Origin: Candidatus Bathyarchaeota archaeon
Lineage (GTDB): Archaea > Thermoproteota > Bathyarchaeia > 40CM-2-53-6
Assembly: GCA_005888745.1 (NCBI GenBank)
Contig: VBBS01000027.1
Coordinates: 55,045 to 119,044, forward strand
Length of the DNA stretch: 64,000 nucleotides
Reading direction: 5' to 3'
Part shown: one piece after another, positions 1-64,000 of the stretch
Layout of the letters: the number at the start of each line of letters is the position of its first letter
How positions within the stretch are numbered: position 1 is the stretch's first letter
Notes under the pieces: model-generated
What the model saw: the letters and a program-made list of their open reading frames with translations, nothing else
Told to the model about the DNA's origin: nothing
Databases searched by the model: none
Made by a program: the position numbers and the translations under genes

Positions 1-147
1 ATCGTCCAAGATAATGCACGGATACGGTATCTCCCTTCTGTGCTTTCAGATCCGTCGAGTTCAACTCGAATCTTGAGCCTGAACCGTTAGGCCTCGTAAA
101 TAGCTAACGGTGGTGCCGTAGTCAAGAAGGGCGCATCTTAATACGCG

Positions 148-453
148 ATGGGCATGTCTAGTTACCTCATGATGGCTGAGAGACAGAAGTACAAAGCAAG
201 GTTCACGAGCAAACTTCCCAACGGAGACTTTCTCGGCCTGACGGTATGGCCGGGAAAGAGCGACCCTAACGCTGAGGTGTTGACCATCCAGATTCGACGT
301 CAAGGAAGTGCCGGCTGGGAAACTGTTCATCGAATAGCAATCTATCGGACCTCCGATGGCAGATACTCTCTCCTGCCGGAGCGGACTCCAGCTTCGCAAC
401 CTGCGAAGGCCGAGCCGGTCGGCGCCGACGAATCGAGCGAGTCGTTCGAATAA
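148..453 (+). CDS. hypothetical small protein
   Basis: 101-aa ORF with ATG start and no recognisable motif. Its 3' end overlaps the probably non-coding 5' extension of the next ORF. Confidence 0.35.
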   Translation: MGMSSYLMMAERQKYKARFTSKLPNGDFLGLTVWPGKSDPNAEVLTIQIRRQGSAGWETVHRIAIYRTSDGRYSLLPERTPASQPAKAEPVGADESSESFE

Positions 454-520
454 AAGGTCCCGAGAACCCTTCAGGGTTATAACGCAGGGTCAGATAACCG
501 TTGGCACGTCGGGAAGCACA

Positions 521-922
521 TTGGCTACAAGCGAGGTTATTCTAGAGGAAACGCCTTACCTCAACCTAACTACTAAGGGTCGACGGACCAGCTTGTCTCG
601 CACCGTCGAACTCTGGTTCGCTTTCGAAGATGGAAAGCTGTACTTCTTAGCTCATGAAAATTCTGATTGGTGGAAAAACGTGAAGAAGACCCCCAGGGTG
701 GAGATTGAAGTTGGGGAGATACTTTTCGAGGGAAGCGGAAGTCTTGCTCAGGAGAAGCTCGACTATGTATTCGACCTCTTTCGACGGAAATATGGTGACG
801 ATCAAGTAAACAGATGGTATGGCGGCCAACGGTCCAACCGTAGAGTTGTCTCAGTGGACCTTGGAAGAGTCCTGGGCAAACGACCATCTGAGAAGATGCG
901 GCCTATTGAACTGGCAGCGTGA
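521..922 (+). CDS. PPOX/DUF385-like split-barrel (F420/FMN-dependent reductase-like) protein
   Basis: The ORF track calls 356..922, but its first ~55 codons are Arg/Ser-rich junk. The conserved part (ELWFAFEDGKLYFLAHENSDWWKNV...) begins near 500. Possible starts are TTG 521 or ACG 506, and there is no internal ATG. Confidence 0.5.
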   Translation: MATSEVILEETPYLNLTTKGRRTSLSRTVELWFAFEDGKLYFLAHENSDWWKNVKKTPRVEIEVGEILFEGSGSLAQEKLDYVFDLFRRKYGDDQVNRWYGGQRSNRRVVSVDLGRVLGKRPSEKMRPIELAA

Positions 923-1001
923 AAATCCTAGAGAACGAAGCCTCAACAGCTGACCCGATAGTCATATAGCAGGTTCACTCTAGAGAGCTGCTGGATTTAC
1001 G

Positions 1002-1265
1002 ATGGCTTACGGTTTAGCCGAAGGTTTCAGAAAGACCGCAATAAGGCTCGGTGGCAAAAAGAAGAACCGCGCGGTTATTGTTGCGACTTTTGGAAACCAT
1101 TTCACCTTGAACGATGCCCTAGAAAAGTTTCGCGCGGAAGGTTTGCGCTTCGAGACGGAGAAGGGCCATATTGTCAAGATTTTCCTGGACAAGAACACAG
1201 AAGAGAGAGCTGAGAAAGTGCGCAAGATCATACGCGAAGGTTTCGGCTACGTAGAACCTCTTTAG
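1002..1265 (+). CDS. hypothetical small basic protein
   Basis: 87-aa ORF with ATG start and balanced composition. No antisense overlap. Confidence 0.45.
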   Translation: MAYGLAEGFRKTAIRLGGKKKNRAVIVATFGNHFTLNDALEKFRAEGLRFETEKGHIVKIFLDKNTEERAEKVRKIIREGFGYVEPL

Positions 1266-1398
1266 CCCACCGCAATCTTCCACATCGTCACATCCATATT
1301 TTTGTTGAAGAAAGGAACCGGCAACAACGTGCTTAGACGTGACCGTCTACAAAACTTCAGCCTGAATATGTCTGGCTTGCCCAAGTTAGGGTTTTATC

Positions 1399-1614
1399 AT
1401 GGCCCGACCAGATGCGTTTCGCACCTCCATGTCTCTTCCCAAGCCCGGTGACAACGTCAAGGTGACATTGATGAGCGGCGAAACAATCGAGGGTATTGTA
1501 GAATGGATCGATGGAGCGGGCGCATGGGTCAAAGGTACCCAGAAGAGCCGATGGGTGCCCCTAGAAGCATTCCAACCGCAAACGCAGCAAGCAGATCCAA
1601 AAGACGATGAGTAA
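1399..1614 (+). CDS. hypothetical small protein
   Basis: 71-aa ORF with ATG start. Confidence 0.4.
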   Translation: MARPDAFRTSMSLPKPGDNVKVTLMSGETIEGIVEWIDGAGAWVKGTQKSRWVPLEAFQPQTQQADPKDDE

Positions 1615-1650
1615 CTAGTCCTGTGAAACTGTGTCCATGTGAGGACGAGG

Positions 1651-2997
1651 CTATTTTACGAAAACGAGCCCTTTCCCGGAGTCTATCTCGAAAGTCTCCG
1701 TGTCAAGCTTTGACGCGGACCCGTTCAGCTTCCGGACCTTCAATTCTCGCCCGTTCGGATCAGAATCGTCCTTGTCCAGATCGATAACGCACGAAGCCGT
1801 ATCCTCCAACCACTTCAACACATCCTTAGGAGCTTTCGAGAGATCCACCGTCAGGACCAGTGTCACACTCGAATCTCGCAGCTTGTCCAGCATCTCGCTC
1901 AATCGCTTGACAAGATCCTTGGGCGCAACCTTCGCAACAACCGGATCGATGGAGTCGAACAGAATCTTGGTCTTCTCGCCGATAAACATGGAACTATTCT
2001 TGACGAGGGCGTCCTGTATCGAATCGAAGTCAAACGCCTTCTCAACATAGTAAGGCTCAAAACTGAACGAGTCGGACTGCGACGAGAACCCGTCCACCAG
2101 TAAGAACCTGTATTGAGACTCGGCCTCCGAAGGATCCGCGCCCATCTTCTTCATCTGCTCCCTGAGCGCCGCCGGCGCCTTATCGTAAGTAACGAACATG
2201 CAAGGGTTTCCATGCTTCAGAAAACTGCTCGCGAGTCCGGAGCACAAAGTCGTTTTCCCAGAGCCTGGACTGCCATTCACAACCACGAGACCGGAAGATT
2301 CGAGGTTTCCTTGGGTAAGCTCGAAGATGTGGTCGAAACTCTGAGAGACCCTTGGAGCGCTGGGACGTTTCTGAGCCTCTTCTCGAGTCGGTTTCTCCGG
2401 CTTGTCGGCAGAGGGTGGGTAGAATTTCGGTTGGACAGTTTCCTTTGTAGGTTGCTCCACAGATTCGGGAGTTTTCATGGAGCGGACTGGAGTCGCTGGC
2501 TGTGGAGGTGCAACACTTGGCTTGTCTGGCTCAGGACCTTTCTTTCCGCCTGGAATGATCGTCATCGGCCTGCTTGTGGGGGTTGCTCTGGGTGGCACCC
2601 ATTCTGGACTGCTCTGCAGCGCGAACCCTCTCGGCTGCTCCCCGCCAAACGAGTTCGCATCGGGTGGCAAATCTTTGAGCAGAGATTGAAGCAGTCTACT
2701 GAGAGAACTATCCTCGTCTGCCTGGGTAGGAGCGGGGGAGCTTCTCGGAGGCTGATAGAAACTGGTGCTCATGGGTTGAGGGCTGGGAGGAGTAGGTGAG
2801 CTTGATGAAATAGGAGGAGCTTGGACCGGAGTCGACGTGACAGGAGGGGTAGGTGCCGACGTTGATACTGATGTGGACGCATCTTCCGTTCCCTGGCCTT
2901 CTTTCTCGTCTTTCTTCTTGCGTCCGAACATGGTGAGTATTCCTATAACAGTGAAAAGGGTCCAGATGGGATCCAGACTTGCAAGTTGGACTAGCAT
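1651..2997 (-). CDS. membrane-anchored KaiC/RecA-superfamily ATPase
   Basis: N-terminal hydrophobic helix (LFTVIGILTMFG), followed by a ~250-aa P/S/T-rich low-complexity linker. The C-terminal domain carries Walker A (VVNGSPGSGKTT) and KaiC/RadA-like architecture. Confidence 0.75.
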   Translation of the reverse strand: MLVQLASLDPIWTLFTVIGILTMFGRKKKDEKEGQGTEDASTSVSTSAPTPPVTSTPVQAPPISSSSPTPPSPQPMSTSFYQPPRSSPAPTQADEDSSLSRLLQSLLKDLPPDANSFGGEQPRGFALQSSPEWVPPRATPTSRPMTIIPGGKKGPEPDKPSVAPPQPATPVRSMKTPESVEQPTKETVQPKFYPPSADKPEKPTREEAQKRPSAPRVSQSFDHIFELTQGNLESSGLVVVNGSPGSGKTTLCSGLASSFLKHGNPCMFVTYDKAPAALREQMKKMGADPSEAESQYRFLLVDGFSSQSDSFSFEPYYVEKAFDFDSIQDALVKNSSMFIGEKTKILFDSIDPVVAKVAPKDLVKRLSEMLDKLRDSSVTLVLTVDLSKAPKDVLKWLEDTASCVIDLDKDDSDPNGRELKVRKLNGSASKLDTETFEIDSGKGLVFVK

Positions 2998-3178
2998 TCG
3001 TTCAACCCATACCTAGTGATCATTCACTCTCATCCAAGGATTCTTGTCTCTCAGGAAGTATCTCGAACAGGAGAACACAGCATGAGTTGTTCTTGGATAG
3101 GAGTGATGTTACCTTAGTGAATGGTCATCGGAAACAGCCTAGATACCACACGCACTCCAATATTATTCATCACTAGAA

Positions 3179-3751
3179 CTATCTCTTTGTCTTCAGAATA
3201 TCCGACTTTGTCAGAATGCCGACAAGGTTCTCACCCTTCGAAACGAGGACGCCGTAGTTGCTCTGCAAAAGTCCTAGAACCAGATCGAGTGGAGTATCGC
3301 TGTTGACCACTGGTAATGGCGAATCCATGATCTCGCGAACCTTGAGGCCCAGGACAGATTCTAAGGACTCACCCCGAGCAGCCCGATCAAGAATCGTTTT
3401 CTCCGAAATGCTTCCGACACATCTTCCGCTTTCGAAAACAGGAAGCTGCGAATAGCCCCTACGTCGCATCAAGTCAACAGCATCCCGTACAAGCTGTGTT
3501 CTGGCCACGGAAACGACGGGACGACTAATGAGCTCATCCACCCGACGCGCGGGGCTCTCGACCCCCGCCCTTTCCAAGGCGCCGAACAGTCTCTGAACGA
3601 TAGAATAAGATGGGTCCACGGAACCGGCTTCTATCTTTGCTATAATCGACTGACTTACTCCAGCGGATACAGCGAGTCTCGACTGTGTTAGTCCCAGCTC
3701 TTTCCTCTTCTTCGGAATCTCCCCCAACGACGGTAGCATGCCCCCGAACAT
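3179..3751 (-). CDS. HTH (XRE-type) plus CBS-pair domain regulator
   Basis: N-terminal ELGLTQSRLAVSAGVSQSIIAKIE helix-turn-helix. The C-terminal region has the typical CBS pair pattern (ISRPVVSV... VGILTKSDIL). Confidence 0.8.
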   Translation of the reverse strand: MFGGMLPSLGEIPKKRKELGLTQSRLAVSAGVSQSIIAKIEAGSVDPSYSIVQRLFGALERAGVESPARRVDELISRPVVSVARTQLVRDAVDLMRRRGYSQLPVFESGRCVGSISEKTILDRAARGESLESVLGLKVREIMDSPLPVVNSDTPLDLVLGLLQSNYGVLVSKGENLVGILTKSDILKTKR

Positions 3752-3857
3752 GTTGGACCGTGCTCTTATTCCTATCGGAATACATTAGGGCTATTCCTAA
3801 CGGAATATGAGTACGATAGAACTTATATAATTAGAATAACGAAACGGCAACGAAAAC

Positions 3858-4841
3858 ATGTCTCCGGAAATCCAGCTTGCGGGAATTCACCCGCGGTCAG
3901 AGAGGCTAATTGAACTCACCCGGTCGTATGAGCGGGCAAAAGCTAGCTGGAGCCAAGTAGAAGTCCAACTTGGGCAGGAGACAAGGGAAGTCATCAAGCT
4001 TCAGGAGAGCCTCGGCTTCAAGCACTTTTCCGACGGTTCCTTAGACTGGCAGGACCAACTTAGACCTGTCACGCGATCTCTGAAAGGAGTGGAGTCTGGA
4101 ACCCGATACTCAAGATGGTTTGACACTAATACATTCTACCAAAAACCCATCATCGTAGGCAAGATTTCCGCCGGCGACATCGACCCCAAGAACTTTCTTC
4201 GAGCCGAACTCTTGACAGAGAAAAGGGGTCGAAAAGTCACTCTCCCCGGACCGTACACATTCTCTCAACTGTCAGAAAACAAGCACTACAAGAATTATGC
4301 TGATTTGCTCTTCGACATTGCAATTGCCGAGCTCGAGATTATTCGGAGGCTCAAGAACGAGGGCGTTACCCTCTTCCAACTATCGGAGCCCTGTTTAGTC
4401 TATCAACCCTACAGGGAGAGCTTCAGGGACCATTCAGAAGTTGAGCAAGCCCTTGGAGCAATCCGTTCCCTAGTAAGAGAGAAGCCAGGAGACTTTCTGG
4501 TCCAGACCTATTTCGGCGACGCTGCCCCCTTACTCCCTGACCTTTTAGATCTGCCGGTCTTCGGTGTTGGAATTGACCTGTTCGAAACTGACGTTTCGTC
4601 GCTCAGCGAACAGGAAAAGACTTCGAAGGCACTCGTGTTGGGAGTTGTCGACTCACGTGAATCCTTCGTTGAAAATCCGAATTGGATCGCTGCCACGGCG
4701 AGGAAATTCTCCGAGAAAGTAGATGCCCGCGACCTGGTTTTTGCTTCCAATTCAGACCTGAAATTTGTGCCTCAAGGGATCGCGAACCAAAAGTTGGAGG
4801 CGCTGTCTAAGGCATCGGAACTGTTCGAGGAGAGCCGATAG
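3858..4841 (+). CDS. cobalamin-independent methionine synthase (MetE)-like protein, N-terminal-domain-like half
   Basis: UROD/MetE-like fold with a degenerate FQLSEPCL (IQIDEP-like) motif. Its stop codon directly abuts the ATG of the catalytic MetE half (TAGATG). Confidence 0.7.
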   Translation: MSPEIQLAGIHPRSERLIELTRSYERAKASWSQVEVQLGQETREVIKLQESLGFKHFSDGSLDWQDQLRPVTRSLKGVESGTRYSRWFDTNTFYQKPIIVGKISAGDIDPKNFLRAELLTEKRGRKVTLPGPYTFSQLSENKHYKNYADLLFDIAIAELEIIRRLKNEGVTLFQLSEPCLVYQPYRESFRDHSEVEQALGAIRSLVREKPGDFLVQTYFGDAAPLLPDLLDLPVFGVGIDLFETDVSSLSEQEKTSKALVLGVVDSRESFVENPNWIAATARKFSEKVDARDLVFASNSDLKFVPQGIANQKLEALSKASELFEESR

Positions 4842-6047
4842 ATGCCGAAGCTCTTCCCCGTTCAAGAGATAGGGAGTCTCGCAAAGCCCAAGTGGAGAAC
4901 GAAGGGGTTGCGACAACAACTCTCTTCGCAGGACCTCTCCGAGGCTGAAGAATGGGCTACGAAGCTGGGAATTCAGGACTTCCATGACCGAGCAAAGAGC
5001 ATTTTCAAGACCGGTGACGACAAGATGCGGGTCAAAGCGATTCTTGAACTCTCCACCTTGTATGGGCTGCGCCTCTTCGAAATCGCGGGTGTAGACAACG
5101 AAGGTGTCGGGGGAGAACAGCAACGAGTCGAAATGTACGAGCACGTAATCAAGGCCGTACAGGGAATGAACCTCCTCGGCCACGTCCACTCCTTTGACAA
5201 CAAGTACTTCAACAAGGGAGTTGCAGAGTCGAAGATCTCTAGAAAACATCCTATCTACGTGCCTGAATTTCTTGATGTCAAGAAATACGCCCACCGGGAC
5301 GTGAAGGTGCCGATTACCGGACCGTACACACTAGTAGACTGGTCCTTTAGCGGGTACTACATCCAGAAGCAACACGCCTCCTCTCCCAAGACACGGAGGA
5401 TCGAGGCAAAGCGCGAATTCCTCCTCGATATCGTAGAGCAAGTCATACGACCCGAGATCCGAGACCTAGTTGATGCGGGAGCCTCTTGGATACAGATAGA
5501 TGAGCCGGCGGTGACTACTCATCCAGAACCTCAGGAAATGGAGCTTTTCGTTGAGGCGTGGAATGAAACGGTCAAAGGGTTCAACTGCAAATTCAGTGAC
5601 CACACGTGCTACCCATCCGAGATAGGATACAAAGTGCTCTCGGAATACGCGCCGAAGCTAGACAAGTGCGACCAGCTCGCGTTGGAGTTCGCCAACCGAG
5701 ACACTTCGCGTCTTGGAGTCGACAAGGACTCGCGGGAAGGCTACGGCGACCTCAAACATTTCGTCGATGCTGGTTTCAGCGGAGAATTCGGGCTCGGTGT
5801 CGCCCACGTACACGATTTCACAGGAAACGTGTCCTCCGGTGCAGGAAAATCCGTGGGACGAGACTTTATCGAGTCTCCGGAGCTAGTGCGGGACCGTCTT
5901 CTGTTCGCTACCAGGATTGTAGGGGATCCGGCGAAAATCTGGGCGAACCCAGACTGTGGACTTCGGACCAGAACTTGGGATGTGGCCTTCGCGAAGCTCG
6001 CAAACGTCACGCATGGAGCCGAACTGGCAAGGGAGACATACCAGTGA
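4842..6047 (+). CDS. metE: cobalamin-independent methionine synthase, catalytic (C-terminal-type) subunit
   Basis: IQIDEPA motif, His/Cys zinc-ligand motifs (SDHTCYPS, NPDCGLRTR). Confidence 0.85.
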   Translation: MPKLFPVQEIGSLAKPKWRTKGLRQQLSSQDLSEAEEWATKLGIQDFHDRAKSIFKTGDDKMRVKAILELSTLYGLRLFEIAGVDNEGVGGEQQRVEMYEHVIKAVQGMNLLGHVHSFDNKYFNKGVAESKISRKHPIYVPEFLDVKKYAHRDVKVPITGPYTLVDWSFSGYYIQKQHASSPKTRRIEAKREFLLDIVEQVIRPEIRDLVDAGASWIQIDEPAVTTHPEPQEMELFVEAWNETVKGFNCKFSDHTCYPSEIGYKVLSEYAPKLDKCDQLALEFANRDTSRLGVDKDSREGYGDLKHFVDAGFSGEFGLGVAHVHDFTGNVSSGAGKSVGRDFIESPELVRDRLLFATRIVGDPAKIWANPDCGLRTRTWDVAFAKLANVTHGAELARETYQ

Positions 6048-6949
6048 GACTAGGTGATCGGGCGAGGCGTCATAACCTCGTTACGGTTGAACTTATTCCG
6101 GACAGAGTGGTTACTAGCGATTTGGCTCTCCTTAGGGGAAGAGTTGACGCTATCACCGTTCCGGCCTTGCGGAATGGCCATAATGACCCAAGTTATCCAA
6201 AGTCTTTCGCGATAACGCCCCAACGCCGAAGTCTTGCTTCCGCATCTATCATCAATAAGGCTGGGATAACCGCTGTTCCCTCGCTAACATGTCGTGATTG
6301 CAGCAGGCTGGACTTGTCAACTGTCTCGAACCAAGTGGAACAAGGGCTTGAGAACGTACTGATAGTCTACGGGGACCCTTATCCAGAGCCTCGTCCCGGG
6401 ACCTATGAGTTCACCAAAACGAACGAGCTAATTCGGGAGGTCTCCTCCCTAAACGACGGAAACGACCCATGCATTGGGGCAGTGACAAACCAACACGCTG
6501 ACAACAGGGAAGGCGAAATCTCCCGAACGATATCACGAGTAGACGCGGGCGCGGACTTTATTGTCACAAACGTCGCCTTCGACTCGGAGAGTGTACTTGA
6601 CCACAGGGATTCCCTACTGGAAGCAGGGTTAGACGTGCCACTCTTCATTCAAGTCTCTATTCCGCTCAACCTAGACAATGTGTTGTTTGTGAGCCAGAAA
6701 TTCGACATACCCGTCCCGGCTCAGGTCAGGAGAAAACTTCTGGAGGATCCGACTGGAGGAAGTCTCGCTGTTGCCGCTGATGCCTACGAGGCCCTACGTG
6801 GAGAAGCGAATGGTATTCACTTCTCATACCTGTTCCGACAACGAAATCCGATTCCCACTTATCGCCATCTGCTGGAGATAATTGGGATAGCAGGCCCGAC
6901 ACTGGCTCCGCTAGCCACGTCTCCTGTGAAAACATATCCCGTTGTCTAG
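6044..6949 (+). CDS. metF: 5,10-methylenetetrahydrofolate reductase
   Basis: MTHFR-like N-terminus (LVTVELIPDRV) begins at GTG 6044, which overlaps the metE stop (GTGA). The longer ORF from 5606 runs out of frame through metE and is rejected. Confidence 0.7.
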   Translation: MRLGDRARRHNLVTVELIPDRVVTSDLALLRGRVDAITVPALRNGHNDPSYPKSFAITPQRRSLASASIINKAGITAVPSLTCRDCSRLDLSTVSNQVEQGLENVLIVYGDPYPEPRPGTYEFTKTNELIREVSSLNDGNDPCIGAVTNQHADNREGEISRTISRVDAGADFIVTNVAFDSESVLDHRDSLLEAGLDVPLFIQVSIPLNLDNVLFVSQKFDIPVPAQVRRKLLEDPTGGSLAVAADAYEALRGEANGIHFSYLFRQRNPIPTYRHLLEIIGIAGPTLAPLATSPVKTYPVV

Positions 6950-6983
6950 AGTTCTTCGAACGATCAGTGCAAGAATCAGAGTG

Positions 6984-7469
6984 TTAACTGTCTTGCTTGG
7001 CTGTCTCGACCGGTAGTGGAGCGTCTTCCCCAAGCTGGAGTACTTTCTTCAGTTCTTTTTTCATGAGTGATGGGTCATGGTTGAGATTGAAGTAGTCTGC
7101 GAACGTTGTAGTCGTCCTTAGCATTCTGGTTCTTCCGATCCTCTCGTCATTAATCAGGTCCATGTCCTTCAGCTGTTTCACATGGCCGTAGGCCAGTTTA
7201 CCGCGAACCCGTACCACGTAGGACTGGGTGACAGGCTGCTTCAGAGCTATGAATGATAACGTCCGAAGGGGTCCTGGTGTTAGAAGCGGTCTGTTCGCCA
7301 GTTTTCGAACGTGCTTAGCGAATTCTGCCTTTAGCTGCATGACAAAGCGTCCGTCGGGAAGTTCCACGACTTGAATCGGACTACTGGCGGTTTTGTAACG
7401 TTCAGAAACCGCCGTTGCGATTCCGCGTATCTTGTCCTCTGATCTAGCGCCTACGACAGACCCGATCAT
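6984..7469 (-). CDS. scpB: segregation and condensation protein B
   Basis: ScpB-like winged-helix sequence. Located downstream of scpA and smc on the same strand. Confidence 0.8.
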   Translation of the reverse strand: MIGSVVGARSEDKIRGIATAVSERYKTASSPIQVVELPDGRFVMQLKAEFAKHVRKLANRPLLTPGPLRTLSFIALKQPVTQSYVVRVRGKLAYGHVKQLKDMDLINDERIGRTRMLRTTTTFADYFNLNHDPSLMKKELKKVLQLGEDAPLPVETAKQDS

Positions 7470-7554
7470 CTTCAGGTCTAGTGGTCTTCCGGATACGTAC
7501 AGTGCAGCCTCGCAGAGCTGCTGCTGTAGGTCAGCAGTTTTCTGCTGAGCTGTG

Positions 7555-8232
7555 TTAGTCGAAACTTGTGTTTCCGTCGTCTCTCAGCTCGATTTCGATA
7601 TCACCGAACTCTAAAGGCTGGGCGAGGCCCACTCTTCCTTCTACTGCCAAGAATAGCAGCATGATGAACATTCTGACCGCTTCGAGAGGGTCTCCCTTTC
7701 CAAGGAGGGTTAGGAAGGACAATTTTGTTCGCGCGGATCCAGCTTTTGCTACTAGTCTCTGGAGAAACGCTTTGATATTCTCTTCAATCTTGACGAGGAA
7801 ATCGTCGACTTGTTCAAACACCTCGGGCGTCCTGAGAACCATCTGTGCGTTTGCCGGGAGCATTCTCTCCGCCGTCAACACCTCCAGTAATCCTTTGATG
7901 ACTTCCTCAACAGATGTGGTTGTCGACTCGTAGCGTAAGGGAAAGGATAGGGGAGGGGGAACGAAGTCTGTCGGCCTCTCGAGGGGGGGCTTCGGCGGTT
8001 CCTCCATCTTGAGGATTAGTTCTGATTTCATGCGCAGAAGGATTGCTGAAGAGAGAAGGGCTGTCCCAGAAACGGAGAAGTCGATGAACCCTCGACCCCT
8101 CATCTCATGAAGAAGCTCCTCCAGTATGTTTGCGAGGTTTACGTCCCACGGTTTGACGCGGTGAAGATGGATGAGGTCGAAGAGAACGGCATATGGTGCC
8201 TTCAGCCAGTACGCCTCTTCGTGAAGCGTCAA
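7555..8232 (-). CDS. scpA: segregation and condensation protein A (kleisin)
   Basis: ScpA-like N-terminus (LIHLHRVKPWDVNLANILEELL). Its start overlaps the smc stop by 4 nt. Confidence 0.8.
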   Translation of the reverse strand: MTLHEEAYWLKAPYAVLFDLIHLHRVKPWDVNLANILEELLHEMRGRGFIDFSVSGTALLSSAILLRMKSELILKMEEPPKPPLERPTDFVPPPLSFPLRYESTTTSVEEVIKGLLEVLTAERMLPANAQMVLRTPEVFEQVDDFLVKIEENIKAFLQRLVAKAGSARTKLSFLTLLGKGDPLEAVRMFIMLLFLAVEGRVGLAQPLEFGDIEIELRDDGNTSFD

Positions 8233-11200
8233 TTGTTCTCCTCCCTCGAGGGCAGGGACACGATCTGACTGCTGCCCTTGTCGATGAAGACTCCGAACAC
8301 CCTCTCCGCCCTCGATATTGTCGTATCCTTGAGCGAGATTACTATGAACTGGGACATGATACTCCTCGTCCGAAGGAGGGTCGCTAGGCGTTTTGCGTTT
8401 AACACATCCAAGTGTGCGTCAATCTCGTCCATTACGTAGAATGGCATGGGATGGATTTGTTGGAGTGCTAGAAGGTAGCAGACCGTTGAGACAGACTTCT
8501 CTCCTCCACTCGCGCTCCCAATCGTAAGCTCTGTTTTTCCGGGGAACTGAAGCAGGACGTCGAGTCCGCCTTCAAACGGGTTTTCAGGATTGTCCAGGAC
8601 CATTCTTCCGTTTCCCTCACCAGTCATCTCGCGAAAAATGCTCTGGAATGTCTCGTTGACCTTGTGGTATGCGCTCATGAACGTGTCAAGCTTCTTCCTC
8701 TCGAGCTCGTTCATGAAGTCGAGGATAGCCAGCTTCTCTCTTTCGAGTTCTCCGATCCTAACTGAGAGATGTTTGTATCCTTCTTTCTGTGATTCGTATT
8801 GTTGGGCAGCGAGCTGGTTGATAGCACCTATCTCGTCCCGTTCCTGTTCGAGGACGCGTTTCATATCTTCAGCCTCCTTGATGAGATCCGGGTGAGTCTC
8901 GAGCGGCGTCTCGAATCCAAGGCCTCTAAGTTGTCCTTTGAAGATTGTTAGTTGAGCGTCGACTTCCCTTAGGCCCGCCTTTAGATCGGTCACGCTTGCA
9001 TTGAGTGGATCCATCATTTGCAGAAGTTTCCGAGTTGCTTTTTCGACTTCCACAAACTGTTCTTCGTACTTCTTCCTCTCATCCCCAACGCTGTCCAAAT
9101 TTCGGACCAGCCGCTGCTTTTCCTCGTTGAACTTTTTCATCTCTTTCTCCAATGTTTCGAGTCGTTCGTGCGCTTCTTTGGCTCGGGCCTCTTCGCGATG
9201 AATCTCAGAGTCAAGCGAGCGCAGTTGTATTCGGATCTGGTCGATTCCCGGCCTCAGGGTCTCGAGAGTAGACTGTTGGGAGGAGAGACGTGTTTCTAGC
9301 TCGAGCTTCTCTCGGAGAATGAGTTGGTTCTCGGTGGTGGCTTGGTCTCGCTCCGTTTCGAGTTGAGAGAGCGCTGACCTTCTGGAATCAATCCTCAGCC
9401 TCGTTCTTTCCTCTTCTATGACCGCGAGCCGCCTCTTCATCTCCGCTTGTTTCTCCGCGGTCTCCTTCAACAAGACTTGTTCTTTCGCCATGGAGTTCTG
9501 GAGGCTGTCAATTCGCCGGGTCGTCTGTTGCAAGAATGTTCTTGTTCTCTCGAAACTCTTCTTGGCAAGTTCTACGTCCCTTGCCAAGGCCTCTCGGGTC
9601 TTGCTCGCGGATACTCGGTCTTCCAACAGCTCGTTTAGCTCAATCTCGATACGGTCAACGTCGGACCGTGAGCGTTGCACAACGGTCTCCAGCGATTTCA
9701 CTGTTTTCTCGAGGCTTTCAAGTGCAGTGGATCGGGGAACTAGGTTTGAGATCTCGAGCGGGGCTCTATAGTAGCCGCTCTCGAGGCCTCCTCCTGGCTC
9801 GTAAAGGTCTCCGCTGGTTACGACGCATCTTTGTCCCTTGGATGCTGTCAGGAACGCTGCTCTTTGCGTCGTGGCGAGTACAGTATCGCCGAAGACGAAT
9901 TTGACAGCGGGGGCAACTGACTTGTCGGACCGTATTACCTTCGAAAGCGGACCAATTATTCCGGAGACGTTGCCAGCGTCGGGCTCCAGATCCGAGAGTT
10001 CAAGATCTTCTATCGGAACGATCTTGACGCGTCCAAGCTTAGTACGTTTCAGGCTTTCGACGCACCGGATTGCTACCTCGAGGTTTTTCACAACTAGGGC
10101 TTTCATCCAGCCGGCGCTGGCTGCCTGTATTGCCTTACGGTATTCTTCGGGAAACTTGACGAGATCTTCTAGACGGCCGTAGACGCCTTTCAGAGCGCCT
10201 TCATCAGCCATCTCTTCGATCTTCTCGATAGCTTTGTCTTCTGCTCCCATGCTGTCCGCTAGGATCATTTGTGTGTTGAATTCCACCACGGTGACTCTTG
10301 CCTTCTTTGCGACGTCGAGGGCTTCGTCGATCTCTTTTCTGCGCTGGTCCTTGAGTTCACTGTATTCTTTTGTTTTCTGCTCGATTGATTCGAGCCGTTT
10401 TTCCTCTTCCTTCTGAAGTTTCTCCATTTCGCGGATTCTATTCTTCAGCTCTTCTGAGAGCTGGGCGAACTCTTTCTGGCGGGCTTCGAGGGTTTGCAGA
10501 TGGCTGGCGGTTAGGTCGAGTTTTGTCGAACTGCCCTTGCTTTGAGCGGTTAGGTTTGAAAGTTCCTTTCCCAGGCCGTCGATCTCGTCCTGGACTTCAC
10601 GCAGTTTCTTGGCGTCGAGGTTGAGAGACGATCGGGTGTCGGTAAGCTTTTGGCCGATTTTTTCGACCTTGAATGTGGAATCCTCTAGCTTGTCCTCTAG
10701 GATTTTCTTGTGTGAATGGAGACTTTTGATCGAGCTGGCAAGTGGTTTGACTGAGGTTTCCATCTCTTCCGCCTGTTTTGTGAAGGCTTCGCGCTGTCTT
10801 GCGCGGGTTGTGACCAGGTTCTTCGTTGTTTCCGCGGCGGATTTTGCTTCGACGATGCCCTTGCTGGCTTCTGCGATAAGTCTTTCGAGATCGAAGAGTT
10901 CTTGGTTTCCCTGGGTGACTATTTTCTCTTCGAAGCTTCGTCGGTCTTGTTCGATCTTTGCTCGCTGTTGAGTTAGGTCTTCTCTTTCGTGTCTCACCTG
11001 AGAGAGCTTGACCTGTTCCTGCTCGAGGGTCTGTGACATTTCCTGATGCCGGTTTTCGAGTGCAAGGATCTGGGCGGAGAGGATGCGCGCTTGCTGGCTG
11101 TTTATCTCGGTCTTGAGAAGATTGAACCTGAGAAGGTCGTTTCTTTCTCGTTCCAGCTGTTCTATTCTCTGTCTCACCTCATCAACTCTCGCAGCGGCGA

Positions 11201-11765
11201 CTTTGAGGTTCAGATCGGCCTCTTGTAATTGCACTCTTGCCTCGGCCTTCTTTGTCTCGAAGGTTCCGATTCCGATTAGGCTTTCAAGAATCCTTCTTCG
11301 TTCTTCTGTACTGATCTCCGCGAGGCGAGTGATGGCGTGTTGTGAAATAAGGTTGAAGCCGGTGACTTGGATGTCGGCTGAGCTCATTATGTCCTGGACT
11401 TGTTTTCTGGAGAGGCGTCGTCCGTTAAGGCGGTAGATTCCTTCTCCGCCTTTCGAGAACTCTCTGGATATAGTTACGAGGTCAGAATCTACGGGCAGCT
11501 TTCGGTCACTGTTGTCGAACTGCACTGCCACGTAAGCGGATCGTGCTCCTTCGCCCTGTGACTTGTGGACTAGGTCGGATAGGCTTCTGCCTCGGAGTTC
11601 TCTGGGGCTTAGCTCACCGAGCGCGAACTTGAGACTGTCCAGGATATTGGACTTGCCCGATCCGTTGGGTCCGGTTATGACTGTGAATCCTGTTCCGAGG
11701 TTGATGGAGACCTTCTTGTTGAAGGTCTTGAATCCTCGGATGTCGATTCTCTTGATGAACACCAA
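8229..11765 (-). CDS. smc: chromosome segregation ATPase SMC
   Basis: 1178 aa. N-terminal Walker A (GPNGSGKSN), long coiled coils, a hinge, and C-terminal signature and Walker B motifs. Confidence 0.95.
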   Translation of the reverse strand: MVFIKRIDIRGFKTFNKKVSINLGTGFTVITGPNGSGKSNILDSLKFALGELSPRELRGRSLSDLVHKSQGEGARSAYVAVQFDNSDRKLPVDSDLVTISREFSKGGEGIYRLNGRRLSRKQVQDIMSSADIQVTGFNLISQHAITRLAEISTEERRRILESLIGIGTFETKKAEARVQLQEADLNLKVAAARVDEVRQRIEQLERERNDLLRFNLLKTEINSQQARILSAQILALENRHQEMSQTLEQEQVKLSQVRHEREDLTQQRAKIEQDRRSFEEKIVTQGNQELFDLERLIAEASKGIVEAKSAAETTKNLVTTRARQREAFTKQAEEMETSVKPLASSIKSLHSHKKILEDKLEDSTFKVEKIGQKLTDTRSSLNLDAKKLREVQDEIDGLGKELSNLTAQSKGSSTKLDLTASHLQTLEARQKEFAQLSEELKNRIREMEKLQKEEEKRLESIEQKTKEYSELKDQRRKEIDEALDVAKKARVTVVEFNTQMILADSMGAEDKAIEKIEEMADEGALKGVYGRLEDLVKFPEEYRKAIQAASAGWMKALVVKNLEVAIRCVESLKRTKLGRVKIVPIEDLELSDLEPDAGNVSGIIGPLSKVIRSDKSVAPAVKFVFGDTVLATTQRAAFLTASKGQRCVVTSGDLYEPGGGLESGYYRAPLEISNLVPRSTALESLEKTVKSLETVVQRSRSDVDRIEIELNELLEDRVSASKTREALARDVELAKKSFERTRTFLQQTTRRIDSLQNSMAKEQVLLKETAEKQAEMKRRLAVIEEERTRLRIDSRRSALSQLETERDQATTENQLILREKLELETRLSSQQSTLETLRPGIDQIRIQLRSLDSEIHREEARAKEAHERLETLEKEMKKFNEEKQRLVRNLDSVGDERKKYEEQFVEVEKATRKLLQMMDPLNASVTDLKAGLREVDAQLTIFKGQLRGLGFETPLETHPDLIKEAEDMKRVLEQERDEIGAINQLAAQQYESQKEGYKHLSVRIGELEREKLAILDFMNELERKKLDTFMSAYHKVNETFQSIFREMTGEGNGRMVLDNPENPFEGGLDVLLQFPGKTELTIGSASGGEKSVSTVCYLLALQQIHPMPFYVMDEIDAHLDVLNAKRLATLLRTRSIMSQFIVISLKDTTISRAERVFGVFIDKGSSQIVSLPSREENN

Positions 11766-11806
11766 GGCTGGGGCCCTGGACTCTCACTCGCAGGTGGGAC
11801 GTGTTC

Positions 11807-12589
11807 TCATCGGCCGTATCTTCTGTAGCGCCTCTGGTAGAGTCTGATGGCCCTTAAGAAATCGATTCTTCGAAACTCGGGCCAATAAACGTCTACGAAG
11901 ACCAGTTCGCTGTATGCGGATTGCCATAGGAGGAAGCCGCTTAGGCGCTCTTCGCCTGACGTCCGTATAACCAGGTCCGGGTTTGGGTTGGGGAGGTGTG
12001 CGGTGTAGAGGTATTTGTGGAATATTCCCTCATCGATGTCTTGGGGTCTCAGGTTTCCTTGGTAGACATCGTCAACGATCTTTTTGGTGGCGTCGACGAT
12101 TTCCGCTCGTCCTGTGTATGCGATTGCGATGTTTAGGAAGTGTCCTGTGTACTCGCTCGTGTCGTCTTCAAGTTTCTTCAGCGCGTCTTGGAGGCTTTCT
12201 GGGAGGAGGTCTGTTCTGCCGAGGGCTTTGACCCTGACCTTTTGTGTGTGGAGACGATTGTCTCTCCCAAGTTTTCGGGCTTCTTCCTCGACGAGTTTGA
12301 GGACGGCGTTTACTTCTTCGGCGGGCCGGTCGAAGTTTTCGGTTGAGAACGTGTAGAGGGTTAGGGTCTTGATTCCGTATTCGAGGCACCAGTCCAGCAC
12401 TTCTTCTCCAACCTTCGCGCCAATAGTGTGTCCGTCGTTGGGCCGGAGAGCTTTTTCCACGGCCCATCTTCTGTTACCGTCTAGTATTATTCCAATATGT
12501 TCAGGTAGCGGTTTTCCCTTGACCTGCTCGGTGAGCCATTTTTCATAGGCGGTGTATACTCCTGCTATTCTGAGTAGGCTGTCTAACAC
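11807..12589 (-). CDS. uppS: undecaprenyl/di-trans,poly-cis-prenyl diphosphate synthase
   Basis: HIGIILDGNRRWA motif of cis-prenyltransferases. Confidence 0.9.
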   Translation of the reverse strand: MLDSLLRIAGVYTAYEKWLTEQVKGKPLPEHIGIILDGNRRWAVEKALRPNDGHTIGAKVGEEVLDWCLEYGIKTLTLYTFSTENFDRPAEEVNAVLKLVEEEARKLGRDNRLHTQKVRVKALGRTDLLPESLQDALKKLEDDTSEYTGHFLNIAIAYTGRAEIVDATKKIVDDVYQGNLRPQDIDEGIFHKYLYTAHLPNPNPDLVIRTSGEERLSGFLLWQSAYSELVFVDVYWPEFRRIDFLRAIRLYQRRYRRYGR

Positions 12590-13389
12590 GTTTGTTCTTT
12601 GACCTCCGGTTTGTTGAGTTGGGCTTGGGCGAGCGCTCTTGCGCAGGAGCAGCCGTCTCTCGTGTCAGGTATCTTGCCTATAGCTTCTATGAGAATCTTG
12701 TTCAGGATCTGGCTGGTCTCTTTTCCCTTCTCTTCCACCTCTCTTGCTGAGAGTGTTCTCTGGAGGCCGGCTGCCATGTTAGAGACGAAGCTGATTGATG
12801 CATAGCATATCTGGAGCTCTCTGGCGAGGAAGGCTTCTGGGGCGCCTGTCATTCCCACGATCGCGCCGCCGAGTGTCTTGAGCATGCGTATCTCCGCTGG
12901 TGTCTCGTATCTTGGGCCTTCGGTGGCGGCCATTACGATGTCGTTTCGAATGGTTTTCTTGCTGTCAGAGCCGGCGCTGGTTATCGCGTTTCTCAGGGTT
13001 GGGCAGTATGGTTCGGATACGTCGACATGTGTGACCGGGGAGTCGTCGTAGAAGGTTCCTTGTCGAGATTTCGTAAAATCGATCAGGTCTGAGGGTACGA
13101 CTATCTCTCCTGGTGTGAGAGTGGTGTCTATTGCACCGACGGCGTTTGTAGCGATTATTCTTTCAACCCCGAGACTTTTGAGTCCCCATATGTTGGCTCG
13201 ATAATTTACCTTGTGGGGTGGAGCGGTGTGTCCTTCGCCGTGTCGTGGTAGATAGACTGCTTCTCGTCCTTTAACTTGTCCGATGGTCAGGGTTGGGGTT
13301 GGACCGTATGGTGTGCCGAGGATCTTTTCTTCGCCTTTGACGAGGGATTTGACTCCTGAGCCACCGATTATTGCGATGGGCGGTTTCAT
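12583..13389 (-). CDS. mtnP: 5'-methylthioadenosine / purine nucleoside phosphorylase
   Basis: MKPPIAIIGGSG N-terminus. PNP/MTAP family fold motifs. Confidence 0.9.
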   Translation of the reverse strand: MKPPIAIIGGSGVKSLVKGEEKILGTPYGPTPTLTIGQVKGREAVYLPRHGEGHTAPPHKVNYRANIWGLKSLGVERIIATNAVGAIDTTLTPGEIVVPSDLIDFTKSRQGTFYDDSPVTHVDVSEPYCPTLRNAITSAGSDSKKTIRNDIVMAATEGPRYETPAEIRMLKTLGGAIVGMTGAPEAFLARELQICYASISFVSNMAAGLQRTLSAREVEEKGKETSQILNKILIEAIGKIPDTRDGCSCARALAQAQLNKPEVKEQTC

Positions 13390-14150
13390 TCCTCTTCCTC
13401 GTAGAGTGCGCTCAGCTCGTGGAGGGAGAGCTTTGCGCCCTGGCTGAGCTTCTTCTTCGCAGCCTCTTTCAAGTTCTGCTTGTGAGTTTCTTCTTTTTGG
13501 CGCTGACTCATTTTCTCAGCTAGATCAATCGATTTTCTGACTACTTGGTATTGCTCGTCTGCGTCCTTGTATTCTCCGCGGAGCTGGTTGAGGGATTTTC
13601 TAACATCTTCCTGTTTTATCTTGAGTGCTTCGAACCGTTCGGATAGTATTACGATCTCCTCGTGATGCTTCTGGCTTTCCTCCGCGAGCTCCTGGACCTT
13701 CGCGTGTAGCTCGTCTGCTTCTTGGTTGGCTTTTGTGACCTCATCTCGTAGTCGGTTGATCTTCTTGGCCGCGTTTACTTGGGTTTCGAGAGCTCGGATC
13801 TTTATCATCAGACGCTTTTCTTCTTCCTTGCCTAGTGGTGCGGTTTGTACTTGCCATTCGAGCTGTTGTAGCTCGTGCTCGGCTGTTACAGACTGGAGGA
13901 GCTTGGGCGCTGTTTTCTGGAGAATCTTCAGTTTTGTGATGTTCTGTTTTGCTTTGTCTCGAAGGTTGTCTCGGGTTTTCTTGAGGGCTCTGACTGTCTC
14001 GTTGAGTTCGTCGCGGGTCTTCCGGCTTGCTTGGAGTTCTGTGCGTGTAGTGTCGAGTTTGCTTCTTACCTCGGATAGTGCTCCTAGGAGTTTGCGTTCG
14101 TCGGTTTTGATCCGCTGCCGCTCGTCGGCGAGCATTTCGAGATTGGTCAT
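13386..14150 (-). CDS. coiled-coil protein
   Basis: 254 aa, heptad-rich with K/E/Q/L throughout. 4-nt start/stop overlap with mtnP. Confidence 0.55.
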   Translation of the reverse strand: MTNLEMLADERQRIKTDERKLLGALSEVRSKLDTTRTELQASRKTRDELNETVRALKKTRDNLRDKAKQNITKLKILQKTAPKLLQSVTAEHELQQLEWQVQTAPLGKEEEKRLMIKIRALETQVNAAKKINRLRDEVTKANQEADELHAKVQELAEESQKHHEEIVILSERFEALKIKQEDVRKSLNQLRGEYKDADEQYQVVRKSIDLAEKMSQRQKEETHKQNLKEAAKKKLSQGAKLSLHELSALYEEEE

Positions 14151-14248
14151 AGCTGGATCCCCGTTTGTAACTGACGGGTCTGATTGTTGGAATATGGGGA
14201 AGCCGCCTTATAGACGTTCAACTCACTCCCTTCCAGAAGGGAGGTCAG

Positions 14249-14938
14249 TTGGGGCTGGAAAGGGTTGGGAGTCGTCTGTCCCTGATCGGGACGGTGCACG
14301 TGGACCCTGCCAGCGCTACGAACGTTCGAGGCACTATTGTAGCGATGAAACCGGAGGTCGTGGCCTTGGAGCTGGATGAGGCCCGGATGATGGCGCTGGA
14401 GAATCCGAAGGCTCAGAGCGGACGCGGAGCTGGAGTGTCATTTCTGACCTTGGCTTTGTTGGAGAGGTTTGCTGGACAGATGACCGGGTCGCCTCCCGGA
14501 ACAGAGATGTTGGAGGCAGCTAGGACGGCGAAGGCTGTCGGGTCCAGAGTGGAATTCATCGATCTGCCTATCACGAGTACGGGCGCCGCGTTGAGGGGGC
14601 TGCCTCGGAAGGAGAAAGCGAAACTGGTGGTTGACGCGCTCGTCAGCCTTGTCGTCTTGCCGTTCAGCAGGATAAACTGGTCGAAGGTGACGGAGGACTT
14701 GGATTCGCAGATCGGGGCTTTCCGGAAAAGATATCCAGTTTTGAGCAAGATATTGATCGATACGCGCGAGGAGCACATGATCAACCGTTTGAAGATGGTG
14801 ATGGACTCGACGACCGGGCAGGTCTTGGCCGTTGTAGGTTTTGGACACCGGGCTTCGCTGGCGCGGGCGTTGGCTGGGTATATGGAAGGACCGGGGTTCA
14901 GTACTAGTATTTCCTGGAACGTGTCGACCGGCAGCTGA
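14249..14938 (+). CDS. TraB/PrgY/GumN family protein
   Basis: LIGTVHV...VALELDE N-terminal motif characteristic of the TraB family. Confidence 0.7.
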   Translation: MGLERVGSRLSLIGTVHVDPASATNVRGTIVAMKPEVVALELDEARMMALENPKAQSGRGAGVSFLTLALLERFAGQMTGSPPGTEMLEAARTAKAVGSRVEFIDLPITSTGAALRGLPRKEKAKLVVDALVSLVVLPFSRINWSKVTEDLDSQIGAFRKRYPVLSKILIDTREEHMINRLKMVMDSTTGQVLAVVGFGHRASLARALAGYMEGPGFSTSISWNVSTGS

Positions 14939-15116
14939 TGGCTGGATTCAGCCATGGAGGAAGGAGGGAGTGGCATGGGTAAGTGAACGTGGGTTCTAAG
15001 CGTTTTCACGAAGAGCGGGGCGCGGGAAAACAGACCACTCCGGGGTCACATAATAGTTAACGGAAAAAATAGTTACAAGAAAAGTTAGGATACTCAGAAC
15101 TCTCGTACCGTGCCCT

Positions 15117-15917
15117 TCACGGATCTTTCTGACGCGAGCGGGCTGACTTCGCGAGTTCGCGTAGGAGGTATGCGATGGCGTTGTCCAGCCTTGCGTGAGA
15201 GTTGGGGTCTACGCTGTAGACATGAAGCTGGATTAGGGTCCGGATTCCACCCTCGCGGCCGCGGGGATGGGACTTGAAGTATAGTCCTGGAAAGGCCTTC
15301 CGCGTGCGGTCTAGGGCCGGCGCGAGTGCTGACTCAATAATTCCAACCAGGCCAATGGACACTTCCTTGGGAGCTTCTGTCTTCGAGGATCTCAGCATCG
15401 GAGTAACGGACCCTTGGAAGATGGCTTTCATCTCTGAGGGAACCCCTGGAAGAGAAACAAGCCTCGTCTTGCCAACTTTGATCGTGACTCCCGGAGCAGT
15501 TCCAACGGGATTGGGAAGAGGCTTAGCGCCCTCAGGCAAGGTGGCCATCTTTCTACGAAATCGGGTTAGACCTGTAGAAGCTTCCAGCATACTGTACCGG
15601 GCCTTGACCATCGCGAAAGCTTCCGAATCCAGCACGAGCCGCTTGTTCAGAGCGAGGGCGACTCCTTTGAGAGTCATGTCATCATGGGTCGGACCAAGAC
15701 CGCCGAGAGTGATCAGAACGTCAGGTCTTCTTCGAAGAGCGCCTCCAACTCCATCCTTTAACGCCGCAAGCGAGTCGCGAAGGACAGTGATCCTCTGAAG
15801 GGTCCAACCGAAACTTGTGAGACGTCTTGCGATCCAGTGAGAATTGGTATCAAGTGTGTGTCCGATCAGTAGTTCATCGCCGACAGAGATTATCTCTGCT
15901 GTCGGAGACTTCCTCAC
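15117..15917 (-). CDS. CinA-like / MoaB-MogA molybdopterin-binding domain protein
   Basis: AEIISVGDELLIGHTLDTNSHWIARRL and LITLGGLGPTHDDMT motifs. Confidence 0.75.
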   Translation of the reverse strand: MRKSPTAEIISVGDELLIGHTLDTNSHWIARRLTSFGWTLQRITVLRDSLAALKDGVGGALRRRPDVLITLGGLGPTHDDMTLKGVALALNKRLVLDSEAFAMVKARYSMLEASTGLTRFRRKMATLPEGAKPLPNPVGTAPGVTIKVGKTRLVSLPGVPSEMKAIFQGSVTPMLRSSKTEAPKEVSIGLVGIIESALAPALDRTRKAFPGLYFKSHPRGREGGIRTLIQLHVYSVDPNSHARLDNAIAYLLRELAKSARSRQKDP

Positions 15918-15943
15918 TCAGCAAGACCCCGAAAAAGCCCTGA

Positions 15944-16570
15944 CTAGTGTCTCTCCAACGAGACGACAGCTGCCAGTGCGCCTGAAAGAGCTCGGTTCGC
16001 GTCTTTCCCAAACCCAATGATCACGAGGTCGTTCTCAGAGGGATGGAAGAGTTCTCGAATCCGAGCATCTTCACGTGGCGACAGTTCGGCAACTTTCTTG
16101 TTATCGGGCGGTATCGAGAGCTTCCCGTTAACGACCGCTATAGTTAGGGTCCCTTCCGCGCCGACCTTGATCGCTTCGTCCCTTTGTAACACCCCTGTGA
16201 TTCCGGGCTTGTACCTCTTGGACAAGTGGACTCCTACCGACACTTTGCCGGGGACCAGTTCCATCTCATCTAGTGTCCTGATCTTGCGCACGGCTATCTG
16301 CTTAAGATACCGTTGCAATGTTTCCCGTCCTTGCCTAGAAAGCTTGGCACCCGTTCCCTCGCCAACTTCAACCAAGCCCTGTTCCGCGAGCCTTTCCAAC
16401 AAGCCCCGGGTAACGCCATCATTGATTTGAAGAGCTTGAGCCAAGGCACGGCGTCCAACCGGGCCCTCAAGGTCAATGAGGACTAGGGCGCTCAGAAGCT
16501 GGACTGGAGTAAGCTGGGGAAGCGGACCCCTGGCTCCGCGACGCCACTTCTCAAGCATTTCCTCAAGCAT
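15944..16570 (-). CDS. winged-helix DNA-binding protein with C-terminal DUF4443-like domain
   Basis: N-terminal wHTH-like segment. The C-terminal part has no catalytic motifs. Confidence 0.5.
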   Translation of the reverse strand: MLEEMLEKWRRGARGPLPQLTPVQLLSALVLIDLEGPVGRRALAQALQINDGVTRGLLERLAEQGLVEVGEGTGAKLSRQGRETLQRYLKQIAVRKIRTLDEMELVPGKVSVGVHLSKRYKPGITGVLQRDEAIKVGAEGTLTIAVVNGKLSIPPDNKKVAELSPREDARIRELFHPSENDLVIIGFGKDANRALSGALAAVVSLERH

Positions 16571-16687
16571 CGAATCCGACAGCCAGTGTGATCATGCCAC
16601 TGGAAAGTTAACTCTTCCCAAGAAACGCGCAATTGCTTAGTCCTGCTTTCACCAGACAGAAATTATAGAGGAAGCTGTGAGGAGTCA

Positions 16688-17194
16688 GTGAGGTACAGAC
16701 TTCGTGAACGAGTTTCTAGTCAGGTCAATTCAGGCATCGGATCGCGGTTGGGTGGAGGCTTTCATCAAGTCCCATTGGGTTCAGAGATTGTTGTCGCAAA
16801 GGGCCGGGTCATTCGTCCCGCGGAACTTGGCGGTTTTGCAGCCTTCAGGGGAAAAGACGCCGTCGGTCTGCTGACTTATCAAATAGAGGGACGTGACTGT
16901 GAGATTGTCACACTCGACAGCATCACTGAACGCGAGGGAATTGGGATGTCGCTTGTTGAAGCTGTCAAGGAAAGAGCGAAGGCGAAGGGTTGTAGGAGAA
17001 TTTGGCTCATAACTACCAACGACAACCTGAACGCTTTAGGATTCTATCAAAAGAGATGTTTCCGTCTGATAGCTCTCTACCCTAATGCTTTGGAAGCTTC
17101 TAGGAAGCTGAAGCCTCAGATCTCCATGAAGGCCGCCAATGGCATTCCGATTAGAGATGAACTTGAACTCGAACTTGAGCTGTCAAGCCGGTAG
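16688..17194 (+). CDS. GNAT family N-acetyltransferase
   Basis: Acetyl-CoA binding-like segment (EGIGMSLVEAVKERAKAKGCRRIWL...NALGFYQKRCF). Confidence 0.7.
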   Translation: MRYRLRERVSSQVNSGIGSRLGGGFHQVPLGSEIVVAKGRVIRPAELGGFAAFRGKDAVGLLTYQIEGRDCEIVTLDSITEREGIGMSLVEAVKERAKAKGCRRIWLITTNDNLNALGFYQKRCFRLIALYPNALEASRKLKPQISMKAANGIPIRDELELELELSSR

Positions 17195-17246
17195 CCACAC
17201 ATTGTAGGAGAACAACGTCAACGAGATTTTGGGAAAACGTAGCTGA

Positions 17247-17459
17247 CTACTTTTTCTTGTCGCTCAGCCACCATTTCAGATAGTCCTTGTGGCGGCGTTT
17301 CTTCTCTTCGTCTGCCGACTCTTCGGTGCGAAGCATCTTTTCTCGTCCTTCTAGAAGGTTTTGCTGGGTGAAGGTTAGGCCGCAGCTCTTACAGGCATAT
17401 TGCTTGATTGCAGGGTCATAACTTAGGTTTCCACCGCACTCCAAGCAATAATTAGGCAA
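17247..17459 (-). CDS. zinc-ribbon protein
   Basis: CLECGG...CKSCG four-Cys ribbon followed by a basic tail. Confidence 0.55.
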   Translation of the reverse strand: MPNYCLECGGNLSYDPAIKQYACKSCGLTFTQQNLLEGREKMLRTEESADEEKKRRHKDYLKWWLSDKKK

Positions 17460-17613
17460 ACTTCTCCTCGAGAAGAAATTTGGCTCGCGAACCAGATAAA
17501 GATTCGGTTACTCAAAAGGGCCAAAGGATGAAAAATTCGGCCGTAGGCGACGAAATTGGGTGTTGGCGGAGAACGGTTAATATGCCGACTCTGTCAGTCG
17601 GAATTCGATTCGA

Positions 17614-18012
17614 TTGCCTCGATATCATGGCAACCAGCACAAGAAGAAACCCACTGGTGGGGTCAAGCGTAACTGGCGGGGAAAACGCGCCTTCGAGGCC
17701 GGCGGAGAACCGGTCGAGACGACCCTTGGCAAGGTTAAGCAGAGAAGAGTTGGAATCCGAGGCGGGGCTACGAAAATAAAACTGGCGTCGGCTGACTGGG
17801 CTGTTGTCACCGACAAGTCGACGGGTAAGTCGTCGAAATCGAAGCTTCTGCGAGTTGTTAAGAATCCGGCGAACGTTGACTATCAGAGGCGGGGAGTAAT
17901 CACGAAGGGTGCGATCGTCGATACGGAACTCGGTCAGGCGCGAGTGACCTCTCGTCCCGGACAAGACGGGGTCATCAACGCAGTCCTCGTATCCCAAGCC
18001 AGCAAGTCCTAA
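17614..18012 (+). CDS. rps8e: 30S ribosomal protein S8e
   Basis: NPANVDYQRRGVITKGAIVDTELGQARVTSRPGQDGVINAVL is diagnostic of S8e. TTG start. Confidence 0.9.
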   Translation: MPRYHGNQHKKKPTGGVKRNWRGKRAFEAGGEPVETTLGKVKQRRVGIRGGATKIKLASADWAVVTDKSTGKSSKSKLLRVVKNPANVDYQRRGVITKGAIVDTELGQARVTSRPGQDGVINAVLVSQASKS

Positions 18013-18032
18013 GATAGAACGGTGAAACCAGG

Positions 18033-18356
18033 GTGAAAAACCCGGGTCACGTCATCATCTGGCCATTCCACATAGACAGTACGAAGACCAGGGGCCAGGG
18101 AAGAAAACTTCCGATAGCGCGAGCGATAAAACAGCCAAACCTCAGAGAAATTGTGCAGGCGGCGACAATCCTAGGTTATGTTCCGGAACCGAAGGAAAAA
18201 TCGGCGATGCCCAGCCTTCACTGGGAGAAGGCAGGAAATGTTACGGTGAAGAAGACGGCTCCCAAGGTTACAATGCTGAAATCGATTGCCGGGGAGATCG
18301 TGAAGATACGGCAAAAAGAGGCCCAGGCTGTCGAGCCGAAGAAAGACCGACGATAG
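18033..18356 (+). CDS. srp19: signal recognition particle 19 kDa protein
   Basis: VIIWPFHIDSTKTRGQGRKLP N-terminal SRP19 signature. GTG start. Confidence 0.85.
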   Translation: MKNPGHVIIWPFHIDSTKTRGQGRKLPIARAIKQPNLREIVQAATILGYVPEPKEKSAMPSLHWEKAGNVTVKKTAPKVTMLKSIAGEIVKIRQKEAQAVEPKKDRR

Positions 18357-18363
18357 ACCCGAC

Positions 18364-19419
18364 CTATCCGTGTTTCTTGTTCGGATACATTATGATCTTT
18401 CCCGAACGTCCAGACTTCATCAATGCAAATGCCTTGGAGAACTCTTCGAGATCGAATCGGTGAGTTATGAGCTTCGACAGGTCGACTTGGCCCGCTTTCA
18501 ATACCTCAGCTGTCTTGTACCATGTTCCGAAGAGCCGACGGCCAAAGACACCTCGAACGTGGGCGTCTTTGAAGACAATCCAGTTGGCTACGTCTAGCTC
18601 GACCTTTTTCGAAGGCAGACCGAAGAGGATGACGGTCCCTCCTGGGCGAAGAGCTTTGAATCCTTCTTCGAAAGAGGGTTGCGCTCCTGACATCTCAAAA
18701 AACACATCAACTCCGCGCCCGTCTGTCAAGCGCATGATCTCCTTCACAGGGTCCTGTTGAGACCCATCGATCAGGACGTCTCCACCCATATCCTTCGCCA
18801 GCTTCAACCGGTAGTCGACAATATCGATGCCGAAAATCTTAGTCGCGCCAAACGACTTGCAGAGCCCGATCAAGCAAGCACCGATTGGACCGCACCCAAA
18901 AACGGCGACACTATTCCCCGAGATCTCTGCAGCGGAGGCTGCATGAACAGCGTTACCCAACGGCTCTTGAGCTGACGCAACCTCTATCGGAATCTTCCGA
19001 TCGTTCAACCATGCATGCTGCTCGTTTAGAACATGATATTCCGCGAAACAACCGTCCGTGTCTACGCCTCTGAGAAGCATTCGCTCGCAGATGTGAGCGT
19101 TACCAGTCCGACACTGGAAGCACTTGCCGCAGAAGATGTGAGTCTCGCCGGAGACAATATCGCCCTCGCGGAGGTCCGAGACCTCCTTGCCAACTTCCAT
19201 GATTTTTCCGGCGAACTCGTGTCCCATGACCATTGGAGGCTTGACTTTGTCTCTGATGGATTCGTGCCAGTCGTAGATGTGCATGTCTGTTCCACAGATC
19301 GAAGTGGCCTCGATCCGGACGAGAATGTCTCGCAGACCGAGTTTGGGTGTCGGCCATGGTTCGAAGACTGCGCCGGGACCCGGCGACGCCTTCACAACAG
19401 CGTGCATCTTTTCTTTCAA
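18364..19419 (-). CDS. tdh: L-threonine 3-dehydrogenase (Zn-dependent MDR)
   Basis: Zinc ADH signature (GHEFAGKIMEVG), GxGxxG (VFGCGPIG). Divergent from kbl. Confidence 0.9.
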   Translation of the reverse strand: MKEKMHAVVKASPGPGAVFEPWPTPKLGLRDILVRIEATSICGTDMHIYDWHESIRDKVKPPMVMGHEFAGKIMEVGKEVSDLREGDIVSGETHIFCGKCFQCRTGNAHICERMLLRGVDTDGCFAEYHVLNEQHAWLNDRKIPIEVASAQEPLGNAVHAASAAEISGNSVAVFGCGPIGACLIGLCKSFGATKIFGIDIVDYRLKLAKDMGGDVLIDGSQQDPVKEIMRLTDGRGVDVFFEMSGAQPSFEEGFKALRPGGTVILFGLPSKKVELDVANWIVFKDAHVRGVFGRRLFGTWYKTAEVLKAGQVDLSKLITHRFDLEEFSKAFALMKSGRSGKIIMYPNKKHG

Positions 19420-19504
19420 CAGATTTCCTCGAAACTGGATGTTAGCCGCACAAAGAGCGCTGTAAAACGTTTTAGATTAGGAACAAATTATCGATCTTGA
19501 GAGT

Positions 19505-20707
19505 ATGAGCCAAGAGTCCGGTTTGCAGAGAGCACCGCTTCTAGATGCATTGAGGGAAGAGCTTAGAGGACTGGATCAGCAGGATTTACTGTGGCGCATC
19601 AAGACCCTTCAAAGTCCATCTGCGCCGCACGCCAAAGTGGATGGCAAGAACGTCATTGTTCTCTGTTCGAACAACTATCTTGGACTGGCAAACCATCCCA
19701 AGCTCAAGAAAGCAGCTATCGCTGCAACTAGAAAGTACGGAGCGGGGAGCGGGTCGGTTCGAGTTATCGCCGGGACTATGGACTTACACGCTAAGCTGGA
19801 AAAGGAACTAGCGGCTTACAGAGGAACCGAGTCCTCGATTACCTTCCAATCTGGTTACGCAACGAATCTTGGGACGATCATGTCCTTGGTCGATGAACGT
19901 GATCTGATCATCAGCGATGAACTGAACCACGGCAGCATTATCGATGGCTGTCGCTTGACGAGAGCGGAGAGACGAGTCTACAAGCACAAAGACATGGGCG
20001 ATCTCGAGAAACAGCTCCAGGGAACAGAACGGTTTCGGAGGATTCTAGTCATAACTGACGGAGTCTTCAGCATGGACGGAGACATAGCACCACTGAAAGA
20101 CATTGTAAAGCTGGCGCAAGAACATAATGCGATGACCTATGTTGATGATGCTCACGGAGACGGTGTTCTCGGTAAGAACGGCCGTGGAATAACGAATCAC
20201 TTCCATCTTGAAGGGAAGGTGGACGTTGACATGGGAACCTTCTCGAAGGCCTTCGGATGCGTCGGAGGATACGTGGTCGGCTCGAAAGACCTCTGCGTAT
20301 ATCTCCAGAACAAGGTCCGAAGCTACCTACTCTCCGGGTCCCATCCACCAGCTGTCGCAGGCGCATGCATTGCAGCGCTTCAGCTCGTCCAGAAACAACC
20401 GTCCTTGGTCAAGAAGCTCTGGGACAACACCCACTACTTCAAGAAAGGCCTGAAAGACATAGGCTTCGATACCGGGAATAGCGAGACCCCTATTACTCCA
20501 GTAATAGTCGGAGAGGCCGGGAAGGCTCGCGAACTAGCAGACAATCTCTTCAAACTAGGAATATTCGTCCTTCCGATCGTCTTTCCGATGGTCGCTCGGG
20601 ACAAAGCTAGGGTCAGGACCATAGTGACAAGTGCTCACACGAGAAAAGATCTCTACACAGCATTGAGAGCCTTTGAGAAGGTTGGCAAACAACTAGCACT
20701 AATCTAA
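19505..20707 (+). CDS. kbl: 2-amino-3-ketobutyrate CoA ligase (glycine C-acetyltransferase)
   Basis: PLP-dependent class II aminotransferase fold with conserved Lys region (TFSKAFG). Confidence 0.9.
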   Translation: MSQESGLQRAPLLDALREELRGLDQQDLLWRIKTLQSPSAPHAKVDGKNVIVLCSNNYLGLANHPKLKKAAIAATRKYGAGSGSVRVIAGTMDLHAKLEKELAAYRGTESSITFQSGYATNLGTIMSLVDERDLIISDELNHGSIIDGCRLTRAERRVYKHKDMGDLEKQLQGTERFRRILVITDGVFSMDGDIAPLKDIVKLAQEHNAMTYVDDAHGDGVLGKNGRGITNHFHLEGKVDVDMGTFSKAFGCVGGYVVGSKDLCVYLQNKVRSYLLSGSHPPAVAGACIAALQLVQKQPSLVKKLWDNTHYFKKGLKDIGFDTGNSETPITPVIVGEAGKARELADNLFKLGIFVLPIVFPMVARDKARVRTIVTSAHTRKDLYTALRAFEKVGKQLALI

Positions 20708-20735
20708 CTACGACAATCCTTGCTCGGGATCAGAG

Positions 20736-21257
20736 TTGGCAACCCAGAAAAAGAAACGAGCGAAGAAGCCCCGAAGGCCGGCGTTCACTGTCCGTAAGGC
20801 CACCTTGAAGGATCTTCCGATCCTGGTTCACCAGCGCAGGGCGATGTGGCGTGATCTCGGGGCGAGAGAACAGAGAGAGTTGGATAGAGCCGACAAGATC
20901 TACGCGCGATGGGCAAGGTCGAGAATGAAGAGTGGGAGTCTGATGGGCTGGGTGGCGGAGAACGGAGGTAAGGTTCTCGGTGGAGGATGCGTGTGGCTGC
21001 AGCCTGTCCAACCGAGGCCAGGATACAATCTCATGATCCAGCCATACTTGCTGTCAATGTACACGGAGCCTCGCTCCAGAGGACTTGGCGTCGCCTCAGG
21101 TATTGTAGAGAAAGCGTTAGAGTGGTGCAGAAAGAACCAGTTTCTCCAGCTTCGCCTGCATGCTAGCGAGATGGGACGCAAGGTCTACCTCAAACACGGG
21201 TTCGAGCGGACATGGGAAATGAGGCGCAGAATCAAGAAGCTCAGAGAAGACAGCTAA
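20736..21257 (+). CDS. GNAT family N-acetyltransferase
   Basis: GNAT motif region (RGLGVASGIVEKALEWCRKNQF...LHASEMGRKVYLKHGF). TTG start with a Lys-rich N-terminal tail. Confidence 0.75.
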   Translation: MATQKKKRAKKPRRPAFTVRKATLKDLPILVHQRRAMWRDLGAREQRELDRADKIYARWARSRMKSGSLMGWVAENGGKVLGGGCVWLQPVQPRPGYNLMIQPYLLSMYTEPRSRGLGVASGIVEKALEWCRKNQFLQLRLHASEMGRKVYLKHGFERTWEMRRRIKKLREDS

Positions 21258-21309
21258 CAGGTCAGCTTAGAAAGAAGCTTAGTTATCCAGATTTACCGCG
21301 ATTCGAATC

Positions 21310-21477
21310 TTGTCACGCCTGGTTCCGAGATGCTCCTGCGGTGGAGAGCTAGTAATCATAGGTGAGAATAGGAGTGCGGAAGGCTGGCGGACAGGCTTCA
21401 AGCTTCAATGCAAGAAATGCAACAAGCGATGGATCTACACTGGCGGAACCTACCACGCGGACCCAACCTCGGGCTGA
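21310..21477 (+). CDS. small zinc-ribbon protein (candidate, non-ATG start)
   Basis: 55-codon frame from TTG: CSCGG...CKKCNKRW (CxC...CxxC). It ends 10 nt before the SIS gene and was not called in the ORF track. Confidence 0.3.
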   Translation: MSRLVPRCSCGGELVIIGENRSAEGWRTGFKLQCKKCNKRWIYTGGTYHADPTSG

Positions 21478-21486
21478 GAACGAAAT

Positions 21487-22425
21487 ATGTCCGTCCTCGC
21501 AATGGCAGAAGAGATCTCGAACCAGACGCAGGACCTTCCAAGGTTCGCTTCTCAACTTCGAAAAAAGCACCTGCCAAAGATCCAACCTTCCAGATTGATC
21601 TTCGCAGGGTCAGGCGATTCATACGCAGCAGCCGTCTTTGCCCAAGAACTCTCCCAGGGAGAGTCTACAGCCTCGGACCCTTACGAGCTGCTGACGAACA
21701 TTAGGCGAATCCGAGGAAAGAATCTCGTAATTATCTCGGTCAGCGGCCGAACGAAAACCAACATCGAGCTAGCCAGAAAGGCAAAAAGAATCTCAACAAA
21801 CACGTTAGCAATCACTGCCAACCTGGAGAGCCCACTAGCTGGAGAATGTGACGAGACCCTTCAACTACAATATCGAACTACCGGAACACCCACCTCTGGG
21901 ACAATCAGTTTTACGACTAGCTTGTTGGCTTGTGCGTTCCTTCTTAGGAATCTGCCAAGGACTGTCCAAGTGAAGACCGCTCCCATCGACACTGCCGGGT
22001 TGGCAACGAAATTGAACCAAGCTGGGAAAGGAGCATTTGTCTTTGCAGGATCGGGAGCAGACTACGCCCTCTCCCTCTACGGCGCAGCAAAAATCAACGA
22101 GGTATTGGGTGCAAAGGCAGAGGTCGTATACCCTGAACAGCTTGGGCACGCGAAACTGTTCACAATAGACAAGAAACGGGACTTTGTTGTGTGCATTTCA
22201 TCAGGACGAGACAAGGCCAGGGAGACGTATCAATTGCTCATCAAGGAAGGCTTCCAGGGCTCAATCATTGCCTTTCCAGATAGTCACGTGGTCAATCGAA
22301 GCTTGAAGATTGCAATCTACCTTCAACGACTCGCACTCTCTCTTGCCCGGATAAGGGGAATCGAAGAGTGCGCGTTCCTCTATGACAAGAGTAGGTTGAG
22401 TCTCAGCAACCGTATGATCTATTGA
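21487..22425 (+). CDS. SIS (sugar isomerase) double-domain protein
   Basis: FAGSGDSYAAA and FVFAGSGADYALSL SIS-domain motifs. Confidence 0.7.
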   Translation: MSVLAMAEEISNQTQDLPRFASQLRKKHLPKIQPSRLIFAGSGDSYAAAVFAQELSQGESTASDPYELLTNIRRIRGKNLVIISVSGRTKTNIELARKAKRISTNTLAITANLESPLAGECDETLQLQYRTTGTPTSGTISFTTSLLACAFLLRNLPRTVQVKTAPIDTAGLATKLNQAGKGAFVFAGSGADYALSLYGAAKINEVLGAKAEVVYPEQLGHAKLFTIDKKRDFVVCISSGRDKARETYQLLIKEGFQGSIIAFPDSHVVNRSLKIAIYLQRLALSLARIRGIEECAFLYDKSRLSLSNRMIY

Positions 22426-22440
22426 ACGACCGGCGACTTC

Positions 22441-23088
22441 CTAGGGAACAGTTTGAAGATACTTGTATACGTCAAGAAGATCATCAGTATCCATGCTGTG
22501 GGACGCAGCGGCTTTCACTTTGGGGACCTTCGCGTTCAAAGCCACAGAATAACGCACAATCCTGAAGACAGGGACATCGTTCACCCAATCTCCCACGTGA
22601 GCACATCTTGATGGGGGTATGCCTGTCCATGCACAATATTTTCGCAAACCAAGTCGCTTGTCCGGCAGAGTTTCTATCTCGTCCGTGACGATTCCATCCT
22701 TGATGCCAACTTTAGATCCAACGTAGCCTTCGAACCCGAACCTTTCAATCAAGTACGCACAGAGAAAATCTGGATTATCAGTCAGGAGAACAACCCGAAT
22801 TCCATGACCTTGCAACTTCTCAACTGTTTCCCGGACATTCCTGATAACCTCGACCTTTGAGACCTCTCGAAGAACGTCTGCCAGCTTCATTCCCTGGAGG
22901 AGCTTGTATTCAGAAGCAAGGCATTCTCTAAGGGTGATTCTCTGATGATGATACCTTTGGTCGAGAGCGTCCCATTTCTCTCCAATTCCTAGAGATCGGG
23001 CCACTTGGGTGAGAGCTGCCTTTCGGAAGATGGTCCCGTCAACATCGAAGGAAACCATCGAGAGGGAAGAGAGCGGCAGGATCTTCAC
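22441..23088 (-). CDS. HAD-superfamily phosphatase (phosphoserine phosphatase-like)
   Basis: FDVDGT motif I. Late HAD motif GDWVNDVP. Confidence 0.75.
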   Translation of the reverse strand: MKILPLSSLSMVSFDVDGTIFRKAALTQVARSLGIGEKWDALDQRYHHQRITLRECLASEYKLLQGMKLADVLREVSKVEVIRNVRETVEKLQGHGIRVVLLTDNPDFLCAYLIERFGFEGYVGSKVGIKDGIVTDEIETLPDKRLGLRKYCAWTGIPPSRCAHVGDWVNDVPVFRIVRYSVALNAKVPKVKAAASHSMDTDDLLDVYKYLQTVP

Positions 23089-23100
23089 TCCTCTTTGAAG

Positions 23101-24288
23101 TCAAGTGTATTCGATTGTCTTGAACTCTTTCCGCAGTCTTGTCGCCGATCTGCGTACGCTGCTCGGTTCTTCGCCCTTGTAGATTCTAATGATCAGTTCT
23201 GCAATTCTCTCCATATCTCTCGCTTTCATTCCGCGTCGAGTAGACTCGTTTGTTCCGAGCCGGATTCCATGATCCACTATCATGTTTGCTTCTTCCAGCT
23301 TCTCGGAAAACCGGTTCACATTCTCTTCGCCGTTGATGTCGAGGAAAACCTGGTGCGACTCAGTAAATCCATAGTCTGGGCATCTGACAGGTAGACCTCC
23401 TTCGTGAAGCGCCTCGGCCAAGGCTTTCGCGTTCGCAATTACTTGAGGCGCATATTTCGTTCCTCTTCTCCGAACCTCGTCCAGCGCCCATGTTAGAGCT
23501 GCGATCCTGTTCCAGTGGGCGTTATCGACTAAGCCTGGGAACTGTTGGTCCTTGACCCGCGTTTTCAGTCGGGCCGTTCCGAGGATTATTCCTCCTTGAG
23601 GCCCGAAGAAGCTCTTGTGAGTAGAGCCTAGCATGAGGTCCGCTCCCTCCTTCAGGGGACGCTGGAACTCGCCGCCTCCGATCAGGCCCAAGACATGGGA
23701 AGCGTCGAAGGCAACTTGAGACTCAGCTGCTCGGCAGGTCTCGGACAATTCCTTGACGGGGTGAGGGAAGAGGAAATAGGACTGGCCAAAGACTACGAGA
23801 GATGGTTTTTCGTCCTCAATTAGCGTCTTGGCCTTTTCTACGTCAATATTCATTCGTTCAGAATCGTATGGGAAAAAGAGATTTTTCACATTGACGAACG
23901 GGGGATAGCCACGGTTCCCAAGTCCATCATACCCACCGTTCGAAGGATTGACGGTGAGGATCGAGCCTCCGGGCTTCGTCAGGGTGGATACCATTATCGT
24001 GTCGGCAATGTGCCCGGAGAGTGGTCGGAGGCTTGCCCAGTCAGATCCGAAGACCTCGCACGCTAGCTTCTCTCCCAGGCTCTCAAGCTCGTCGATGAAA
24101 CGTGTCCCCTTGTAGAACCCATCCCAAGCAGTATAACGATGGCCCATATCGCCAGAGAGAAGTTGGCGAACAGTGTGACTGGTTACGTTCTCAGATGGGA
24201 TGAGGTTGAGGCATTCTTCTGCACGCCAGCGTTGATGCTTGTCAACGATCTTTCTGATCTCGGACGCGTAGGACGTTGTGGTCGACAT
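23101..24288 (-). CDS. glyA: serine hydroxymethyltransferase
   Basis: PLP-Lys region (GSTHKSFFGPQGG). The ORF track extends to 24342, but that would overlap rps11. An internal Met (MSTTTSYASEIRK...) fits SHMT N-termini. Confidence 0.9.
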   Translation of the reverse strand: MSTTTSYASEIRKIVDKHQRWRAEECLNLIPSENVTSHTVRQLLSGDMGHRYTAWDGFYKGTRFIDELESLGEKLACEVFGSDWASLRPLSGHIADTIMVSTLTKPGGSILTVNPSNGGYDGLGNRGYPPFVNVKNLFFPYDSERMNIDVEKAKTLIEDEKPSLVVFGQSYFLFPHPVKELSETCRAAESQVAFDASHVLGLIGGGEFQRPLKEGADLMLGSTHKSFFGPQGGIILGTARLKTRVKDQQFPGLVDNAHWNRIAALTWALDEVRRRGTKYAPQVIANAKALAEALHEGGLPVRCPDYGFTESHQVFLDINGEENVNRFSEKLEEANMIVDHGIRLGTNESTRRGMKARDMERIAELIIRIYKGEEPSSVRRSATRLRKEFKTIEYT

Positions 24289-24298
24289 TAGTTGAGAA

Positions 24299-24706
24299 CT
24301 AGACTCTTCGACCGCGTCGACCGCCGGGTCTTCGGGTCCCATCGTGAGGGACTGGTGTCACGTCTTCTATTCGGCCGATTCTGAAACCGTGACGGGCAAG
24401 CATTCTGATGGCTGCTTGCGCCCCCGGACCAGGAGTCCTGGCACCGTGTCCACCCGGAGCTCGTACTCGAATGTGAAGGGAGGTAATTCCCTTGTCCTTT
24501 GCGGTCTTGGCGGCGGCCGCAGCGGCCTGCATCGCGGCGTATGGTGTCCCCTGGAGTCTGTCGGCTTTGACGTGTTGCCCGCCGGCGCTTCGAGATATTG
24601 TCTCGGCGCCTGTGAGGTCTGTTATGTGGACCATGGTGTTGTTGAAGGATGAGTAGATGTGGGCTATTCCCCATCTGTCCGCCGGTGCTTTCGTCTTCTC
24701 CGCCAT
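24299..24706 (-). CDS. rps11: 30S ribosomal protein S11
   Basis: [18 protein letters not shown]...[13 protein letters not shown] is diagnostic of uS11. Confidence 0.9.
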
Positions 24707-24747
24707 GCAGAATTACCTGATAGATTGCGGCTTGACCCTCACGCGAA

Positions 24748-24753
24748 TTTAAA
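24748..24753 (+). promoter_or_regulatory. TATA-box-like element (TTTAAA) about 30 nt upstream of the polB start
   Basis: AT-rich hexamer in the 73-nt divergent rps11/polB intergenic region. The spacing is consistent with a leaderless archaeal transcript. Confidence 0.3.
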
Positions 24754-24779
24754 CTCTCCTTGGAGGATATCGTCCCAAG

Positions 24780-27119
24780 TTGAAACTAGACTTCTGGCTC
24801 CTAGACCTCAACCACGATGCCCATGAGGGCAAGTCTGCGATCTGGCTGTGGGGAGTCACACGTGACAACAAACGAGTCCTAGTTATCGACGCCAACTTTC
24901 AGACGTCCTTCTATCTCCTGCCTAAGAAAGGGCAGGACATCGACCAATTGAAAGAGAGGATAGAGAGAGAAAAACCACATCCCTCAGTTGAAAGAGCCGA
25001 TATCGAACAGAAGAAACGCCTCGGGGAAGATAGACAAGTTCTCAAGGTGTCTTGCAAAGATCCTGACAATTTGGAGAAGTGTGCGAGAGACTGCGTAAAG
25101 CAGCTCGGTGTGGAGGCGAGCTTTGAGGACAAGCTTCGTTATTCGATAAAATACCAGATCGAGTTCGAGATCAGACCCTGCCAATGGTACAAAGTCGAGG
25201 GAACAGAATCCTCTATTGATCCTCGAAAGTATCATGTTGACAGGGTCTTTGAGACCAGTGGGCATCCAACTTCCATCCCAAGGGAAAATGCTCCCAAACT
25301 TCGACTGCTCTCCTTTTCTATCCTATCTGTCAGTCCCACAGGTTCTCCGAGCCCAATCCGCGACCCCGTATGTCTTGTCGCATGGAAAAAAAAGGATGGC
25401 CAGGCAAATACCATCCAGTCAGAAAAAACCTCTGACAATGAACTAATCGAAGAATTCTCGCAGGCTCACCAGAAATTTGACCCCGATGTTGTCTTCTCGT
25501 TTGGCGGCAACACATTCGACTGGCCCTACCTGATCAAGCGAGCCGATAGGACCAAGGCAAAGCTTTCCGTTGGAAGGGACGATGGTCCAGCCCGCCAGAG
25601 CCTCTATGGCCACTTCTCCCTCACCGGACGAGCAAACGTGGATCTGCAGGACTTCTCAGGAGACCTCTATGATGTAAAGATCAAGACCGTGGAGAATGTC
25701 GCTAGGTTTCTCGGAGTCGAAGCATCTACTCCAACAATCGACGAGACAGAATACTACGATCACTGGATCGGCAAGGATCGCCCGGCATTAGTAGAACAGA
25801 TGAAAGCGCGCGCGATTTCAATATTCAATGTCGGAGACGACGCACTTGATTACACCCTACAACTCTCGAATCTCTCAGCGCTCCCACCCGACCAAGTTCT
25901 TGCAGCTGCGGTCGGGTTCAGGGTCGATAGTTACTTGTTGATGGAGGCGCGCAAGCTCGGCGAGCTGATCCCTGCCAGATCAGAACTGAACATCATCCCC
26001 TACAAGGGTGCAATTGTCCTAGAACCCAGTGTAGGACTTCACGACAATGTTGCAGTGCTCGACTTCTCCGCGATGTATCCTAGTCTCATGGTGAAGTACA
26101 ACATTTCCCCTGACACTCTCGTCGATGAGGGAGGCGATGATGCCCTTGAGGTTCCCGAGGTCGGGCATCATTTCCGGAAGAACCCTCCAGGATTCTACAA
26201 GATCGTTCTAAGTCAGCTCATCGCAAGTCGACAGGCGGCGAAGAAAGAGGCCGCTAAGACACCGCGCGGAACTCCCGAACACAAGATCCTGAAAGCACGT
26301 GAAAAGGCGACCAAGGTCATTACCAATGCCACCTACGGGTATGCGGGTTGGGCCGGGTCCAGATGGTACTCTCGTGAGGTCGCAGAATCAGCCGCCGCAC
26401 TCGGAAGAGACACAATCAACAAATCCATTGATATCGCCAAGAATCTCGGACTCCATGTTCTCTACGGAGACACAGACAGCCTCTTCGTCGAATACGAGGA
26501 AAAACTCGTCAACCAATTCATCAAAGAGATCGACAAGAATCTAGGTCTTGAAATCAACCTGGGACAATTGTACAAGCGAATCCTGTTCACCGAGGCCAAG
26601 AAGAAGTACGCTGGACTACTGGAAGATGGCGAGCTCGATATTGTCGGAATGGAAGCAATCAGAGGAGACTGGTCTAACCTCGCGAGAAGTATCCAGAACG
26701 AAGTTCTCAAACTTGTCCTTCAAGGTGGCAATCCAACTGAAGCAAAGTCATACGTGCAGAGCCTAGTCAAGGACCTGGAATCCTTCAAGGTTCCGAAGTC
26801 TTCGCTGGTGATATGGAAGACCCTTACCAAACGTCCTGATGAGTACGAGGTAAATGCTCCACATGTGGAGGTTGCTCGGAAGATGGCAAAGGAAGGCTGG
26901 CCCGTGACTGTGGGAGACAAGGTTGGTTTCATAGTCACAAAGAAACCCGGCAAGCTCTACCAAAAGGCAGAGCCGCACTTCAAGGTCTCCCTTGGGCAGG
27001 TGGATTACGACTATTATGTTCACAATCAGATTGTCCCGGCTGCGGCTAGAGTTCTAGAGGTCTTTGGGATACATGAGGAAGATCTTCTTGAACCGAGTCG
27101 CGGTCAAGTCAATTTGTAA
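24780..27119 (+). CDS. polB: family B DNA polymerase
   Basis: Motif A DFSAMYPSL, motif B KVITNATYGYAG, motif C YGDTDS. TTG start. Confidence 0.9.
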   Translation: MKLDFWLLDLNHDAHEGKSAIWLWGVTRDNKRVLVIDANFQTSFYLLPKKGQDIDQLKERIEREKPHPSVERADIEQKKRLGEDRQVLKVSCKDPDNLEKCARDCVKQLGVEASFEDKLRYSIKYQIEFEIRPCQWYKVEGTESSIDPRKYHVDRVFETSGHPTSIPRENAPKLRLLSFSILSVSPTGSPSPIRDPVCLVAWKKKDGQANTIQSEKTSDNELIEEFSQAHQKFDPDVVFSFGGNTFDWPYLIKRADRTKAKLSVGRDDGPARQSLYGHFSLTGRANVDLQDFSGDLYDVKIKTVENVARFLGVEASTPTIDETEYYDHWIGKDRPALVEQMKARAISIFNVGDDALDYTLQLSNLSALPPDQVLAAAVGFRVDSYLLMEARKLGELIPARSELNIIPYKGAIVLEPSVGLHDNVAVLDFSAMYPSLMVKYNISPDTLVDEGGDDALEVPEVGHHFRKNPPGFYKIVLSQLIASRQAAKKEAAKTPRGTPEHKILKAREKATKVITNATYGYAGWAGSRWYSREVAESAAALGRDTINKSIDIAKNLGLHVLYGDTDSLFVEYEEKLVNQFIKEIDKNLGLEINLGQLYKRILFTEAKKKYAGLLEDGELDIVGMEAIRGDWSNLARSIQNEVLKLVLQGGNPTEAKSYVQSLVKDLESFKVPKSSLVIWKTLTKRPDEYEVNAPHVEVARKMAKEGWPVTVGDKVGFIVTKKPGKLYQKAEPHFKVSLGQVDYDYYVHNQIVPAAARVLEVFGIHEEDLLEPSRGQVNL

Positions 27120-28386
27120 TCGTAGGGCCCGGACTGAACGAAGAGAGATCGCTCAGAGTCATCACGTTCACGTTGGGTGGCTTCTTGGCGCCGTCGGATA
27201 TCCTGTCGCCAATGACGAATCGGATGTTCTTTCCGGCGGCAATGTCCAACAATCTCTGAGTGACAACTCCATCGAAGAGGATCAAATGCGCGTTCTCTAC
27301 GCTTGGAATCTTCTCCGCAAGCTCGCTGACAGGCATTCGGGATAGCTCCTTTCCTGCTTCGTCGAATATCACTGCCTCCAGAGTTCCGCGCAGGTCTTTT
27401 GCTGCGTCGAACACCGTTGGCGAGAGACTGGGTCTTGGGATGGGCGGTGCTTCTACGCGAGGTTCAGATGGGCCGTATCCTCTTTCGTAGGGTCGCTCGT
27501 ATCGTTCCTGTCTCTCAGGTCTTTCCTGGCGGGCGAACTGAACTCTTTCTGGTCTCTCGATAGGTCGAGCTAGATTGATTGGGACCTTTTCTCTGAGGGC
27601 TTTCATTAGCTCCTTAGGAGTGAGCTCCTCTACCTCTTTGCCGAAGGGTGCACGTGCAACGTAGTCTATGTCTGCGACCTGTTGTAGTTCTTTGAGGATC
27701 AGGTCTCCTGCCCTGTCACCGTCCAGGAAGGCTGTGACTTCCTTGTCCTTGGTGAGTTTGATGATGGTATCAGGTACCTTGGTGCCGTTGAGCGCGATGA
27801 CGTTCTTTATCCCCACCTTCATGAGGAGAATGACGTCGGCTCTGCCTTCAACGACAATTAGTGAGCCGCTCTCGACCTCCGGACCCGCAGGGAGCTTCTC
27901 GGGACCGTACTCGATAAGATCGACACCCCTTAGGGAGGAAGCGACTTCTTTGACGACCTCTTCAGTGCTGGGAGATGATTCGACTACCCATTTGCGGAGA
28001 ATGTCCTTCGCCTTGGTTAGGATGGCGTTTCTTTTTTCTTCGCGGACATCCTCTACCTTCTCCAGTGTAATCTTGGCTTCGCAGGGGCCGATTCTGTCGA
28101 CGCTCTCGATCGCGGCGGCAATAATGGCTGTAGAGACCTTGTCTAGGCTTGAGGGTATTACGATTGATCCTGTTGTCTTGTCGCGTTTGGAGTCGAGGTT
28201 GATCTCGATTCGTCCTATTCTTCCTGATTTTTGTAGTTCTCTAAGGTCTAGATCGGGTCCGAAGAGTCCTTCTGTTTGTCCGAAGACCGCACCCACAACA
28301 TCAGGTTTCTCGACGACGCCTTGAACGTCGAAGTGTGCTTTTACTATGTATTTTGTAGTCGTAGCGTACTGAGACTGTTCAACCAT
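27109..28386 (-). CDS. dnaG: archaeal DnaG primase
   Basis: N-terminal VVGAVFGQTEGLFGPDLDLRELQKSGRIGRI and a Toprim domain. 11-nt convergent overlap with polB. Confidence 0.9.
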   Translation of the reverse strand: MVEQSQYATTTKYIVKAHFDVQGVVEKPDVVGAVFGQTEGLFGPDLDLRELQKSGRIGRIEINLDSKRDKTTGSIVIPSSLDKVSTAIIAAAIESVDRIGPCEAKITLEKVEDVREEKRNAILTKAKDILRKWVVESSPSTEEVVKEVASSLRGVDLIEYGPEKLPAGPEVESGSLIVVEGRADVILLMKVGIKNVIALNGTKVPDTIIKLTKDKEVTAFLDGDRAGDLILKELQQVADIDYVARAPFGKEVEELTPKELMKALREKVPINLARPIERPERVQFARQERPERQERYERPYERGYGPSEPRVEAPPIPRPSLSPTVFDAAKDLRGTLEAVIFDEAGKELSRMPVSELAEKIPSVENAHLILFDGVVTQRLLDIAAGKNIRFVIGDRISDGAKKPPNVNVMTLSDLSSFSPGPTITN

Positions 28387-28553
28387 GAAAGTTTAACCTC
28401 CATAATTCAATACCTTCTTTCTGATACCTTCTCTTTTCGATTTGTAAGCGGTAAAGCTTGAGAGCGTAAAGGGTCCAGCCCTAGTATTAAAGCCCGTCTC
28501 CAATCCTCACGATTATCGGTATTGCTGGCTATTTCGAAAGCAATCATCACAAT

Positions 28554-28931
28554 TTACGCTTTACAATCAGCCTGAGGAACCACGGGAGGGCGTCGATCCA
28601 TCTTACTCGTTTGGGGCGCATGATCCGCAACCGTGTTTGTTTCCATCGCTGGTTCCATGCGTCTGGCAAGGATAATCAATAGGATTCCTAGAACAATGAA
28701 GGTTATGCTCGAGAAGAACGCTGCATTACGGACAACATCGTACCAAAAAAACACTCCTGGAACGCAGCCGGTTGCTGGGCAGGATTCTGGTCCGCCGGTG
28801 AGAAGGCTGATGAAGAACAAGACTAGACCGATCAGTGTAAGGCCGAATCCGAGAGTCTGAATGGCATACTTGTCAAATCGTGGCAAACGAACCCACCCTG
28901 CAAAAGAAACGTAGGCATCTCTAAAAAGCAA
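28554..28931 (-). CDS. hypothetical membrane protein
   Basis: Two predicted TM helices. Confidence 0.45.
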   Translation of the reverse strand: MLFRDAYVSFAGWVRLPRFDKYAIQTLGFGLTLIGLVLFFISLLTGGPESCPATGCVPGVFFWYDVVRNAAFFSSITFIVLGILLIILARRMEPAMETNTVADHAPQTSKMDRRPPVVPQADCKA

Positions 28932-29110
28932 GATGGTCTTTCCGTAAGCACTTCCTAGTCCATGTCATACCTCTTCCTGTTCTTCTTCCGCGGTCGCTCA
29001 CCAGATCAACGCTCGATGCTCAACATGAAAATCTCTAGCCAAAAAAAGACCCTGACAAGGACGGTTATGTCTATTAGAAACCATCAGGCCCATAACCCTG
29101 ATGTGTTTGT

Positions 29111-30148
29111 ATGCCTAAGCCGGCGGCCAAGGTTGGAGTAAACGGTTTTGGAGTCATCGGCAAGCGTGTTGCCGAGGCTGTGTCGAAGCAGAAGGACATG
29201 AAACTCATCGGCGTCTCCGACGTCGTCGCAGATTATCGCGTGAAGATGGGGCAGAAGAAGAATTTCGCGATATACAGTTCCATTCCCGAGAAACTTCCCG
29301 ATATGAAAAAGGCGGGAATAGAGGTGTCAGGGGTTCTAGAGGACCTAATCAAAAAGGTCGACGTCATGATCGACTGCACTCCAGCAGGCCTCGGCGCAAA
29401 GAACAAGGAACAATACGACAAGCTCGGCATCAAATCCGTCTTTCAGGGCGGCGAGAAACACGATCTCACGGGATCGTCATTCGTTGCCCAGTGCAACTAT
29501 GAAGAGAATCTGAACAAGAACGCCACGCGGGTCGTGAGCTGCAACACAACCGGAATCTGCAGAACCATCGGGGCGCTACAGAGCGGGTTAGGAGTGAGAA
29601 AAGCGAGAGTAGTCGTGTTTCGAAGAGGAACAGATCCGTGGGAGAGTCACAAGAATGGGCTCATCAATACTGTGGTCCCGGAAGCGCATATTCCATCTCA
29701 TCAGGGACCCGACGCACAGACCGTCTTGCCCAAGCTAGACATTACAACAATGGCCGCGAAGGGACCTTTCAACATCGGCCACCTCCACTTCGCCATGGTA
29801 CAATTGAAGAACAAACCGGAGAGAAAGGACGTTCTGAAAGTATTGAAGAACGCGCCCAGGCTGGCCCCTGTCAGGACGACTGATGGAGTTGACAGCATGA
29901 ACGCTGTAGCCGAGATGATGCGAGACATGCACAGAGCCAGGGCCGACATGTGGGAGGTCGCGTACTGGGAAGACATACTCAACGTCACTGACGGCGAGGC
30001 GAACCTCGTCTACCAGGTCCATAACGAGAGCGTAGTGGTTCCAGAGAACGTTGACGCCATAAGGGCACTCACGGGCTTGGAAAGTGAAGGACGGAGGTCT
30101 ATTGCGAAGACTGACGAGGCTCTCGGAATCACAAACAAGTTCCTCTAA
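29111..30148 (+). CDS. gap: type II (archaeal) glyceraldehyde-3-phosphate dehydrogenase
   Basis: KVGVNGFGVIGKRV N-terminus. SCNTTG active-site Cys motif. Confidence 0.95.
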   Translation: MPKPAAKVGVNGFGVIGKRVAEAVSKQKDMKLIGVSDVVADYRVKMGQKKNFAIYSSIPEKLPDMKKAGIEVSGVLEDLIKKVDVMIDCTPAGLGAKNKEQYDKLGIKSVFQGGEKHDLTGSSFVAQCNYEENLNKNATRVVSCNTTGICRTIGALQSGLGVRKARVVVFRRGTDPWESHKNGLINTVVPEAHIPSHQGPDAQTVLPKLDITTMAAKGPFNIGHLHFAMVQLKNKPERKDVLKVLKNAPRLAPVRTTDGVDSMNAVAEMMRDMHRARADMWEVAYWEDILNVTDGEANLVYQVHNESVVVPENVDAIRALTGLESEGRRSIAKTDEALGITNKFL

Positions 30149-30181
30149 GATAGACTGCACGAAAAAACTCTAGGTTTTTCT

Positions 30182-31042
30182 TCAGGTGACAACAAGGTCG
30201 ATGTTTGCGCTACTGTCAGGGACGCGCCCCCCGTATCCGTAAACAGAGTATCGGATCGTTGCGGGACTAATACTGGGATCGGTCGCGAAAGTAACCACCG
30301 TGTAATTCGATCCACCGGGCTTCAGAAATACGCTCGCGGGACTAATCGTTACTGTCGGAGTGAGTCCGCAGTGATTGCATGAGCTTTGCCATGTGAAATT
30401 GATCATCCCGCCGAATGTTCCAAGACTAGTGACTGTGATCGTTGAGGTGGCTGATTGCCCCTTGGGAATGGAGAGCTGGGTGGGGGAAGCTGAGAGTTTG
30501 AATGCGGGTGGGGTAGGTCGTGGTGGAGCGTACTGCCCATTTCGCCACGACACAGTGAAACCAATAGGACGGGTCGAAGAGTTGAGGACCGCAATGTAAT
30601 CATAACCCCCCCAGGAACTCAAGTAAACTGTATTTCCACTCTTTAGCGGAATGGTTTGACCAGCCAGACAGTTGACCGGACAGGTGAGCGAGAGAGTTAG
30701 GTACCCACGGGGAAGGGTAAAGATGGGAACGAGGGGGAAGTATTGAGGGTCACGACACATGAAACAAGTTAACGTGTCGAGCGGAAAAATCTTCAGAGCA
30801 TAATTTCCGGAGCAGCTGAACTCGACAGTGTGATTGCCTCCTCCCGTTGCGATTGTCGTCACGCTTAGAGTTGGACACTGGGGTTCCGCGTAACGAATTA
30901 TAGAGACCGCAGGGAAATTCTGGTTCCCTAAATAGGACTCAACCAGGATGATGATCAGCAAGGATGACTCCAGGATTAGAGCCAAGATTAGGAGAGCCAG
31001 GAACCACTTCTTCTGAAGAAGACCCTTGATGCCTGCCCGCAT
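30182..31042 (-). CDS. secreted / membrane-anchored hypothetical protein
   Basis: N-terminal signal/TM segment, then a Thr/Ser-rich extracellular region. No catalytic motifs. Confidence 0.5.
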   Translation of the reverse strand: MRAGIKGLLQKKWFLALLILALILESSLLIIILVESYLGNQNFPAVSIIRYAEPQCPTLSVTTIATGGGNHTVEFSCSGNYALKIFPLDTLTCFMCRDPQYFPLVPIFTLPRGYLTLSLTCPVNCLAGQTIPLKSGNTVYLSSWGGYDYIAVLNSSTRPIGFTVSWRNGQYAPPRPTPPAFKLSASPTQLSIPKGQSATSTITVTSLGTFGGMINFTWQSSCNHCGLTPTVTISPASVFLKPGGSNYTVVTFATDPSISPATIRYSVYGYGGRVPDSSANIDLVVT

Positions 31043-31226
31043 TTAGTACGACAACGACCTGAACCGAGCCAAGTAGAAAGGAATTGTGTCGAGACTATCT
31101 GACCAACTCGACCAACCCCCGCCACCACGAGAGCTGATCGAATATGGCCGAGTGGTTTAGAATCTCCAAACCAAATATAGCGGTTGGAAGGCTGACCTGA
31201 GTTTCTATACTCGGAGAGAATTACAA

Positions 31227-32735
31227 GTGGAGTTGCGTGAGAATGATGTTAAAGTCCTGAGAACTCTCCGGGACGCGGGCGGAATCGCTTCAGCTGAAGA
31301 TATAATCCGGAAAGCCGGCATAGTCGACGCGGCTGTTGCCCGCGCGTCACTCACACTGTCAGAACTAGGCCTAGTCAAGGAACAGACAACAAGGACCACC
31401 GAAATATTTTGTACCGAGGAAGGACATGATTATCTGGCTAATGGACTACCCGAGCGAAGGGTCGCCACGGTAGTTCACGATGCCGGGGGAAAACTCTCGG
31501 TCAGCGAAGCGGTCCAGCAAGCGGGTCTGCCACAAGACTTTGTCTCAATAGTCACAGGCTGGATTGCCCGCAAACGCTGGGGAAAGATCGAGAAAACAAG
31601 TTCAGGCAATATTCTACTGATCTCGAAAAACCCGCCCAAAGACGAAGATGAAGAGGTTCTCGAGAGAATTGGCCATGTCAGCATTCCAATAGAAGAATTG
31701 CCGAGCAACCTGAGACAAGCAGCCGATAGACTCCTCAAGAGAAACATCCTGGCCTCGAAGGAACGAGTACAGCGGAAACTACAGATCACCCCTCAAGGGT
31801 TGGACGCGATTCCGGCCCAAGCATCTGTCGATGAGATTAGCAGTCTAACAAGCGAGATGATTCTCTCTGGAGACTGGAAGAGAGTCCACCTTCGATCGTA
31901 CAATGTTTCTTCACCTGTCCCTTCGCTCAGTCCTGGAAAGTATCATCCTTACTTGCGATTCTTGCGGAGGGTCAAACGGAAGCTTGTTGCGCTCGGGTTC
32001 AGAGAGGCTGTCGGACCCCTGGTCGAAACCGCCTTCATCAACGACGACTGCCTCTACATGCCGCAAGATCATCCAGCGAGAGAAATCCACGATCTCTACT
32101 ACCTGAAACACCCGTCCAAAGCGAGCCTGGAATCATGGAAGGAAATCGTGGAGAAGGTAGCGCAGACCCACGAGAACGGCTGGAAGACAGGGTCCACCGG
32201 ATGGGGCTACAAGTACTCGAGAGAAGAAGCCTCCAAACTAGTCCTTCGGAGCCACGGCACCGCTCTAAGTGTCCGGTCAATGATTTCCAAGGACCTTCAG
32301 ATTCCAGGCAAATACTTTGCTATCGCGAGGTGCTTCCGGCCCGAACTCCTCGACAGAACTCACTTGACAGAATTCAACCAGGCGGAAGGGATCGTTCTCG
32401 ATCCCAGCCTCAACCTACGCAATCTCCTCGGGGTCTTGGAGATGTTCGCTCGCGAGGTCGCGGGGGCCGACAGGGTCCGTTTCAAACCCGACTACTTTCC
32501 ATTTACAGAACCCAGTGTCGAGTTGCAAGCCTACAAGGAAGGATACGGATGGATGGAGTTCGGCGGCAGCGGAATATTTAGACCCGAAGTCACAGAACCC
32601 CTCGGCATCAAAGTACCCGTGATCGCGTGGGGGCTCGGAATAGACAGGCTGTTCATGATGAACCAGCAGATCCAGGATATCAGACAGCTCTTCACAACTG
32701 ACCTCGAATGGATAAGGCAACAGAAGGTCGGCTAG
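31227..32735 (+). CDS. pheS: phenylalanine--tRNA ligase alpha subunit
   Basis: Class II aaRS motifs (FRPELLDRTHLTEFNQAEG, GSGIFRPEV). GTG start. Confidence 0.9.
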   Translation: MELRENDVKVLRTLRDAGGIASAEDIIRKAGIVDAAVARASLTLSELGLVKEQTTRTTEIFCTEEGHDYLANGLPERRVATVVHDAGGKLSVSEAVQQAGLPQDFVSIVTGWIARKRWGKIEKTSSGNILLISKNPPKDEDEEVLERIGHVSIPIEELPSNLRQAADRLLKRNILASKERVQRKLQITPQGLDAIPAQASVDEISSLTSEMILSGDWKRVHLRSYNVSSPVPSLSPGKYHPYLRFLRRVKRKLVALGFREAVGPLVETAFINDDCLYMPQDHPAREIHDLYYLKHPSKASLESWKEIVEKVAQTHENGWKTGSTGWGYKYSREEASKLVLRSHGTALSVRSMISKDLQIPGKYFAIARCFRPELLDRTHLTEFNQAEGIVLDPSLNLRNLLGVLEMFAREVAGADRVRFKPDYFPFTEPSVELQAYKEGYGWMEFGGSGIFRPEVTEPLGIKVPVIAWGLGIDRLFMMNQQIQDIRQLFTTDLEWIRQQKVG

Positions 32736-32736
32736 A

Positions 32737-34422
32737 ACGCCCTCAGTCCAATTCTCTCTGGCGGATCTGGAAGATCTCCTTGGACAGAAGGTTCCCCGAG
32801 ACGAAGACGGGCTCAACCAGCTCCTCGCCTACGTCAAGGGCGACGTGGAATCCCTCGACGAACAGAATGACAGCGTCAGCATCGAGGTCAAAGACAGCAA
32901 CCATCCCGACATCTGGTCGGTAGAGGGAATCGCACGCGCTCTCCGCACTCATCTCGGTCTTACCAAGCCCAAGGCTCCAATCCTTACCGGAAAATCCGGT
33001 CTGAGAGTCACAATAGATCGTAGACTAGGTGCAGTCCGGCCTTTCATCGCAACCTCCATCGTGAGAAACGTCAAGCCAAGCGAGGACGCCCTGAAGAGCT
33101 GGATAAGCCTACAAGAAAAAATGGACCTCACGTACGGTAGAAAGAGAAAACGTGCCTCAATCGGGTTCTACCAAGCCGACCTGATCAAGTCACCTCTTCG
33201 CTACACTGTTGGCAATCCTGAAGACACAGGGTTCGTCCCCCTAGGCTCAACAGAGAAGATGTCTCTCCGAGAGATTGTAGAGAAGCATCCTAAGGGAATT
33301 GAGTATGGAGGAACAATCTCATCTTTCAAAGACTGGCCGCTCCTGGAGAACGGCGACGGCAAGATTCTCTCTCTTCCACCAATCATCAACTCCAACGATC
33401 TGGGCAAGATCGCCTCAGATACGAAGAACATCCTGGTAGAGGTCACAGGGACGAATATCGAAACCGTAGGCAATACGCTGAAGATAGTCGTAGCCGCTCT
33501 CGCCGAAAGAGGAGGCAAGATCTACAGCTGTACTCAAACCTACACGGACAAGTACTCCAAGCCGATAACTACGCCAGACCTGAAATCCAGCATCAAGGAA
33601 TTATCAGTCAACTATGCTAACAGACTTCTTGGATCCACGTTCAAACCAGCAGAGATGATACGATCCTTAGTGAGAGCCGGCCATCCTGCTCGACAGGTGA
33701 GTAAGGACATCTTGCGCGTGGAGAGCCTCTGCTACCGTATCGACATCATGCATCAAGTTGACCTCGTCGAGGATCTCGCGATCGCACTTGACATTAACAG
33801 GCTAGATCCTGAATGGCCGAGAATCTGGACTCTCGGGGGACTAGCGCCTGAAACAGATAGACACGAGACTCTTGCCGAAATCATGATCGGGCTAGGATAC
33901 CAGGAGCTTCTGACCTACAGTCTGACATCCCCTGAAGTCTTCGTTGACAAGATGGGCATAAAACGCGAAAAATACGCGGAGCTGATGAATCCTAAGATGT
34001 CAACCCATACCGCATTGAGAACCTGGCTTCTACCCAGCATTCTCAATTTGCTCAAGGACAATACTCATGTCGATTATCCTCAGAGAGTCTTCGAGATCGG
34101 ACCTTGCGTAGTTGTCAAAGAAAATGGCGAAGGTCAGACGGAAACTCGATACAAGATCGCTGCGGCGACAGTTCACACAGCAGCCGGCTTCACTGAGATT
34201 CGATCTTGCCTCGACACACTCCTCGCAAGCATCGGGGTCAAGTTCGAGGTCGTGCCCACGGTTCAACCGAGCTTTCTCGAGGGACGCACTGGGGAGGTGA
34301 TGTCAGGGCAAGAGCGACTAGGAGTAGTTGGAGAGTTGCACCCGAAGATAATCCGTGCTTGGAGTCTCAGCCTCCCCGTCGCAGCTTTCGAACTAGAGAT
34401 TCCACCAATGGAGGCTGGTTAG
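32737..34422 (+). CDS. pheT: phenylalanine--tRNA ligase beta subunit
   Basis: The PheT-like N-terminus (PSVQFSLADLEDLL...IEVKDSNHPDIW) runs in frame back to ACG 32737, 2 nt after the pheS stop. The ORF track starts at GTG 32845, which removes the conserved N-terminal domain. Confidence 0.85.
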   Translation, partial: TPSVQFSLADLEDLLGQKVPRDEDGLNQLLAYVKGDVESLDEQNDSVSIEVKDSNHPDIWSVEGIARALRTHLGLTKPKAPILTGKSGLRVTIDRRLGAVRPFIATSIVRNVKPSEDALKSWISLQEKMDLTYGRKRKRASIGFYQADLIKSPLRYTVGNPEDTGFVPLGSTEKMSLREIVEKHPKGIEYGGTISSFKDWPLLENGDGKILSLPPIINSNDLGKIASDTKNILVEVTGTNIETVGNTLKIVVAALAERGGKIYSCTQTYTDKYSKPITTPDLKSSIKELSVNYANRLLGSTFKPAEMIRSLVRAGHPARQVSKDILRVESLCYRIDIMHQVDLVEDLAIALDINRLDPEWPRIWTLGGLAPETDRHETLAEIMIGLGYQELLTYSLTSPEVFVDKMGIKREKYAELMNPKMSTHTALRTWLLPSILNLLKDNTHVDYPQRVFEIGPCVVVKENGEGQTETRYKIAAATVHTAAGFTEIRSCLDTLLASIGVKFEVVPTVQPSFLEGRTGEVMSGQERLGVVGELHPKIIRAWSLSLPVAAFELEIPPMEAG

Positions 34423-34423
34423 G

Positions 34424-35578
34424 ATGGTCGAGGAGAAGTTCGTCGTAACCCCTTGGGAGGTCAAGGGGGCGGTCGATTATGACCGACTGATCCGGGACTT
34501 CGGAACCCAACCGATAGCCGGCCTGCTGACCAAGAGGATGGAGGAGATTATGGGTGATGCTGGCTACCTCATCCGCCGGCACATCTTCTTCTCACACCGA
34601 GACCTCAACCTTGTTCTCGACGACTACTCGAAGGGCAAGGGATTATTCCTGTATACTGGTCGTGGACCTAGCGGTCCGATGCACATTGGCCACATACTCA
34701 GCTTCTACTTCACAAAGTGGCTGCAAGACAAATTTCATTCAAACGTCTACATTCAGATAACGGATGACGAAAAATTCCTTGAGGAGAAGCGGAACCTAAC
34801 CTACGAAGATACTCAACGATGGGCTGTAGATAATATTCGTGAAATTGCCGCGGTTGGCTTCGACCCTGATCGGACTTTCATTCTCCAAGACACGGAGTTC
34901 ATCGGACACGCGTATCCTCTAATTCTGAAAATAGCCCGGCGAGTCAATTTCAGCCTCGCCAAGTCAGTTTTCGGGTTTACTGGCGAGACAAACATCGGTT
35001 TCGCTTTCTACCCATCGATCCAGATTCTTCCAACCCTTCTCGAAAAAAGGCGCTGCCTCATCCCGTCGGCCATAGACCAGGACCCATACTGGAGGATACA
35101 ACGCGACATTGCCGAATCCATGGGATACTACAAGGCTGCTGCCGTTCACAGCAAGTTCCTGCCCCCGCTAACAGGGATGAAAGACAAGATGAGCTCATCA
35201 AAACCCGAGACTGCAATCTACCTCAGCGATGATGACAAGACGGTTCGGAACAAGGTATACCGGTACGCTTTTTCTGGTGGACAAGCGACCAAGGAGGAAC
35301 ATCGGAAGAAGGGTGGAGACCCCGATGTTGATGTTCCCTTCCAGTGGCTCTACATGTTCTTTGAGCCCGATGACAAGAGAATAGAGCAGATACGCGTCGA
35401 GTACAAAAGCGGCCGAATGCTTACAGGGGACCTCAAAGACATACTCATTGAAAAGGTGACAACATTTCTCAACCAGCACCGACAACGTAGAGAGAAAGCT
35501 GGCGACCTCATACATTTCTACAAGAAAGACGGGACGCTTGCACAGGAAATGTGGACTCGTGACTTCAGTAAATCGTAG
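34424..35578 (+). CDS. trpS: tryptophan--tRNA ligase
   Basis: Class I motifs (PSGPMHIGH HIGH-like, KMSSS KMSKS-like). Confidence 0.9.
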   Translation: MVEEKFVVTPWEVKGAVDYDRLIRDFGTQPIAGLLTKRMEEIMGDAGYLIRRHIFFSHRDLNLVLDDYSKGKGLFLYTGRGPSGPMHIGHILSFYFTKWLQDKFHSNVYIQITDDEKFLEEKRNLTYEDTQRWAVDNIREIAAVGFDPDRTFILQDTEFIGHAYPLILKIARRVNFSLAKSVFGFTGETNIGFAFYPSIQILPTLLEKRRCLIPSAIDQDPYWRIQRDIAESMGYYKAAAVHSKFLPPLTGMKDKMSSSKPETAIYLSDDDKTVRNKVYRYAFSGGQATKEEHRKKGGDPDVDVPFQWLYMFFEPDDKRIEQIRVEYKSGRMLTGDLKDILIEKVTTFLNQHRQRREKAGDLIHFYKKDGTLAQEMWTRDFSKS

Positions 35579-35583
35579 TTCAT

Positions 35584-36543
35584 ATGTCAGAGGAGTATCC
35601 TTTCAAGCATAGCAAACTTAGGAGTATGGTGGATTCAGTGTACGATTCGGAAGCCCTGAACTCTTTCCGGAAATCAGGCCAGATCATCGCAAAGCTCCGG
35701 AAGGAAATAGCCTCCATCGTCAAGCCGGGAAAACCCGCGCTGAAGATATGCGTGGAAATCGAAAGCCGGATTCGGGAGCTCGGAGGCAAGCCGGCCTTCC
35801 CCGTCAATATCGGGATCAATGAGATTGCCGCACACTACACGTCGCCGCCCGGCGACACTCTAACCATTCCCTCCGGGTCAATGGTGAAAGTTGACTTCGG
35901 GGTCCACGTGAACGGTTACGTGACGGACACGGCTGTGACCGTTTTCTATGATCCGAAATTCGAACCGATGGTGAAGGCTGCTGACGATGCATTGCAGAAC
36001 GCAATCAAAACATTCAGAGGAGGAGTCAAACTATCAGATATCGGACGAGTCATCCAGACAACGATAGGAAAGTATGGGTTCCGACCCATTAGCAATCTCA
36101 CAGGTCACAGCATCGAAAGGTACAGCATTCACGCAGGTAAATCCGTGCCAAACGTTCCAGTGCTTGCCGCAGGGAAGGCAAACGAAGGCGAAGTGTTCGC
36201 CATCGAACCTTTCGTAACCCTGCCCGACGCCGCAGGCTCCGTCACAAACATGCTGCCGGCCCAGATCTACCGCTACATAAAATCCAAAGGCGTTAAAAAC
36301 GACGAGTCCAAGAAAGTCCTCGACGACATATACGCAAGATTCTCAACCCTGCCCTTCGCACCCCGCTGGCTGGAAGACAAGTTCCCTAGAGAGACCGCTA
36401 AGCGCGCGATGCTAGACCTGACACACAACAAGTGTGTAGGCGGATATCCTGTCTTAGTGGAGGAGACTCGGAGACCCGTTGCCCAGTCAGAACATACGGT
36501 TCTGGTCGGACGGGATGACTGTACCGTACTTACAACAGACTGA
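35584..36543 (+). CDS. map: methionine aminopeptidase type 2
   Basis: Pita-bread fold metal ligands (VDFGVHVNGYVTD, FAIEPF, HSIERYSIHAGK). Confidence 0.9.
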   Translation: MSEEYPFKHSKLRSMVDSVYDSEALNSFRKSGQIIAKLRKEIASIVKPGKPALKICVEIESRIRELGGKPAFPVNIGINEIAAHYTSPPGDTLTIPSGSMVKVDFGVHVNGYVTDTAVTVFYDPKFEPMVKAADDALQNAIKTFRGGVKLSDIGRVIQTTIGKYGFRPISNLTGHSIERYSIHAGKSVPNVPVLAAGKANEGEVFAIEPFVTLPDAAGSVTNMLPAQIYRYIKSKGVKNDESKKVLDDIYARFSTLPFAPRWLEDKFPRETAKRAMLDLTHNKCVGGYPVLVEETRRPVAQSEHTVLVGRDDCTVLTTD

Positions 36544-36548
36544 CAGGG

Positions 36549-36935
36549 CTACTTTTTCGGCGACCCTTCGGTGTAGATCCCGTTGATACTGAGGTCTCCA
36601 GTAGTACACTGGGTGCACTTGCCGAGCGTCTTGAAAACAAAATCTCCCAAAGCGAAGTTCTTGATCTGTTTGAAGCTGCACTGGCCGCACTTGACTACGG
36701 AAAGCACTTTTGGCGGTGTGAATGCGCCTATCCGGACTCCTCTCCTCATCCTCGTGAAAGACAGGACAACGAACGTGAAGGCGAGAACCGCGATTGTGAA
36801 ATAGAGAATCTGAATTGTCGGATCCAGATTACCGTTCAGAGCGAGACCGATAGTGTAGAGGCCGACTACCGCCATGACGGCGGCTACTATGGTTATGACT
36901 ATTGATGAGCCGCTACGTGGCTTAGGCTGCGACAC
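36549..36935 (-). CDS. membrane protein with C-terminal zinc ribbon
   Basis: Three TM helices, then CGQC...CTQC. Confidence 0.5.
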   Translation of the reverse strand: MSQPKPRSGSSIVITIVAAVMAVVGLYTIGLALNGNLDPTIQILYFTIAVLAFTFVVLSFTRMRRGVRIGAFTPPKVLSVVKCGQCSFKQIKNFALGDFVFKTLGKCTQCTTGDLSINGIYTEGSPKK

Positions 36936-36948
36936 CCCCGATATCCTT

Positions 36949-38061
36949 CTATTGACCGATACCGATGGTGTTGCCGATACCGGCGACTATTATAGTATCG
37001 CCCGGCTTGCTCCGTTCCAGAATGAGGCTCTTGATCCTCTCGATAACTTTCTCTCCAGCCTCCATTATCTCCTTCTTCATCGGCGTAATCGCTTCCTGAA
37101 TACTCTCCTTTACGATAACAGCGTAGACCGGAATCTTGTGGACTGTTGCTTCCTGTTCGATCTTGAACCGTTCCGTGCCGACGCCGCCGATAGCCGCCCC
37201 AATTCCTTCGCTGATCTCGCCTGAAGTCTCGCCCTCGAACTTCACCGCCGCATCCACCATGACCACCATCGAAACCTTACCAACATTTTCTTCGATGATC
37301 GTCTTGATGGCGTCCCCCGGTTTCCCAACGTTTCCGCCAGGACCCTCCGCCTTCAAAGCGATCACTCTACGGTCCTCCATCATCGTCTCCGCAACAACAA
37401 CGTCCTTCTCGACCTTCCGCTTCTCCTTGTCCTTCATCAGCCTCGAAGCAACAAGTGGTCCGATTCCATCCCCGATAGGCTGGCCCTCAGCGAACGCCTT
37501 CGCGGCGCCCAAGTAGGCCTCAGCCTCTTGGATAATCAGTGGAAGCAACGCTTGAAGCTGGATAATGATGAAGATACTGTTAGTCTTCTTCCCCATCAAG
37601 TAGAAGTGTCGGATAATCCTGTAGATCGTGTTAAGAGCCCAAGAGGCCTCCACCAAGTTCTCCAGGTTCATAACCTGAGAAGAGTCCGCGCCGGGCGCGA
37701 TCCTTCGAACATCCTCCTTGAACTTCGCATCTCGAACATCCAGCAAATGATCGATCTTGCCGACGATTCCAGCTGGGTCCATATCGACCGGCGAGATTAG
37801 GAATTGCTCCATCAACACATTGATTTGTGGACCGGGATCAGTTGAAGGTTTTCCGATTTCCTTGACGGTCTTGAGCGTTAGATCCTTCGCTGAGTTTCGG
37901 AACATGTCCAGTCTCCGCAATCCCTTGTCGATCTCCCAAAGGAACTGGCGCATCTGCAGCTTCTGACCAAACCCGAAGAACAGTGCGATGAAGAGAACAG
38001 TAAAGAGTAATTGACTGATGGTGCCCAGATTTCCCAGGATCGCATCGAAAGGTGTAGCCAA
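36949..38061 (-). CDS. membrane-associated hypothetical protein (DUF1512-like)
   Basis: N-terminal TM helix. Conserved-looking but without a recognisable catalytic motif. Confidence 0.5.
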   Translation of the reverse strand: MATPFDAILGNLGTISQLLFTVLFIALFFGFGQKLQMRQFLWEIDKGLRRLDMFRNSAKDLTLKTVKEIGKPSTDPGPQINVLMEQFLISPVDMDPAGIVGKIDHLLDVRDAKFKEDVRRIAPGADSSQVMNLENLVEASWALNTIYRIIRHFYLMGKKTNSIFIIIQLQALLPLIIQEAEAYLGAAKAFAEGQPIGDGIGPLVASRLMKDKEKRKVEKDVVVAETMMEDRRVIALKAEGPGGNVGKPGDAIKTIIEENVGKVSMVVMVDAAVKFEGETSGEISEGIGAAIGGVGTERFKIEQEATVHKIPVYAVIVKESIQEAITPMKKEIMEAGEKVIERIKSLILERSKPGDTIIVAGIGNTIGIGQ

Positions 38062-38236
38062 TTAGCCAGGGCTCCGAAATCTAACCGATTATTCCCGTCT
38101 GAATGTTATAAACGTTGATCCCTAAGACTAGCCCAAAGTAATCCGAAAGATATCCGACAGGAAAACCGTTACTTCTTGTTGAAACAGAAAATGAGGTTGG
38201 CAGCGGTCTAAGCTTCGCGTGGGCTTTCGCACCACA

Positions 38237-38503
38237 CTACCACATAGATCGCCTGGGAGATTCACTTCCGTGCTTCCGGTACGAGTCAAGCATCGCCCTA
38301 AGTGTTCCTGCCTTGCCAACATCACTGAATCCGATCCTATCACAGAATCGGAGCAAGTTGTCCCTGCCAAGGATGGCTAACTTCCAACTTGTAATCGTGC
38401 TCCTTCGAACGCCAGCCTTGGTGTCCAAGTACAACTTGGAGTCGATGCCCATTTCGGTGAGCATCCCGCCGATGTTTTCTAGGAGCATACTATTTGTGTC
38501 CAT
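38237..38503 (-). pseudogene. LAGLIDADG homing-endonuclease C-terminal remnant
   Basis: SWKLAILGRDNLLRFCDRIGFSDVGKAGTLRAML resembles the region downstream of the second LAGLIDADG motif of DOD endonucleases. No motif of its own. Confidence 0.35.
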
Positions 38504-38539
38504 GATGCTTTTCTCGTTCTTTCGGAATGGGTACGGGTC

Positions 38540-40552
38540 CTAGCTCCCAGCTATGGCCGCCAACCCCGTGAGCAATGCCCCCCGGAGTCGGCTAGATAAG
38601 CCTTGTCCGAAATCAGGCCTAGAAGCATACGCGGGCGGTGCTTCAACCGGATGGTAATATTGCGACGCTGGCTCGCGCCTTCGCCTTGATACTAGAGCTA
38701 TCAGAACTACGAGGAACAAGAGGGCTAACCCCGCAATGAGGTAGATGAAGGGAATCCCCACGACCTTCAGATTAGTCAGGTTTGGAATCCCATTTATCGT
38801 AACGGTCAAAGTGTTTTGCCCTGAGGCGAACCCGGGCTTCGAGGCCTGAACGGTGACAGTTGGGTTCGAGGCCTGGAGAGGCGTAGTGTAGACGGCCGTG
38901 TAGTTACCGTTACCGCCATCAGTTGGGCTTGAGAAGCTTCCACCAGCCGAGGATGAGAGAAAGATCGTGGCCCCTGTTACGGGGCTGGTTCCGTTTGTGA
39001 CTCGAATCATCAGGACAATCTCACCTCCCGGAGTGATCGAAGCAACGCTAGGAACGGCAGCTACGGTCAAAGGCGGAAACGGATTCAGAGTGATCGTCGT
39101 CAGAGCAGATCCACTTATGAAACCATTTTCACTCGCAATTACCTGAATTATCGAGCTGACAAGAGAGTTCACAAGCGGTGCTGTGAAATTGGACGAATAT
39201 ACACCGATGCTGCCCATGATAGGTTGAGTGAACCCGCCGCCAGCCGATGAGCTAAGAGCAAGAGTCACACCGGCCTGAGGAGTCGACCCATTCGTAACCG
39301 TGATGGTCAGAATCGAAACCTGTCCAGGCTTCAAGCTCGTCACGCTTGGAAATATCGTCGCCTGCAACCTAGGTGCGATTACGCCCAACGCGTAGACCTT
39401 CGTATCCCATGACCCGAAGAAGGCCCTAGAATCCGCGATGGCAGGGGACGAAGATATGCCGGCACCAGTCGTGTACTTCCAGAGCAAAGCCCCCCCAGTC
39501 GCGTTCAGCGCGTAAATGCTGTGGTCACTCGAGCCGAACAGTAGAGTATTCGAGCCGAGCGCCAGGGCTGGAGAAGATGAAATTCCCCCGATCGTACCTG
39601 CTTTGGGATACGTCCAGAGCTGGGCACCGGTCGTGGCGTTGAGCGCGTATAGAATGCCTCTGCCTGTTCCAAAATAAACTGCTCCATTGCTGACCGCTGC
39701 AGAAGTAGCGTTGAATGCTCCGATGTTGAACGTCCAGATAATGGCACCAGAAGTCTGGTTCATCGCGAGAAACCTATTGCTGTCAGCTCCAACGTACACC
39801 CTACCGTAAGCAAGAGCTGGAGCCGTGCTTATCGACGCCGCCACTCCAATAGGAACCTTCCATAGCTGAACACCCGTGGTCTCGTTAACCGCAACAACAT
39901 AGCCATTGTTTTGTCCGAAGACAACTCGACCATTATTGACCGAGGGAGATGACTTGATCGTGTCATCTCCAACATACTGCCAGGCGACCGTGTTGTTTGT
40001 ATAGACTGCCAAGAGAACTGAGTTGAACCTGACAAACCAGGTTCCGTAGAAGATCTTCCCACCAGCATAGACTGGCGAGGATGTGATCGGACTGATGTTC
40101 GCCCTCTGCCAGATCACCGATCCTGTCTGCTCATTGAGAGCATAGACCATCGAGTTTCTTGAGGCGAGATAGACTACGCCGTTCGCGACTGCAGGTGTCG
40201 CGTAGATCGGAGCTGAAGTGCTGAAGACCCACCTCTGAGCCCCGTTGTACTCGTCGAGCGCGTAGAGGTTTCCATCCCAAGATGGGATCAAAACCAGCCC
40301 GTCAACAACGACGGGGGAGGGATACACGTAGGATCCAGTTGTGAAAGTCCACATGAGGTTTGGCCCACTGGGCGAGGATGCTGGAGTAGTTCCGGTTCTC
40401 AGAGCGTCGTGATGGAACATCGTCCAGGGATAATCTGTAGGACCCGGAGAAGCGGCGGGAAAATGTTGCGGAGTCGCTGGTGTTTTGCTAGCGGGTATTC
40501 CTATGCTGAGAAGGAAGAGGGAAAGGATCAGAATAACAACTGCCCATCTCAA
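38540..40552 (-). CDS. PQQ-repeat beta-propeller surface protein with C-terminal membrane anchor
   Basis: Signal peptide, multiple PQQ/BamB-like repeats (YALDxxTGxxLW pattern), Thr/Ser-rich Ig-like region, C-terminal TM helix plus basic cytoplasmic tail. Confidence 0.7.
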   Translation of the reverse strand: MRWAVVILILSLFLLSIGIPASKTPATPQHFPAASPGPTDYPWTMFHHDALRTGTTPASSPSGPNLMWTFTTGSYVYPSPVVVDGLVLIPSWDGNLYALDEYNGAQRWVFSTSAPIYATPAVANGVVYLASRNSMVYALNEQTGSVIWQRANISPITSSPVYAGGKIFYGTWFVRFNSVLLAVYTNNTVAWQYVGDDTIKSSPSVNNGRVVFGQNNGYVVAVNETTGVQLWKVPIGVAASISTAPALAYGRVYVGADSNRFLAMNQTSGAIIWTFNIGAFNATSAAVSNGAVYFGTGRGILYALNATTGAQLWTYPKAGTIGGISSSPALALGSNTLLFGSSDHSIYALNATGGALLWKYTTGAGISSSPAIADSRAFFGSWDTKVYALGVIAPRLQATIFPSVTSLKPGQVSILTITVTNGSTPQAGVTLALSSSAGGGFTQPIMGSIGVYSSNFTAPLVNSLVSSIIQVIASENGFISGSALTTITLNPFPPLTVAAVPSVASITPGGEIVLMIRVTNGTSPVTGATIFLSSSAGGSFSSPTDGGNGNYTAVYTTPLQASNPTVTVQASKPGFASGQNTLTVTINGIPNLTNLKVVGIPFIYLIAGLALLFLVVLIALVSRRRREPASQYYHPVEAPPAYASRPDFGQGLSSRLRGALLTGLAAIAGS

Positions 40553-40699
40553 TGGAATCCCCTAGCTGAACCCGAACACCTTGCTCCAAGAGAGATTTGG
40601 AGAATCCACAACTAAAGAGACATGTAACTCACGCTTCCACAATCGCGGATGCGACAATCGGAGCAAAGCCGAAAACTAGATTAATCTAGACACGGCACA

Positions 40700-41002
40700 A
40701 CGCCCGAACAAGGTGCAACCTGTCTGATATTCGCCTTCTTAATCTTCTACCGGGTTAGACCGCTGTCTGAGGCAGATAAGAAGAAAGCCACAGCCGACTG
40801 GGCACGGTTCAAGAAAACACTGTCCAAAGAACTCGCGATAGTAGCGGAGTACGCGCACATCTGGGGAACAACCTACAACGGCATGATCCTCGTCGAGTCA
40901 CGTGACCTCTCCACATTCCACGACTTCTGGCACCGTTTCCGCGAAACTACAAGATGGTACGTGCCAGAGACAAGAACATACATCGCCCAGAAAGAAGAAT
41001 AG
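40700..41002 (+). CDS. small alpha/beta protein (DUF3303-like), candidate ACG start
   Basis: Clean 100-codon frame (..LIFYRVRPLSEADKKKATADWARFKK...FHDFWHRFRETTRWYVPETRTYIAQKEE). It has no in-frame ATG, GTG or TTG before a downstream Met. There is an in-frame ACG at 40700. Confidence 0.35.
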   Translation, partial: TPEQGATCLIFAFLIFYRVRPLSEADKKKATADWARFKKTLSKELAIVAEYAHIWGTTYNGMILVESRDLSTFHDFWHRFRETTRWYVPETRTYIAQKEE

Positions 41003-41263
41003 GCCAGAACTATCCCGAGTATTTCGACTAGGCTCTATACCAAGAATTTCCGACACCCGCATCTCAGTGGGGCACTCAACTCTCCGTCGGATTAGGAGAG
41101 ATTGTGCCACTGTTCCGGAAGGATTCTTAGCTTCGGCACCTTTCTCTCTGTCTTTTGACTGGAAACGCGCTCACTTGCCAGGGGTCTGGCCAGTGAAAAC
41201 GGTCAATAGGAAAATTCGCCCCCTAAGCGACCTTCTAAGCCCGTAGCCCTAGGATGTTACGAA

Positions 41264-41956
41264 TTGCTCACCGAGTCGCAGTCAGAGATGCTTGGGATAC
41301 TGTTCGGAGATGGGTCGATGTCTGAGAATCACAACTCCGTTCAGATCGTCATAACCGGTCACAAATTCGATGACGTAGAGTACCTAATTGGCCGCGTAGG
41401 TCCGATGTTCGCGGAACTCTTTGAAATGCCCCTCAAGGTACATCTAGTGAAAGATGAAAATACGATGATCCTCTACGCTTACTCCAAACGAATTGCCCTG
41501 ACCCTTCACGAATGGGGAATGCCTTTTGGCCGAAAAAAACTGGCCTGGCTCACACCGCACGTCGCATTGGATGAAGTATCTTTCGTCAGAGGCTTATTCG
41601 ACACAGATGGCTGTGTCTATCGCAAGTATGGCCCTTATTTGCAAATCCAGTTTAAGTTCGCTTCCCTTTCGCTCCTTGAGTACGCGAGGGAGTGTCTGGT
41701 AAGACTCGGCCTGAATCCCACATCGATCAGGTGCGACGATACGAAGTTCAGGTTCTATCTCAGCAGACAAGCCGAGGTAGACCATTTCTTTAGGGTCGTA
41801 GAACCCAAGAACCCAAAGCATCTTAATCGTTTCCAAAATGCTTCTCGGAATCGGTCCTACCGCCCATACACACATCGTCCTGAAGCACTCAGAAGAATTG
41901 GAAACCAACCAAGCCTTATAGGACCAATTCTGTGGAAAACACACTCGGTGGGGTAA
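41264..41956 (+). CDS. free-standing double-motif LAGLIDADG homing endonuclease
   Basis: Motif 1 LGILFGDGSM and motif 2 VRGLFDTDGCVY. TTG start. Confidence 0.8.
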   Translation: MLTESQSEMLGILFGDGSMSENHNSVQIVITGHKFDDVEYLIGRVGPMFAELFEMPLKVHLVKDENTMILYAYSKRIALTLHEWGMPFGRKKLAWLTPHVALDEVSFVRGLFDTDGCVYRKYGPYLQIQFKFASLSLLEYARECLVRLGLNPTSIRCDDTKFRFYLSRQAEVDHFFRVVEPKNPKHLNRFQNASRNRSYRPYTHRPEALRRIGNQPSLIGPILWKTHSVG

Positions 41957-41982
41957 CTAAGGAAACCTTTCGACATAGGGCT

Positions 41983-42163
41983 TGGGGCCGTAGTCTAGCC
42001 AGACCCACTCCGGGTCCTAGTAAGGGACGACGACGGGCTCCAGAATCTATGAAACATGCACACCGACCAATATCGAGGGATGAGGAAATTCGGGAGCGCG
42101 TGAAGATACCCGTAGACGAGGGACTCGGCGGATGTCGTGGGTTCAAATCCCACCGGCCCCACC
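41983..42163 (+). tRNA. tRNA-like gene with ~100-nt insertion (putative intron) and genomically encoded CCA
   Basis: 3' end GTGGG-TTCAAAT-CCCAC-CGGCCCC-A-CCA gives a perfect T-arm plus 3' acceptor strand. The only complementary 5' acceptor strand (GGGGCCG) lies at 41983, followed by TA and GTCT-AGCC-AGAC. A 9-bp helix forms between 42009-42017 and 42119-42127. Anticodon not resolved. Confidence 0.45.
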
Positions 42164-42619
42164 AGTGTAGGGCAAATCGTCAGGGACTGGAAAGATCAGG
42201 ATCTCCTCAGCACAGACTTTGGGTCTAACCATGGCTCTTCAATCCGCCTTCGAGTCTGTTGAGGAATGAATCAATGTACTGCCGTGCGATCCCCCAATCA
42301 AAACGGCTGAGAGAGTCCGATCCGGCCCCGTGAGGACGCGTGTCGCATTGTCATCGATTCTAAGCTAGGTTCACGTAGAATGTCTCGGTCCACGTAAGCG
42401 AGTCCATGATGATTTTCAACTCAATACTGCCCGTTGTCTTGTCTGCTTTTGTGGCGTTCCATCTAGCATTCTGAACCACGAGCAGGAGTGCGTCCCAAAC
42501 CTTCTCAAAGGCGTGGGCAAATCTACCTTCTTTTCTAAAGGCAACTTCTCACATTGGGCCTGCAACCTGGCAATAAACTCACACCCCATCGTCTCCTCAA
42601 TGCTCGGGGCAAATTGAAC

Positions 42620-43081
42620 CTACTTCTCTGTTCGATGGAGATGTTTCGCGTCTAACGCCTTGGCGCGCTGTATTAGTTTGGCGTCAATTCCAGTAGTTAC
42701 TGCACTGCTCGAAAACCAGGAGTCGAGTATCTCTTTTGCGATGGCGGTCGAGGTGCTTCTGAGGCTCATAGCCAATACGTTGGCGTCGTCCCACATTCGA
42801 GCACCTTTCGCGGTTTCCGCGTCCCAGCACAAGGCGGCTCGGACCTCTCGGACCTTGTTGGCGGCAATCGTAACCCCGGTTCCAGTCCAACAGAACAGAA
42901 CACCCTGGTCCGCTCTCCCGCTGCTCACGTCTAGTCCTACTTTCTCTCCAACATCAGGCCAGCCCATCGCCTCTCCTTTCAAGGGACCAAAGAGGGTGAC
43001 AGTGTGACCCCTCTTCTTCAACTCCTCGACGACATAGTCTGTCAGAACAGTTTTCTCGTCGCTTCCAACAGCGATCTTCAA
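42620..43081 (-). CDS. rpiB: ribose-5-phosphate isomerase B (RpiB/LacAB family)
   Basis: MKIAVGSD N-terminus and family motifs (GTGVTIAANK). Confidence 0.85.
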   Translation of the reverse strand: MKIAVGSDEKTVLTDYVVEELKKRGHTVTLFGPLKGEAMGWPDVGEKVGLDVSSGRADQGVLFCWTGTGVTIAANKVREVRAALCWDAETAKGARMWDDANVLAMSLRSTSTAIAKEILDSWFSSSAVTTGIDAKLIQRAKALDAKHLHRTEK

Positions 43082-43170
43082 GTCTCGATCGAGAACCCCG
43101 TATACCTCAACATAGGTTTTGTGCCGGGAAAGCTAAAGTCTCTCTAGATCACGCTGTGAACTGACACATC

Positions 43171-43665
43171 TTGAGTAGGCCTTCAAAGCAGGTAAGCACT
43201 TCCAAGACCACTCTCTCCAGTCAGATGATGCCTGTGGACGCCAATCCGATGGGAAACGTGCACGGGGGCACAATTCTCAAACTTGTCGATGTCGCCGCCG
43301 GAGTCACGGCCCTGCGACATGCGAGAACTATTGTGGTCACCGCAAGCATCGACCGTATGGACTTTTACCATCCAGTCTATGTCGGCAACCTTCTCAACTT
43401 CAAGGCCTCAGTCAACTACGCTGGAACAACCTCGATGGAAGTCGGAGTAAGGATAGAAGCTGAGGACCTGAAGACTGGTAGAATAACACACACCGGCTCA
43501 TCCTACCTCACCTATGTTGCTATAGATGAGAACGGACAACCAGTCGAGATTCCCGACGTCATCCCGGAGACACTTGACGAAAAACGACGCTGGAGAGAAG
43601 GAAAAAAGCGAAGGGCCGAACGCCTCAAGATCCTACAAGATCGAAGGAGCAAGGGCAAGGCCTAG
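43171..43665 (+). CDS. acyl-CoA thioesterase (hotdog fold, YciA/PaaI-like)
   Basis: MPVDANPMGNVHGGTILKLVD hotdog signature. TTG start, with an internal ATG at 43225 also possible. Confidence 0.8.
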   Translation: MSRPSKQVSTSKTTLSSQMMPVDANPMGNVHGGTILKLVDVAAGVTALRHARTIVVTASIDRMDFYHPVYVGNLLNFKASVNYAGTTSMEVGVRIEAEDLKTGRITHTGSSYLTYVAIDENGQPVEIPDVIPETLDEKRRWREGKKRRAERLKILQDRRSKGKA

Positions 43666-43677
43666 GGTCGACAAAGA

Positions 43678-44562
43678 ACGAAAGTCGCAATTGTAGGGTT
43701 CGGCATGATGGGCCGGCAGATAGCCCAAGTATTCGCCCAAAATGGCCACGAGGTCGAGGCCACGGATGAGGATCAGCAAGCACTGAAGGCGGGGCTCAAC
43801 GAAATAGCAGACGGGCCCTACGGATTGCACGCGGCTGTTTCAAAAGGAAAACTGGCTGCAGAGCAAGCTCACAGGACTCTAGCAGCCATCAAGACAAGAC
43901 CCGAGCTAGCGGATGTTTGCAAGAACTCGACTCTTGTGATCGAGGCAGCCTTCGAGGAGCTGCAACTCAAACAGAATCTGTTTCACAGAATTGAATCTGC
44001 TGCGCCACCAACTGCGATCATAGCATCAAACACTTCAACCTTGAGCCTGGACAAGATCACCCAAAGAATCTCAAGGAAGGACAGAACGATTGGAATGCAC
44101 TTCTTTAATCCAGCCCAGCTCACAAAACTCGTCGAGATCGTCCGAGGAACGTCGACATCACCTGAAACACTAGAGAAAGCGTCCCAAATCGTCCGGGAGA
44201 TCGGTAAGACCCCTATCCTCGCCCAAGATGAGCCTGGTTTCATCGCCAACCGTCTCGGACTCACCCTCTACATGGAGGCTTCAAGACTGCTAGAGGATCG
44301 TGTCGCAAGTCTCTCTGACATCGACACGTGCATGAGACTCGGATACAACCATCCAATGGGACCCTTCGAACTAGCCGACTTCGTCGGACTTGACACCAGA
44401 CTTCGGAATCTAGAATCACTCTACAAGTCAACGAATGAAAGTAAATGGATACCACCTCAGATTCTAAGAGAGATGGTCCAACAAGGATACCTCGGCGACC
44501 CTGCTAGAAAGAAGACGAGCAAGGGCGGATACTACGAGTATCTCCGGATAAAGCGAGGATAA
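43678..44562 (+). CDS. hbd: 3-hydroxyacyl-CoA dehydrogenase
   Basis: Rossmann motif VAIVGFGMMG plus C-terminal HAD domain. The ORF-track start ATG 43705 cuts through GxGxxG. The frame is open back to the stop at 43663, and the only start-like codon there is ACG 43678. Confidence 0.85.
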   Translation, partial: TKVAIVGFGMMGRQIAQVFAQNGHEVEATDEDQQALKAGLNEIADGPYGLHAAVSKGKLAAEQAHRTLAAIKTRPELADVCKNSTLVIEAAFEELQLKQNLFHRIESAAPPTAIIASNTSTLSLDKITQRISRKDRTIGMHFFNPAQLTKLVEIVRGTSTSPETLEKASQIVREIGKTPILAQDEPGFIANRLGLTLYMEASRLLEDRVASLSDIDTCMRLGYNHPMGPFELADFVGLDTRLRNLESLYKSTNESKWIPPQILREMVQQGYLGDPARKKTSKGGYYEYLRIKRG

Positions 44563-45019
44563 GAAAATCCCAACCCTTTATACAGAACATAAGCCGTGTC
44601 AACTCCACTGGTTGTTATTTGGTGTGTTAACTTCGTTCGTCTCCAGCCGTTACCTTCGAAGTATGACTCTTCACATGTTAGGCGGTCGTCGCATGAACCT
44701 GTCACGTTGGGATGAGGGGGATGACTCCGATCAGGTGACGGGTCAGAAATGGGATAGCCGGTTGGCTGGCCACCGTAAAATCCTTGCTTGGCAATCGGCC
44801 AAGTTACCACGCTATGGGCGTGAGGGGGCGGTTGAGGTTCGACCGTTCCCTGCCAAAAAGAGACTACATGTCTCTGAGGCGCAAGGGCTCGCAGGTGAAG
44901 CAGTGAAGAGGAACCCGCCGACGACGGTAATCCTCCGAGCAGATGAGAGCAAGTCTAGTCCCCCAGCAACGGAAGACTCGACAGAACCCAGAACACAACC
45001 CACAAACCATCGATGATGA

Positions 45020-45793
45020 TTGCTGTACACACACATTCTAGTTGAGACTGAGCCGCCTATCGGAATCATCCGACTGAACCGTCCGAAAGCTCTCAACGCC
45101 CTCAACTTCGAACTTATCCAAGAAACAGTGGAGGCACTCGAAGGCTTCGACAAAGACGACAGGATCAAAGCGACGATCTTGACAGGGGGAGACGACGCCT
45201 TCTCTGCTGGAGCAGACATCAAGGAACTAGCGGAAGCGACTCCTGTCACCTTGATCGAGGAGAACAAGTTCGCCCTCTGGGATCGCTTGAAGAAGATCGC
45301 AAAGCCGATCATAGGAGCGGTCAGCGGCTACATCTACGGAGGAGGATGCGAACTGGCAATGAATTGCGATATCATCATTGCATCCGAGACCGCACGATTC
45401 GCACAGCCTGAAATCAACATCGGAATAATGCCCGGAGCTGGCGGGACACAGCGTCTCACAAGAACCATCGGAAAGTATAGGACAATGGAGATGGTTCTAA
45501 CCGGACAACCCATGACCGCGCGAGAGATGGAGAAACACGGTCTCGTCAACAGAATCGTCCCCGTCGAGGCCTACTTCGATGAGGCACGCAAACTCGCCAT
45601 GCAAATCGCCCAGAAAGCCCCCATAGCCACACGGCTAGCGAAAGAGGCGGTGCTGAAAGCTCTCGACACACCGCTCGAGGAAGGGCTACAATTCGAGAGG
45701 AAGAATTTCTACCTCCTCTTCTCAACAGAGGACATGAAAGAGGGAATGAAAGCCTTCACGGAAAAACGGCCCCCCAGATTCAAAGGACGATAG
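45020..45793 (+). CDS. enoyl-CoA hydratase (crotonase)
   Basis: Crotonase motifs (ITLNRP-like IIRLNRPKALNAL, AVSGYIYGGGCELAMNCD). TTG start. Confidence 0.9.
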   Translation: MLYTHILVETEPPIGIIRLNRPKALNALNFELIQETVEALEGFDKDDRIKATILTGGDDAFSAGADIKELAEATPVTLIEENKFALWDRLKKIAKPIIGAVSGYIYGGGCELAMNCDIIIASETARFAQPEINIGIMPGAGGTQRLTRTIGKYRTMEMVLTGQPMTAREMEKHGLVNRIVPVEAYFDEARKLAMQIAQKAPIATRLAKEAVLKALDTPLEEGLQFERKNFYLLFSTEDMKEGMKAFTEKRPPRFKGR

Positions 45794-45796
45794 TTC

Positions 45797-46591
45797 TTGG
45801 CACCTGAAACACTCATCGTCGAAGAACACGACCACATCACAAAGATCACACTGAACAGGCCGAGCGCCCTAAATGCGATAAACGACAAGATGGGCGAAGA
45901 ACTACTCGCGACTCTCAAAGAGACAGAGAAGAGCGACACTACCAGATGTCTTGTCATAACAGGGGCAGGAAGAGCTTTCTCAGCAGGAGAAGACATATCA
46001 GCTCTGAAAGACCGCTCTGGGACAGGAGACCATCCCTCACTCGGGGATCATCTCCGGAAGAAGTATCATCCAATCATAACCCGGATCCGAAACATCGAGA
46101 AACCAGTAATCGCCCGTCTGAACGGCATAGCAGCCGGAAGCGGGGCAAGCTTGGCCCTCGCCTGCGACATCCGAGTAGCCTCAGAGGAGGCGGGCCTCAA
46201 ACAGGCCTTCATCGGGGTAGGCTTGATACCGGATTCTGGAAGCAGCTACTTCCTAACACGAATGATCGGTCCCGGAAGGGCCCTCGAACTCATCATGACA
46301 GGAAAAACAATACCAGCGAAAGAAGCTGAACAACTTGGCCTCATCAACAAAGTCGTCCCCGCCGCCGAGCTTGACAAGCATACAGACGAGCTTGCCCATC
46401 AGCTCGCAACCGGCCCGACCAAAGCACTAGGACTCTCCAAGCGAATCGTGAACAAAGTCATAAGCCTCGAACTTCCAGAAGCCCTGGAGTATGAAGCCTA
46501 CAACCAGGACATCGCTGGACGAACCAGCGACCATCTAGAAGCCGTCAAAGCCTTTCTAGAAAAACGACAGCCGAAGTTCTTAGGGAAATGA
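45797..46591 (+). CDS. enoyl-CoA hydratase/isomerase family protein
   Basis: Second crotonase (ITLNRPSALNAI, LNGIAAGSGASLALACD). TTG start 3 nt after the preceding stop. Confidence 0.9.
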   Translation: MAPETLIVEEHDHITKITLNRPSALNAINDKMGEELLATLKETEKSDTTRCLVITGAGRAFSAGEDISALKDRSGTGDHPSLGDHLRKKYHPIITRIRNIEKPVIARLNGIAAGSGASLALACDIRVASEEAGLKQAFIGVGLIPDSGSSYFLTRMIGPGRALELIMTGKTIPAKEAEQLGLINKVVPAAELDKHTDELAHQLATGPTKALGLSKRIVNKVISLELPEALEYEAYNQDIAGRTSDHLEAVKAFLEKRQPKFLGK

Positions 46592-46658
46592 GACACGGTG
46601 TGTTTTCCAGGTTTCACGTTTAAGTAACAAGCTCCTCAATCGCGAGAGTTGAATAACC

Positions 46659-47660
46659 GTGCCGGGAAGGAACAAGAAACGGCCGAAATTGGACCTCAAC
46701 ATCTTCCCCGGAAACTGGACTGTCACGAATGACCGGATGTTCAAGGCCTTCGACCTGTCCTTCGCCCAGAACTGGAACCCTGCTACTTTTCCTTGGGATG
46801 AACTTGACCAGAAGAATTTCGACTCGAAGGAGAGAATAGCGCAAGCCTACTGGATGTCCAAACTGGCTCTCTTCGAGAAATCTGGAATTGGAGCCTTCGG
46901 CTTTGGGGCCGTAAGAGCCGCAGAACTGAACATGGAAGACCCCACGAAGAAGATGCTTGCCTCCATCACATACGATGAATGCCGGCATGACGAAGTCTGC
47001 CGAAGAGCCTGCGACAAGCTCTGTCCCAACTGGCCATACGGATACAAGCCACAATCAGATTTCGAATCAAGGGCCCTCCGAAACATCAAGGCACTCTACG
47101 ATGACGGCAGACGCTACTGGGAAGGATTCCTAAAGGCGTGGGAATATTTGCCGCCTGAGATTCTGTTCGCTGGCTTCTTTTTTGCGGAAATAGGCGCAGA
47201 AACGATCTTCAACGCGATGCGCCAGACCAGCAAACTCGGAATCTACCAACAAACCTTCCGAAATATTACACGAGACGAGACTCGCCATCTCGTTGCGACA
47301 ATGGCCCTGCTCCGGGCCATGGCCGAGAAGTTCTCGGAGGAACAGAAGATGACTATTACCCGGCAGATGAAGCAGGGCTTCATCTTTCTCTCACCCCTCC
47401 TCTACCAGCACAAGCCCGAGTTCTGGCATCTCCCCGCAGACTTTGACAAGGTCGACCAGGAGATGGAGGAAGCGGCCAGGGACGCGGGACTGGGAGTGCT
47501 CACCCTTGAAGAGAAGGTGAAGTTCTGGAAGGAAGCGATTGAGAAGAAACGGTCCGAGATAGAAGAGATGGGAATCAAGGTACCCGCCATCCCAGAGCTG
47601 GGAGTTGAGGGCGAAGAGGTTCAGGTTAAGAAGAACGAGACTATAGCCACGAGCTTCTAG
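46659..47660 (+). CDS. ferritin-like diiron-carboxylate oxygenase (PaaA/BoxB/acyl-desaturase-like)
   Basis: Two ExxH motifs (YDECRHDEV, TRDETRHLV) in a helical context. GTG start. Confidence 0.65.
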   Translation: MPGRNKKRPKLDLNIFPGNWTVTNDRMFKAFDLSFAQNWNPATFPWDELDQKNFDSKERIAQAYWMSKLALFEKSGIGAFGFGAVRAAELNMEDPTKKMLASITYDECRHDEVCRRACDKLCPNWPYGYKPQSDFESRALRNIKALYDDGRRYWEGFLKAWEYLPPEILFAGFFFAEIGAETIFNAMRQTSKLGIYQQTFRNITRDETRHLVATMALLRAMAEKFSEEQKMTITRQMKQGFIFLSPLLYQHKPEFWHLPADFDKVDQEMEEAARDAGLGVLTLEEKVKFWKEAIEKKRSEIEEMGIKVPAIPELGVEGEEVQVKKNETIATSF

Positions 47661-47667
47661 GAAGTGG

Positions 47668-47985
47668 TTGAAGATCACGAAGATCATAGTCCTGTTCGGA
47701 CAACCGAAAGACCCCGAACTATTCGATGAGCAATACTGGAAAGACCATGTTCCAATAGCGAAGGCGATGCCAGGTTTGAAGAAATACACAGTTCACAAGA
47801 TCGTTGGGGCACCACGAGGAGAACCGGCATACTACCAGGTTGTCGAACTGGAATTCGAGAATATGGACAGCCTGAAGAAAGCATTGGAAAGCCCGGCCGG
47901 ACGCGAATCAGGCCGGCACGGCGTAAAGATTGCTACTGGTGGCATAACTTTCCTTTACGCGGAATCAAGAGAAGCGATGCCGTAG
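47668..47985 (+). CDS. EthD/Dabb-family small alpha-beta barrel protein
   Basis: KIIVLFGQPKDPELFDEQYWKDHVPIA N-terminal pattern of the EthD family. TTG start. Confidence 0.55.
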   Translation: MKITKIIVLFGQPKDPELFDEQYWKDHVPIAKAMPGLKKYTVHKIVGAPRGEPAYYQVVELEFENMDSLKKALESPAGRESGRHGVKIATGGITFLYAESREAMP

Positions 47986-48077
47986 AACAACAACAGTCTA
48001 GCCCGGTTCCATCTGACATATTCCTCGGAAAACGTTCTTCTAATCAGACCCGTCAGTTCTAGGACAGGAGCGGGGAA

Positions 48078-49235
48078 GTCTTAGGCCGCATCGGAATCGT
48101 TGGAGTTGGACATTCAAAGTTCGGAAAAAGGAGCGACGCCTCCCTCCGAGAGCTAGCATTCGAAGCGTACAGTTCCGCCCTAGATGACGCCGACATCGAC
48201 TCTTCAAAAATAGACGGTTCAATAGTTTGCTCCGCCACTCACTACGACAAGCAACGATCGCCTGCAGGTGTTGTTGCGGAATATCTCGGACTCAATCCCC
48301 AACCAACATTCAACGTTGAGGCAGCCTGCGCCTCCAGCGCTGTTGGCCTTCGGACCGCGTGGGCGCTTGTCTCATCAAAACTTCATGATGTGGTGGCCGT
48401 TGTGGGGGTGCAGAAGATGACCGAACTCTCCTCGGAGGAGATCCAGGAGCTCATGGGCAGAGCAGGGGACGTCATGTGGGAGTCTCCCTTCGGAACAACA
48501 ATGCCCGCATACTACGCCTCCTATGCTAACGCCCACATGGCCAAGTACGGAACTACAGAGGAACAAATGGCGCTCGTGTCGGTGAAGAACCGAAAATACG
48601 GATCCAAGAATCCTAACGCCATGTTTCAAAAACCCATCCAATTGGAAGAGGTCCTAAAATCGCGAATGGTATCTTATCCTCTAAAACTATACGATTGCTG
48701 CGCCAATGCTGACGGGGCGGCATGTCTGCTCATTACTAGTGCCGAAAAAGCAAAGAAAATTTCTGATAGACCCGTATGGATCTCCGGGCTTGGCCTGGCT
48801 TCGAGTCCCATGTCGCTTGCTGGAAGAAAAGGTCCATTGACGAGTTTCGATGCCACAAGAAATGCGGCGAGAACGGCATACGAAATGGCCAATATCAAAC
48901 CACACGACGTACATGTGGCGGAGGTTCATGACTCTTTCTCGGTAACAGAAATCATCAATTATGAAGACCTCGGATTCGCACGACCTGGAAGGGGTGCTAA
49001 GCTTCTGGAAAACCAAGGCACGGAGCTCGGCGGGAGAATCCCCGTCAACATCGACGGAGGCTTGATTTCCAAAGGCCATCCAGTCGGAGCCACAGGCGCG
49101 TCCCAGATCTTCGCATTGGTCAAACAACTACGGGGGGAAGCGGGTAGCGTTCAGGTCGACGGCGCTAAGATTGGTCTCGCACAGAACATAGGGGGAATAG
49201 GAATGTACTGCTCCGTTACGATCTTGCGCTCATGA
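48078..49235 (+). CDS. thiolase (SCP-x-type acetyl-CoA C-acyltransferase)
   Basis: Thiolase N-terminal domain (GRIGIVGVGHSKFG...AACASSAVGL active Cys) is in frame with the called ORF 48390..49235. The frame opens at 48063, and there is no ATG, GTG or TTG before 48390. Start position uncertain. Confidence 0.75.
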   Translation, partial: VLGRIGIVGVGHSKFGKRSDASLRELAFEAYSSALDDADIDSSKIDGSIVCSATHYDKQRSPAGVVAEYLGLNPQPTFNVEAACASSAVGLRTAWALVSSKLHDVVAVVGVQKMTELSSEEIQELMGRAGDVMWESPFGTTMPAYYASYANAHMAKYGTTEEQMALVSVKNRKYGSKNPNAMFQKPIQLEEVLKSRMVSYPLKLYDCCANADGAACLLITSAEKAKKISDRPVWISGLGLASSPMSLAGRKGPLTSFDATRNAARTAYEMANIKPHDVHVAEVHDSFSVTEIINYEDLGFARPGRGAKLLENQGTELGGRIPVNIDGGLISKGHPVGATGASQIFALVKQLRGEAGSVQVDGAKIGLAQNIGGIGMYCSVTILRS

Positions 49236-49281
49236 GTACATTCTCCAAGCTCTATGACGAAAAGCGAGGGCGAATCTAGGA

Positions 49282-50208
49282 TTGCAGGTGGACATTCAAG
49301 AGTTGACCCCCATTCAAAGCTTCGGCAGAAGAATTCGAGCCTATGATAAAGCCACACGCCTCGCAAAGGAAGGTCGCCCTGTCACTGAAATCTCGAAAGA
49401 GACGGGAACGCCTGACGCTACCATCAGGGGATGGCTCGTAAACGGTCGAAAACCTTGGACCCGCTGCGAACTCTTCAAACCAACGTACTCTGATCAATTA
49501 ACATATGTTATCGGTGTTTACATGGGAGACGGCTCGATTTCCCGATGGAGAAATCGTTTTTTACTGCGATTAGATGTCAAAGACAAAGAATTCGCCGATA
49601 AGTTTTCTTCAACATGCGCACATGTTCTGGGTAGGAAACCATATTCTGTGAGGCATGTCAGGGATAGGGACACATACGAGACTATCATTTCAAACGCGTC
49701 TTTCTGCAAGTTCCTCAACCGAGGCCTCACCCACCTGGATCGGTATGTACGGGAGCATCCCTCTGGCTTTGTTAGAGGTTTAGCTGATAGCGATGAGTGC
49801 CCCACTGTGACAACAACAAAAAAGCGGGGCAAACCCTGGTTCTTCGTCCAAGTTGTAGTAGCAACATCCAAGAGCATACGCTTACTGAGCTATACTCGGA
49901 CGATCCTGAGGGAATGCCTCGGACTCAAAGCGACGCTAGTGTACAAAGGCAAGCCAAGACCCAGTGTGTTCAAGAACAAGTTGCTCCGTTCAAGAAAGAG
50001 GGTCTTTGACCTTAGGATATCGCGCTTTGGTGACGTGAAACGATTCTCCCGGGTTGTTGGTTTCGAATTGGCTCGGAAACAAGAGAAGCTTGCCGCTGCT
50101 ATCTTCGTCCGTGAAGGATTTGGTTCTGGTCAGGATGCGGTGAAAGAGTGGACCCGTCGCTGGGAGCATGGCACCACTGAGTGGATTCTCAAGAAAGGAG
50201 TGGACTAG
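49282..50208 (+). CDS. free-standing LAGLIDADG homing endonuclease with N-terminal HTH
   Basis: Motif 1 YVIGVYMGDGSI and motif 2 FVRGLADSDECP. TTG start. Lies between the thiolase and DUF35 genes. Confidence 0.8.
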   Translation: MQVDIQELTPIQSFGRRIRAYDKATRLAKEGRPVTEISKETGTPDATIRGWLVNGRKPWTRCELFKPTYSDQLTYVIGVYMGDGSISRWRNRFLLRLDVKDKEFADKFSSTCAHVLGRKPYSVRHVRDRDTYETIISNASFCKFLNRGLTHLDRYVREHPSGFVRGLADSDECPTVTTTKKRGKPWFFVQVVVATSKSIRLLSYTRTILRECLGLKATLVYKGKPRPSVFKNKLLRSRKRVFDLRISRFGDVKRFSRVVGFELARKQEKLAAAIFVREGFGSGQDAVKEWTRRWEHGTTEWILKKGVD

Positions 50209-50211
50209 GCA

Positions 50212-50620
50212 ATTGGGTTTTGAAAAGTTCGGGAGATTTGGTTATGTCTCCCAGACCAAGATCAACCCCTTGTTATCCTATCTGGAAAAGGGGCAGATTG
50301 CCGCGACCAAGTGCAAGAAGTGCGGGAGAACGTACTTTCCACCAAGAGCCGAGTGCCTGGACTGCCGCCACAGTACGATAGAATGGGTTGTAGTGGACGG
50401 GAGGAGCAAACTGATCACATTCACCCAGGTTTTCTTCGCACCACCCGCCTTTCAGCACGAAACCCCGTACATGCTAGGACTTGCGGAACTCACGAATGGG
50501 CTTCGCGTATTCGCGCCTGTCAGTCCTGCAGTGGAAAAGGAGCAACTCAAACCGGGCGTCGAGCTGACCTTGAAGGTTGCAAAAGGCTCACGTGACAACT
50601 TGTACTACTGGCTCGAATGA
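50212..50620 (+). CDS. DUF35 OB-fold/zinc-ribbon protein (thiolase partner)
   Basis: CKKCGRTYFPPRAECLDC ribbon plus OB-fold. The ORF track starts at ATG 50168 inside the endonuclease gene. TTG 50212 with an upstream AAAGGAG gives the typical ~135-aa DUF35 length. Confidence 0.7.
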
Positions 50621-50645
50621 AGAACATGTGAATCGTCTTTCGGAG

Positions 50646-51509
50646 CTATTCGAGCCGCGGTAATCGGAGATCATCGCCCGCTGTTCGATAGCCGAGCTTG
50701 AGGGCCAATGGTGGGCGTCTCTTGTGCTCTGACTTCAACCAGCGTTCTCGAACTCTCCTGACTAGTGCCAGCTTCAAGCTCGTTTCATCCACTATCTCTT
50801 CTGGTGTCATCCATCTTTCAAGGCCCCAAAGAATCCTGTCCAGCTTCTCATAGCTGAGGCCTAATTCTTTCTCCGCTGTCTGACCTGGCCATAGCTCAGG
50901 GCTAGAAGCTTTCACGCGAATCCTCTCCGGTATGTTCAAGTGTCTGGCCAGGTTCCGGACTGATGTCTTGTAGAGATCTGCGAGGGGGAGTATGTCGCAG
51001 GCTCCATCGCCAAACTTTGTGAAGTAGCCTAGCATAATCTCACTCTTATCGCCAGTTCCCACGACGAGACCGTGCTCCGTGTTAGCATAATAGTAGAGGA
51101 CTATTGCGCGAAGCCGCGCCTTGACGTTTCCCCAAGGAATTCCCTTCGCGCTCTTTGCGTCTAGAGCGTTTCGAGAGGTTTTGACAATGGGCGTAATGTC
51201 AATTAGCTTGAAGCCTATTCTATGCTTCAACGCCACAAGTCTCGCATCTTCCACGGCCTGATCATTCCTCGTCTCATTCTCCGGCAGAGTTATCCCAAGA
51301 ACCCGCCTGCCCCCGACCGCGCGGGCGCATAGCGCCGCGGCAACACTAGAATCTAGACCACCAGACATGCCAAGGACGAGGCAGCGTGCACCGGCTTCTT
51401 CCAGGTGAGTCGTAAGAAATCGTTCAAGCCGACTTACTGTTTCCTCTGGGTCCCGAATGGCGAAAGGATCCTCGCCGTATCTAGAGGACATGGTGTCCTC
51501 GACTTTCAA
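50646..51509 (-). CDS. nadE: NH3-dependent NAD+ synthetase
   Basis: PP-loop SGGLDSS motif. Confidence 0.9.
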   Translation of the reverse strand: MKVEDTMSSRYGEDPFAIRDPEETVSRLERFLTTHLEEAGARCLVLGMSGGLDSSVAAALCARAVGGRRVLGITLPENETRNDQAVEDARLVALKHRIGFKLIDITPIVKTSRNALDAKSAKGIPWGNVKARLRAIVLYYYANTEHGLVVGTGDKSEIMLGYFTKFGDGACDILPLADLYKTSVRNLARHLNIPERIRVKASSPELWPGQTAEKELGLSYEKLDRILWGLERWMTPEEIVDETSLKLALVRRVRERWLKSEHKRRPPLALKLGYRTAGDDLRLPRLE

Positions 51510-51537
51510 GCCAGTGTAATAAGCCGAGAGTCCTTGT

Positions 51538-52797
51538 CTAGCTGATGATGCGTGAGCCGCGATCTTCTGAGGCGAGGTTCTTGAACAATGGCAGCATCCT
51601 GTCCATCGTCACCCAGCGCTCACTCGCGAACGAAGCCTCGCTCGCCGCTTCCTGAACAATATTCTTCAAGTCCCGAGGCGTCACAACGTACTGCTCGCGA
51701 ACTGTAACCCCTCGTTCAGGGATCGATGCTTCGTACAATTGTTTCCTAGACCTAATCGTCCTCCAGATATCCGCGAAGGCCTCGTCAGTCAATCCTCCAC
51801 GATAGTTCGAGACTGACGGATCCAGCTCTACCTTGGAGCAGTAAAAGTCCAATAATCTCTTGACTTCATCCATCGACCTTGGAGGCGGAACATAGATGAT
51901 CCGCTTGATCCGATCCAGAAGCGCTTGATCTATGACACTGGGATAGTTGGTGGCGAATATCACGGACACGTTTCTGTTAACGTGGAAGCCTTCTCCGAGC
52001 TCTGTAAGAATCTGGTTAAGCATTCCCTGAACATCCCTTCCCGCGTCAGTCGTCGCTTCCATCCTCGCGCGTCCAATAGCATCAGCCTCATCTATGAAGA
52101 GAACTGTAGGAGCAGATTCTCGCGCGAGCTTGAAGACCTCCTTGACGTTCTTCGCAGACTCGCCCAGCCATTTTGACACTATCTCGTAGCTCTCTATTTT
52201 GAGGAAGCTTGTCTCCTGACCCCTCTGCCCGATCGTCCCCGCAACAGCCTTCGCCATGTACGTCTTCCCAGTCCCGGGTGGACCGAAGAGAAGTATCGAC
52301 CCGGCTTCTTCAAGCATCCGTGGGTCTCGGATGATCTGCTCGCGTCGAGCTCGGACCTGAGGATCAAGTATCCACTCGACCGCCTGCCGCAGGCTGTGCA
52401 GCTCTTTTTCGAGGCCAACGACGTCTTCATAGAAGACCTTGGGCGACTTTTCCACCTGATATTCTAAGAGTGAACGCTCGCGTAAACGGTCAATCACGTC
52501 GACAATGACTCCCTTCGTCGGAGAGAGAACCGCGTCCACGTCGGTGGACACTTTTTCCCTTATCTCGGGAGGGATGCTAACCTGAAACGCTTGGCCGCCT
52601 GATAGCCGAACCAGCGCCATATCCCCCTTGACATCTTCTATGGTCCCGATGGGACGCATACCTTGCTTGAGCTCTTCCATCAGGTTGTGGTATCTGCGGA
52701 GCTCGGTCTGGAGATACTCTATCTGTCTCTCCTTTCTTGTCAGTTCTCTTTCGAGGTCAAGTGCAGGAGGATATTCTGGCGAGTTCTGCTCGGCCAT
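51538..52797 (-). CDS. pan: PAN-like AAA+ ATPase (proteasome-activating nucleotidase family)
   Basis: N-terminal coiled coil, OB segment (IGTIEDVKGDMALVRLSGGQAFQV), Walker A GPPGTGKT, Walker B LFIDEAD. The C-terminus ends ...RIIS, with no HbYX. Confidence 0.8.
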   Translation of the reverse strand: MAEQNSPEYPPALDLERELTRKERQIEYLQTELRRYHNLMEELKQGMRPIGTIEDVKGDMALVRLSGGQAFQVSIPPEIREKVSTDVDAVLSPTKGVIVDVIDRLRERSLLEYQVEKSPKVFYEDVVGLEKELHSLRQAVEWILDPQVRARREQIIRDPRMLEEAGSILLFGPPGTGKTYMAKAVAGTIGQRGQETSFLKIESYEIVSKWLGESAKNVKEVFKLARESAPTVLFIDEADAIGRARMEATTDAGRDVQGMLNQILTELGEGFHVNRNVSVIFATNYPSVIDQALLDRIKRIIYVPPPRSMDEVKRLLDFYCSKVELDPSVSNYRGGLTDEAFADIWRTIRSRKQLYEASIPERGVTVREQYVVTPRDLKNIVQEAASEASFASERWVTMDRMLPLFKNLASEDRGSRIIS

Positions 52798-52990
52798 GCA
52801 GCTTCTGAACTATGATACCCGTTCGGGGAATAAATAGATATGGGCTTGCCCGAGCTGCCAACTTTGTGGTCTTTCACGTAGAGACCGAGTTCGAGACTCA
52901 ACAAAGTCCCGTTTTCAAGAACTCGAGAATGGCGAACAGTTCGAGAAAAAAGTGATTGATCTATTGCAATGAATCGAGAACGCGGTCCGG

Positions 52991-53758
52991 CTAGGTGCCA
53001 ACCATCGTGCCCATGCTCGGTCTCTTTCGCAAGAACCCGAACCGCGGAAGCTGAAGCTGAATCCCTATCCCGTTTATGATATCGAACCGTACGAGCCGCG
53101 GTATAATCTGGCGACGATCCATTTTCCTGACGAGCAAGTATCGACGTAGCACCTGGTGCTCTTCTACCATTCGCAGTTCTACCACGCCGTCCACGAGACT
53201 CTCGACCTTGTGAAACAGTTCCGGCTGGACACTGCCCGTTGAGAGGGTGGCTATCATTTTTCCTCCCACCTTCTTGACTTTCGCGGCAATACTCTGGATG
53301 AAACTGACGGCATGTTTCGGCTCAGCTTCGCTAAAGATCGGCATCAACGAGTCAAGTATGATGGTCACCTGGTGATTGCCCATCTTTTCCATTACGGAGG
53401 TCAAATGAATGCTGACATTGGTCAGGTCGAATGGTTGAGGAACCACTCCCTCGGTAACTCCAGCGGTTGCAGAGTAACAATCAATGATGCCAAGTTTGTT
53501 GAGCAACTGGTACTTCCTCGGGTCCCAGCCAAACTGGCTCATTCTCTCGAGAATGTTCGAAGGAAACGTGTCGTATGTGACTATGATACAGGGTCTCGAT
53601 CTCTGAAGCTCCTCGTAGAGGATCTGTTGTGCAAGAGTCGTCTTTCCACTACCTGGGTCGCCTGTGATCAGCACAGACGAGGAATCGGGCAGACTGCCCC
53701 CTATGAGCGCGTAAAATCCCTTGAAGGGCGCGGACCTAGTCTCCAGTTGTGAGTTCAC
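52991..53758 (-). CDS. KaiC-like / RecA-superfamily ATPase (single domain)
   Basis: Walker A ITGDPGSGKTT and KaiC-like layout. Confidence 0.8.
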   Translation of the reverse strand: MNSQLETRSAPFKGFYALIGGSLPDSSSVLITGDPGSGKTTLAQQILYEELQRSRPCIIVTYDTFPSNILERMSQFGWDPRKYQLLNKLGIIDCYSATAGVTEGVVPQPFDLTNVSIHLTSVMEKMGNHQVTIILDSLMPIFSEAEPKHAVSFIQSIAAKVKKVGGKMIATLSTGSVQPELFHKVESLVDGVVELRMVEEHQVLRRYLLVRKMDRRQIIPRLVRFDIINGIGIQLQLPRFGFLRKRPSMGTMVGT

Positions 53759-54336
53759 CTAAGGCAAGCTAAACGTCGAAAGCTACTATTTTCCAACAGG
53801 ACCGTTCAGGCGTATGAATGGGAATTGTAACCTATCCATCCATCAAGGAGTGACCGAGCTCGTGAGGCAGCGAGAAAGCGCCCCCGCAGAACGTCGAATA
53901 AGTCAATAATGCTGAAGTGTGTCGCAAGAGGGCACTGCGAAAGGCTCGGACTGGGAACTTCGACTAGTCTAGCTGGCCTTCAAAATGGCTCGTTTCGACC
54001 CTTAGACGGAAATGAAGCTCCAGCAGATTCATCAACGTCGCAATCTCGTCGAGGTCTTCGGCATTGTCCATCCGCCTGAGGGGTTTCCCCTTTCAAGCCA
54101 CCGACGCATACGATTTCCAATCAGCTGCCGCTAGCACAGGGATTATGGTTCTGCTTAGTTTTGGTTGGATAGTTGTTGTTGGCTTGTTGACTTAGCTTGC
54201 CTCCATCGTCATCAGGGAGAGTGACCTAACCCCTCTCAATCCGACGAAGAGTTAACAGTGCCTCATTTTCTCATGCATTGTTCTCTACCAACACGAAATT
54301 ACGTGAACGGAAGACAGAAAAAAGGAGATGATCGAA

Positions 54337-55353
54337 CTAAATCTTTGGAGGCGGTAGCGGCCTTCGCACCTTGATCGCCAAAAGAATTAGGAAAAGCGCC
54401 ACACCGAAGATCGTCAATAATACGATTGCTGAGACGACAGGAGCAGAAGAAGTACCACCCGCATTCAGTGTTACGGTGCTGACCGGAGCGACTGAAGCAT
54501 CTTCCGACCATGTTCCCTGGTCTTGACCCTGGTAGAGAACGTGCGCTGAATAGGGTCCGATTGGAATATCGCCGAGTTGAACTGTTCCCTGACTGTCGGT
54601 CGTGAAAGTTCTGCTTGTTGCGTTGGCGAAGGTGATTGTTACCGATGCGCCCTGAATCGGACTGTTCAGCTTGTCGACAACTTTGACGGACGCCGGGTAC
54701 GCGCTCACCCCGACAATGGCAGAGGCTGAACCCAAGGCGAGGTCAAGGGGTACTGGGGCAGGCAGAGCTCCTTGGTAGCCTTCCCAGGTCGCCGAAGTAA
54801 CCGTCCAAGAAGTCGCGGCCAGCCACTGGCCAGAATAGGACGAGGTTGTAACACTCGAACCTGCACTCGACAATACGACAGACGTTGGACTCGGAACGAG
54901 TGATTGCCCTGCAGCATCTTTGAAGGTCAACGTATACTGGAACTGCTTATCGAACTTGGCGGTGAAGGGTCCTCCATCCAATGATCCTGTGTAATTGTAG
55001 AGCATGATCGGAGTCTGCATCATCAGAGTGGGGGTCCACTGCAAACTGGAACGGACCCATTCGTTCCATACATAACGTGCTCCTGAGGACGCTGACAAGG
55101 TTGTGTTCAGAACGGTAAGAGTATGTCGACTATTGTTTGCGAATGAGAACGTGTGTGGTAGAGGATAAACTAAGCCAGTATTGTTGTCGAGCTCAACGTA
55201 CACTGTTCCATCCGCACCAGGCACGGTTGTGTCTGCTTTGAGAAGACAGCTTGTGATGCACCCGCTGGTCGCATGAACATCTGCCAGGAAGAGCGGGACA
55301 ACCATGATTGAAAGTGCCAGAATCAGCAATGAGGCACGAGCCGTCTTCCTCAA
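54337..55353 (-). CDS. cell-surface protein with signal peptide and C-terminal TM anchor
   Basis: N-terminal hydrophobic signal segment, Thr/Ser-rich beta-rich body, C-terminal TM followed by a basic tail. Confidence 0.55.
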   Translation of the reverse strand: MRKTARASLLILALSIMVVPLFLADVHATSGCITSCLLKADTTVPGADGTVYVELDNNTGLVYPLPHTFSFANNSRHTLTVLNTTLSASSGARYVWNEWVRSSLQWTPTLMMQTPIMLYNYTGSLDGGPFTAKFDKQFQYTLTFKDAAGQSLVPSPTSVVLSSAGSSVTTSSYSGQWLAATSWTVTSATWEGYQGALPAPVPLDLALGSASAIVGVSAYPASVKVVDKLNSPIQGASVTITFANATSRTFTTDSQGTVQLGDIPIGPYSAHVLYQGQDQGTWSEDASVAPVSTVTLNAGGTSSAPVVSAIVLLTIFGVALFLILLAIKVRRPLPPPKI

Positions 55354-55643
55354 CAGAGATGCTCACTAACGGTTGAGGAAATTGGAACTCTATGCCTTAG
55401 GACATCTTTAACCACAGTCAATCGGTGTAGGGAACAACCAGGCTTTTGAATTGAACTCATTGGGAAGCCGGTCTAAACGGTGCTCGCACGAGAAATGCAT
55501 AGTGCAATCCACATAGTGGAGCCGTTCTTGAGCCTCAACTCTTACATTGAGCATCCTTCTCCCGGATTCCCGGTCCTACGGATAGTGATGTTTCTCCGGA
55601 CATTCGAAGACTTCTAGCTCCGACCGGAATAGAAAGTTACATA

Positions 55644-56051
55644 TTGTGGCAGGCGTATGACAAGTCAGCTTTGGAACTTGGAGATCTCGAGGCAGCTGTC
55701 CTCGGGACAGTTGTTCGGCTTGGCAACGCTTCTGCCCGCCAAGTCGCTCAGGACCTGCATGCTACCCGTGGACTCGCATACACTACAATCAGTACAACGC
55801 TGGATCGTCTTTACAGGAAGGGGATCTTGGCCCGTGATGAGGCTGTTGGCAGAGGAGGGTCCAGATACGTGTATCGCCTTCACTCCGAGGACAAGGTCAA
55901 GGGTCGAGTCGTGAAAGGATTCGTTGACAGGTTGCTCACAGCCTTTGGACCCAGCATTATCTCGACGTTGCATGACTACATGGATGAGATTCCAAAGGAG
56001 GACCTGAAGAAGCTGGAAGAAAGAGTTCGTAGGGAGTCCGGGCAACGATAA
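55644..56051 (+). CDS. BlaI/MecI/CopY-family winged-helix repressor
   Basis: ARQVAQDL...LAYTTISTTLDRLYRKGILAR matches the penicillinase-repressor family pattern. TTG start. Confidence 0.7.
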   Translation: MWQAYDKSALELGDLEAAVLGTVVRLGNASARQVAQDLHATRGLAYTTISTTLDRLYRKGILARDEAVGRGGSRYVYRLHSEDKVKGRVVKGFVDRLLTAFGPSIISTLHDYMDEIPKEDLKKLEERVRRESGQR

Positions 56052-56956
56052 GCCTGGAACTGTACTCGCTCTACTTCCTTTCGACAGCTACCCTGGGAAT
56101 TGTAGCAACAGTTCTGATAGTCCAAATTGCTTCCTATATCGCCTACCGATCAAGTGTGGGAAATCCCTCTCGCAGATCCAGCCTCCTATATCCGATACTA
56201 TCCTCTTCTGTTTTCTTCTGGTCGTTTCTTGGAACTAGCCTTGTAGTGTGCACGCTCTTCCTCAATATGTACGAGTGGCAATCACAACGAGTGATAAGAC
56301 TCGTGTTTGGAAGTTCGCTGGTAGCATCTATCGGAATCTCCTCTCTCATGTCCCTTATTGCTCGAAGATACGCGTTCCCTAGAATGCTTGGGGGAATGAT
56401 CGCAGGAACATTCTCGAGCTCTAGACTGAGCGAAACATGTGCGGAGCTATGCAACAAGATGGGTATCAAAGGAGTCGACCTTAGAGAAGCTAGGGTGGGA
56501 AACGCGTTTTCTTTGGACAATGGGAGTTGGAAGGTCGTTGCCGTATCTCCCGAGCTGGTGAGTTCCATGTCACCGGCGGAAGTCGAGGCGGTCATTGCTC
56601 ACGAGATCTCTCACTTGAAGAACAAGGATTCTCGAGAGAAGGGACTTGCAAGGCTGGCTAAACTGGCCTTCGTTTTTGACCCCGTGCTGCATCTTGTTGA
56701 GGCTGCGGTCCACAGAGAACGTGAACTCCTCGCCGACCAGTTGTCAGTGGAATACACTCAGAAGCCGTTGGCACTCGCATCAGCTTTGCTGAAGGTTCAT
56801 TCAGCCTTCCACGCCCCATTGCCTGGGCCTGGAGCCGGATTGTTTGTAGGTCGAAAGACAAGAGGTCTCTTGAGCAGGTATCCCGACCTTGATCGAAGAG
56901 TCCAGCTGCTAATTGACATGGACCGAGAGATGAAGACTCAGACGATCCCCGCCTGA
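56045..56956 (+). CDS. M48/M56-family zinc metallopeptidase (HtpX/BlaR1-like), membrane
   Basis: HEISH (HExxH) and downstream ELLAD (ExxAD) zinc-ligand motifs. The N-terminal TM helix (ISLELYSLYFLSTATLGIVATVLIVQIASYIAY) lies upstream of the called GTG 56156, in frame back to ACG 56045, which overlaps the blaI-like stop (ACGATAA). Confidence 0.7.
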   Translation, partial: TISLELYSLYFLSTATLGIVATVLIVQIASYIAYRSSVGNPSRRSSLLYPILSSSVFFWSFLGTSLVVCTLFLNMYEWQSQRVIRLVFGSSLVASIGISSLMSLIARRYAFPRMLGGMIAGTFSSSRLSETCAELCNKMGIKGVDLREARVGNAFSLDNGSWKVVAVSPELVSSMSPAEVEAVIAHEISHLKNKDSREKGLARLAKLAFVFDPVLHLVEAAVHRERELLADQLSVEYTQKPLALASALLKVHSAFHAPLPGPGAGLFVGRKTRGLLSRYPDLDRRVQLLIDMDREMKTQTIPA

Positions 56957-57025
56957 AGGAACGCTCTTTTATAGCCTCACCAGGTTTGGATTGCGGACTT
57001 GACAGTTCAAATTCAGAAATACAAA

Positions 57026-58431
57026 ATGCTGATCGGGGGAGAGTGGAAGGACAGCGCAAATGGCGCTGTTTCATCAGTTCTTGATCCTTCAAACAACGTA
57101 CAAGACAGGACGCGAAAGCTGCAGTCGTGAGTGCGAAGATCGCGCTGGAGTCGGCCGGCTGGGTCGACATTGATCCCAGCAAGAGAGGGCGTCTCCTAAC
57201 TAAGCTCACAACTCTGGTCAGGGAGAATTCAGAGCAGCTGGCAAAGCTTGAAACCATGAGTGAGGGGAAGACTCTCCGAGAGTCTAAGGGTGATGTTGCC
57301 TGGGCGGCCAGGGCGTTCGAGTACTGGGCAGGACTGGCGGACAAGGTTGAAGGAGAAACCATACCTGTTCCGCCGAGACGTCTGAACTACACTCTTCGTG
57401 AGCCGCTAGGCGTAACGGTCCATATTGTTCCTTGGAATTATCCGATCGCGCTTGCTGCTAGAAGTTTGGCACCGGCAATTGCAGCAGGGAATACTGTTGT
57501 CGTGAAACCGTCTGAGATTACTCCTCTTACAGCGATTATGCTGGGAGATCTAGCGCTTAAGGCCGGCATCCCCAAAGGTGTTATCAACGTTGTAACTGGA
57601 TCAGGTGCTGAAGTAGGCGAAGCACTTGTGTCGGACCCGCGAGTGGACGGGATAGTTTTCACAGGGTCCGCTGAGACAGGAACGCAGGTGATGGAGTCAG
57701 CCGCGAAAAATGTTACAAGGGTACTTCTGGAGTTAGGCGGTAAGAACCCGCATATTGTCTTCCCTGACGCCGACTTGGCGAAGGCCGCTAAGAGCGTGAA
57801 GGAAGGCATTTTCACCAATGCTGGACAAATGTGCTGGGCCGGATCTAGGGCATTCATTCACGAGAGCATATACGATGATTTCGTAAAGGACCTCGTCGCC
57901 AAGACCCGAGCGATAAAGGTCGGGCCTGGAAGAGATGATACCAGCGAGATGGGACCCTTAGCCTCAAAGGCTCGGCAAGACGTGGTTCTCGGGTTTGTCA
58001 AGGACGGCCTCGAAGAAGGGGCAAGTCTTCTCTGCGGGGGGAAGAAACCATCTGACCCAGGACTGCAGAAGGGAAATTTCGTCGAGCCCACCATTTTCGA
58101 GAACGTCAACGGGAAGATGAAAATCGGGTGCGACGAGATTTTCGGACCTGTTCTGGGCCTTACCCAGTTCAAGACTCTCGACGAGGTTGTTGCTATGGCC
58201 AATGAGACAGATTATGGACTATACGGGGGAGTCTGGACGAGCAATTTGAAAGTCGCTCATGAACTCGCTGTTCGTCTCCAGGTCGGTGGACTAGCCGTGA
58301 ACGAGTATTTGGTGACCTTTCCGCAGACCCCGTTCGGCGGCTACAAGGACAGCGGAATAGGACATGAAAACGGCATACGCTCGTTAGAATTCTACACACG
58401 AACCAAGAATGTCTCGATAAACCTTTCCTAG
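57026..58431 (+). CDS. aldehyde dehydrogenase, interrupted by a -1 frame change near 57085-57127
   Basis: Main body 57127..58431 (catalytic Cys region AGQMCWAGSR, ELGGKNP). The conserved N-terminus MLIGGEWKDSANGAVSSVLDPSNN is encoded from ATG 57026 in the frame offset by +1 and stops at 57130. The body frame opens at 57085. Confidence 0.75.
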
Positions 58432-58767
58432 ACACTATCGCCAGCTCCCTACAATTATCCTCTGAAGAGGCATGCGGAGAGCATTGCCACGAAAAATAGC
58501 CCATTTTCAGACCCCTGATATCGAGTCTGGGGCCCTTCTCTACACTGACTAGGAAAATCGTTCTTGACACCGCATTTAGAACCGCAGGAACCATCATGTC
58601 GTTTAGGCCAAATGCCAAGCTCTGAATCGCGAGACTCGCCCGGAATCAGTGCCAGACACGGAGCGACCTCTCAGGAGCGTGTCTTACACAGAGCATCTCG
58701 TGACGCCAGAGTGTTTGAGAGCGCGAAATCCACTGCCGAGCTTGGGAACAGTGGAGGTTCTTTCGAA

Positions 58768-59694
58768 CTAGGTAAGCTCGTCCAGCAACGGCGTAATATC
58801 ACGGTTGTAAATATCCTGCTCGACAAAGGGCTTTTCTTTCAGGGCGGGCATTCGAAGAGCCAGCTGGTCCTCGAAGGTAGGAACCTCCATCTTGAAGAAA
58901 ACCCCGATCGGTATCTTGTCGCCCCACTCGAAAGACTTCACCAGGGCATTTCCCTTCTTTGTGTTAACCTCGTCCGTCGTGGGATCGGCAACCGTACCAT
59001 TGTACCCTGAATCCTCCAGCTTGTAGAGCCTCGGTGCCTTGACCGGAAGATCTTCGCCACCATACCATTCTTTCGTGTTGATGTCGTTATAGGTCGGGCA
59101 TGTTTGCAGAACATCTACGAACGCGCTTCCCCGATGTTCTATTGCCGCTCGAAGGGTTTGCTTCAAGTGGCGAACGTCAAGAGCATAACTCCGCGCAACG
59201 AACGTATAGCCCGAAGCGACTGCCATAGCGATCGGATTCACACGCTCAATGATCGCGGGGGCAGGCATCGATTTCGTTTTCACACCCTTCGGCAGGGTCG
59301 GAGATGCCTGACCTTTTGTCAAGCCGTAGACTCCATTATCGTAGAGCACGTATGTGAAATCCAGGTTCCTTCGACCAGTATTGACGAAGTGGCCTGCTCC
59401 TATTCCCAGTCCGTCTCCGTCGCCACCAACAGCGACAACGGTCAGTCCTGGGTTAGAAAGACGGGCACCAGTAGCGATTGGAAGGACACGGCCATGGAGA
59501 GTATGGAACCCGTACGCGTTAACAAAATGAGGTGTCTTGCCTGAGCATCCGATTCCCGAGAAGATCGCGACCCTGTGGGGTTCAAGCTGCATTTCTAGAA
59601 GGGTCATCTGAATCGCGTTGACGATTCCGAAGTCTCCGCAACCAGGGCACCAGTCGTTGTGAACCTGTGTCCGGTAGGTCTTTAGCTCAAGCAT
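58768..59694 (-). CDS. korB: 2-oxoacid:ferredoxin oxidoreductase beta subunit (TPP-binding)
   Basis: CPGCGDFGI motif and TPP-binding GDG region. Confidence 0.9.
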   Translation of the reverse strand: MLELKTYRTQVHNDWCPGCGDFGIVNAIQMTLLEMQLEPHRVAIFSGIGCSGKTPHFVNAYGFHTLHGRVLPIATGARLSNPGLTVVAVGGDGDGLGIGAGHFVNTGRRNLDFTYVLYDNGVYGLTKGQASPTLPKGVKTKSMPAPAIIERVNPIAMAVASGYTFVARSYALDVRHLKQTLRAAIEHRGSAFVDVLQTCPTYNDINTKEWYGGEDLPVKAPRLYKLEDSGYNGTVADPTTDEVNTKKGNALVKSFEWGDKIPIGVFFKMEVPTFEDQLALRMPALKEKPFVEQDIYNRDITPLLDELT

Positions 59695-61536
59695 GAGATA
59701 CGGTTACCTCTTTGATTCCGTTCTTTATTATGTCTTTGACACCCTCGTAGATTTCGTTCTGGGAAAACGGTCTTCCGTCGAACTTTACAATAGTATTGTC
59801 CATTGCAATACCGGTTTTCTCACGGATCAACCCTGCCATCTGTGCGGAGTAATTGTTTTCGATCGCGATCTTCCGCCGGGCCGAACCAAGTGCCTGCTGA
59901 ACGAAGCTTGTTGGGAACGGGCTAACGTATCGCACCTGTAGAAAGTTTGTTTCTATCCCGTCGCTCTTGAGGTCTTCCATGCCGTCGAGTATCGCTCCCT
60001 TCGATGACCCCCAGCCAACGAGTGTAATCAGAGCCGATGTTGGTCCGTGCAAGGTTGCCTTCTTTGAGTCCGGTATTACTTGTCCAGCAAGCTCGATCTT
60101 TCTCATTCTCTTCCTCATCATCTTGATCCGGATATCCGGCGCCTCCGTGATATGACCATACTCGTCATGCTCATCTCCAGTTGTCCAGAAGATCCCCCCT
60201 TTCTGACCAGGAATTGCTCGGGGGGAAATTCCCAGTTCTGTCCAACGGTAGCGTCGATGCTTATGGCGAGATCTGATTCTCGAACCAAGTCTCCCCGATC
60301 GACCTTCAGGTTGTCGCCGTTGAAAGGAGGAATATCTTGGTAGGTGCTCGCCAGGAACTTGTCGGTCAGAAGTATGACGGGCACTTGGTAGCGTTCCGCG
60401 TAGTTGAACGCGTCGAACGTGTCGTAGTAAGTTTCGACCACATCTCCGGGTGCAATAATTATCCGAGGAAATTCTCCATGGGCAGCGTGAAGAGCAAATC
60501 TTAGGTCTGCTTGCTCCGTCCGAGTCGGCAGCCCAGTTGCAGGACCTGCCCGCTGATATAGCACGACAACTGGTCCAGGGGCTTCAGTTATCCCGGCCCA
60601 CCCCAAGCCTTCGGCCATAAGAGAAAAGCCCGGTCCAGATGTAGAGGTAGAAGATCTGAGACCAGCGTGAGCCGCACCGGTGGCCATGTTGATCGCGGAA
60701 ATCTCGTCCTCTGCTTGTACGACTATCATATTGTAGTCCTTCTGGTGGGACTCCAAGTACTCGCTCTCGTCCGTTGCTGGTGTAATGGGATAGTAGGTTT
60801 GGAATCCACATCCGGCCTTGAGTTTCGCGATAGCCACGGCTTGTACACCTCTGATCATCATTCGCTTTCCAGACAGCGGTTGCTTTCGCAGCTTTATCGG
60901 AAACGCATCTTCGCCGAAACCCGCCTTTGCATAATCGTATCCGCGTTTCGCGGCGCTGACGTTTAGGTCGCCGAGAGCTGCCTTGCGTCCGGTGAACCCT
61001 TCTCTAATGGCCTCGGTTGCGAGGTCAAAGTCGTAATCGGCGAGGCCAAGGGAAGCCCCTAGAGCAATCGTGTTGACCATAACCTGGTACTTGCTCAGTT
61101 CCTTGTCCTTTCCAAACTCCTTCAGCGCCTCGACAAGGAGATCCATGTAGGGGATCGGAAAGAGTTTGATATCATCACGCCCGAAAGAGTCAGGTGACAG
61201 GTTCAAGCTGCGATCGTAGATTATTCCACCTCCAGGGCTGACCTCGTGTCTATGCCCTCGATGGGTAGGACGAAGCTTGTTCATGTCGCCGAAGATTGTT
61301 TCCCGGTCGAGGGCTACGAGTAAGTCTACCCAGTCCACGTGGGATCTGGGCGCCTTTGACTCTACTCTGAGCCTGTAGTAGCTATGTTCGCCCTTGATGT
61401 TGGAGTGATACTCGATGTTGGCAAATATGTGAAGTCCTCCACGAATGCATGCTTTTGCAAAGTTCTCTGCAACCGAGTTGATCCCGCTGCCTTGAGGACC
61501 GCCTATCATCCAGGTGAAACTGTTGGTTACTGTCAA
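59687..61536 (-). CDS. korA: 2-oxoacid:ferredoxin oxidoreductase fused gamma-alpha subunit, split by a -1 frame change near 60250-60280
   Basis: Called as 60118..61536 (472 aa) plus 59687..60121 (144 aa). The downstream frame, extended upstream, reads RYRWTELGISPRAIPGQKGGIFWTTGDEHDEYGHITEAPDIRIKMMRKRMRKIE, the conserved alpha-subunit segment. The upstream ORF's last ~45 aa are out-of-frame junk. Confidence 0.8.
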
Positions 61537-61630
61537 ATTCCCGCACCATTAGGGGATCTGCTAGCATAGAAAATTCTTTGCCCCGTCGAGGTCTTGGGTC
61601 CTAAGGCGGGGAACTTGCCTTGGTCTGAAG

Positions 61631-62407
61631 TTGGGTGTCAAGCAGGGCGCCTCAAAACAAGCGCTATATACGTATAGTCCAGCGAGAATTCGTTTCGCCA
61701 TGAATCAGATGGGACGAGTGGCACTGGCTGAGGCTTATGGGACCTTTCTTCTCACTATGATCGGCCCGGGGACAATCATGGCGGTCACGTTGCTCGATTT
61801 CGGGGGTACGGGTGCCGGACTCGGCTTTATCGGTCTCGCCCATGGGGTAGCCCTCCTGTTGGCGGTGTACACCATAGGCCGCGTGACGGGCGCCCACATC
61901 AATCCCGCGGTCACAATTGCTCATTGGGCTACGCGGAGGGTAGAGACAAAAAAAGTAGCACCGTACATTCTTGGACAGCTTGCAGGCGCATCCGTCGCGG
62001 GCTTCATCCAGCTCGCATTGTGGACGTCAAGCAACAGCCCAATACTTGTGCAGGCCGCTCGCTCGACCTTCTTTGGAGATACCATTCCAAACCTTGAATT
62101 CGGCATCGGTGCCGTACTTCTAGCTGAGGTGACTGGTACTGCCATCCTCGTCTTCACCGTGTTCGGGGCTACGGACAAGGCTGCTGACCCAAGCCGGGCA
62201 GGAGTCACGATAGGATTCGCTCTGGCAGCCATGGTCTGGATGTTCGGCCCGATTTCTGGGGCATCTCTTAACCCAGCTAGAACATGGGGGCCGACACTGG
62301 CTTCATCAATTTTCAGCCTGACCCCTCTGGGAAACTTATGGATCTATGTCGTTGGACCGGTCTTAGGAGGTTTGCTTGGAGCTTTCCTGTACGACGCGTT
62401 TAGGTAG
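61631..62407 (+). CDS. aqpM: aquaporin / MIP-family channel
   Basis: Two NPA boxes (HINPAVT, SLNPART). Six TM segments. Confidence 0.9.
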   Translation: MGVKQGASKQALYTYSPARIRFAMNQMGRVALAEAYGTFLLTMIGPGTIMAVTLLDFGGTGAGLGFIGLAHGVALLLAVYTIGRVTGAHINPAVTIAHWATRRVETKKVAPYILGQLAGASVAGFIQLALWTSSNSPILVQAARSTFFGDTIPNLEFGIGAVLLAEVTGTAILVFTVFGATDKAADPSRAGVTIGFALAAMVWMFGPISGASLNPARTWGPTLASSIFSLTPLGNLWIYVVGPVLGGLLGAFLYDAFR

Positions 62408-62488
62408 GGCCTAGACGAGGAAATGAGTCAAAGATTCTTCAGGAATATTTCTGATTGAACACAGTCTGATGTTGAGGCGGTGGGTGGC

Positions 62489-62827
62489 TCAAGCCTTCGT
62501 CTGAGCTGGCGTCGCCGGCTGGACCGCCGGAGGAGTGTAGCCGGGGTTGACTCTCTGGTTGATCTCGTTGGCGAGAGCATGTCCGTGGAGAATAACCGTG
62601 ACCTTCTTTACACCTTCGAGCTTGGACGTAAGTGTCTTTATGCTCATTCCAATGTCTTCCGCGAAGATCGGGGGACAGAACGGTGCAGTAAGATGATATT
62701 TGATGAAAATCTCTCCATTCTCTTGGATGTTTATCTCGTCAACTAGGTGCATCTCTGTGATCGGAAGTCCGATCTCAGGATCCACAACCTTCTCAAGCTC
62801 CTTTTCGACTAGGTCTACGGTGATCAT
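62489..62827 (-). CDS. DUF59 (MIP18/SufT/PaaD-like) Fe-S assembly family protein
   Basis: VVDPEIGLPITEMHLV and cysteine-containing APFCPP motif. Confidence 0.7.
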   Translation of the reverse strand: MITVDLVEKELEKVVDPEIGLPITEMHLVDEINIQENGEIFIKYHLTAPFCPPIFAEDIGMSIKTLTSKLEGVKKVTVILHGHALANEINQRVNPGYTPPAVQPATPAQTKA

Positions 62828-63006
62828 GCTCTTCGAGTAGATGAGTGTGACCGTTTTGATTTATAGGTTCCTTGGAGGTGTAAAAACGGATGTTCGTGTG
62901 GGGTAAGCTGATAATGGGCGACTTCGCATCGAAGCGAAGACTCTTCGGATTATGACATAAGTTATGTTTAAATAGATTTTGCGAACTATTAGTCAACGTC
63001 GTCTTA

Positions 63007-63456
63007 TTGATCATTCCTTGTGAAGTTGCAGCGAAATCCGTCATCCCCGCACTACGGGCAATGATAGCTCGAGAGCTGATAGAAGACTATGGAATGAAAC
63101 AGGAGCTCGTCGCAGAACGACTGGGAATTACACAAGCAGCAGTGAGCAAATACAGACACCAGGTTCGCGGAGAAGCAATAGATTTGGGAGCATCATCAGA
63201 GGTCCGTCAGATGAGTAGAGATATAGCCTCCACTCTTGCAAGCAACCCGAGCCCGCTGGAAGTGTCAAGAAAGCTGTGTCAAGCCTGCACAGATATCCGG
63301 GCTTTAGGCCTCATGTGCGAGACCTGCAGGAAGGTCGACCCTGGGTGGGATGTCGAGCATTGCACGATTTGCTTTGGACATCACAGCTGCGCAGAGATTG
63401 TGAGTATCGAAACCAGCAGCATTGCAAAGTACAGAAAGATACCGATTCGACAATAA
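63007..63456 (+). CDS. HTH transcriptional regulator with C-terminal Cys-rich metal-binding domain
   Basis: HTH (ELVAERLGITQAAVSKYR), then CQAC...CETC...CTIC...C. Confidence 0.55.
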   Translation: MIIPCEVAAKSVIPALRAMIARELIEDYGMKQELVAERLGITQAAVSKYRHQVRGEAIDLGASSEVRQMSRDIASTLASNPSPLEVSRKLCQACTDIRALGLMCETCRKVDPGWDVEHCTICFGHHSCAEIVSIETSSIAKYRKIPIRQ

Positions 63457-63799
63457 CTCAGTTCCTACAAGTTTGACCCTAAGTCGCGGCCTAGTAATTC
63501 TCCTGGTTTTTCCAACCGAGTCGACGCATTACCGACCTGAGTTATGACTAGAGCTCTTGAATTCTCAACGATCGGTTCCAAGTTCTAGTACTTGATGATT
63601 CTTCCACTGGAGGACTTCCGATAAGGACCTCTCTTTCGACGCCGAGCCTTATCCTTGGACTCTCTTCTTCGAATTATCTTGTCTTCAACATTCAGAGACG
63701 TTTCCCTCCTACAGTCCTATCCTCGCAGGCTGCGCAAGTCAATTCTTAAATGCCTAATAAGAAAAGCTTACGTGCATCCCAGGGGACACGCGCAACACT

Positions 63800-64000
63800 T
63801 TGAGACTAGGCGTGGGCAAGTCAAAGCAAAAGGATCCGCCTCCGGGAGCAAACGTTCAGCCTTCAGCAACCAGCCGGCTGAGAGAGCTGTGCGGTGGGGA
63901 CGAGGAACTCTACATCGCCATGTCGCACCTGATGTTCCTGGATCCGAAGAAAATCACAATGCCTTTCGAAGGGGTGCTTAAAGAGGCTCAAGACTACGAG
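63800..64000 (+). CDS. partial CDS running off the window end (hypothetical)
   Basis: Open frame from 63761 to the window edge (..RLRELCGGDEELYIAMSHLMFLDPKKITMPFEGVLKEAQDYE). The start is uncertain: candidates are TTG 63800, GTG 63812, ACG 63770 and ACG 63788. Confidence 0.25.
   Translation, partial: MRLGVGKSKQKDPPPGANVQPSATSRLRELCGGDEELYIAMSHLMFLDPKKITMPFEGVLKEAQDYE

Follow-up and report, generated by a model that had tools for sequence, protein, structure and literature searches.

How is a gene translated when its reading frame offers no recognisable start codon? This question is raised by a thiolase gene in the stretch of DNA analysed here (the window; 64,000 nt of a contig from a Candidatus Bathyarchaeota archaeon). 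An earlier note, made from the sequence alone, had described a frame that opens just after a TAG and encodes a complete N-terminal domain with the catalytic Cys, without an ATG, GTG or TTG from which this domain could be translated.

Homologs and structures point to TTA as the thiolase start position

Direct reading of the sequence confirmed that the thiolase frame is open from 48063, just after the TAG at 48060-48062, and that it is closed by the TGA at 49233-49235. The codons that follow the TAG are GAC AGG AGC GGG GAA GTC TTA GGC CGC ATC GGA ATC GTT. Both the list of open reading frames and a separate scan gave the GTG at 48390, codon 110 of the open frame, as the earliest in-frame ATG, GTG or TTG. 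The other two forward frames contain none of these codons between 48063 and 48099, so that the earlier description holds for the nearby frames as well.

Pfam searches of the open frame matched PF00108 (Thiolase_N) at residues 12-227 and PF22691 (Thiolase_C_1) at residues 258-389, in keeping with a complete N-terminal domain. The protein aligned with PDB 7yvy_A over residues 5-383 (E 1.6e-81) and with 6esq (E 5e-64). Two motifs align with 7yvy: EAACASS, whose Cys83 is encoded at 48327-48329, and GHPVGATG, whose His333 is encoded at 49077-49079. We take Cys83, as the nucleophile, and His333 to be the catalytic residues. With both domains and both motifs present, the gene is predicted to encode a thiolase of the SCP-x/archaeal type.

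The earlier note had proposed aligning archaeal SCP-x-type thiolases to place the expected Met. The orthologs are 384 aa long and begin M-[G/S]-R-I-G-I-V-G, and their Met falls on the TTA at 48081; moreover, the N-termini of 7yvy and 6esq align to residues 4-5. Judged by these alignments, homologs and solved structures put residue 1 at codon 48081-48083. A start at 48390 would cost the protein its N-terminal 103 residues, including Cys83, and no ortholog begins there, as the earlier note had anticipated. In the orthologs, the position of the first internal ATG, GTG or TTG ranges between codons 4 and 107 (median 39), and the long start-free stretch is therefore not odd in itself: the sole anomaly of the frame is the single codon at position 1. 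Calls of 360 aa, and one of 272 aa whose sequence is that of the window, come from genomes that likewise have no canonical start, where the gene finder resorted to a fallback.

Two other routes into the frame were considered and rejected. For a start in another frame joined through an indel, no ATG, GTG or TTG is available at 48063-48099, and the ortholog alignment runs without a frame break. For a frameshift or readthrough into the frame, just 6 sense codons separate the TAG from the TTA, and the in-frame sequence preceding the TAG is intergenic and contains no ORF reaching 40 aa.

Table 1. Positions of the thiolase gene, its leader elements and other genes discussed in the text.
Feature	Positions	Strand	Basis
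Thiolase CDS from the homology-placed start, 384 codons + TGA	48081..49235	+	384-aa orthologs, PDB 7yvy/6esq, Pfam
TTA in the conserved start-codon column of the thiolase	48081..48083	+	103-locus codon column
In-frame TAG, 7 codons upstream of the thiolase start position; no start-like codon before TTA	48060..48062	+	
ATC, start of the NCBI annotation (381-aa MGIVGVG..., TMI09185.1)	48090..48092	+	
GTG, first canonical in-frame thiolase start	48390..48392	+	
CTAGGA then CAGGAG, purine-rich SD-like element	48059..48070	+	leader sequence
Conserved box AACGTTCTTCTA, candidate promoter/operator, ~40-50 nt upstream of the thiolase start	48031..48042	+	leader alignment
pheT (PheRS beta subunit), ACG in the conserved Met position, pheS stop 1 nt upstream	32737..34422	+	PDB 2CXI alignment
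scpB, ACG (7577-7575) at the conserved start, overlaps scpA 3' end	6984..7577	-	Pfam, homologs
3-Hydroxyacyl-CoA dehydrogenase, ACG at the conserved start	43678..44562	+	column comparison with L177, L179, L181
DUF35 partner gene (zf-ChsH2 + OB_ChsH2_C), TTG start	50213..50620	+	Pfam

The thiolase start column is variable among relatives

Across 103 orthologous loci of soil Bathyarchaeia (individual loci are given L numbers), the start column reads ATG in 75, TTG in 14, CTG in 9, ACG in 3, and GTG and TTA in one each. Thiolase homologs without a canonical start thus make up 13 of the 103 loci inside the clade, versus 0 of 57 outside it. Among the CTG-start thiolases, pairwise dS reaches values > 1 at a dN/dS of 0.05-0.10, and an ACG-start pair (L153/L163) has a dS of 0.63 and a dN/dS of 0.06. 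These substitution patterns indicate that purifying selection maintains thiolases with CTG and ACG starts. TTA occurs in 1 of the 103 loci only, and persistence over evolutionary time is seen for CTG and ACG, not for TTA.

The leader of the window's thiolase most resembles those of L005, L086 and L087, which have a TTG start and the same spacer, 1 nt shorter. Because the relatives with the closest leader have TTG, we read the TTA as a TTG with a single G-to-A transition at 48083, which is the kind of one-base difference that the earlier note had suggested seeking in related genomes. TTA differs from TTG at one position and from ATG at two (positions 1 and 3), and is thus not a near-cognate codon; the CTG, ACG and AGG of relatives and other genes, each one mismatch from ATG, are. 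TTA also lies outside the start set of translation table 11 (ATG, GTG, TTG, CTG, ATT, ATC, ATA), as does the ACG found in pheT, scpB and the 3-hydroxyacyl-CoA dehydrogenase gene.

A conserved purine-rich element precedes the TTA

An AGGAG, which the earlier note had placed at 48064-48068, is actually located at 48066-48070, 10 nt upstream of the TTA. In close-subclade relatives with ATG, TTG, CTG and ACG starts, (T/C)AGGAGC or AGGAAGC is found at the same distance, and the conserved start lies 10-11 nt from AGGAG in all close relatives. We infer that this purine-rich element acts as a Shine-Dalgarno sequence.

This spacing also bears on the NCBI annotation, in which translation begins at the ATC at 48090 and the protein is three residues shorter. 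Table 11 recognises ATC, which differs from ATG by a single base, as a rare start. The codon was chosen by PGAP (P0001, 100% identical, 381 aa), and loss of M-G-R would probably be harmless to the fold. Also in favour of this start is that the efficiency of AUC in E. coli is about 1-2% of that of AUG (bioRxiv 10.1101/063800). However, the ATC lies 19 nt from AGGAG, versus 10-11 nt for the conserved start in close relatives, and its column is an ordinary Ile/Val codon in orthologs (ATC, ATT, ATA, GTC, GTT, GTA, GTG), so that no start-specific conservation exists at 48090. Moreover, PGAP took a different Ile codon in L004 for a like reason, which resembles a pipeline fallback. We therefore regard initiation at ATC as the main start as improbable, and the NCBI start is probably a fallback of the annotation pipeline.

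Further upstream, the core of the box AACGTTCTTCTA is invariant among the aligned leaders, and the wider clade has the variant AACCTTCTTCTA. The window holds one exact copy of the box; with up to 2 mismatches there are 10 hits versus 5 expected, which is not significant. Predicted RNA structure of the leader was not outstanding in the window or in L003, L005 and L001 (MFE z-scores of -1.0 to +0.9). An Rfam scan of the whole window found no family at gathering score, and hence no known riboswitch or leader. CTAGG occurs 1-16 nt upstream of seven starts near the thiolase; over the whole window it shows no enrichment, the two strands having 47 and 45 copies versus ~65 expected.

Other genes of the window appear to have non-canonical starts

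By homology, at least four genes of the window, about 4 of roughly 60, appear to have a start position outside the ATG/GTG/TTG set; besides the thiolase these are pheT, scpB and the 3-hydroxyacyl-CoA dehydrogenase gene (Table 1). For pheT, residues 2-154 of PDB 2CXI align from the codon right after the ACG, and the Met1 codon is ACG in the window as well as in the 10 related loci L182-L191, in all four sequence types read. The pheT gene calls of close relatives are all truncated or shifted: the 561-aa length expected from the ACG start is found in 0 of 85 close protein clusters, and none of the N-termini read in 11 close relatives begins at the ACG position.

For scpB, the Pfam SMC_ScpB match opens 16 codons ahead of the first canonical start, and homologs begin MEAQVST... 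at the ACG column, which is occupied by ATG in 11 loci, by AGG in L165 and by ACG in the window. For the dehydrogenase, the next ATG falls inside the GxGxxG loop, and the start column holds ATG in L177 and L179 and ACG in the window and L181. The non-canonical starts of these three genes are shared with independent assemblies or relatives. In addition, CTG occupies the start column of EthD, LAGLIDADG and DUF35 genes of relatives.

Fusion of pheS and pheT by +1 frameshift or readthrough was rejected as a general mechanism. Relatives vary both in the pheS stop (TAG or TGA) and in the codon preceding it, so that there is no conserved slippery site; the frame relation at the dehydrogenase gene also varies between relatives, which speaks against such a mechanism generally. 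A Pfam survey of stop-to-stop translations of the other window genes, which is blind to displacements of a few codons, revealed no more N-terminal truncations. A tRNA scan of the window found none.

Weak initiation at TTA is favoured over start loss

On balance, we favour weak non-canonical initiation at the conserved site, TTA 48081-48083, in a low-expression but working enzyme rather than a dead gene, as the most likely reading. The conserved purine-rich element CTAGGACAGGAG, which lies 10-16 nt upstream of the TTA, would still position the ribosome there, and the initiator tRNA would start at the TTA, or else at the ATC three codons on, with low efficiency. The TTA allele would then be a weak-start, low-expression form of a functional thiolase. 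The habits of the lineage fit such a form: TTG starts are very common, the thiolase start codon turns over fast (ATG, TTG, GTG, CTG, ACG), and several other genes begin outside the ATG/GTG/TTG set. Initiation at the TTA itself, and its strength, is our inference. In E. coli, codons other than AUG, GUG, UUG, CUG and AUH reach roughly 0.01-1% of the initiation seen with AUG (same preprint, bioRxiv 10.1101/063800); TTA is not named in the text read. This range counts against weak initiation, as does the pairing of TTA with the initiator anticodon, in which two of the three positions are mismatched.

Is the allele itself real? For a metagenome-assembled genome in which one base separates the codon from a canonical start, it is easy to imagine that the assembly is wrong here through a base-calling or consensus error and that the organism has TTG. 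We consider such an error very improbable, because a 272-aa call of exactly the window's thiolase sequence is known from gene calls on 5 JGI/IMG and ENA contigs (the longest 87 kb), no 384-aa version of this sequence exists in the protein collection searched, and the window's three other non-canonical starts recur in independent assemblies or relatives. The TTA allele looks real.

The main rival holds that the change from TTG to TTA silenced the thiolase recently, so that the gene would now be a near-null allele or a pseudogene of very recent origin; we regard this as unlikely, though a serious possibility. TTA is unique among the 103 orthologs and has two mismatches to AUG. An aldehyde dehydrogenase gene 9 kb away carries a 25-nt frameshifting deletion after 57098, so the window genome does hold decaying genes. 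Downstream of the L177 thiolase, the LAGLIDADG/DUF35 region is split into short ORFs, which implies that parts of the cluster are dispensable in some genomes. Nevertheless, the 384 codons are intact, with Cys83 and His333 present and no second lesion. Compared with the nearest relative, L001, the thiolase has 66 synonymous and 8 non-synonymous differences (dN/dS 0.032), and dN/dS against other relatives is 0.06-0.08. Neither the further lesions nor the dN/dS near 1 that would mark a start-loss pseudogene were found; these data are still compatible with a very recent loss. Also at odds with start loss are the occurrence of the allele, by gene calls, in 5 contigs from two data sources, the purifying selection on CTG- and ACG-start thiolases in relatives, and the ACG start of the essential pheT in the same genome.

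The TTA alone is a modest curiosity; the lineage-wide pattern is the interesting part. More tentatively than weak initiation at this one site, we hypothesize that start specificity is altered or relaxed across the clade, such that ACG and CUG are routine and AGG and even UUA usable. The cause would be a change specific to the lineage in a component of the machinery for initiation (the initiator tRNA, aIF1 or aIF2), or else a step at the mRNA level, and not gene-by-gene tolerance of weak starts.

A further rival is mRNA editing before translation, with A-to-I editing of UUA (read as UUG) and C-to-U editing of ACG to AUG and of CUG to UUG; the codons in the genome would then be non-canonical in appearance only. 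TTA, ACG and CTG, all but AGG, are each one deamination from a canonical start, and editing of ACG to AUG at start codons is established in plant organelles. We nonetheless give editing hardly any credence: deamination cannot mend the AGG of scpB in L165, editing would call for two different deaminase activities, and the window has no sign of an editing factor. To our knowledge, there is no evidence for mRNA editing in archaea.

Comparison with known initiation systems

Bacteria and archaea use non-AUG starts, mainly GUG and UUG and rarely CUG, AUU, AUC and AUA; examples in E. coli are the AUU of infC and the GUG of lacI. As proposed here, one initiator tRNA reads a mismatched codon in these cases, upstream signals in the mRNA fix the site, and the weak start codon sets low expression. 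Natural start-codon variants can be adaptive, as for the GTG of lacI (PMC11445065). In contrast to these starts, the TTA and ACG of the window lie outside table 11, and TTA has two mismatches. Well-studied genomes have a handful of such genes each, whereas here ~4 of roughly 60 genes are affected, including an essential synthetase subunit.

In eukaryotes, near-cognate initiation uses mostly CUG, ACG and GUG and is governed by eIF1, eIF1A and eIF2. CTG and ACG recur in this Bathyarchaeia lineage, and archaea select start codons with homologs of the eukaryotic factors, aIF1, aIF1A and aIF2 (review PMC7531240). However, the window's sites would be reached without scanning, behind SD-like elements or right after an upstream stop. 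Moreover, eukaryotic near-cognate starts mostly yield extra isoforms or uORFs, whereas those in the window would be the sole start of the main protein.

Termination-reinitiation coupling is known in archaea and bacteria (Huber et al. 2019, PMC6728339). The three ACG-start genes of the window would fit it, all being downstream partners of tight or overlapping pairs: pheS and pheT are separated by 1 nt, scpA and scpB overlap, and the 4HBT and dehydrogenase genes lie 12 nt apart. The thiolase differs in that it is uncoupled, since the EthD stop (47983-47985) lies 95 nt upstream of its start, in another frame. We found no report of reinitiation at ACG in the literature searched, and a literature search on Bathyarchaeota start codons and archaeal ACG starts returned nothing relevant.

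By the homology-placed start, the NCBI thiolase protein begins at the wrong codon, and other gene callers drop its first 112 residues, including the active-site Cys. Beyond this gene, homology-anchored starts hold ACG, CTG, AGG or TTA in an abundant uncultivated archaeal lineage, and the ACG is conserved for pheT. If start-codon selection is altered in the clade, its protein catalogues would be systematically truncated at the N-terminus, and the clade would offer, among archaea, a natural setting in which to study how the eukaryote-homologous aIF1/aIF2 machinery sets the stringency of initiation. If specificity is indeed relaxed, standard gene finders would truncate or mis-start several percent of the clade's public proteins.

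Genomic neighbourhood of the thiolase

The thiolase is flanked by genes for two enoyl-CoA hydratases, a 3-hydroxyacyl-CoA dehydrogenase, a thioesterase (4HBT) and an EthD-domain protein, and its context is, by predicted function, beta-oxidation-like. As in the thiolase/HMG-CoA synthase/DUF35 complex (PDB 6esq/6et9), a DUF35 gene lies downstream of the thiolase. Unlike that module, the two genes are separated by a LAGLIDADG-domain ORF, and no HMG-CoA synthase gene occurs within ~10 kb either side of the thiolase in the window, L177, L179 or L181. The start column of the DUF35 gene reads TTG in 53 loci, ATG in 33, GTG in 5 and CTG in 1.

Results

The thiolase frame and its start position

The thiolase frame runs from an in-frame TAG to a TGA (Table), and both reading of the sequence and an ORF scan bear out an earlier note's claim that it holds no canonical start (ATG, GTG or TTG) before the GTG at codon 110 of the open frame. 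The complete N-terminus with catalytic Cys that the note described agrees with a Pfam Thiolase_N match from residue 12, followed by Thiolase_C_1, and with a predicted active-site Cys; the AGGAG lies two bases to the right of the position given there. Thousands of homologs came up in a database search; the closest are 82-98% identical and nearly all 384 aa long. These begin M-[G/S]-R-I-G-I-V-G-V-G, and alignment, the check proposed in the note, places the expected Met at TTA. Counting from this codon, the alignments to the solved structures 7yvy and 6esq begin at residue 4-5. The first internal ATG, GTG or TTG of thiolase orthologs falls between codon 4 and codon 107; a start-free stretch of about 100 codons is ordinary for this family, and the anomaly is confined to codon 1.

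Table. Positions of the features in the window
Feature	Position	Detail
Thiolase gene	48081..49235 (+)	from the start column
Upstream stop, thiolase frame	48060-48062	TAG, then GAC AGG AGC GGG GAA GTC TTA GGC CGC ATC GGA ATC GTT
Upstream box	48031-48042	AACGTTCTTCTA
Inexact copy of box	56960-56971	2 mismatches
Purine-rich element	48059-48070	CTAGGACAGGAG
AGGAG	48066-48070	
Thiolase start column	48081-48083	TTA
Alternative thiolase start	48090	ATC
Predicted active-site Cys	48327-48329	
First in-frame canonical start	48390	GTG
Start of truncated call	48417	ATG
Thiolase stop	49233-49235	TGA
pheT start column	32737-32739	ACG
scpB start column	7577-7575 (-)	ACG
3HCDH start column	43678-43680	ACG
3HCDH first canonical start	43705	ATG
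LAGLIDADG_3 ORF	49282-50208	between thiolase and DUF35
Further LAGLIDADG_3 genes	41264-41956	
Extra bases	44563-45019	between 3HCDH and ECH
333-aa protein	46659-47660	between ECH2 and EthD
Aldehyde dehydrogenase gene	about 56999-58431	25-nt deletion after 57098
CTAGG	40565(-), 41249, 43662, 47657, 48059, 49276, 50205	1-16 nt upstream of gene starts

The NCBI protein TMI09185.1 (Candidatus Bathyarchaeota archaeon) is 100% identical to the window thiolase, is 381 aa long and has the N-terminus MGIVG; therefore, the NCBI pipeline took ATC as the start. That ATC is the sole start, as this annotation would have it, seems improbable to us.

An exact-sequence look-up retrieved a window-identical truncated product (MTELSS..., 272 aa) on five JGI/IMG and ENA contigs of up to 87,412 bp, and no 384-aa protein with the window's exact sequence in the searched collection. 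Yet the same gene callers give 384 aa where TTG is present (thiolase locus L005), and therefore these independent assemblies of the population appear likewise to lack a canonical thiolase start, TTA itself being deduced there from the gene calls. The five contigs speak against an assembly error at the start, which we consider very unlikely.

Apart from its start, the window ORF carries no lesion. Comparison with the nearest relative (ATG start, 93.4% nucleotide identity) revealed 66 synonymous and 8 non-synonymous differences (dN/dS 0.032), and dN/dS against other relatives is 0.06-0.08. Ratios of this size exclude long-standing decay and are compatible with a very recent loss. A recent knock-out or knock-down of the thiolase could therefore be envisaged, and the frameshifted aldehyde dehydrogenase gene 9 kb downstream counts in its favor, as it shows that the genome does carry broken genes: relative to related loci L177 and L181, a deletion shifts its frame after ~33 codons, and it is probably a pseudogene. 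However, the thiolase ORF has no second lesion and relatives maintain CTG and ACG starts, and we hold recent loss to be possible but doubtful.

Start codons of thiolase orthologs

Species-representative genomes, JGI metagenomes and single contigs yielded 103 orthologous thiolase loci of soil Bathyarchaeia, whose ORFs are all intact at 383 or 384 codons. The start column of these loci, which are not phylogenetically independent, reads ATG in 75, TTG in 14, CTG in 9, ACG in 3, GTG in 1 and TTA in the window. The main CTG lineage and the ACG loci have no in-frame canonical start from the upstream stop to the start column; the exception is L119, with a GTG three codons downstream of that column. 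Where a canonical start is lacking, gene callers fall back on a TTG 24 codons downstream (360-aa calls) or on an Ile codon. Outside the clade, 57 of 59 homologous loci could be scored, and each of the 57 shows a canonical start 2-4 codons ahead of the G-x-G motif, so that such a start is absent from 0/57 loci outside versus 13/103 inside (Fisher p = 0.004, uncorrected for phylogeny).

The intergenic leader of the window is closest to that of loci L005, L086 and L087, and both have a spacer that lacks one base compared with other relatives. The start column of these loci reads TTG, the one-base difference that the earlier note had suggested looking for: leader and first codons are ...ttctagtttaggagcggggaagtt TTG GGC CGT in L005 and ...ttctaggacaggagcggggaagtc TTA GGC CGC in the window. 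The simplest history is a change from TTG to TTA via a G-to-A transition at 48083. Within the shallow cluster of the window (<=12% nucleotide distance), ATG (L001), CTG (L002, L003, L085) and TTA occur, and other clusters intermix TTG, ATG and CTG; the start codon of this gene changes far more quickly than its protein. By coding sequence, the CTG-start thiolases form two clusters ~21% apart in nucleotides (dS > 1), with dN/dS of 0.05-0.10 and a near-identical leader, and between the ACG-start genes of L153 and L163 dS is 0.63 and dN/dS 0.06. Low dN/dS among such diverged genes indicates, therefore, that CTG and ACG starts are maintained on working thiolase genes.

In eight CTG-start loci (L002, L003, L008, L024, L085, L099, L105 and L106), the leader (~60 nt) and first codons are almost identical, with 1 difference in 60 nt between L003 and L008; either very strong selection on the leader or spread of the 5' region by recombination would explain this.

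Non-canonical starts in other genes

The homology-defined start is non-canonical in three more window genes: pheT, scpB and the 3-hydroxyacyl-CoA dehydrogenase gene (3HCDH). Residues 9-161 of the pheT open frame align to residues 2-154 of P. horikoshii PheRS-beta (2CXI), and therefore Met1 corresponds to an ACG one base past the pheS stop, 36 codons ahead of the first canonical start. This ACG is common to the window and 10/10 related loci read (L182-L191; four sequence types including the window), some of which carry a TAG in frame three codons ahead of it. In close relatives, every gene call is shortened or displaced at the N-terminus (525-564 aa), and none of 85 protein clusters (>=72% identity) has the 561 aa expected from the ACG; NCBI starts the window protein at a CTG 7 codons downstream (TMI09171.1). 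PheT relatives at <=63% identity have about 555-561 aa, and both that were read start MPSVQF. Because PheRS-beta is essential, the ACG must function as the pheT start there.

Homologs of scpB start MEAQVST... at the column that holds ACG in the window, where the gene overlaps the scpA end; the column is ATG in 11 loci (L166-L176) and AGG in L165, and the 161-aa product of the gene callers is missing the first ScpB-domain helix. For 3HCDH, the column is ACG in the window and L181 and ATG in L177 and L179, and the next ATG lies within the Rossmann GxGxxG loop. CTG occupies the start column of neighboring families in six EthD, three LAGLIDADG ORF and one DUF35 loci. TTG is there as common as ATG or commoner (DUF35: TTG 53, ATG 33; 333-aa protein: TTG 29, GTG 28, ATG 7). 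A Pfam screen of the remaining window genes, insensitive to small displacements, found no further cases.

TTG is the commonest homology-anchored start in the thiolase neighborhood (window 40-56 kb, loci L001-L164); it starts the window's PQQ, LAGLIDADG_3, RpiB, 4HBT, ECH1, ECH2, EthD, LAGLIDADG, DUF35 and CarboxypepD_reg genes.

Discussion

The earlier note was right in describing a thiolase with a complete N-terminal domain and no canonical start. The TTA is a one-base variant of a TTG start and either initiates very weakly or marks a start lost only recently, a choice that sequence alone does not settle; on evidence that is comparative throughout, we lean towards weak initiation at this conserved site, with ATC as fall-back. 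The purine-rich element is conserved, and AGGAGC or AGGAAGC lies 10-11 nt upstream of the start throughout the close subclade. This element would place the small subunit at the start, where the initiator tRNA would pair with whichever codon is present. The heavy UUG use of the lineage suggests that first-position mismatches are well tolerated, which would account for CUG, and ACG and AGG would reflect second-position tolerance. UUA keeps the central pair only, and therefore weak initiation is to be expected. In E. coli, initiation relative to AUG is 10-100% for GUG and UUG, about 1-2% for CUG and AUH and 0.01-1% for all others (10.1101/063800). The thiolase leader shows no structure, Rfam family or upstream ORF pointing to another route, and RNA editing of non-canonical start codons is hardly credible to us. 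The three ACG genes are downstream members of tightly coupled gene pairs, whereas the thiolase is uncoupled; termination-reinitiation could assist the former (PMC6728339).

Non-AUG starts are well known, and translation table 11 admits GTG, TTG, CTG, ATT, ATC and ATA; however, the window's TTA and ACG are both outside this set. CUG and ACG are classic near-cognate starts in eukaryotes. Ribosome profiling in Haloferax placed ~30% of putative alternative initiation sites at near-cognate codons, which its authors set aside (PMC7261190), and archaeal start selection employs homologs of eukaryotic factors (PMC7531240). In the literature searched, neither a conserved archaeal ACG start nor unusual start usage in Bathyarchaeia is described, an absence that is not proof of novelty. 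We rate this lineage context as more valuable than TTA itself: conserved start sites repeatedly hold ACG or CTG, that of an essential gene among them, and the proteins concerned are given wrong starts in public annotations.

In itself the enzyme is unremarkable, a thiolase of the SCP-x or archaeal type that has a DUF35 partner. Unlike the thiolase of the mevalonate module, it has no adjacent HMG-CoA synthase, and we therefore assign it to a beta-oxidation-like cluster.

Several further features were observed nearby. A box that relatives keep some 40-50 nt before the thiolase start, as AACCTTCTTCTA across the wider clade, is a candidate for promoter or operator function; a copy with 2 mismatches lies ~30 nt ahead of the aldehyde dehydrogenase gene. 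CTAGG precedes seven gene starts near the thiolase and is not enriched across the window as a whole; it may be part of a ribosome-binding signal or merely reflect the TAG stops of upstream genes. The LAGLIDADG_3 ORF beside the thiolase is kept across the clade (L002-L004, L179, L181) and begins with TTG or CTG; L177 is different, with both this region and DUF35 fragmented into short ORFs. The ~400 extra bases near 3HCDH, absent from L177, L179 and L181, have no Pfam match, and a 71-nt stretch in them matches the 3' end of an L181 TnpB (Cas12f1-like_TNB) gene at 82% identity; they may be what remains of the end of an IS200/605-type element. The conserved 333-aa protein, also without Pfam match, carries the E-x-x-H motif twice, in DECRHDE and in DETRHL, and may thus be a di-iron carboxylate protein.

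Follow-up and report, generated by a model that had tools for sequence, protein, structure and literature searches.

The free-standing seg and mob genes of T4-like phages are intergenic, promoter-less and co-transcribed with conserved neighbours, and they are present in some and absent from others of a group of related genomes. In the intronless homing of these phages the flanking markers are co-converted, sometimes over hundreds of bp (PMC2988022). The cassette that we describe here, found at the thiolase/DUF35 junction of soil Bathyarchaeia, is likewise intergenic, promoter-less, presumably co-transcribed with conserved neighbours and variably present between related genomes, and the 650-nt foreign thiolase tract of the window and the mosaic loci resemble phage co-conversion. 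It differs in its enzyme, which is of the LAGLIDADG type and not GIY-YIG or HNH, in its residence in a metabolic operon of a cellular archaeal chromosome, and in its effect on both neighbours, as the upstream gene takes its last 8 codons from the cassette and the downstream gene its ribosome-binding site.

Fungal and algal organelles also carry free-standing LAGLIDADG ORFs, some of them with partial duplications of the neighbouring gene that lead to pseudogene fragments (PMC7487136). Like the Bathyarchaeia ORF they lie outside introns and beside conserved genes, and their gene fragments parallel the thiolase 3' end that is exchanged here and the piece of DUF35 found in the L024-type loci described below; however, they are organellar and not archaeal, and no sequence relationship to the Bathyarchaeia ORF was detectable beyond the family motifs.

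The characterised enzymes I-DmoI, I-Tsp061I and PI-PfuI share with the Bathyarchaeia protein the two-motif monomer architecture, the predicted fold and, in each half, an acidic residue at position 8 of the motif. They come from rRNA introns or inteins, whereas the Bathyarchaeia ORF is free-standing; the identity is only 13-16%, and the Bathyarchaeia protein is extended by an HTH-like domain at the N-terminus and by helices at the C-terminus. The nearest proteins outside the clade (28-32% identity) are a 'LAGLIDADG family homing endonuclease' of Thermococcus pacificus and one of Pyrococcus sp. ST04 (P0033 and P0034), which have the same HTH-like N-terminus and two LAGLIDADG motifs and are also intergenic and free-standing, but whose insertion sites differ, one being upstream of rps15 and the other downstream of IMPDH. 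To our knowledge, almost all archaeal LAGLIDADG enzymes come from rRNA introns and inteins, and free-standing homing endonuclease genes, a known kind of element, are little documented in archaeal chromosomes. A literature search for Bathyarchaeota together with LAGLIDADG gave no paper linking both.

A LAGLIDADG ORF in a thiolase/DUF35 operon

The window, i.e. the whole stretch of 64,000 nucleotides that was analysed, comes from a soil Bathyarchaeia genome and carries in one operon a PRK06064-type thiolase gene, a 308-aa LAGLIDADG ORF and a DUF35 gene, in the positions given to them by an earlier note on this DNA. All features described below are on the forward strand. The SCP-x/PRK06064-type thiolase gene (48081-49235) matches NCBIfam PRK06064 at 9e-140 as well as Pfam Thiolase_N and Thiolase_C_1. 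Its reading frame is open from 48063 and closes with a TGA at 49233-49235; the part between 48063 and 48390 contains no ATG, GTG or TTG, and the start-codon position is occupied by a TTA (48081-48083) that aligns with the ATG, TTG or CTG of relatives. The gene for its partner, a DUF35 protein with zinc ribbon and OB fold (50213-50620), matches zf-ChsH2 and OB_ChsH2_C, and the domain matches of the two proteins include similarity to the BbsA/BbsB pair. The DUF35 start was assigned to TTG 50213, aligned with a TTG, ATG or GTG start in every empty-site relative, and ATG 50168 was rejected on the same alignment. A Shine-Dalgarno-like AAAGGAG, read directly from the sequence, lies within the last endonuclease codons (50195-50201), with the TTG start just after the endonuclease end, as had been proposed; the distance between the two is comparable to that of GAGGG/GAAGG in empty alleles.

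The endonuclease ORF extends from TTG 49282 to 50208, although it may equally well start at TTG 49303, most homologs being 301 aa long. Pfam PF14528 (LAGLIDADG_3) matches with an E-value of 2.7e-8 and 34.4 bits, compared to a gathering score of 22.5, while the NCBIfam search with this ORF gave no match. The N-terminal HTH and double motif of the earlier reading were both recovered. Motif 1, YVIGVYMGDGSI (49504-49539), contains the putative catalytic Asp83, which is nearly invariant, with GDG in all copies; motif 2, FVRGLADSDE (49768-49797), contains the putative catalytic Asp171. The cores VIGVYMGDG (D83) and VRGLADSDE (D171) are both conserved across 27 homologs. The N-terminal domain (49309-49464) is predicted to be helical and HTH-like, with a weak match to Pfam HTH_28 (E=0.0016); it occurs in type A copies, while type B copies have unrelated sequence in its place, and therefore it is dispensable.

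The family profile matches I-DmoI (E=0.004). The AlphaFold model of the endonuclease (pLDDT 84.7, pTM 0.75) retrieved PI-PfuI, I-DmoI and I-Tsp061I in Foldseek at 8e-9 to 2e-6 with a probability of 1.00, and predicts the pseudo-symmetric alpha-beta-beta-alpha-beta-beta-alpha fold of two half-domains. The motifs, the curated-model match and the predicted fold place the protein in the LAGLIDADG family. The window copy is an intact ORF, but it has Glu172 beside Asp171 (G172E) at a nearly invariant position occupied by Gly in at least 90% of homologs; because of this substitution its enzymatic activity is uncertain, and the copy may be impaired.

Occupied and empty junctions among relatives

The close set consisted of 21 Bathyarchaeia species representatives whose thiolase is at least 77% identical. 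A comparison with relatives had been proposed in the earlier note, on the view that a gene carried by all of them in conserved synteny would be domesticated and not mobile. In 17 of the 21 thiolase-fetched representatives the junction is clean and empty; three are occupied and one is occupied by inference, so that the outcome which would have spoken against the mobile reading of the note did not occur. An empty junction consists of the thiolase stop, 3-6 nt and the DUF35 start, an architecture also seen in distant archaea and bacteria, and the thiolase-DUF35 adjacency that had been taken as the norm holds in all of the 60+ archaeal and bacterial relatives retrieved without the ORF. The junction is empty in the nearest relatives of the window, BA_3 and BA_4 (nearest host loci L016 and L032). 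The 80-bp empty-junction sequence of BA_3 (L016) is CAGAACATCGGAGGAATAGGCATGTACGCCGCCGTGACGATCTTGAAGGCGTAGCCTGGTTGGGTTTCGAAAAGTTTGGCAG, and the conserved parts of the empty junction are the thiolase end ...AACATCGGAGGAATAGGAATGTAC... and the DUF35 start TTGGGTTTCGAAAAGTTCGG; the consensus of the empty junctions gives the candidate substrate of the enzyme.

The family-encoding loci that were fetched all have the endonuclease at one site (44/44), directly upstream of DUF35, with the thiolase upstream wherever the contig extends far enough. The same synteny is a property of every locus fetched via the endonuclease protein, and the empty alleles came from thiolase-fetched loci. In the host-gene tree, based on the upstream 333-aa gene, occupied and empty alleles are interleaved; this gene replaced the thiolase as host marker because the 3' two-thirds of the window thiolase are foreign, and all trees were built by simple neighbour joining. 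Occupied and empty alleles are also found in closely related hosts, with a host dS of 0.17-0.24 between occupied L094 and empty L016 and of 0.20-0.26 between occupied L101 and empty L029. No member of the endonuclease family was found in the viral contigs scanned.

Edges and contents of the cassette

The mobile cassette spans 49209-50212, its left edge being placed by diagnostic codons, which track occupancy and not host lineage, and its right edge by alignment with empty sites. It contains a substitute for the last 8 thiolase codons with the TGA, the LAGLIDADG ORF, the spacer between them and the DUF35 ribosome-binding site, and stands in place of about 30-33 nt of the empty allele. By the diagnostic-codon comparison, the cassette-borne thiolase C-terminus is CSVTILRS followed by TGA (49209-49235), while that of empty alleles is (S/A)(A/G)V(T/S)IL(K/R)A and a stop. 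The insertion had been described as lying precisely between the two genes; the ORF is indeed intergenic, but the foreign DNA begins at about 49209, some 24 nt before the thiolase stop. The description of an insertion that preserves the host operon also stands, replacement codons and a DUF35 ribosome-binding site being supplied. The insertion is not always neutral, since DUF35 has lost its start codon in L004/L006, which are loci of pure type B. The base composition (46-51% GC in the cassette, 50-55% in the flanks) gave no clear foreign signal.

Horizontal movement and mosaic flanks

Synonymous divergence was estimated by the Nei-Gojobori method, with the 333-aa gene, the thiolase 5' part, DUF35 and nadE used separately as host markers; many host comparisons gave no finite estimate. 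In several pairs the endonuclease dS is 3 to >40 times below that of the host genes. The L024/L101 pair has an endonuclease dS of 0.00-0.01, compared to 0.43-0.85 for the host, and the tract of 98-100% identity coincides with the cassette and stops at its edges. Between the window and L002 the values are 0.14-0.16 for the endonuclease and 0.43-0.66 for the host. Across host clades, L001 and L024 have an endonuclease dS of 0.29-0.47 and a thiolase 3' part at 1.75, the other host genes giving no finite dS in this pair. An initial whole-gene comparison (thiolase 1.3-1.4, endonuclease 0.14-0.21) was confounded, since the 3' two-thirds of the window thiolase are a foreign allele, and it was redone with the separate markers. 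The trees of the N-terminal and C-terminal halves of the endonuclease conflict. The divergence data show that the cassette has recently jumped between lineages, its history differing from that of the host.

The foreign thiolase 3' allele, here called alpha, adjoins the cassette and was delimited by identity comparisons to about 650 nt (48575-49208). Here the window shares only 61-77% identity with L016/L032, its nearest host relatives, compared to 85-93% elsewhere, but 88-100% with L009/L109. The tract is also 76-85% identical to the otherwise distant L004/L006, whose DUF35 is only 50-70% identical. Its appearance is that of a co-conversion tract. Both flanks of L112 are mosaic, and the L024-type loci carry a donor-type DUF35 fragment of about 210 nt followed by an intact recipient junction. 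The data come entirely from metagenome contigs or MAGs, and chimeric assembly could account for some of the mosaics; the mosaic patterns do, however, recur in many independent samples.

Selection and decay

The median dN/dS of the endonuclease is 0.19, indicating purifying selection on the family. About 8 of the 30 distinct copies carry lesions, among them D171N, D171G, frameshifts and deletions. The mosaic flanks, the donor DUF35 debris of the L024-type loci and the decay of several copies agree with the life cycle of a homing endonuclease, all stages of which, from invasion through decay to loss, are represented in the population.

Proposed mechanism and alternative explanations

We consider it highly probable that we are dealing with a free-standing LAGLIDADG homing endonuclease gene, carried by a promoter-less cassette of about 1 kb at one site, the thiolase/DUF35 junction of soil Bathyarchaeia. 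The selfish insertion proposed in the earlier note thus gains support from the empty relatives, the low endonuclease dS, the conflict between the half-trees and the donor flank debris. The enzyme would cut the empty junction, made up of the conserved thiolase end and DUF35 start given above, and the break would be repaired from an occupied allele acquired from another cell, so that the cassette would be copied in with flanking DNA of variable length, i.e. by co-conversion. Both the endonuclease activity and its target are inferred, and the co-converted flanks would be the trace of double-strand-break repair. The host would be spared because the cassette brings its own version of the last eight thiolase codons, carries the ribosome-binding site of DUF35 and relies on the transcription of the operon. 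General homologous recombination could in principle shift such a segment without the enzyme.

A variant of this mechanism, for which we see only a modest chance, is an intronless homing of the T4 kind, in which the enzyme would cut inside the thiolase 3' region instead of at the junction and drive the replacement of a 0.6-kb alpha/beta thiolase segment together with the cassette. If true, the enzyme would direct gene flow and exclude markers between soil archaea that are uncultivated and belong to diverged species. No earlier case would then be known from the chromosome of a cellular archaeon, and the enzyme would add to the natural LAGLIDADG scaffolds a new one whose target is defined and protein-coding.

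It is improbable, though less so than the readings that follow, that the ORF is an inactive passenger, an old dead insertion whose patchiness and mosaicism come from ordinary recombination, gene flow and loss to empty alleles. The flanking host DNA is mosaic too, several copies, that of the window with G172E included, have active-site lesions, and dN/dS rises to 0.37, 0.40 and 1.5 where the comparison is most recent, all of which would suit a dead insertion. However, the cassette lies at the centre of the low-divergence tracts and sets their limits, and the transfer spans host clades whose flanking genes are 63-74% identical, a poor substrate for ordinary homologous recombination. Moreover, the long-term dN/dS of about 0.2 and the retention of both catalytic Asp in most copies argue that a function has been maintained.

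The same purifying selection, with dN/dS near 0.2, would also be expected of a domesticated LAGLIDADG/HTH host protein, vertically inherited and lost in some lineages, for which a role as DNA-binding regulator of the beta-oxidation-like operon or as a thiolase/DUF35 helper was considered. Its operon position and strand are constant, it has an N-terminal HTH-like domain, and host proteins derived from LAGLIDADG folds have precedent, the WhiA structure being among the fold matches. Nevertheless, we regard domestication as very unlikely, considering that the ORF is missing from most close species representatives, the nearest ones included, that the endonuclease dS lies far below the host dS, that most copies keep the catalytic Asp residues while scattered ones are frameshifted or deleted, and that type B copies do without the HTH.

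An intein, intron-encoded ORF or transposon/insertion sequence can practically be set aside, even though JGI annotates some homologs as 'intein-encoded DNA endonuclease-like' and archaeal LAGLIDADG enzymes are mostly found in inteins or rRNA introns: the ORF is free-standing, beginning between two genes after the thiolase stop and out of the thiolase frame, so that it is not an in-frame insertion; the Pfam search found LAGLIDADG_3 and the weak HTH only, with neither a Hint splicing domain nor a transposase; no intron or other RNA family reached the Rfam gathering score in 40000-51000 and no tRNA gene was found; and the cassette ends have no terminal inverted repeats or target-site duplication.

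Significance

The locus places a free-standing LAGLIDADG gene within a metabolic operon on the chromosome of a soil lineage that has not been cultivated. The dozens of occupied, empty, mosaic and decayed alleles in public data amount to a natural experiment on the life cycle of an archaeal homing endonuclease, and are evidence for a transfer of DNA by such elements between diverged populations of Bathyarchaeia. They also illustrate how neutrality may be reached inside a tightly coupled gene pair, the upstream 3' end being replaced and the downstream ribosome-binding site supplied, and they provide a candidate enzyme and target pair for biochemistry and possibly for meganuclease engineering.

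The spacer and the endonuclease tail

The conserved spacer (49232-49279) contains a short ORF, MSTFSKLYDEKRGRI, closed by a stop codon, whose ATG overlaps the thiolase stop (tcATGa), an arrangement that makes translational coupling possible. In L024 (protein P0008) this short ORF is joined in frame to the endonuclease. It was also considered as a programmed frameshift or fusion signal, and this was rejected, the frame relation differing between loci and many of them having stops. Similarly, the endonuclease tail ..EWILKKGVD and stop was compared with the thiolase end ..VTILKA and stop as a possible displaced copy; 10 of 15 nt are alike, which is indistinguishable from chance. A true displaced thiolase end is present in the L024-type loci only.

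Organisation of the locus and nature of the inserted ORF

The ORF listing and direct reading showed three genes on the same (+) strand, namely a thiolase gene whose frame is open from 48063 and closed by the TGA at 49233-49235 (NCBIfam PRK06064, 9e-140; Pfam Thiolase_N and Thiolase_C_1), a 308-aa ORF at 49282-50208 and a DUF35 gene starting at TTG 50213 (domains zf-ChsH2 and OB_ChsH2_C). The 308-aa ORF matches Pfam LAGLIDADG_3 over the curated cut-off (E=2.7e-8) and HTH_28 weakly, and the LAGLIDADG ORF that an earlier note had read between thiolase and DUF35 is thus borne out by the coordinates and the Pfam domains. The DUF35 protein is similar to BbsA, the DUF35 subunit of benzoylsuccinyl-CoA thiolase, and the same operon encodes a 4HBT thioesterase, a 3-hydroxyacyl-CoA dehydrogenase, two enoyl-CoA hydratases, an EthD protein and a conserved 333-aa protein. 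The gene for the latter (46659-47660, +) gave no Pfam family over threshold; it contains a rubrerythrin-like stretch with a weak match only (E=0.0045). Every related operon has this gene, with the second enoyl-CoA hydratase on one side and EthD on the other.

Across the region, locus L093, on a JGI contig of another assembly, is 99-100% identical to the window. The thiolase frame has no ATG, GTG or TTG start within 48063-48390, and both sequences carry TTA (48081-48083) at the start position, which in relatives is filled by ATG or TTG and, in five close ones, by CTG. This could reflect non-canonical initiation or an impaired gene.

The LAGLIDADG motifs of the ORF are YVIGVYMGDGSI and FVRGLADSDE, with the acidic residues D83 and D171 at motif position 8. 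The window copy and its near-identical twin L093 have Glu172 at a position that is Gly in 90% or more of the homologs. When the PDB was searched with a family profile, I-DmoI was found by sequence. The AlphaFold model (pLDDT 84.7, pTM 0.75) has a bundle of helices at the N-terminus, two alpha/beta half-domains and further helices at the C-terminus, and its Foldseek matches are PI-PfuI, I-DmoI and I-Tsp061I (8e-9 to 2e-6). By sequence and predicted fold, the ORF is a genuine LAGLIDADG family member. It does not qualify as an intein, nor as an intron ORF or transposon.

A single site, occupied or empty

The endonuclease protein retrieved seven proteins in 12 loci and 29 metagenome loci; in every context its gene lies directly upstream of DUF35, with thiolase upstream of it wherever the contig reaches far enough. 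Taken alone, these loci have the synteny conserved in all relatives that the earlier note, which favoured a free-standing selfish insertion, had named as the sign of a domesticated gene. A thiolase-based search (80 loci, sorted as with or without the endonuclease by tblastn) reverses that reading, since the empty thiolase-DUF35 junctions were found in 17 of the 21 species-representative genomes with a thiolase at least 77% identical. Occupied loci are over-sampled in our collection, many having been fetched via the endonuclease, and the unbiased occupancy is 4/21.

The empty junction consists of the thiolase stop, 3-6 nt and the DUF35 start (16 of the 17, those in the junction consensus). Thiolase and DUF35 are likewise adjacent in all the more distant relatives, archaeal and bacterial, so this arrangement is ancestral. 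In the neighbour-joining tree of the upstream 333-aa gene, the nearest relatives of the window, from the MAGs BA_3 and BA_4 (L016 and L032), are both empty, and in either host clade occupied alleles are interspersed with empty ones. The inserted DNA, or cassette, has a single insertion site and is polymorphic for presence or absence. No member of the endonuclease family was found in the viral contigs scanned. The MAG MNHO01 (archaeon 13_1_40CM_2_52_13) holds an empty locus, L023, together with an occupied one, L024, which could correspond to two co-binned strains or to a duplicated operon.

Edges of the cassette and operon signals

The last eight thiolase codons follow occupancy, not host lineage. 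Empty alleles end in GMY(S/A)(A/G)V(T/S)IL(K/R)A and a stop, occupied alleles of type A (with the N-terminal HTH-like domain) in GMYCSVTILRS and TGA, and those of type B (with unrelated sequence in its place) in GMYAS(V/I)VILRS and TGA. Therefore, the cassette starts at 49209, just 3' of ATGTAC, and includes its own thiolase C-terminus. At the right edge, the alignment of occupied with empty alleles resumes at the DUF35 start codon, TTG 50213, giving a cassette of about 1004 nt (49209-50212, +) in place of about 30-33 nt. The insertion had been described as lying precisely between the two genes, which is right for the ORF but not for the cassette.

The AAAGGAG for DUF35 sits within the final codons of the endonuclease ORF, as had been proposed together with the TTG start, and empty alleles carry GAGGG or GAAGG in the last thiolase codons, at a similar distance to the DUF35 start. 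Neither terminal repeats nor a target-site duplication were found at the cassette ends, nor RNA families or tRNA genes near it.

A conserved spacer (49232-49279) follows the thiolase stop, and its ATG, overlapping that stop (tcATGa), opens a 15-codon ORF, MSTFSKLYDEKRGRI, that may serve in translational coupling or attenuation. The endonuclease frame is open through the spacer region in L003 and L094; in L024, where the TAG stop of the endonuclease has mutated to TGG, protein P0008 combines the short ORF and the endonuclease in one chain of 340 aa. The pure type B loci L004 (~2019) and L006 (~1757) have ACC or ACA at the DUF35 start-codon position and a first canonical start 29 codons downstream, the upstream codons being still conserved; the insertion may not be neutral for DUF35 there.

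Horizontal movement and recombination footprints

The window thiolase at 48575-49208 is only 61-77% identical to its nearest host relatives, against a background of 85-93%, and is 88-100% identical to L009/L109 and 76-85% to L004/L006, whose DUF35 reaches only 50-70%. A foreign tract of about 650 nt therefore adjoins the cassette in the window. Because this tract confounded the first comparison, dS (Nei-Gojobori estimates, with no finite value for many host comparisons) was recomputed with separate host markers. Between the window and L002, dS is 0.14-0.16 for the endonuclease and 0.43-0.66 for host genes; between L024 and L101, the values are 0.00-0.01 and 0.43-0.85. In cross-clade pairs, the endonuclease gives 0.29-0.47 (L001 and L024) and 0.29-0.50 (L014 and L101), with host values of 1.75 (thiolase 3' part) for the former, 1.67 (thiolase 3' part) and 2.13 (DUF35) for the latter and no finite estimate for the others; nucleotide identity in such pairs is 86-88% for the endonuclease but only 63-75% for host genes. 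L024 and L101 share a tract, 98-100% identical, from the last ~60 nt of thiolase to the DUF35 start, which coincides with the cassette. Host dS is only 0.20-0.26 between occupied L101 and empty L029, and 0.17-0.24 between occupied L094 and empty L016. The cassette has been transferred horizontally.

The neighbour-joining trees, built like all comparisons from metagenomic assemblies, conflict between the N- and C-halves of the endonuclease gene, and L009, L107-L111, L112 and L114 join a type B N-half, without HTH, to a type A C-half. The flanks of the cassette are mosaic, on both sides in L112. In L024-type loci (L024, L100-L102 and L121), three pieces come after the endonuclease, in this order: a degraded DUF35 5' fragment of ~210 nt, of the type found in the other host clade, a remnant of the recipient thiolase end (GVTVLRA and stop; fragment and remnant at 6130-6378 in L024) and the recipient's intact DUF35. 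This arrangement is the direct scar left by a cassette that arrived together with flanking DNA of its donor.

Selection, decay and proposed mechanism

For the endonuclease, pairwise dN/dS has a median of 0.19, compared with 0.05 for thiolase. Motif 1 (GDG) is kept in every endonuclease copy. A minority of copies have lesions in motif 2 (DSDE in the window copy and in L093, DSGG in L096/L097, DSNG in L009/L114) or in the ORF (frameshifts in L104 and L113, deletions in L105 and L106). A cycle of invasion, decay and loss is the established description of homing endonuclease genes, and maintained copies, decaying copies and clean empty sites match it. The window ORF behaves as a free-standing homing endonuclease gene. 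In L113 (1-1300), a variant of the L002 strain (99.6% identical), the frameshift is of 1 nt and the thiolase has a 240-nt in-frame deletion ending 8 nt short of the cassette edge; these lesions may have been left by repair or may result from misassembly.

The proposed target of the enzyme is the empty junction itself or a position close by in the 3' part of the thiolase gene; after cleavage, repair off the occupied allele would copy the cassette in. The cassette would be co-transcribed with the operon, DUF35 being translated from the cassette-borne ribosome-binding site, a neat design that preserves the operon. The long upstream foreign tract of the window recalls the intronless homing of phage T4, in which cutting takes place at a distance from the insertion point and co-conversion extends to flanking markers (PMC2988022). 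In fungal mitochondria, partial duplications of neighbouring genes are found beside free-standing LAGLIDADG ORFs (PMC7487136).

Related free-standing genes

Thirty close homologs (52-90% identity) came out of the protein search, followed by Thermococcales proteins at 28-32%. These nearest relatives outside the clade are uncharacterised genes of Thermococcus pacificus (L122, 4001-4915) and Pyrococcus sp. ST04 (L123, 4001-4825), likewise intergenic, free-standing and of HTH-LAGLIDADG type; one precedes rps15 and the other follows IMPDH. They point to a broader class of LAGLIDADG genes that stand free in archaeal genomes. A search for literature linking Bathyarchaeota to LAGLIDADG found no paper; this archaeal chromosomal setting is little documented in the literature searched, and its population record is rich.

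The window contains a second, unrelated free-standing double-motif LAGLIDADG ORF (41264-41956, +; 230 aa; PF14528, E=6e-9), 26% identical to the thiolase-site endonuclease and with 87 homologs, mostly in Bathyarchaeia. For one homolog, P0041, the longest contig listed measures 30,644 nt, as does the contig of L099, which bears the thiolase-site cassette and may be the same one. The neighbours of this second ORF in the window are a gene for a large surface protein and rpiB.

Follow-up and report, generated by a model that had tools for sequence, protein, structure and literature searches.

A conserved ACG triplet as the predicted start codon of a BlaR1-like peptidase gene in soil Bathyarchaeia

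Pairs of a BlaI repressor and a BlaR protease without a sensor domain are exemplified by BlaI (Rv1846c) and BlaR (Rv1845c) of Mycobacterium tuberculosis. Initiation at ACG as a near-cognate codon is known from eukaryotes and viruses, with VP2 of AAV and C′ of Sendai virus as examples, and in plant organelle genes ACG start codons are restored to AUG through RNA editing. To our knowledge, ACG is not recognised as a start in the bacterial and archaeal code (table 11), and we know of no mRNA C-to-U editing or editing machinery in archaea.

Archaeal start codons are given in reviews as AUG, GUG and UUG only (PMC7531240, PMC4705826), and a literature search, which was not exhaustive, found no report of ACG starts in archaea, including Bathyarchaeia. 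In E. coli reporters, ACG initiates with methionine at a low level; its class reaches 0.01–1% of AUG and the class of ATA and CTG 1–3% (bioRxiv 10.1101/063800). Coupling by termination and reinitiation at overlapping gene pairs (ATGA, TGATG) has been described in Haloferax volcanii and E. coli (Huber et al., 2019, PMC6728339).

The repressor and peptidase genes

The window, i.e., the whole stretch of 64,000 nucleotides that was analysed, contains a repressor gene followed by a peptidase gene:

55644..56051, forward strand: blaI-like winged-helix repressor gene (Penicillinase_R), starting at TTG 55644 or TTG 55671
56049..56051, forward strand: stop codon TAA of the blaI-like gene, inside the first 7 nt of the peptidase ORF
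56045..56956, forward strand: peptidase ORF as re-annotated here, 303 codons plus stop; three transmembrane (TM) helices, then the HExxH domain, without a C-terminal sensor domain
56600..56614, forward strand: HEISH zinc-binding motif of the metalloprotease, with H190, E191 and H194 invariant in alignments

The upstream protein matches PF03965 with 65.2 bits (Pfam cut-off 22.6). The peptidase matches both the M48 profile (PF01435, 58.5 bits, cut-off 20.3) and the M56 profile (PF05569, 44.1 bits, cut-off 31). Its residues H190, E191, H194, R228, E231 and D235 do not vary among 32 homologs, and the region of the downstream Glu ligand reads HRERELLAD. Hydropathy analysis places three hydrophobic segments ahead of the catalytic domain. 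An AlphaFold2 model (pLDDT 79) has the S. aureus BlaR1 structures 8EXS, 8EXP and 8EXQ as its top Foldseek matches, with E-values of 3e-4 to 7e-4 and a TM-score of only 0.42–0.44. By profile, motif, membrane segments and fold, the protein is a Peptidase M56/M48, a membrane zinc metalloprotease of the BlaR1/HtpX type. The sensor domain of BlaR1/MecR1 was looked for and not found: the ORF ends at residue 303, right after the protease, and has no transpeptidase or beta-lactamase match in Pfam.

In every orthologous and remote locus that was examined, a blaI-like gene lies upstream of the peptidase gene, adjacent and co-directional. The BlaI-type repressor and the peptidase form a two-gene operon, and together they are predicted to be a regulatory module.

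The start of the peptidase

56156..56158, forward strand: GTG, the first canonical start and the mechanically called peptidase start, rejected here as the true start
56060..56149, forward strand: segment coding for TM helix 1 (TM1), residues 6–35 counted from the ACG
56045..56047, forward strand: ACG, candidate initiation codon of the peptidase

The peptidase frame runs from TAG 56030–56032 through GGA GTC CGG GCA ACG (56045) ATA AGC CTG GAA CTG to GTG 56156. As described in the earlier note, it is open from 56033 and none of the 41 codons preceding the GTG is ATG, GTG or TTG; an open stretch of 41 codons is in itself not significant. Relatives show the same gap in canonical starts upstream of TM1, apart from sporadic, unconserved internal ones. 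From the ACG, the N-terminus is predicted to read (M)ISLELYSLYFLSTATLGIVATVLIVQIASYIAYR.

That this extension encodes a TM helix, as had been proposed, is borne out by hydropathy and by the structural model. Residues 6–35 are the most hydrophobic segment of the peptidase (Kyte-Doolittle peak over 19 residues of 2.05), and AlphaFold2 places a helix at residues 2–40, with a pLDDT of 86–90 over residues 21–40. In tblastn, 56 of 57 metagenome loci match the extension starting at residue 1, and pN/pS is 0.285 in the peptidase frame but 1.6 and 1.2 in the two alternative frames. Judged from these substitutions, it is under purifying selection across 57 independent soil-metagenome loci. Orthologs without the N-terminal TM segment, named beforehand as an observation that would speak against the extension, do not occur: all orthologs and remote homologs have it.

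The called start could be right only if the protein began at GTG 56156 with two TM helices and the frame upstream of it were non-functional. The GTG is indeed the first canonical start, a two-TM topology would still put HExxH on the cytoplasmic side, and the proteins called by PGAP and Prodigal, of 176–266 aa, are similarly short. However, the codon is not conserved, as relatives have GTA, ACA, CAA, CCA, GCT, ACG, GCA, GCG or ATG at this position, and the callers chose many different starts: at least 10 are found among orthologs, giving proteins of 176–302 aa and each deleting part or all of TM1. Moreover, the 36 codons upstream of the GTG are under purifying selection in frame and have a homologous counterpart in TM1 of BlaR1 and of the remote homologs. 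A start at the GTG would delete TM1 and is therefore rejected; we regard the called start as very unlikely to be correct. Comparison of homologs establishes that GTG 56156 is not the true start, and ACG 56045–56047 is the predicted start in its place.

The conservation of the ACG was assessed in an operon alignment of 1330 nt with 45 distinct sequences. All 45 have the ACG, as do all 21 diverse junction sequences. A sequencing or assembly error (T-to-C in an ATG) or a pseudogene might be suspected in view of damaged genes nearby, since the neighbouring aldehyde dehydrogenase gene lacks 25 nt that are present in L088, and POR alpha is a split gene. Against this, the C at 56046 is present in all 45 distinct operon sequences, which derive from many independent metagenomes, and a T, which would have overturned the proposed start, occurs in no assembly. 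As independent assemblies agree, an error at 56046 is refuted and the question of a read-level check at this position is answered. In addition, the peptidase gene is under purifying selection, and another ACG start in the window (that of pheT, see below) is identical in a second genome, L149. This explanation is extremely improbable.

Across nine diverged subclades (48–94% identity), the ACG is the sole invariant start-like codon. Their junctions read, from the ACG:

Window: ACG ATA AGC CTG
L083: ACG ATA GCC CTC
L142: ACG ATA GAC CTA
L081: ACG CTA GAT TTG
L141: ACG TCA ATC CTG
L143: ACG GAA GGA CTA
L146: ACG ATA AGT CTA
L147: ACG GTA GAT CTC
L148: ACG TCA AGC CTA

These nine are not independent in phylogenetic terms. 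Of all 21-nt windows in the operon, 56031–56051 is the most conserved, with a mean identity of 0.987 compared to 0.879 overall. In the blaI frame, the ACG spans xxA-CGx. The preceding residue is Q, K, P or R, always with an A-ending codon, and the Arg over the ACG is encoded by CGN throughout, each of the four third bases occurring; in the codon usage of the window, A-ending codons have a share of about 0.2–0.4 and CGN of 0.58. The constancy of the A-ending codon and of CGN while the residue changes argues that selection acts on the ACG triplet itself and goes beyond the BlaI protein. Some of the ACG conservation is shared with a conserved Arg close to the C-terminus of BlaI.

Further information comes from remote homologs retrieved by an exhaustive HMMER search. 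In about 30 of them (22–36% identity), the first residue, M, V or L, falls exactly on the T encoded by the ACG, V and L as first residues corresponding to GTG and TTG starts, and many homologs of approximately 300 aa are colinear with the peptidase from residue 4. At the position equivalent to the ACG, L144 has a TTG, 2 nt past the blaI stop, and L145 has an ATG, 6 nt past GGGGG. A contig search with generic patterns of the HExxH region returned, among the matches listed, only remote bacterial and archaeal M48 genes with at most 29% full-length identity. The homolog starts thus align on the ACG, and its conservation exceeds what the overlapping coding sequence requires. The upstream start that had been proposed at this codon is upheld by both observations.

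The earlier note had also placed the ACG across the blaI-like stop, and had called it the only start-like codon. The proximity stands, with a 7-nt overlap of the two ORFs (ACGATAA). The supposed overlap with the stop does not, as A 56048 separates the ACG from the TAA and no bases are shared. The stop is TAG in some relatives and shifts by up to 2 codons between subclades, always staying within 10 nt of the ACG. To call the ACG the only start-like codon was an overstatement, since ATA 56048 (overlapping the stop as ATAA), CTG 56054 and CTG 56060 are also in-frame near-cognates; neither ATA nor CTG is conserved.

The protein could accordingly start at one of these codons; the ACG would then owe its conservation solely to the ribosome-binding region and to the C-terminus of BlaI. 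In E. coli, ATA and CTG are in the more efficient class of near-cognates (1–3% of AUG). As ATAA, the ATA would be the closest analogue of ATGA; it is as invariant as the ACG in the window's own subclade, and its distance of 11 nt is within Shine–Dalgarno (SD) range. For CTG 56054, 43 of the 45 sequences have CTG and one has TTG, the distant ortholog L081 has a TTG at the aligned position and its gene is called there, and the aligned CTG of L141 runs into the stop (CTGA). CTG 56054 was initially favoured on the grounds of TTG in L081 and L125 and CTGA in L141, and was dropped since further subclades have CTA or CTC; codon 4 is CTG, CTC, CTA or TTG, an ordinary synonymous Leu spectrum, and CTG 56054 lies 17 nt from the SD-like motif. 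The ATA was likewise abandoned as a true ATGA analogue: codon 2 is not conserved beyond four subclades, being ATA, CTA, TCA, GAA or GTA. Furthermore, the ACG is the only near-cognate ahead of the helix core in L143, and the starts of remote homologs fall in the ACG column and not one or three codons downstream. A start at ATA or CTG is thus unlikely.

Another explanation is a programmed −1 ribosomal frameshift close to the 3′ end of blaI, which would join repressor and peptidase in one fusion protein. All nine subclades have the peptidase gene in the −1 frame of blaI, conservation of the junction is extreme and an RNA hairpin may form there, and one database protein (P0095) joins Penicillinase_R and peptidase domains. 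However, P0095 has no TM helices at all and looks like a deletion or a chimera. A slippery heptamer of the form X XXY YYZ is absent from 56033–56051 (AGG GAG TCC GGG CAA CGA TAA), and none is common to the subclades. In L142 the −1 frame opens just one codon ahead of the ACG; remote homologs stand alone and start at the ACG position, and L145 has a different frame offset. Frameshifting was rejected for lack of a slippery site and in view of the stand-alone homologs, and we consider it highly improbable.

The sequence around the ACG suggests how initiation there may be directed:

56031..56036, forward strand: Shine–Dalgarno-like AGGGAG inside the blaI coding region; GGAG 56033–56036 ends 8 nt before the ACG
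56031..56058, forward strand: near-invariant junction block AGGGAGTCCGGGCAACGATAAGCCTGGA
56037..56058, forward strand: candidate RNA hairpin with arms 56037–56043 (UCCGGGC) and 56052–56058 (GCCUGGA) and an 8-nt loop, AACGAUAA, holding the ACG and the stop

AGGGAG shows no variation among the 45 distinct sequences, and G-rich purine SD-like motifs lie approximately 4–8 nt upstream of the ACG in eight of the nine subclades; the motif of L146 is weak. Canonical genes in the window have GGAGG-type motifs at a similar spacing, and the 8 nt found here are a functional spacing for a ribosome-binding signal.

RNAfold gives −24.6 kcal/mol (z = −3.96) for 63 nt around the junction. In the hairpin alignment 81% of the cells are paired, two pairs show compensatory changes (C-G to U-A and G-C to A-U, in L146, L148 and L142), and the covariation score was reached in 11 of 500 shuffles. 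As the hairpin is out of register in L081, L141 and L147, it is only suggestive, and presentation of the ACG in its loop is kept as a possibility despite some covariation. A search of the whole window against Rfam matched no family and thus neither a known RNA element at the junction nor an rRNA.

The most likely mechanism would be initiation guided by the SD-like GGGAG in the last repressor codons, 8 nt before the ACG, or re-initiation by ribosomes that have just completed the repressor, whose stop begins one nucleotide after the ACG. At ACGATAA, stop and restart are close enough for termination–reinitiation, and the analogy with ATGA-type coupling junctions that had been drawn for this site is plausible. 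The ordinary initiator Met-tRNA would pair with the ACG as a near-cognate codon. Translation of the peptidase may then be coupled to that of blaI, and the ACG start may affect the ratio of protease to repressor. Altogether, it is likely that 56045–56956 encodes a 303-residue, three-TM, sensor-less peptidase of the BlaR1/M56 type that starts at ACG by SD-guided initiation or re-initiation.

ACG codons at other starts in the window

At least four of approximately 55 genes in the window have a candidate ACG start: the peptidase gene, pheT, a 3-hydroxyacyl-CoA dehydrogenase gene and scpB. In pheT, ACG 32737 lies at the M of MPSVQFSL in homologs with 58–62% identity and 1 nt after the upstream stop; it is also present in L149, and most close relatives have the gene called 8–36 codons short. 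In the dehydrogenase gene, ACG 43678 stands where L149 has TTG, 12 nt after the upstream stop. In scpB, ACG 7577–7575 lies at the M of MEAQVSTNTA in homologs with 94% identity, 23 nt before the upstream stop (20 nt for a second ACG that aligns with the homologs). The N-termini predicted from these codons are M-PSVQFSLADLEDLLGQK for pheT, M-KVAIVGFGMMGR for the dehydrogenase and M-ETQVSTNTAQQK for scpB. The switches to ACG would differ in age: the one in the peptidase gene would be old and shared by the whole clade, the one in scpB very recent, given its 94% identical relatives. In the thiolase gene (48063–49235) a canonical start is missing for 109 codons, yet there is no ACG.

As at least three other genes have an ACG at their start position, the lineage appears to tolerate such starts, and lineage-wide use of ACG probably lies behind the peptidase and the three further genes. 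On present sequence evidence, the balance leans towards a broader proposal for this soil Bathyarchaeia lineage: SD-led genes inside operons would regularly use ACG as a fourth start codon, middle-base discrimination would be relaxed or altered, and public annotations would be systematically truncated at the N-terminus.

The ACG could also mark the start while the mRNA is edited C-to-U, or be accepted by a variant initiator tRNA or initiation factor. Four ACG starts in approximately 55 genes speak for this, one of them in the essential pheT, whose output has to match that of pheS 1:1; they argue that initiation at ACG is efficient here and above the near-cognate leakage of E. coli. The data require neither editing nor a special tRNA, and a tRNA scan of the window found no tRNA genes; we judge this explanation quite unlikely.

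ACG is not a permitted start in NCBI table 11 or in bacterial and archaeal gene finders, which is why the peptidase has been called at 10 or more wrong starts in its clade. If the ACG start holds, annotations are wrong for a whole family of BlaR-like proteases and for some fraction of the genes of Bathyarchaeia. Archaea have eukaryote-like initiation factors and would then provide a natural and conserved case of ACG initiation, in which one could study how aIF1 and aIF2 discriminate between start codons. With a start that is weak or depends on coupling, the operon would also have a simple means of linking the synthesis of the protease to that of the repressor.

Comparison with known systems

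In BlaI/BlaR1 (MecI/MecR1), as here, a Penicillinase_R repressor adjoins a polytopic membrane protease of the HExxH M56/M48 type. The M. tuberculosis pair likewise has its repressor gene upstream, whereas the gene order of S. aureus blaR1-blaI is the opposite. The present pair differs from BlaI/BlaR1 in having no C-terminal penicillin-binding sensor, in its archaeal host (Bathyarchaeia) and in the predicted non-canonical start of the protease.

The junction resembles the coupled pairs of Huber et al. in that the putative restart is a few nucleotides from the stop, the SD motif lies in the upstream coding region and the genes are co-directional and functionally linked. Here, however, the codon is ACG instead of AUG, GUG or UUG, and the genes overlap by 7 nt, not by 4 or 1. 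Plant organelle genes also have an ACG in the DNA at the start position, with C replacing T, but nothing points to editing at this locus. With ACG initiation in eukaryotes and E. coli it shares the codon and presumably the same middle-base mismatch with the initiator anticodon. Unlike the eukaryotic cases, which depend on scanning and Kozak context, and unlike those in E. coli, the ACG of the peptidase would be a natural archaeal start that is conserved, SD-led, operon-internal and seemingly recurrent, including in an essential gene.

The repressor–peptidase junction and the N-terminal extension

The BlaR1-like peptidase gene lies directly behind a blaI-like repressor gene, in the −1 frame relative to it. 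The features at this junction and in the peptidase are the following.

55644 or 55671 to 56051, + strand: blaI-like repressor ORF, 135 or 126 codons, Penicillinase_R (BlaI/MecI), 65.2 bits
56033–56036, + strand: SD-like GGAG (within AGGGAG 56031–56036), ending 8 nt upstream of ACG 56045
56037–56043 (UCCGGGC) and 56052–56058 (GCCUGGA), + strand: arms of a possible hairpin with loop AACGAUAA
56600–56614, + strand: HEISH motif of the peptidase product

Where the blaI-like gene begins is ambiguous (region 55551–55671, + strand): TTG 55644 and TTG 55671 are both candidates, the Pfam match sets in at residue 12 when numbered from 55644, and called ortholog lengths range from 125 to 139 aa. Its 3′ end reads CAA CGA TAA, with the stop at 56049–56051. 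The peptidase frame opens after an in-frame TAG (56030–56032) and continues GGA GTC CGG GCA ACG (56045) ATA (56048) AGC CTG (56054) GAA CTG (56060), up to a stop at 56954–56956. The earliest ATG, GTG or TTG in this frame is GTG 56156, the called start. An earlier note, made from the sequence alone, placed the start at the ACG instead, and its description of the sequence is accurate apart from two points. The ACG was said to overlap the TAA, but A 56048 sits between them, so no bases are shared and the ORFs overlap by the 7 nt ACGATAA. Nor is ACG the only start-like codon, as ATA 56048 and CTG 56054 and 56060 are near-cognate as well.

From the ACG onward, the peptidase comprises 303 residues, three stretches of which are hydrophobic (about 6–35, 50–75 and 83–106). 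The first stretch is the most hydrophobic (Kyte–Doolittle peak 2.05) and lies wholly upstream of GTG 56156. In an AlphaFold2 model (pLDDT 79, pTM 0.75), residues 2–40 of the open frame are predicted to form a single long helix. Pfam profiles assign the product to Peptidase_M48 (58.5 bits) and Peptidase_M56 (44.1 bits). The lineage is Candidatus Bathyarchaeia, going by the record of the cluster member HEX9430451.1; a pheT relative bears the corresponding name. In a protein search, 288 relatives came up, with called lengths scattered from 176 to 302 aa, the signature of a family with a true start that is invisible to gene callers. In 56 of 57 soil metagenome loci the tblastn match starts at query residue 1. 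Among 45 distinct operon sequences, pN/pS over the extension (56048–56155) is 0.285 in the peptidase frame vs. 1.6 and 1.2 in the other two frames, and 0.17 over the remainder of the peptidase. GTG 56156 is not conserved, being replaced in relatives by GTA, ACA, CAA, CCA, GCT, ACG, GCA, GCG or ATG, and initiation there is highly improbable. The read-level check of position 56046 proposed earlier is answered by many agreeing independent assemblies, with C in all 45 sequences; that the ACG is a sequencing error, or the peptidase a pseudogene, is hardly credible. The observation in the earlier note is thus confirmed, and comparative evidence supports its reading of an upstream start.

Conservation of ACG and the mode of initiation

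The junction was compared across nine diverged subclades (48–94% protein identity), labelled below by locus.

First four codons of the peptidase and SD-like motif with its distance to ACG, per subclade
Window type: ACG ATA AGC CTG; GGAG, 8 nt
L083: ACG ATA GCC CTC
L142: ACG ATA GAC CTA; GGAAGGGA, 8 nt
L081: ACG CTA GAT TTG; GAGGGGGA, 4 nt
L141: ACG TCA ATC CTG; AAGGAA, 8 nt
L143: ACG GAA GGA CTA; AGGGAGG, 7 nt
L146: ACG ATA AGT CTA; weak
L147: ACG GTA GAT CTC; GAGGGG, 6 nt
L148: ACG TCA AGC CTA; AGGGAG, 8 nt

Codon 1 is ACG in all nine, while codon 2 varies (ATA, CTA, TCA, GAA, GTA) and codon 4 shows the usual synonymous range of Leu (CTG, CTC, CTA, TTG). A start at ATA or CTG, near-cognate codons located 11 and 17 nt (CTG 56054) from the GGAG, is therefore unlikely; in L143, no single-mismatch near-cognate other than ACG precedes the helix core, and in L142 the frame opens just one codon upstream of ACG. 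The blaI frame reads the triplet as xxA-CGx. The residue preceding the Arg varies (Q, K, P, R) and its codon always ends in A; the Arg is always CGN, with all four third bases, and never AGR (window usage: CAA 43%, AAA 38%, CCA 22%, AGA 26%, CGN 58%). This constancy despite a changing residue points to selection on the ACG triplet beyond the BlaI protein, in subclades that are not fully independent. The blaI stop itself shifts (R*, RQS*, RKD*, RQA*), and the position of ACG is fixed.

An exhaustive HMMER search of 1.84 billion representatives yielded many proteins of ~300 aa at 22–36% identity, with query residue 4 matching their own residue 4. They begin M (or V/L, i.e., GTG/TTG)-x-x-[LI]-E-[FY]-x-x-x-Y-F-T-S, and their first residue aligns exactly with the T of ACG 56045, so the ACG stands where the family ancestrally had its start. 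At two loci of such homologs, the start is a TTG 2 nt past the blaI stop (L144) or an ATG 6 nt past GGGGG and 11 nt ahead of the blaI stop (L145). A BlaI–peptidase fusion by −1 frameshift would suit the relative frames, but a slippery heptamer is absent and the remote homologs are stand-alone proteins, making it very unlikely. In the database protein P0095, the C-terminal half of the BlaI-like part runs straight into the catalytic domain of the peptidase, with every TM helix missing; a deletion or a chimeric assembly seems more likely here than a natural fusion.

Probably, the peptidase initiates at the ACG, through SD-guided initiation or re-initiation after termination at the adjoining blaI stop, and initiator Met-tRNA would pair with ACG as a near-cognate codon. 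Window genes with ATG, GTG or TTG starts likewise carry GGAGG-type motifs 4–13 nt upstream (e.g., 34424, 28386 on the − strand, 14249, 8232 on the − strand, 24780). Termination–reinitiation at overlapping gene pairs is experimentally established in Haloferax and E. coli, SD motifs often contributing (PMC6728339), and E. coli initiates at ACG at a low level, with Met (10.1101/063800). That use of the ACG depends on RNA editing, or on a special initiation factor or tRNA, is rather improbable.

The most conserved 21-nt stretch of the 1330-nt operon alignment is 56031–56051 (mean identity 0.987 vs. 0.879 overall), exceeding even the catalytic motif. The hairpin that overlaps it is suggestive only: the 63-nt fold has z = −3.96, double changes from C-G to U-A and G-C to A-U occur in L146, L148 and L142, 81% of cells are paired and 11 of 500 shuffles attained the covariation score; the helix is out of register in L081, L141 and L147. 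If real, it could hide the SD until opened by a ribosome translating blaI.

Further probable ACG starts in the window

A survey of window genes in which the open frame extends well beyond the first canonical start on its 5′ side gave three further ACG cases.

32733–32739, + strand (9889–9895 in the independent genome L149): pheT (phenylalanyl-tRNA synthetase beta) junction, ACG at the homologs' start column
43663–43707, + strand (L149 20365–20380): 3-hydroxyacyl-CoA dehydrogenase start, ACG vs. ortholog TTG
7575–7586, − strand: scpB start region, TGA 7586–7584, then GAG ACG ACG GAA

In pheT, the pheS stop TAG (32733–32735) and one A precede ACG 32737–32739 CCC TCA GTC CAA TTC (T-PSVQFSLADLEDLLG), so that the ACG lies 1 nt past the stop, with AAGGT 8 nt upstream. 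Homologs (58–62% identity, 555–563 aa) begin MPSVQFSL.DLE, and the window ORF from ACG has 561 codons. The first canonical start, GTG 32845, lies 36 codons downstream; called starts in close relatives are scattered (524–564 aa), and the junction GGCTAGAACGCCC is identical in L149. The dehydrogenase reads ACG (43678) AAA GTC GCA ATT GTA GGG TTC GGC ATG, or T-KVAIVGFGM(MG), 12 nt past the in-frame TAG of a thioesterase gene. The L149 ortholog (TTG AAG GTC GCA ATT GTC GGG) is called at TTG in exactly the place of the ACG, and a start at the first canonical ATG (43705) would truncate the Rossmann GxGxxG motif. For scpB, the Pfam ScpB model begins at frame residue 22 and the first ATG is residue 38, so the conserved domain begins ahead of any canonical start. 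Homologs (94% identity, 197 aa) begin MEAQVSTNTA and the window T(ACG 7577–7575)ETQVSTNTA, so that their M aligns to the second of the two ACGs; an overlap of about 23 nt with scpA would result, and a clear SD was not seen there.

Altogether, ACG occupies the homologs' start column in 4 of ~55 window genes, with ACG making up 1.3% of window codons. These switches differ in age, from old to very recent. As pheT is essential and its output must match that of pheS, ACG initiation is probably more than leaky in this organism. In the literature searched, archaeal ACG starts are not described; a conserved ACG start that recurs within one genome would be a new form of non-AUG initiation, with practical consequences for the annotation of Bathyarchaeia.

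Three other genes show anomalies. In a thiolase-like gene (48063–48389, + strand), 109 open codons come before any canonical start; residue 12 of the open frame corresponds to position 3 of the Thiolase_N model (DRSGEVLGRIGIVGVGHSKFG), and AGGAG 48066–48070 is followed by GTC, TTA or ATC as candidate starts, without ACG, ATG, GTG or TTG. Downstream of the peptidase, an aldehyde dehydrogenase gene (56999–58431, + strand; orthologs 476 aa) is split into 56999–57130 and 57127–58431, lacking ~25 nt near 57095 vs. the comparison locus L088; the L141 copy is split too, and the gene is either a pseudogene or interrupted by a gap in the assembly. A 2-oxoacid:ferredoxin oxidoreductase alpha/gamma gene (59687–61536, − strand) occupies two frames (60118–61536 and 59687–60121) with a long open upstream stretch; its L083 ortholog is a single 609-aa protein.

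Comparison with BlaI/BlaR1 and coupled junctions

The operon type is ordinary: an M56/M48 peptidase paired with a BlaI-type repressor, a module that by analogy would work like BlaI/BlaR1. In the PDB, the model as a whole is matched best by cryo-EM structures of S. aureus BlaR1 (8EXS, 8EXP and 8EXQ; E = 3e-4 to 7e-4, TM-score about 0.44). Unlike BlaR1, the peptidase has no C-terminal penicillin-binding sensor and is therefore not BlaR1 proper; it resembles mycobacterial BlaR, a sensor-less form. The junction is similar to ATGA-type coupling junctions, but differs from them in its 7-nt overlap and in ACG as the restart codon.

Follow-up and report, generated by a model that had tools for sequence, protein, structure and literature searches.

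The window, that is, the whole stretch of 64,000 nucleotides analyzed here, contains a gene for an aldehyde dehydrogenase (ALDH) that is divided between two reading frames and, close by on the opposite strand, a korA gene that is divided as well. The ALDH gene follows a BlaI-like/M48-M56 peptidase pair and converges with korAB, an arrangement common to all close relatives examined. The pair directly upstream of ALDH (55644-56956, + strand) consists of a BlaI/MecI-type repressor (Penicillinase_R) and a BlaR1-like M48/M56 peptidase, and the order of this pair and ALDH is kept in the archaeal relatives L002, L083, and L095. The features of the locus are as follows.

57026-57098, + strand: ALDH 5' segment, codons 1-24 (MLIGGEWKDSANGAVSSVLDPSNN) plus the first base, G, of a Glu codon
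57082-57084, + strand: TGA that closes the ALDH body frame upstream and, with the TGA at 57128-57130, delimits the frame overlap
57098-57099, + strand: ALDH junction, where alignments with 24 orthologous loci and with the contigs L083, L084, and L085 place a 25-column gap found in the window alone
57099-58431, + strand: remainder of ALDH, shifted by one frame (T-R-Q-D-A-K-A-A-V ... I-N-L-S-stop) and otherwise intact
57128-57130, + strand: TGA that ends the 34-codon frame
58768-59694, - strand: korB (beta subunit), intact, whose exact protein served as a handle for same-strain contigs
59687-61536, - strand: korA (2-oxoacid:ferredoxin oxidoreductase alpha subunit), split into ORFs 60118-61536 (472 aa) and 59687-60121 (144 aa)
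60257-60258, - strand: korA junction, where 7 nt are missing (CCGACTA on the gene strand, equivalently ACCGACT)

The first of the two ALDH frames is a 34-codon frame (MLIGGEWKDSANGAVSSVLDPSNNVQDRTRKLQS) that runs on the + strand from ATG 57026-57028 to TGA 57128-57130. The frame that encodes the body of the enzyme lies one position behind it (57127 mod 3 = 1 vs 57026 mod 3 = 2). A TGA at 57082-57084 closes this body frame upstream, and it then stays open from 57085 as far as the stop at 58429-58431; the two frames overlap by 43 nt (57085-57127). These frames and their limits had been reported in a preliminary description made from the sequence, every coordinate of which proved exact. A TTG at 56999, upstream of ATG 57026, is an alternative start and is used in the 485-aa gene calls. 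In a Pfam search, the body frame belongs to the ALDH superfamily (Aldedh, PF00171; 553.6 bits vs a cut-off of 23, E-value 3.9e-166), with positions 24-461 of the 461-position profile corresponding to body-frame residues 3-443. Because the match begins at profile position 24, the first ~23 profile positions are absent from the body frame. The remainder of the gene retains PWNYP, ELGGKNP, and GQMCWAGSR, and we take PWNxP, ELGGK, and GQxCxAxxR to be the ALDH motifs of the oxyanion Asn, the general-base Glu, and the catalytic Cys, respectively. This remainder is 93 per cent identical to the protein P0001 and others and is identical to that of L083, and the 5' segment aligns base for base with the N-termini of orthologues and of same-strain contigs. 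A 234-aa antisense ORF (56658-57362, - strand) also crosses the ALDH junction and, where the sense gene is disrupted, probably gives rise to spurious gene calls.

Between 57098 (G) and 57099 (T), the window is without 25 contiguous nucleotides (AGGTTGTCGCCGAGGTCCCACGAGC, eight codons plus one nucleotide) that comprise the last two bases of a Glu codon, the codons for VVAEVPR, and the first two bases of an Ala codon. DNA alignments were made first with two metagenome contigs and then with 24 orthologous loci (~60-94 per cent protein identity; mostly from soil Bathyarchaeota/Bathyarchaeia metagenome-assembled genomes [MAGs]), and all of them place a single 25-column gap at this point. The 25 nt are carried by all 24 orthologous loci, none of which has the frame break; comparison with orthologues had been named in the preliminary description as a way of checking the split. 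Relatives read ...LDPSNNEVVAEVPRATKQDAKAAV..., where the window has ...LDPSNN in the first frame and TRQDAKAAV... in the second. The N-terminal segment ..NPxxxEVIAxVPxA.. is uninterrupted in L083 and has lost EVVAEVPRA in the window. The lost residues align inside the closest solved ALDH structure (4o5h, which has TVIARVPEA at this place) and inside the Pfam profile, and the closest proteins in a database of 5.8 billion proteins are 476 or 485 aa long, at most 93 per cent identical, and all encoded by single ORFs. The junction does fall within the 43-nt interval in which the preliminary description had located the break. Its reading of the break as a -1 change, equivalent to a 1-nt deletion, holds modulo 3 (a loss of 3n + 1 nucleotides) and fails on size, which is 25 contiguous nt rather than 1 nt.

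The 31-mer that spans the ALDH junction in the window is TCCTTCAAACAACGTACAAGACAGGACGCGA. Direct inspection of the alignment at the 25-nt junction finds 0 nt of microhomology and no terminal overlap by which a mis-merge could be explained. We rejected a translocation of the 25 nt, since the 25-mer occurs nowhere else in the window even with up to three mismatches allowed. Slippage between direct repeats is not supported either: the intact allele has ACGAG repeats 22 nt apart, but slippage between them gives a different product.

Near-identical contigs were fetched from ENA, JGI, and Logan assemblies by means of the exact proteins of intact neighbors (KorB, the BlaI-like regulator, an AAA ATPase, a GAPDH-like protein, and a phosphorylase). 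Between the window and the contig L083/L094 (ENA ERZ27285877, k141_2048935; 32.9 kb), there are 4 SNPs in 10.2 kb and 5 SNPs in 20.8 kb. Neither the 25 nt nor the 7 nt are missing from this contig, and its ALDH is called at 485 aa and its KorA at 609 aa. Both segments are also present in L085, and the 25 nt are present in L084, which is 99.9 per cent identical to the window. Thus, every same-strain contig that reaches the ALDH site (L083/L094, L084, and L085) has the 25 nt, and the contigs that cleanly span the korA site (L083/L094 and L085) carry the 7 nt, L084 having an N gap there. When the 25 nt are put back into the window, the resulting protein is 100 per cent identical to the ALDH of L083; when the 7 nt are put back, the product is 100 per cent identical to its KorA. 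The intact ALDH sequence is recorded twice, in ENA and in JGI. By contrast, exact look-ups returned no record of the deletion-specific products (a 434-aa ALDH body, a 43-aa N-terminal ORF, and a 463-aa KorA), and the ALDH junction was not found in JGI metagenome contigs, whether sought by exact flanks with a variable gap of 0-25 nt or by a wobble-degenerate junction pattern. Among GTDB representative genomes, the best match is L028 (94 per cent amino-acid and ~85 per cent nucleotide identity). The preliminary description had held that a corrected assembly with one extra base restoring a single ORF would make the split an error rather than biology; in substance, such restoring sequence does exist, in independent assemblies rather than in a correction of this one. 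Its interpretation is thus partly supported: the frame discontinuity and its location were right, the size of the lesion and its meaning were not.

The lesion in korA is situated 3.1 kb from that in ALDH and is likewise confined to the window. When the flanks were compared with L028 and L003, the nearest genomes, it proved to be the only other indel in a conserved gene whose length is not a multiple of three. Pfam domains POR, POR_N, and PFOR_II are distributed over the two ORFs, the 472-aa ORF ends in an aberrant C-terminal tail, and past the lesion, the shifted frame encodes a perfectly conserved protein sequence; korA is a single ORF in L028 (618 aa) and in L083 (609 aa). At the junction, the window reads AAGCA|TCGACGC (31-mer GCCATAAGCATCGACGCTACCG), where the true sequence, as found in L083 and L085, is AAGCACCGACTATCGACGC.

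A sister sample, SAMN08902853, covers the locus with two scaffolds, scaffold_26 (L106, L100, and L095) and scaffold_1424 (L084). Scaffold_26 is collinear with the window from 2583 to 57098 (~54.5 kb), with 38 mismatches and a single 1-nt intergenic indel. From ~57066, scaffold_26 (in L095) continues with the ALDH sequence of another strain, which has a variant of the 25 nt, then with unrelated DNA, and then ends. This switch to other-strain ALDH and unrelated GC-rich DNA marks the tail as chimeric. The last ~494 nt of L095 are made up of ~100 nt of the other-strain ALDH N-terminus followed by ~440 nt of the unrelated GC-rich sequence, and a 192-aa gene, antisense to ALDH, is called at this chimeric end. 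The left end of scaffold_1424 (L084) is situated 13 nt left of the ALDH junction, from where the scaffold extends to the right. Its korA site is taken up by a gap of 49 Ns between ..AAGCACCGAC and TCGACGC.., and the right-hand piece of the scaffold starts with TCGACGC, exactly where the window resumes. The true gap is only 2 nt despite the 49 Ns, and the ends that flank it share an imperfect 5-nt terminal similarity (CCGAC vs TCGAC). The window itself contains no Ns. In sum, the lesions are unique to one assembly, and they coincide with contig ends or N gaps of the sister assembly, two signs by which we judged an assembly artifact. The window has the appearance of a piece of the scaffold_26 type that was joined to one of the scaffold_1424 type, with each window-only lesion at a join.

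The other 54 kb of the window are free of indels of this kind. Pfam comparisons identify 20 further overlapping same-strand ORFs as separate, essentially full-length genes, among them an intact 1184-aa SMC gene, and the only frame-breaking indels found lie at the ALDH and korA junctions. Together with the collinearity with scaffold_26, these full-length ORFs indicate that the sequence is not generally indel-prone. General indel noise of the long-read homopolymer type was therefore rejected as an explanation, given one 1-nt intergenic indel in 54.5 kb of collinear sequence and these 20 ORFs.

Several smaller length differences were observed between the window and same-strain sequences. At 24278, the window has 1 nt fewer than same-strain scaffolds, in the intergenic region between the genes for SHMT and ribosomal protein S11, the latter of which is intact at 24299-24712 (- strand). 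At 21358, it has 13 extra nt (ATAGGTGAGAATA) relative to L102. An intergenic segment of 104 nt (54230-54333), bounded in the window by CCTAA and ACTAA and situated between genes for a KaiC-like protein and a surface protein with a CarboxypepD_reg domain, is present in the window, L089, L095, and L096 and absent from the otherwise near-identical L083; the difference reflects either a genuine indel polymorphism or the collapse of this segment in the MEGAHIT-style contig.

Two further kinds of ORF in the window deserve mention. The thiolase frame at 48063-49235 (+ strand) has 390 codons and full Thiolase_N and Thiolase_C domains, with no ATG, GTG, or TTG in its first 109 codons. Because an early standard start is missing, ORF finders and public calls shorten the gene to 272-281 aa. 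The same start pattern is seen in the same-strain contigs L094-L097, and a non-canonical or unrecognized start codon is possible. Free-standing LAGLIDADG-like homing-endonuclease ORFs are located at 49258-50208 (+ strand) and 38237-38539 (- strand) of the window and at 15637-16055 of L095; a LAGLIDADG-like ORF of 308 aa (301 aa in some same-strain contigs) separates the thiolase from its usual DUF35 (zf-ChsH2/OB) partner gene.

We consider it likely that the split ALDH is an artifact of contig joining or gap closure, and it is to this step, not to the DNA, that we would attribute both lesions on the strength of the sequence comparisons. Two contigs or scaffold pieces from one soil Bathyarchaeia population would have been joined at 57098/57099 with the loss of 25 bases, and the scaffold gap in korA would have been closed with the loss of 7 bases, its flanking ends having perhaps been merged as if over their 5-nt terminal similarity. 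Two points count against this reading: de Bruijn contigs normally contain only k-mers of the reads, so that the loss of 25 nt would need a step after assembly (scaffolding, merging, or closing of gaps), and the 25-nt junction has neither terminal overlap nor microhomology. In metagenome scaffolds made with IDBA-UD, errors of local assembly and poorly handled scaffold gaps are documented as frequent, and they put incorrect gene sequences into databases (Chen et al. 2020, PMC7111523). For related soil Bathyarchaeota MAGs, IDBA-UD scaffolds were passed through an automated correction of scaffolding errors (Diamond et al. 2019, PMC6784897), and we infer that the window comes from a pipeline of this IDBA-UD-plus-correction type. 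The locus resembles published metagenome assembly errors (Chen, Anantharaman, Shaiber, Eren & Banfield 2020, Genome Res; PMC7111523) in that a wrong consensus at a join or N gap yields a split gene, and in that the near-identical contigs come from scaffolds akin to those soil-metagenome scaffolds. It differs from them in its 25-nt junction, which has no overlap that explains the join, and in that the error is deduced here from assemblies rather than proven at the level of reads.

The best-surviving alternative is that the deletions are real and very recent, one haplotype having lost 25 nt in ALDH and 7 nt in korA so that both became pseudogenes. We regard this as unlikely. In its favor, the window is free of Ns and otherwise of high quality, the output of short-read graph assemblers is normally limited to k-mers present in the reads, and a bubble between two alleles would also produce breakpoints at both sites in L084 and L095. 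Moreover, ALDH and korAB are neighbors in all relatives examined, which makes a joint decay of the module conceivable. However, neither junction occurs in any other assembly examined, none was found in the JGI metagenomes, and the deletion-specific products are unrecorded. Outside the lesions, both genes are free of further decay and 100 per cent identical to the intact alleles, and two independent out-of-frame losses among ~5 SNPs per 20 kb are improbable without selection for loss. Authentic short-deletion pseudogenes of prokaryotes likewise show an out-of-frame loss in a conserved gene and two ORF fragments, but here the lesion is in no other same-strain assembly, no decay accompanies it, and two lesions lie 3 kb apart on an almost SNP-free background, both at assembly breakpoints. 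On a background of ~2.4e-4 substitutions per site, it is very unlikely that the two frame-breaking deletions arose as independent mutations. It is also quite unlikely, in our estimate, that a natural haplotype with ALDH and korA co-inactivated coexists with the intact one and that this polymorphism fragments assemblies at precisely the two junctions.

A third possibility is an N-terminally truncated enzyme of 434 aa that functions from GTG 57127. The GTG-initiated ORF (57127-58431) does hold the catalytic core (Pfam profile positions 41-461), but it would be short of ~50 N-terminal residues, conserved throughout the 476/485-aa orthologues as well as in solved ALDH structures, no 434-aa protein is on record, and a full-length allele exists in the same strain. 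We consider such an enzyme highly improbable.

Programmed -1 ribosomal frameshifting is known from bacterial dnaX, the transposases of IS elements, and Sulfolobus fucA, and occurs in archaea, for example in the alpha-L-fucosidase of Sulfolobus solfataricus. Frameshifting or another form of recoding at 57085-57127 would join the two ALDH frames into a functional enzyme, and as in known cases, two overlapping frames (here by 43 nt) together encode one protein family. The preliminary description had noted AAACAAC at 57091-57097, which is indeed there and in phase as A AAC AAC, and had seen no canonical XXXYYYZ heptamer; A AAC AAC is not canonical, and no canonical X XXY YYZ heptamer is in phase anywhere across 57026-57130. 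Nor is there a sign of a stable stimulatory structure of the kind expected 5-9 nt downstream, as the 93 nt downstream fold no better than shuffled sequence (MFE -31.1 vs a mean of -28.3 for the shuffles, z = -0.86); of 200 shuffled versions, 31 reach the same or a better fold. The shift is seen in none of the 24 orthologous loci and in no same-strain contig, and an unrelated gene 3 kb away bears the same kind of lesion. The preliminary description had stated that a full-length enzyme requires a -1 change, but the product of a ribosomal -1 shift at 57085-57127 would still be without the conserved EVVAEVPRA, that is, with 8-9 conserved residues missing. With a 25-nt lesion and neither slippery site, structure, nor conservation, programmed frameshifting is effectively excluded.

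If the split is indeed an artifact of joining or gap closure, ALDH would be in the organism a single ORF of 476/485 aa that encodes an ordinary NAD(P)+-dependent aldehyde dehydrogenase; almost certainly, both ALDH and KorA are intact there. Over its whole length, the repaired ALDH aligns with its closest solved structures, those of phenylacetaldehyde dehydrogenase (4o5h) and betaine aldehyde dehydrogenase (2wme), as well as with retinal dehydrogenase structures (E-value ~1e-120). Because it scores below every NCBIfam equivalog cut-off (the best being that of BADH, 526 bits vs 668.6), we describe it as an ALDH without substrate assignment.

For data quality, the consequence is that ALDH and KorA of this assembly would be annotated as pseudogenes or truncated genes, or be mistaken for candidates for recoding. 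Retrieval of same-strain contigs through the exact proteins of neighboring genes, followed by comparison of the junctions, offers a cheap, read-free test of such split-gene calls. If the deletions were real after all, they would provide a small example, of modest interest, of within-population gene inactivation in uncultured soil archaea, in which a conserved ALDH/2-oxoacid:ferredoxin oxidoreductase module would have been co-inactivated.
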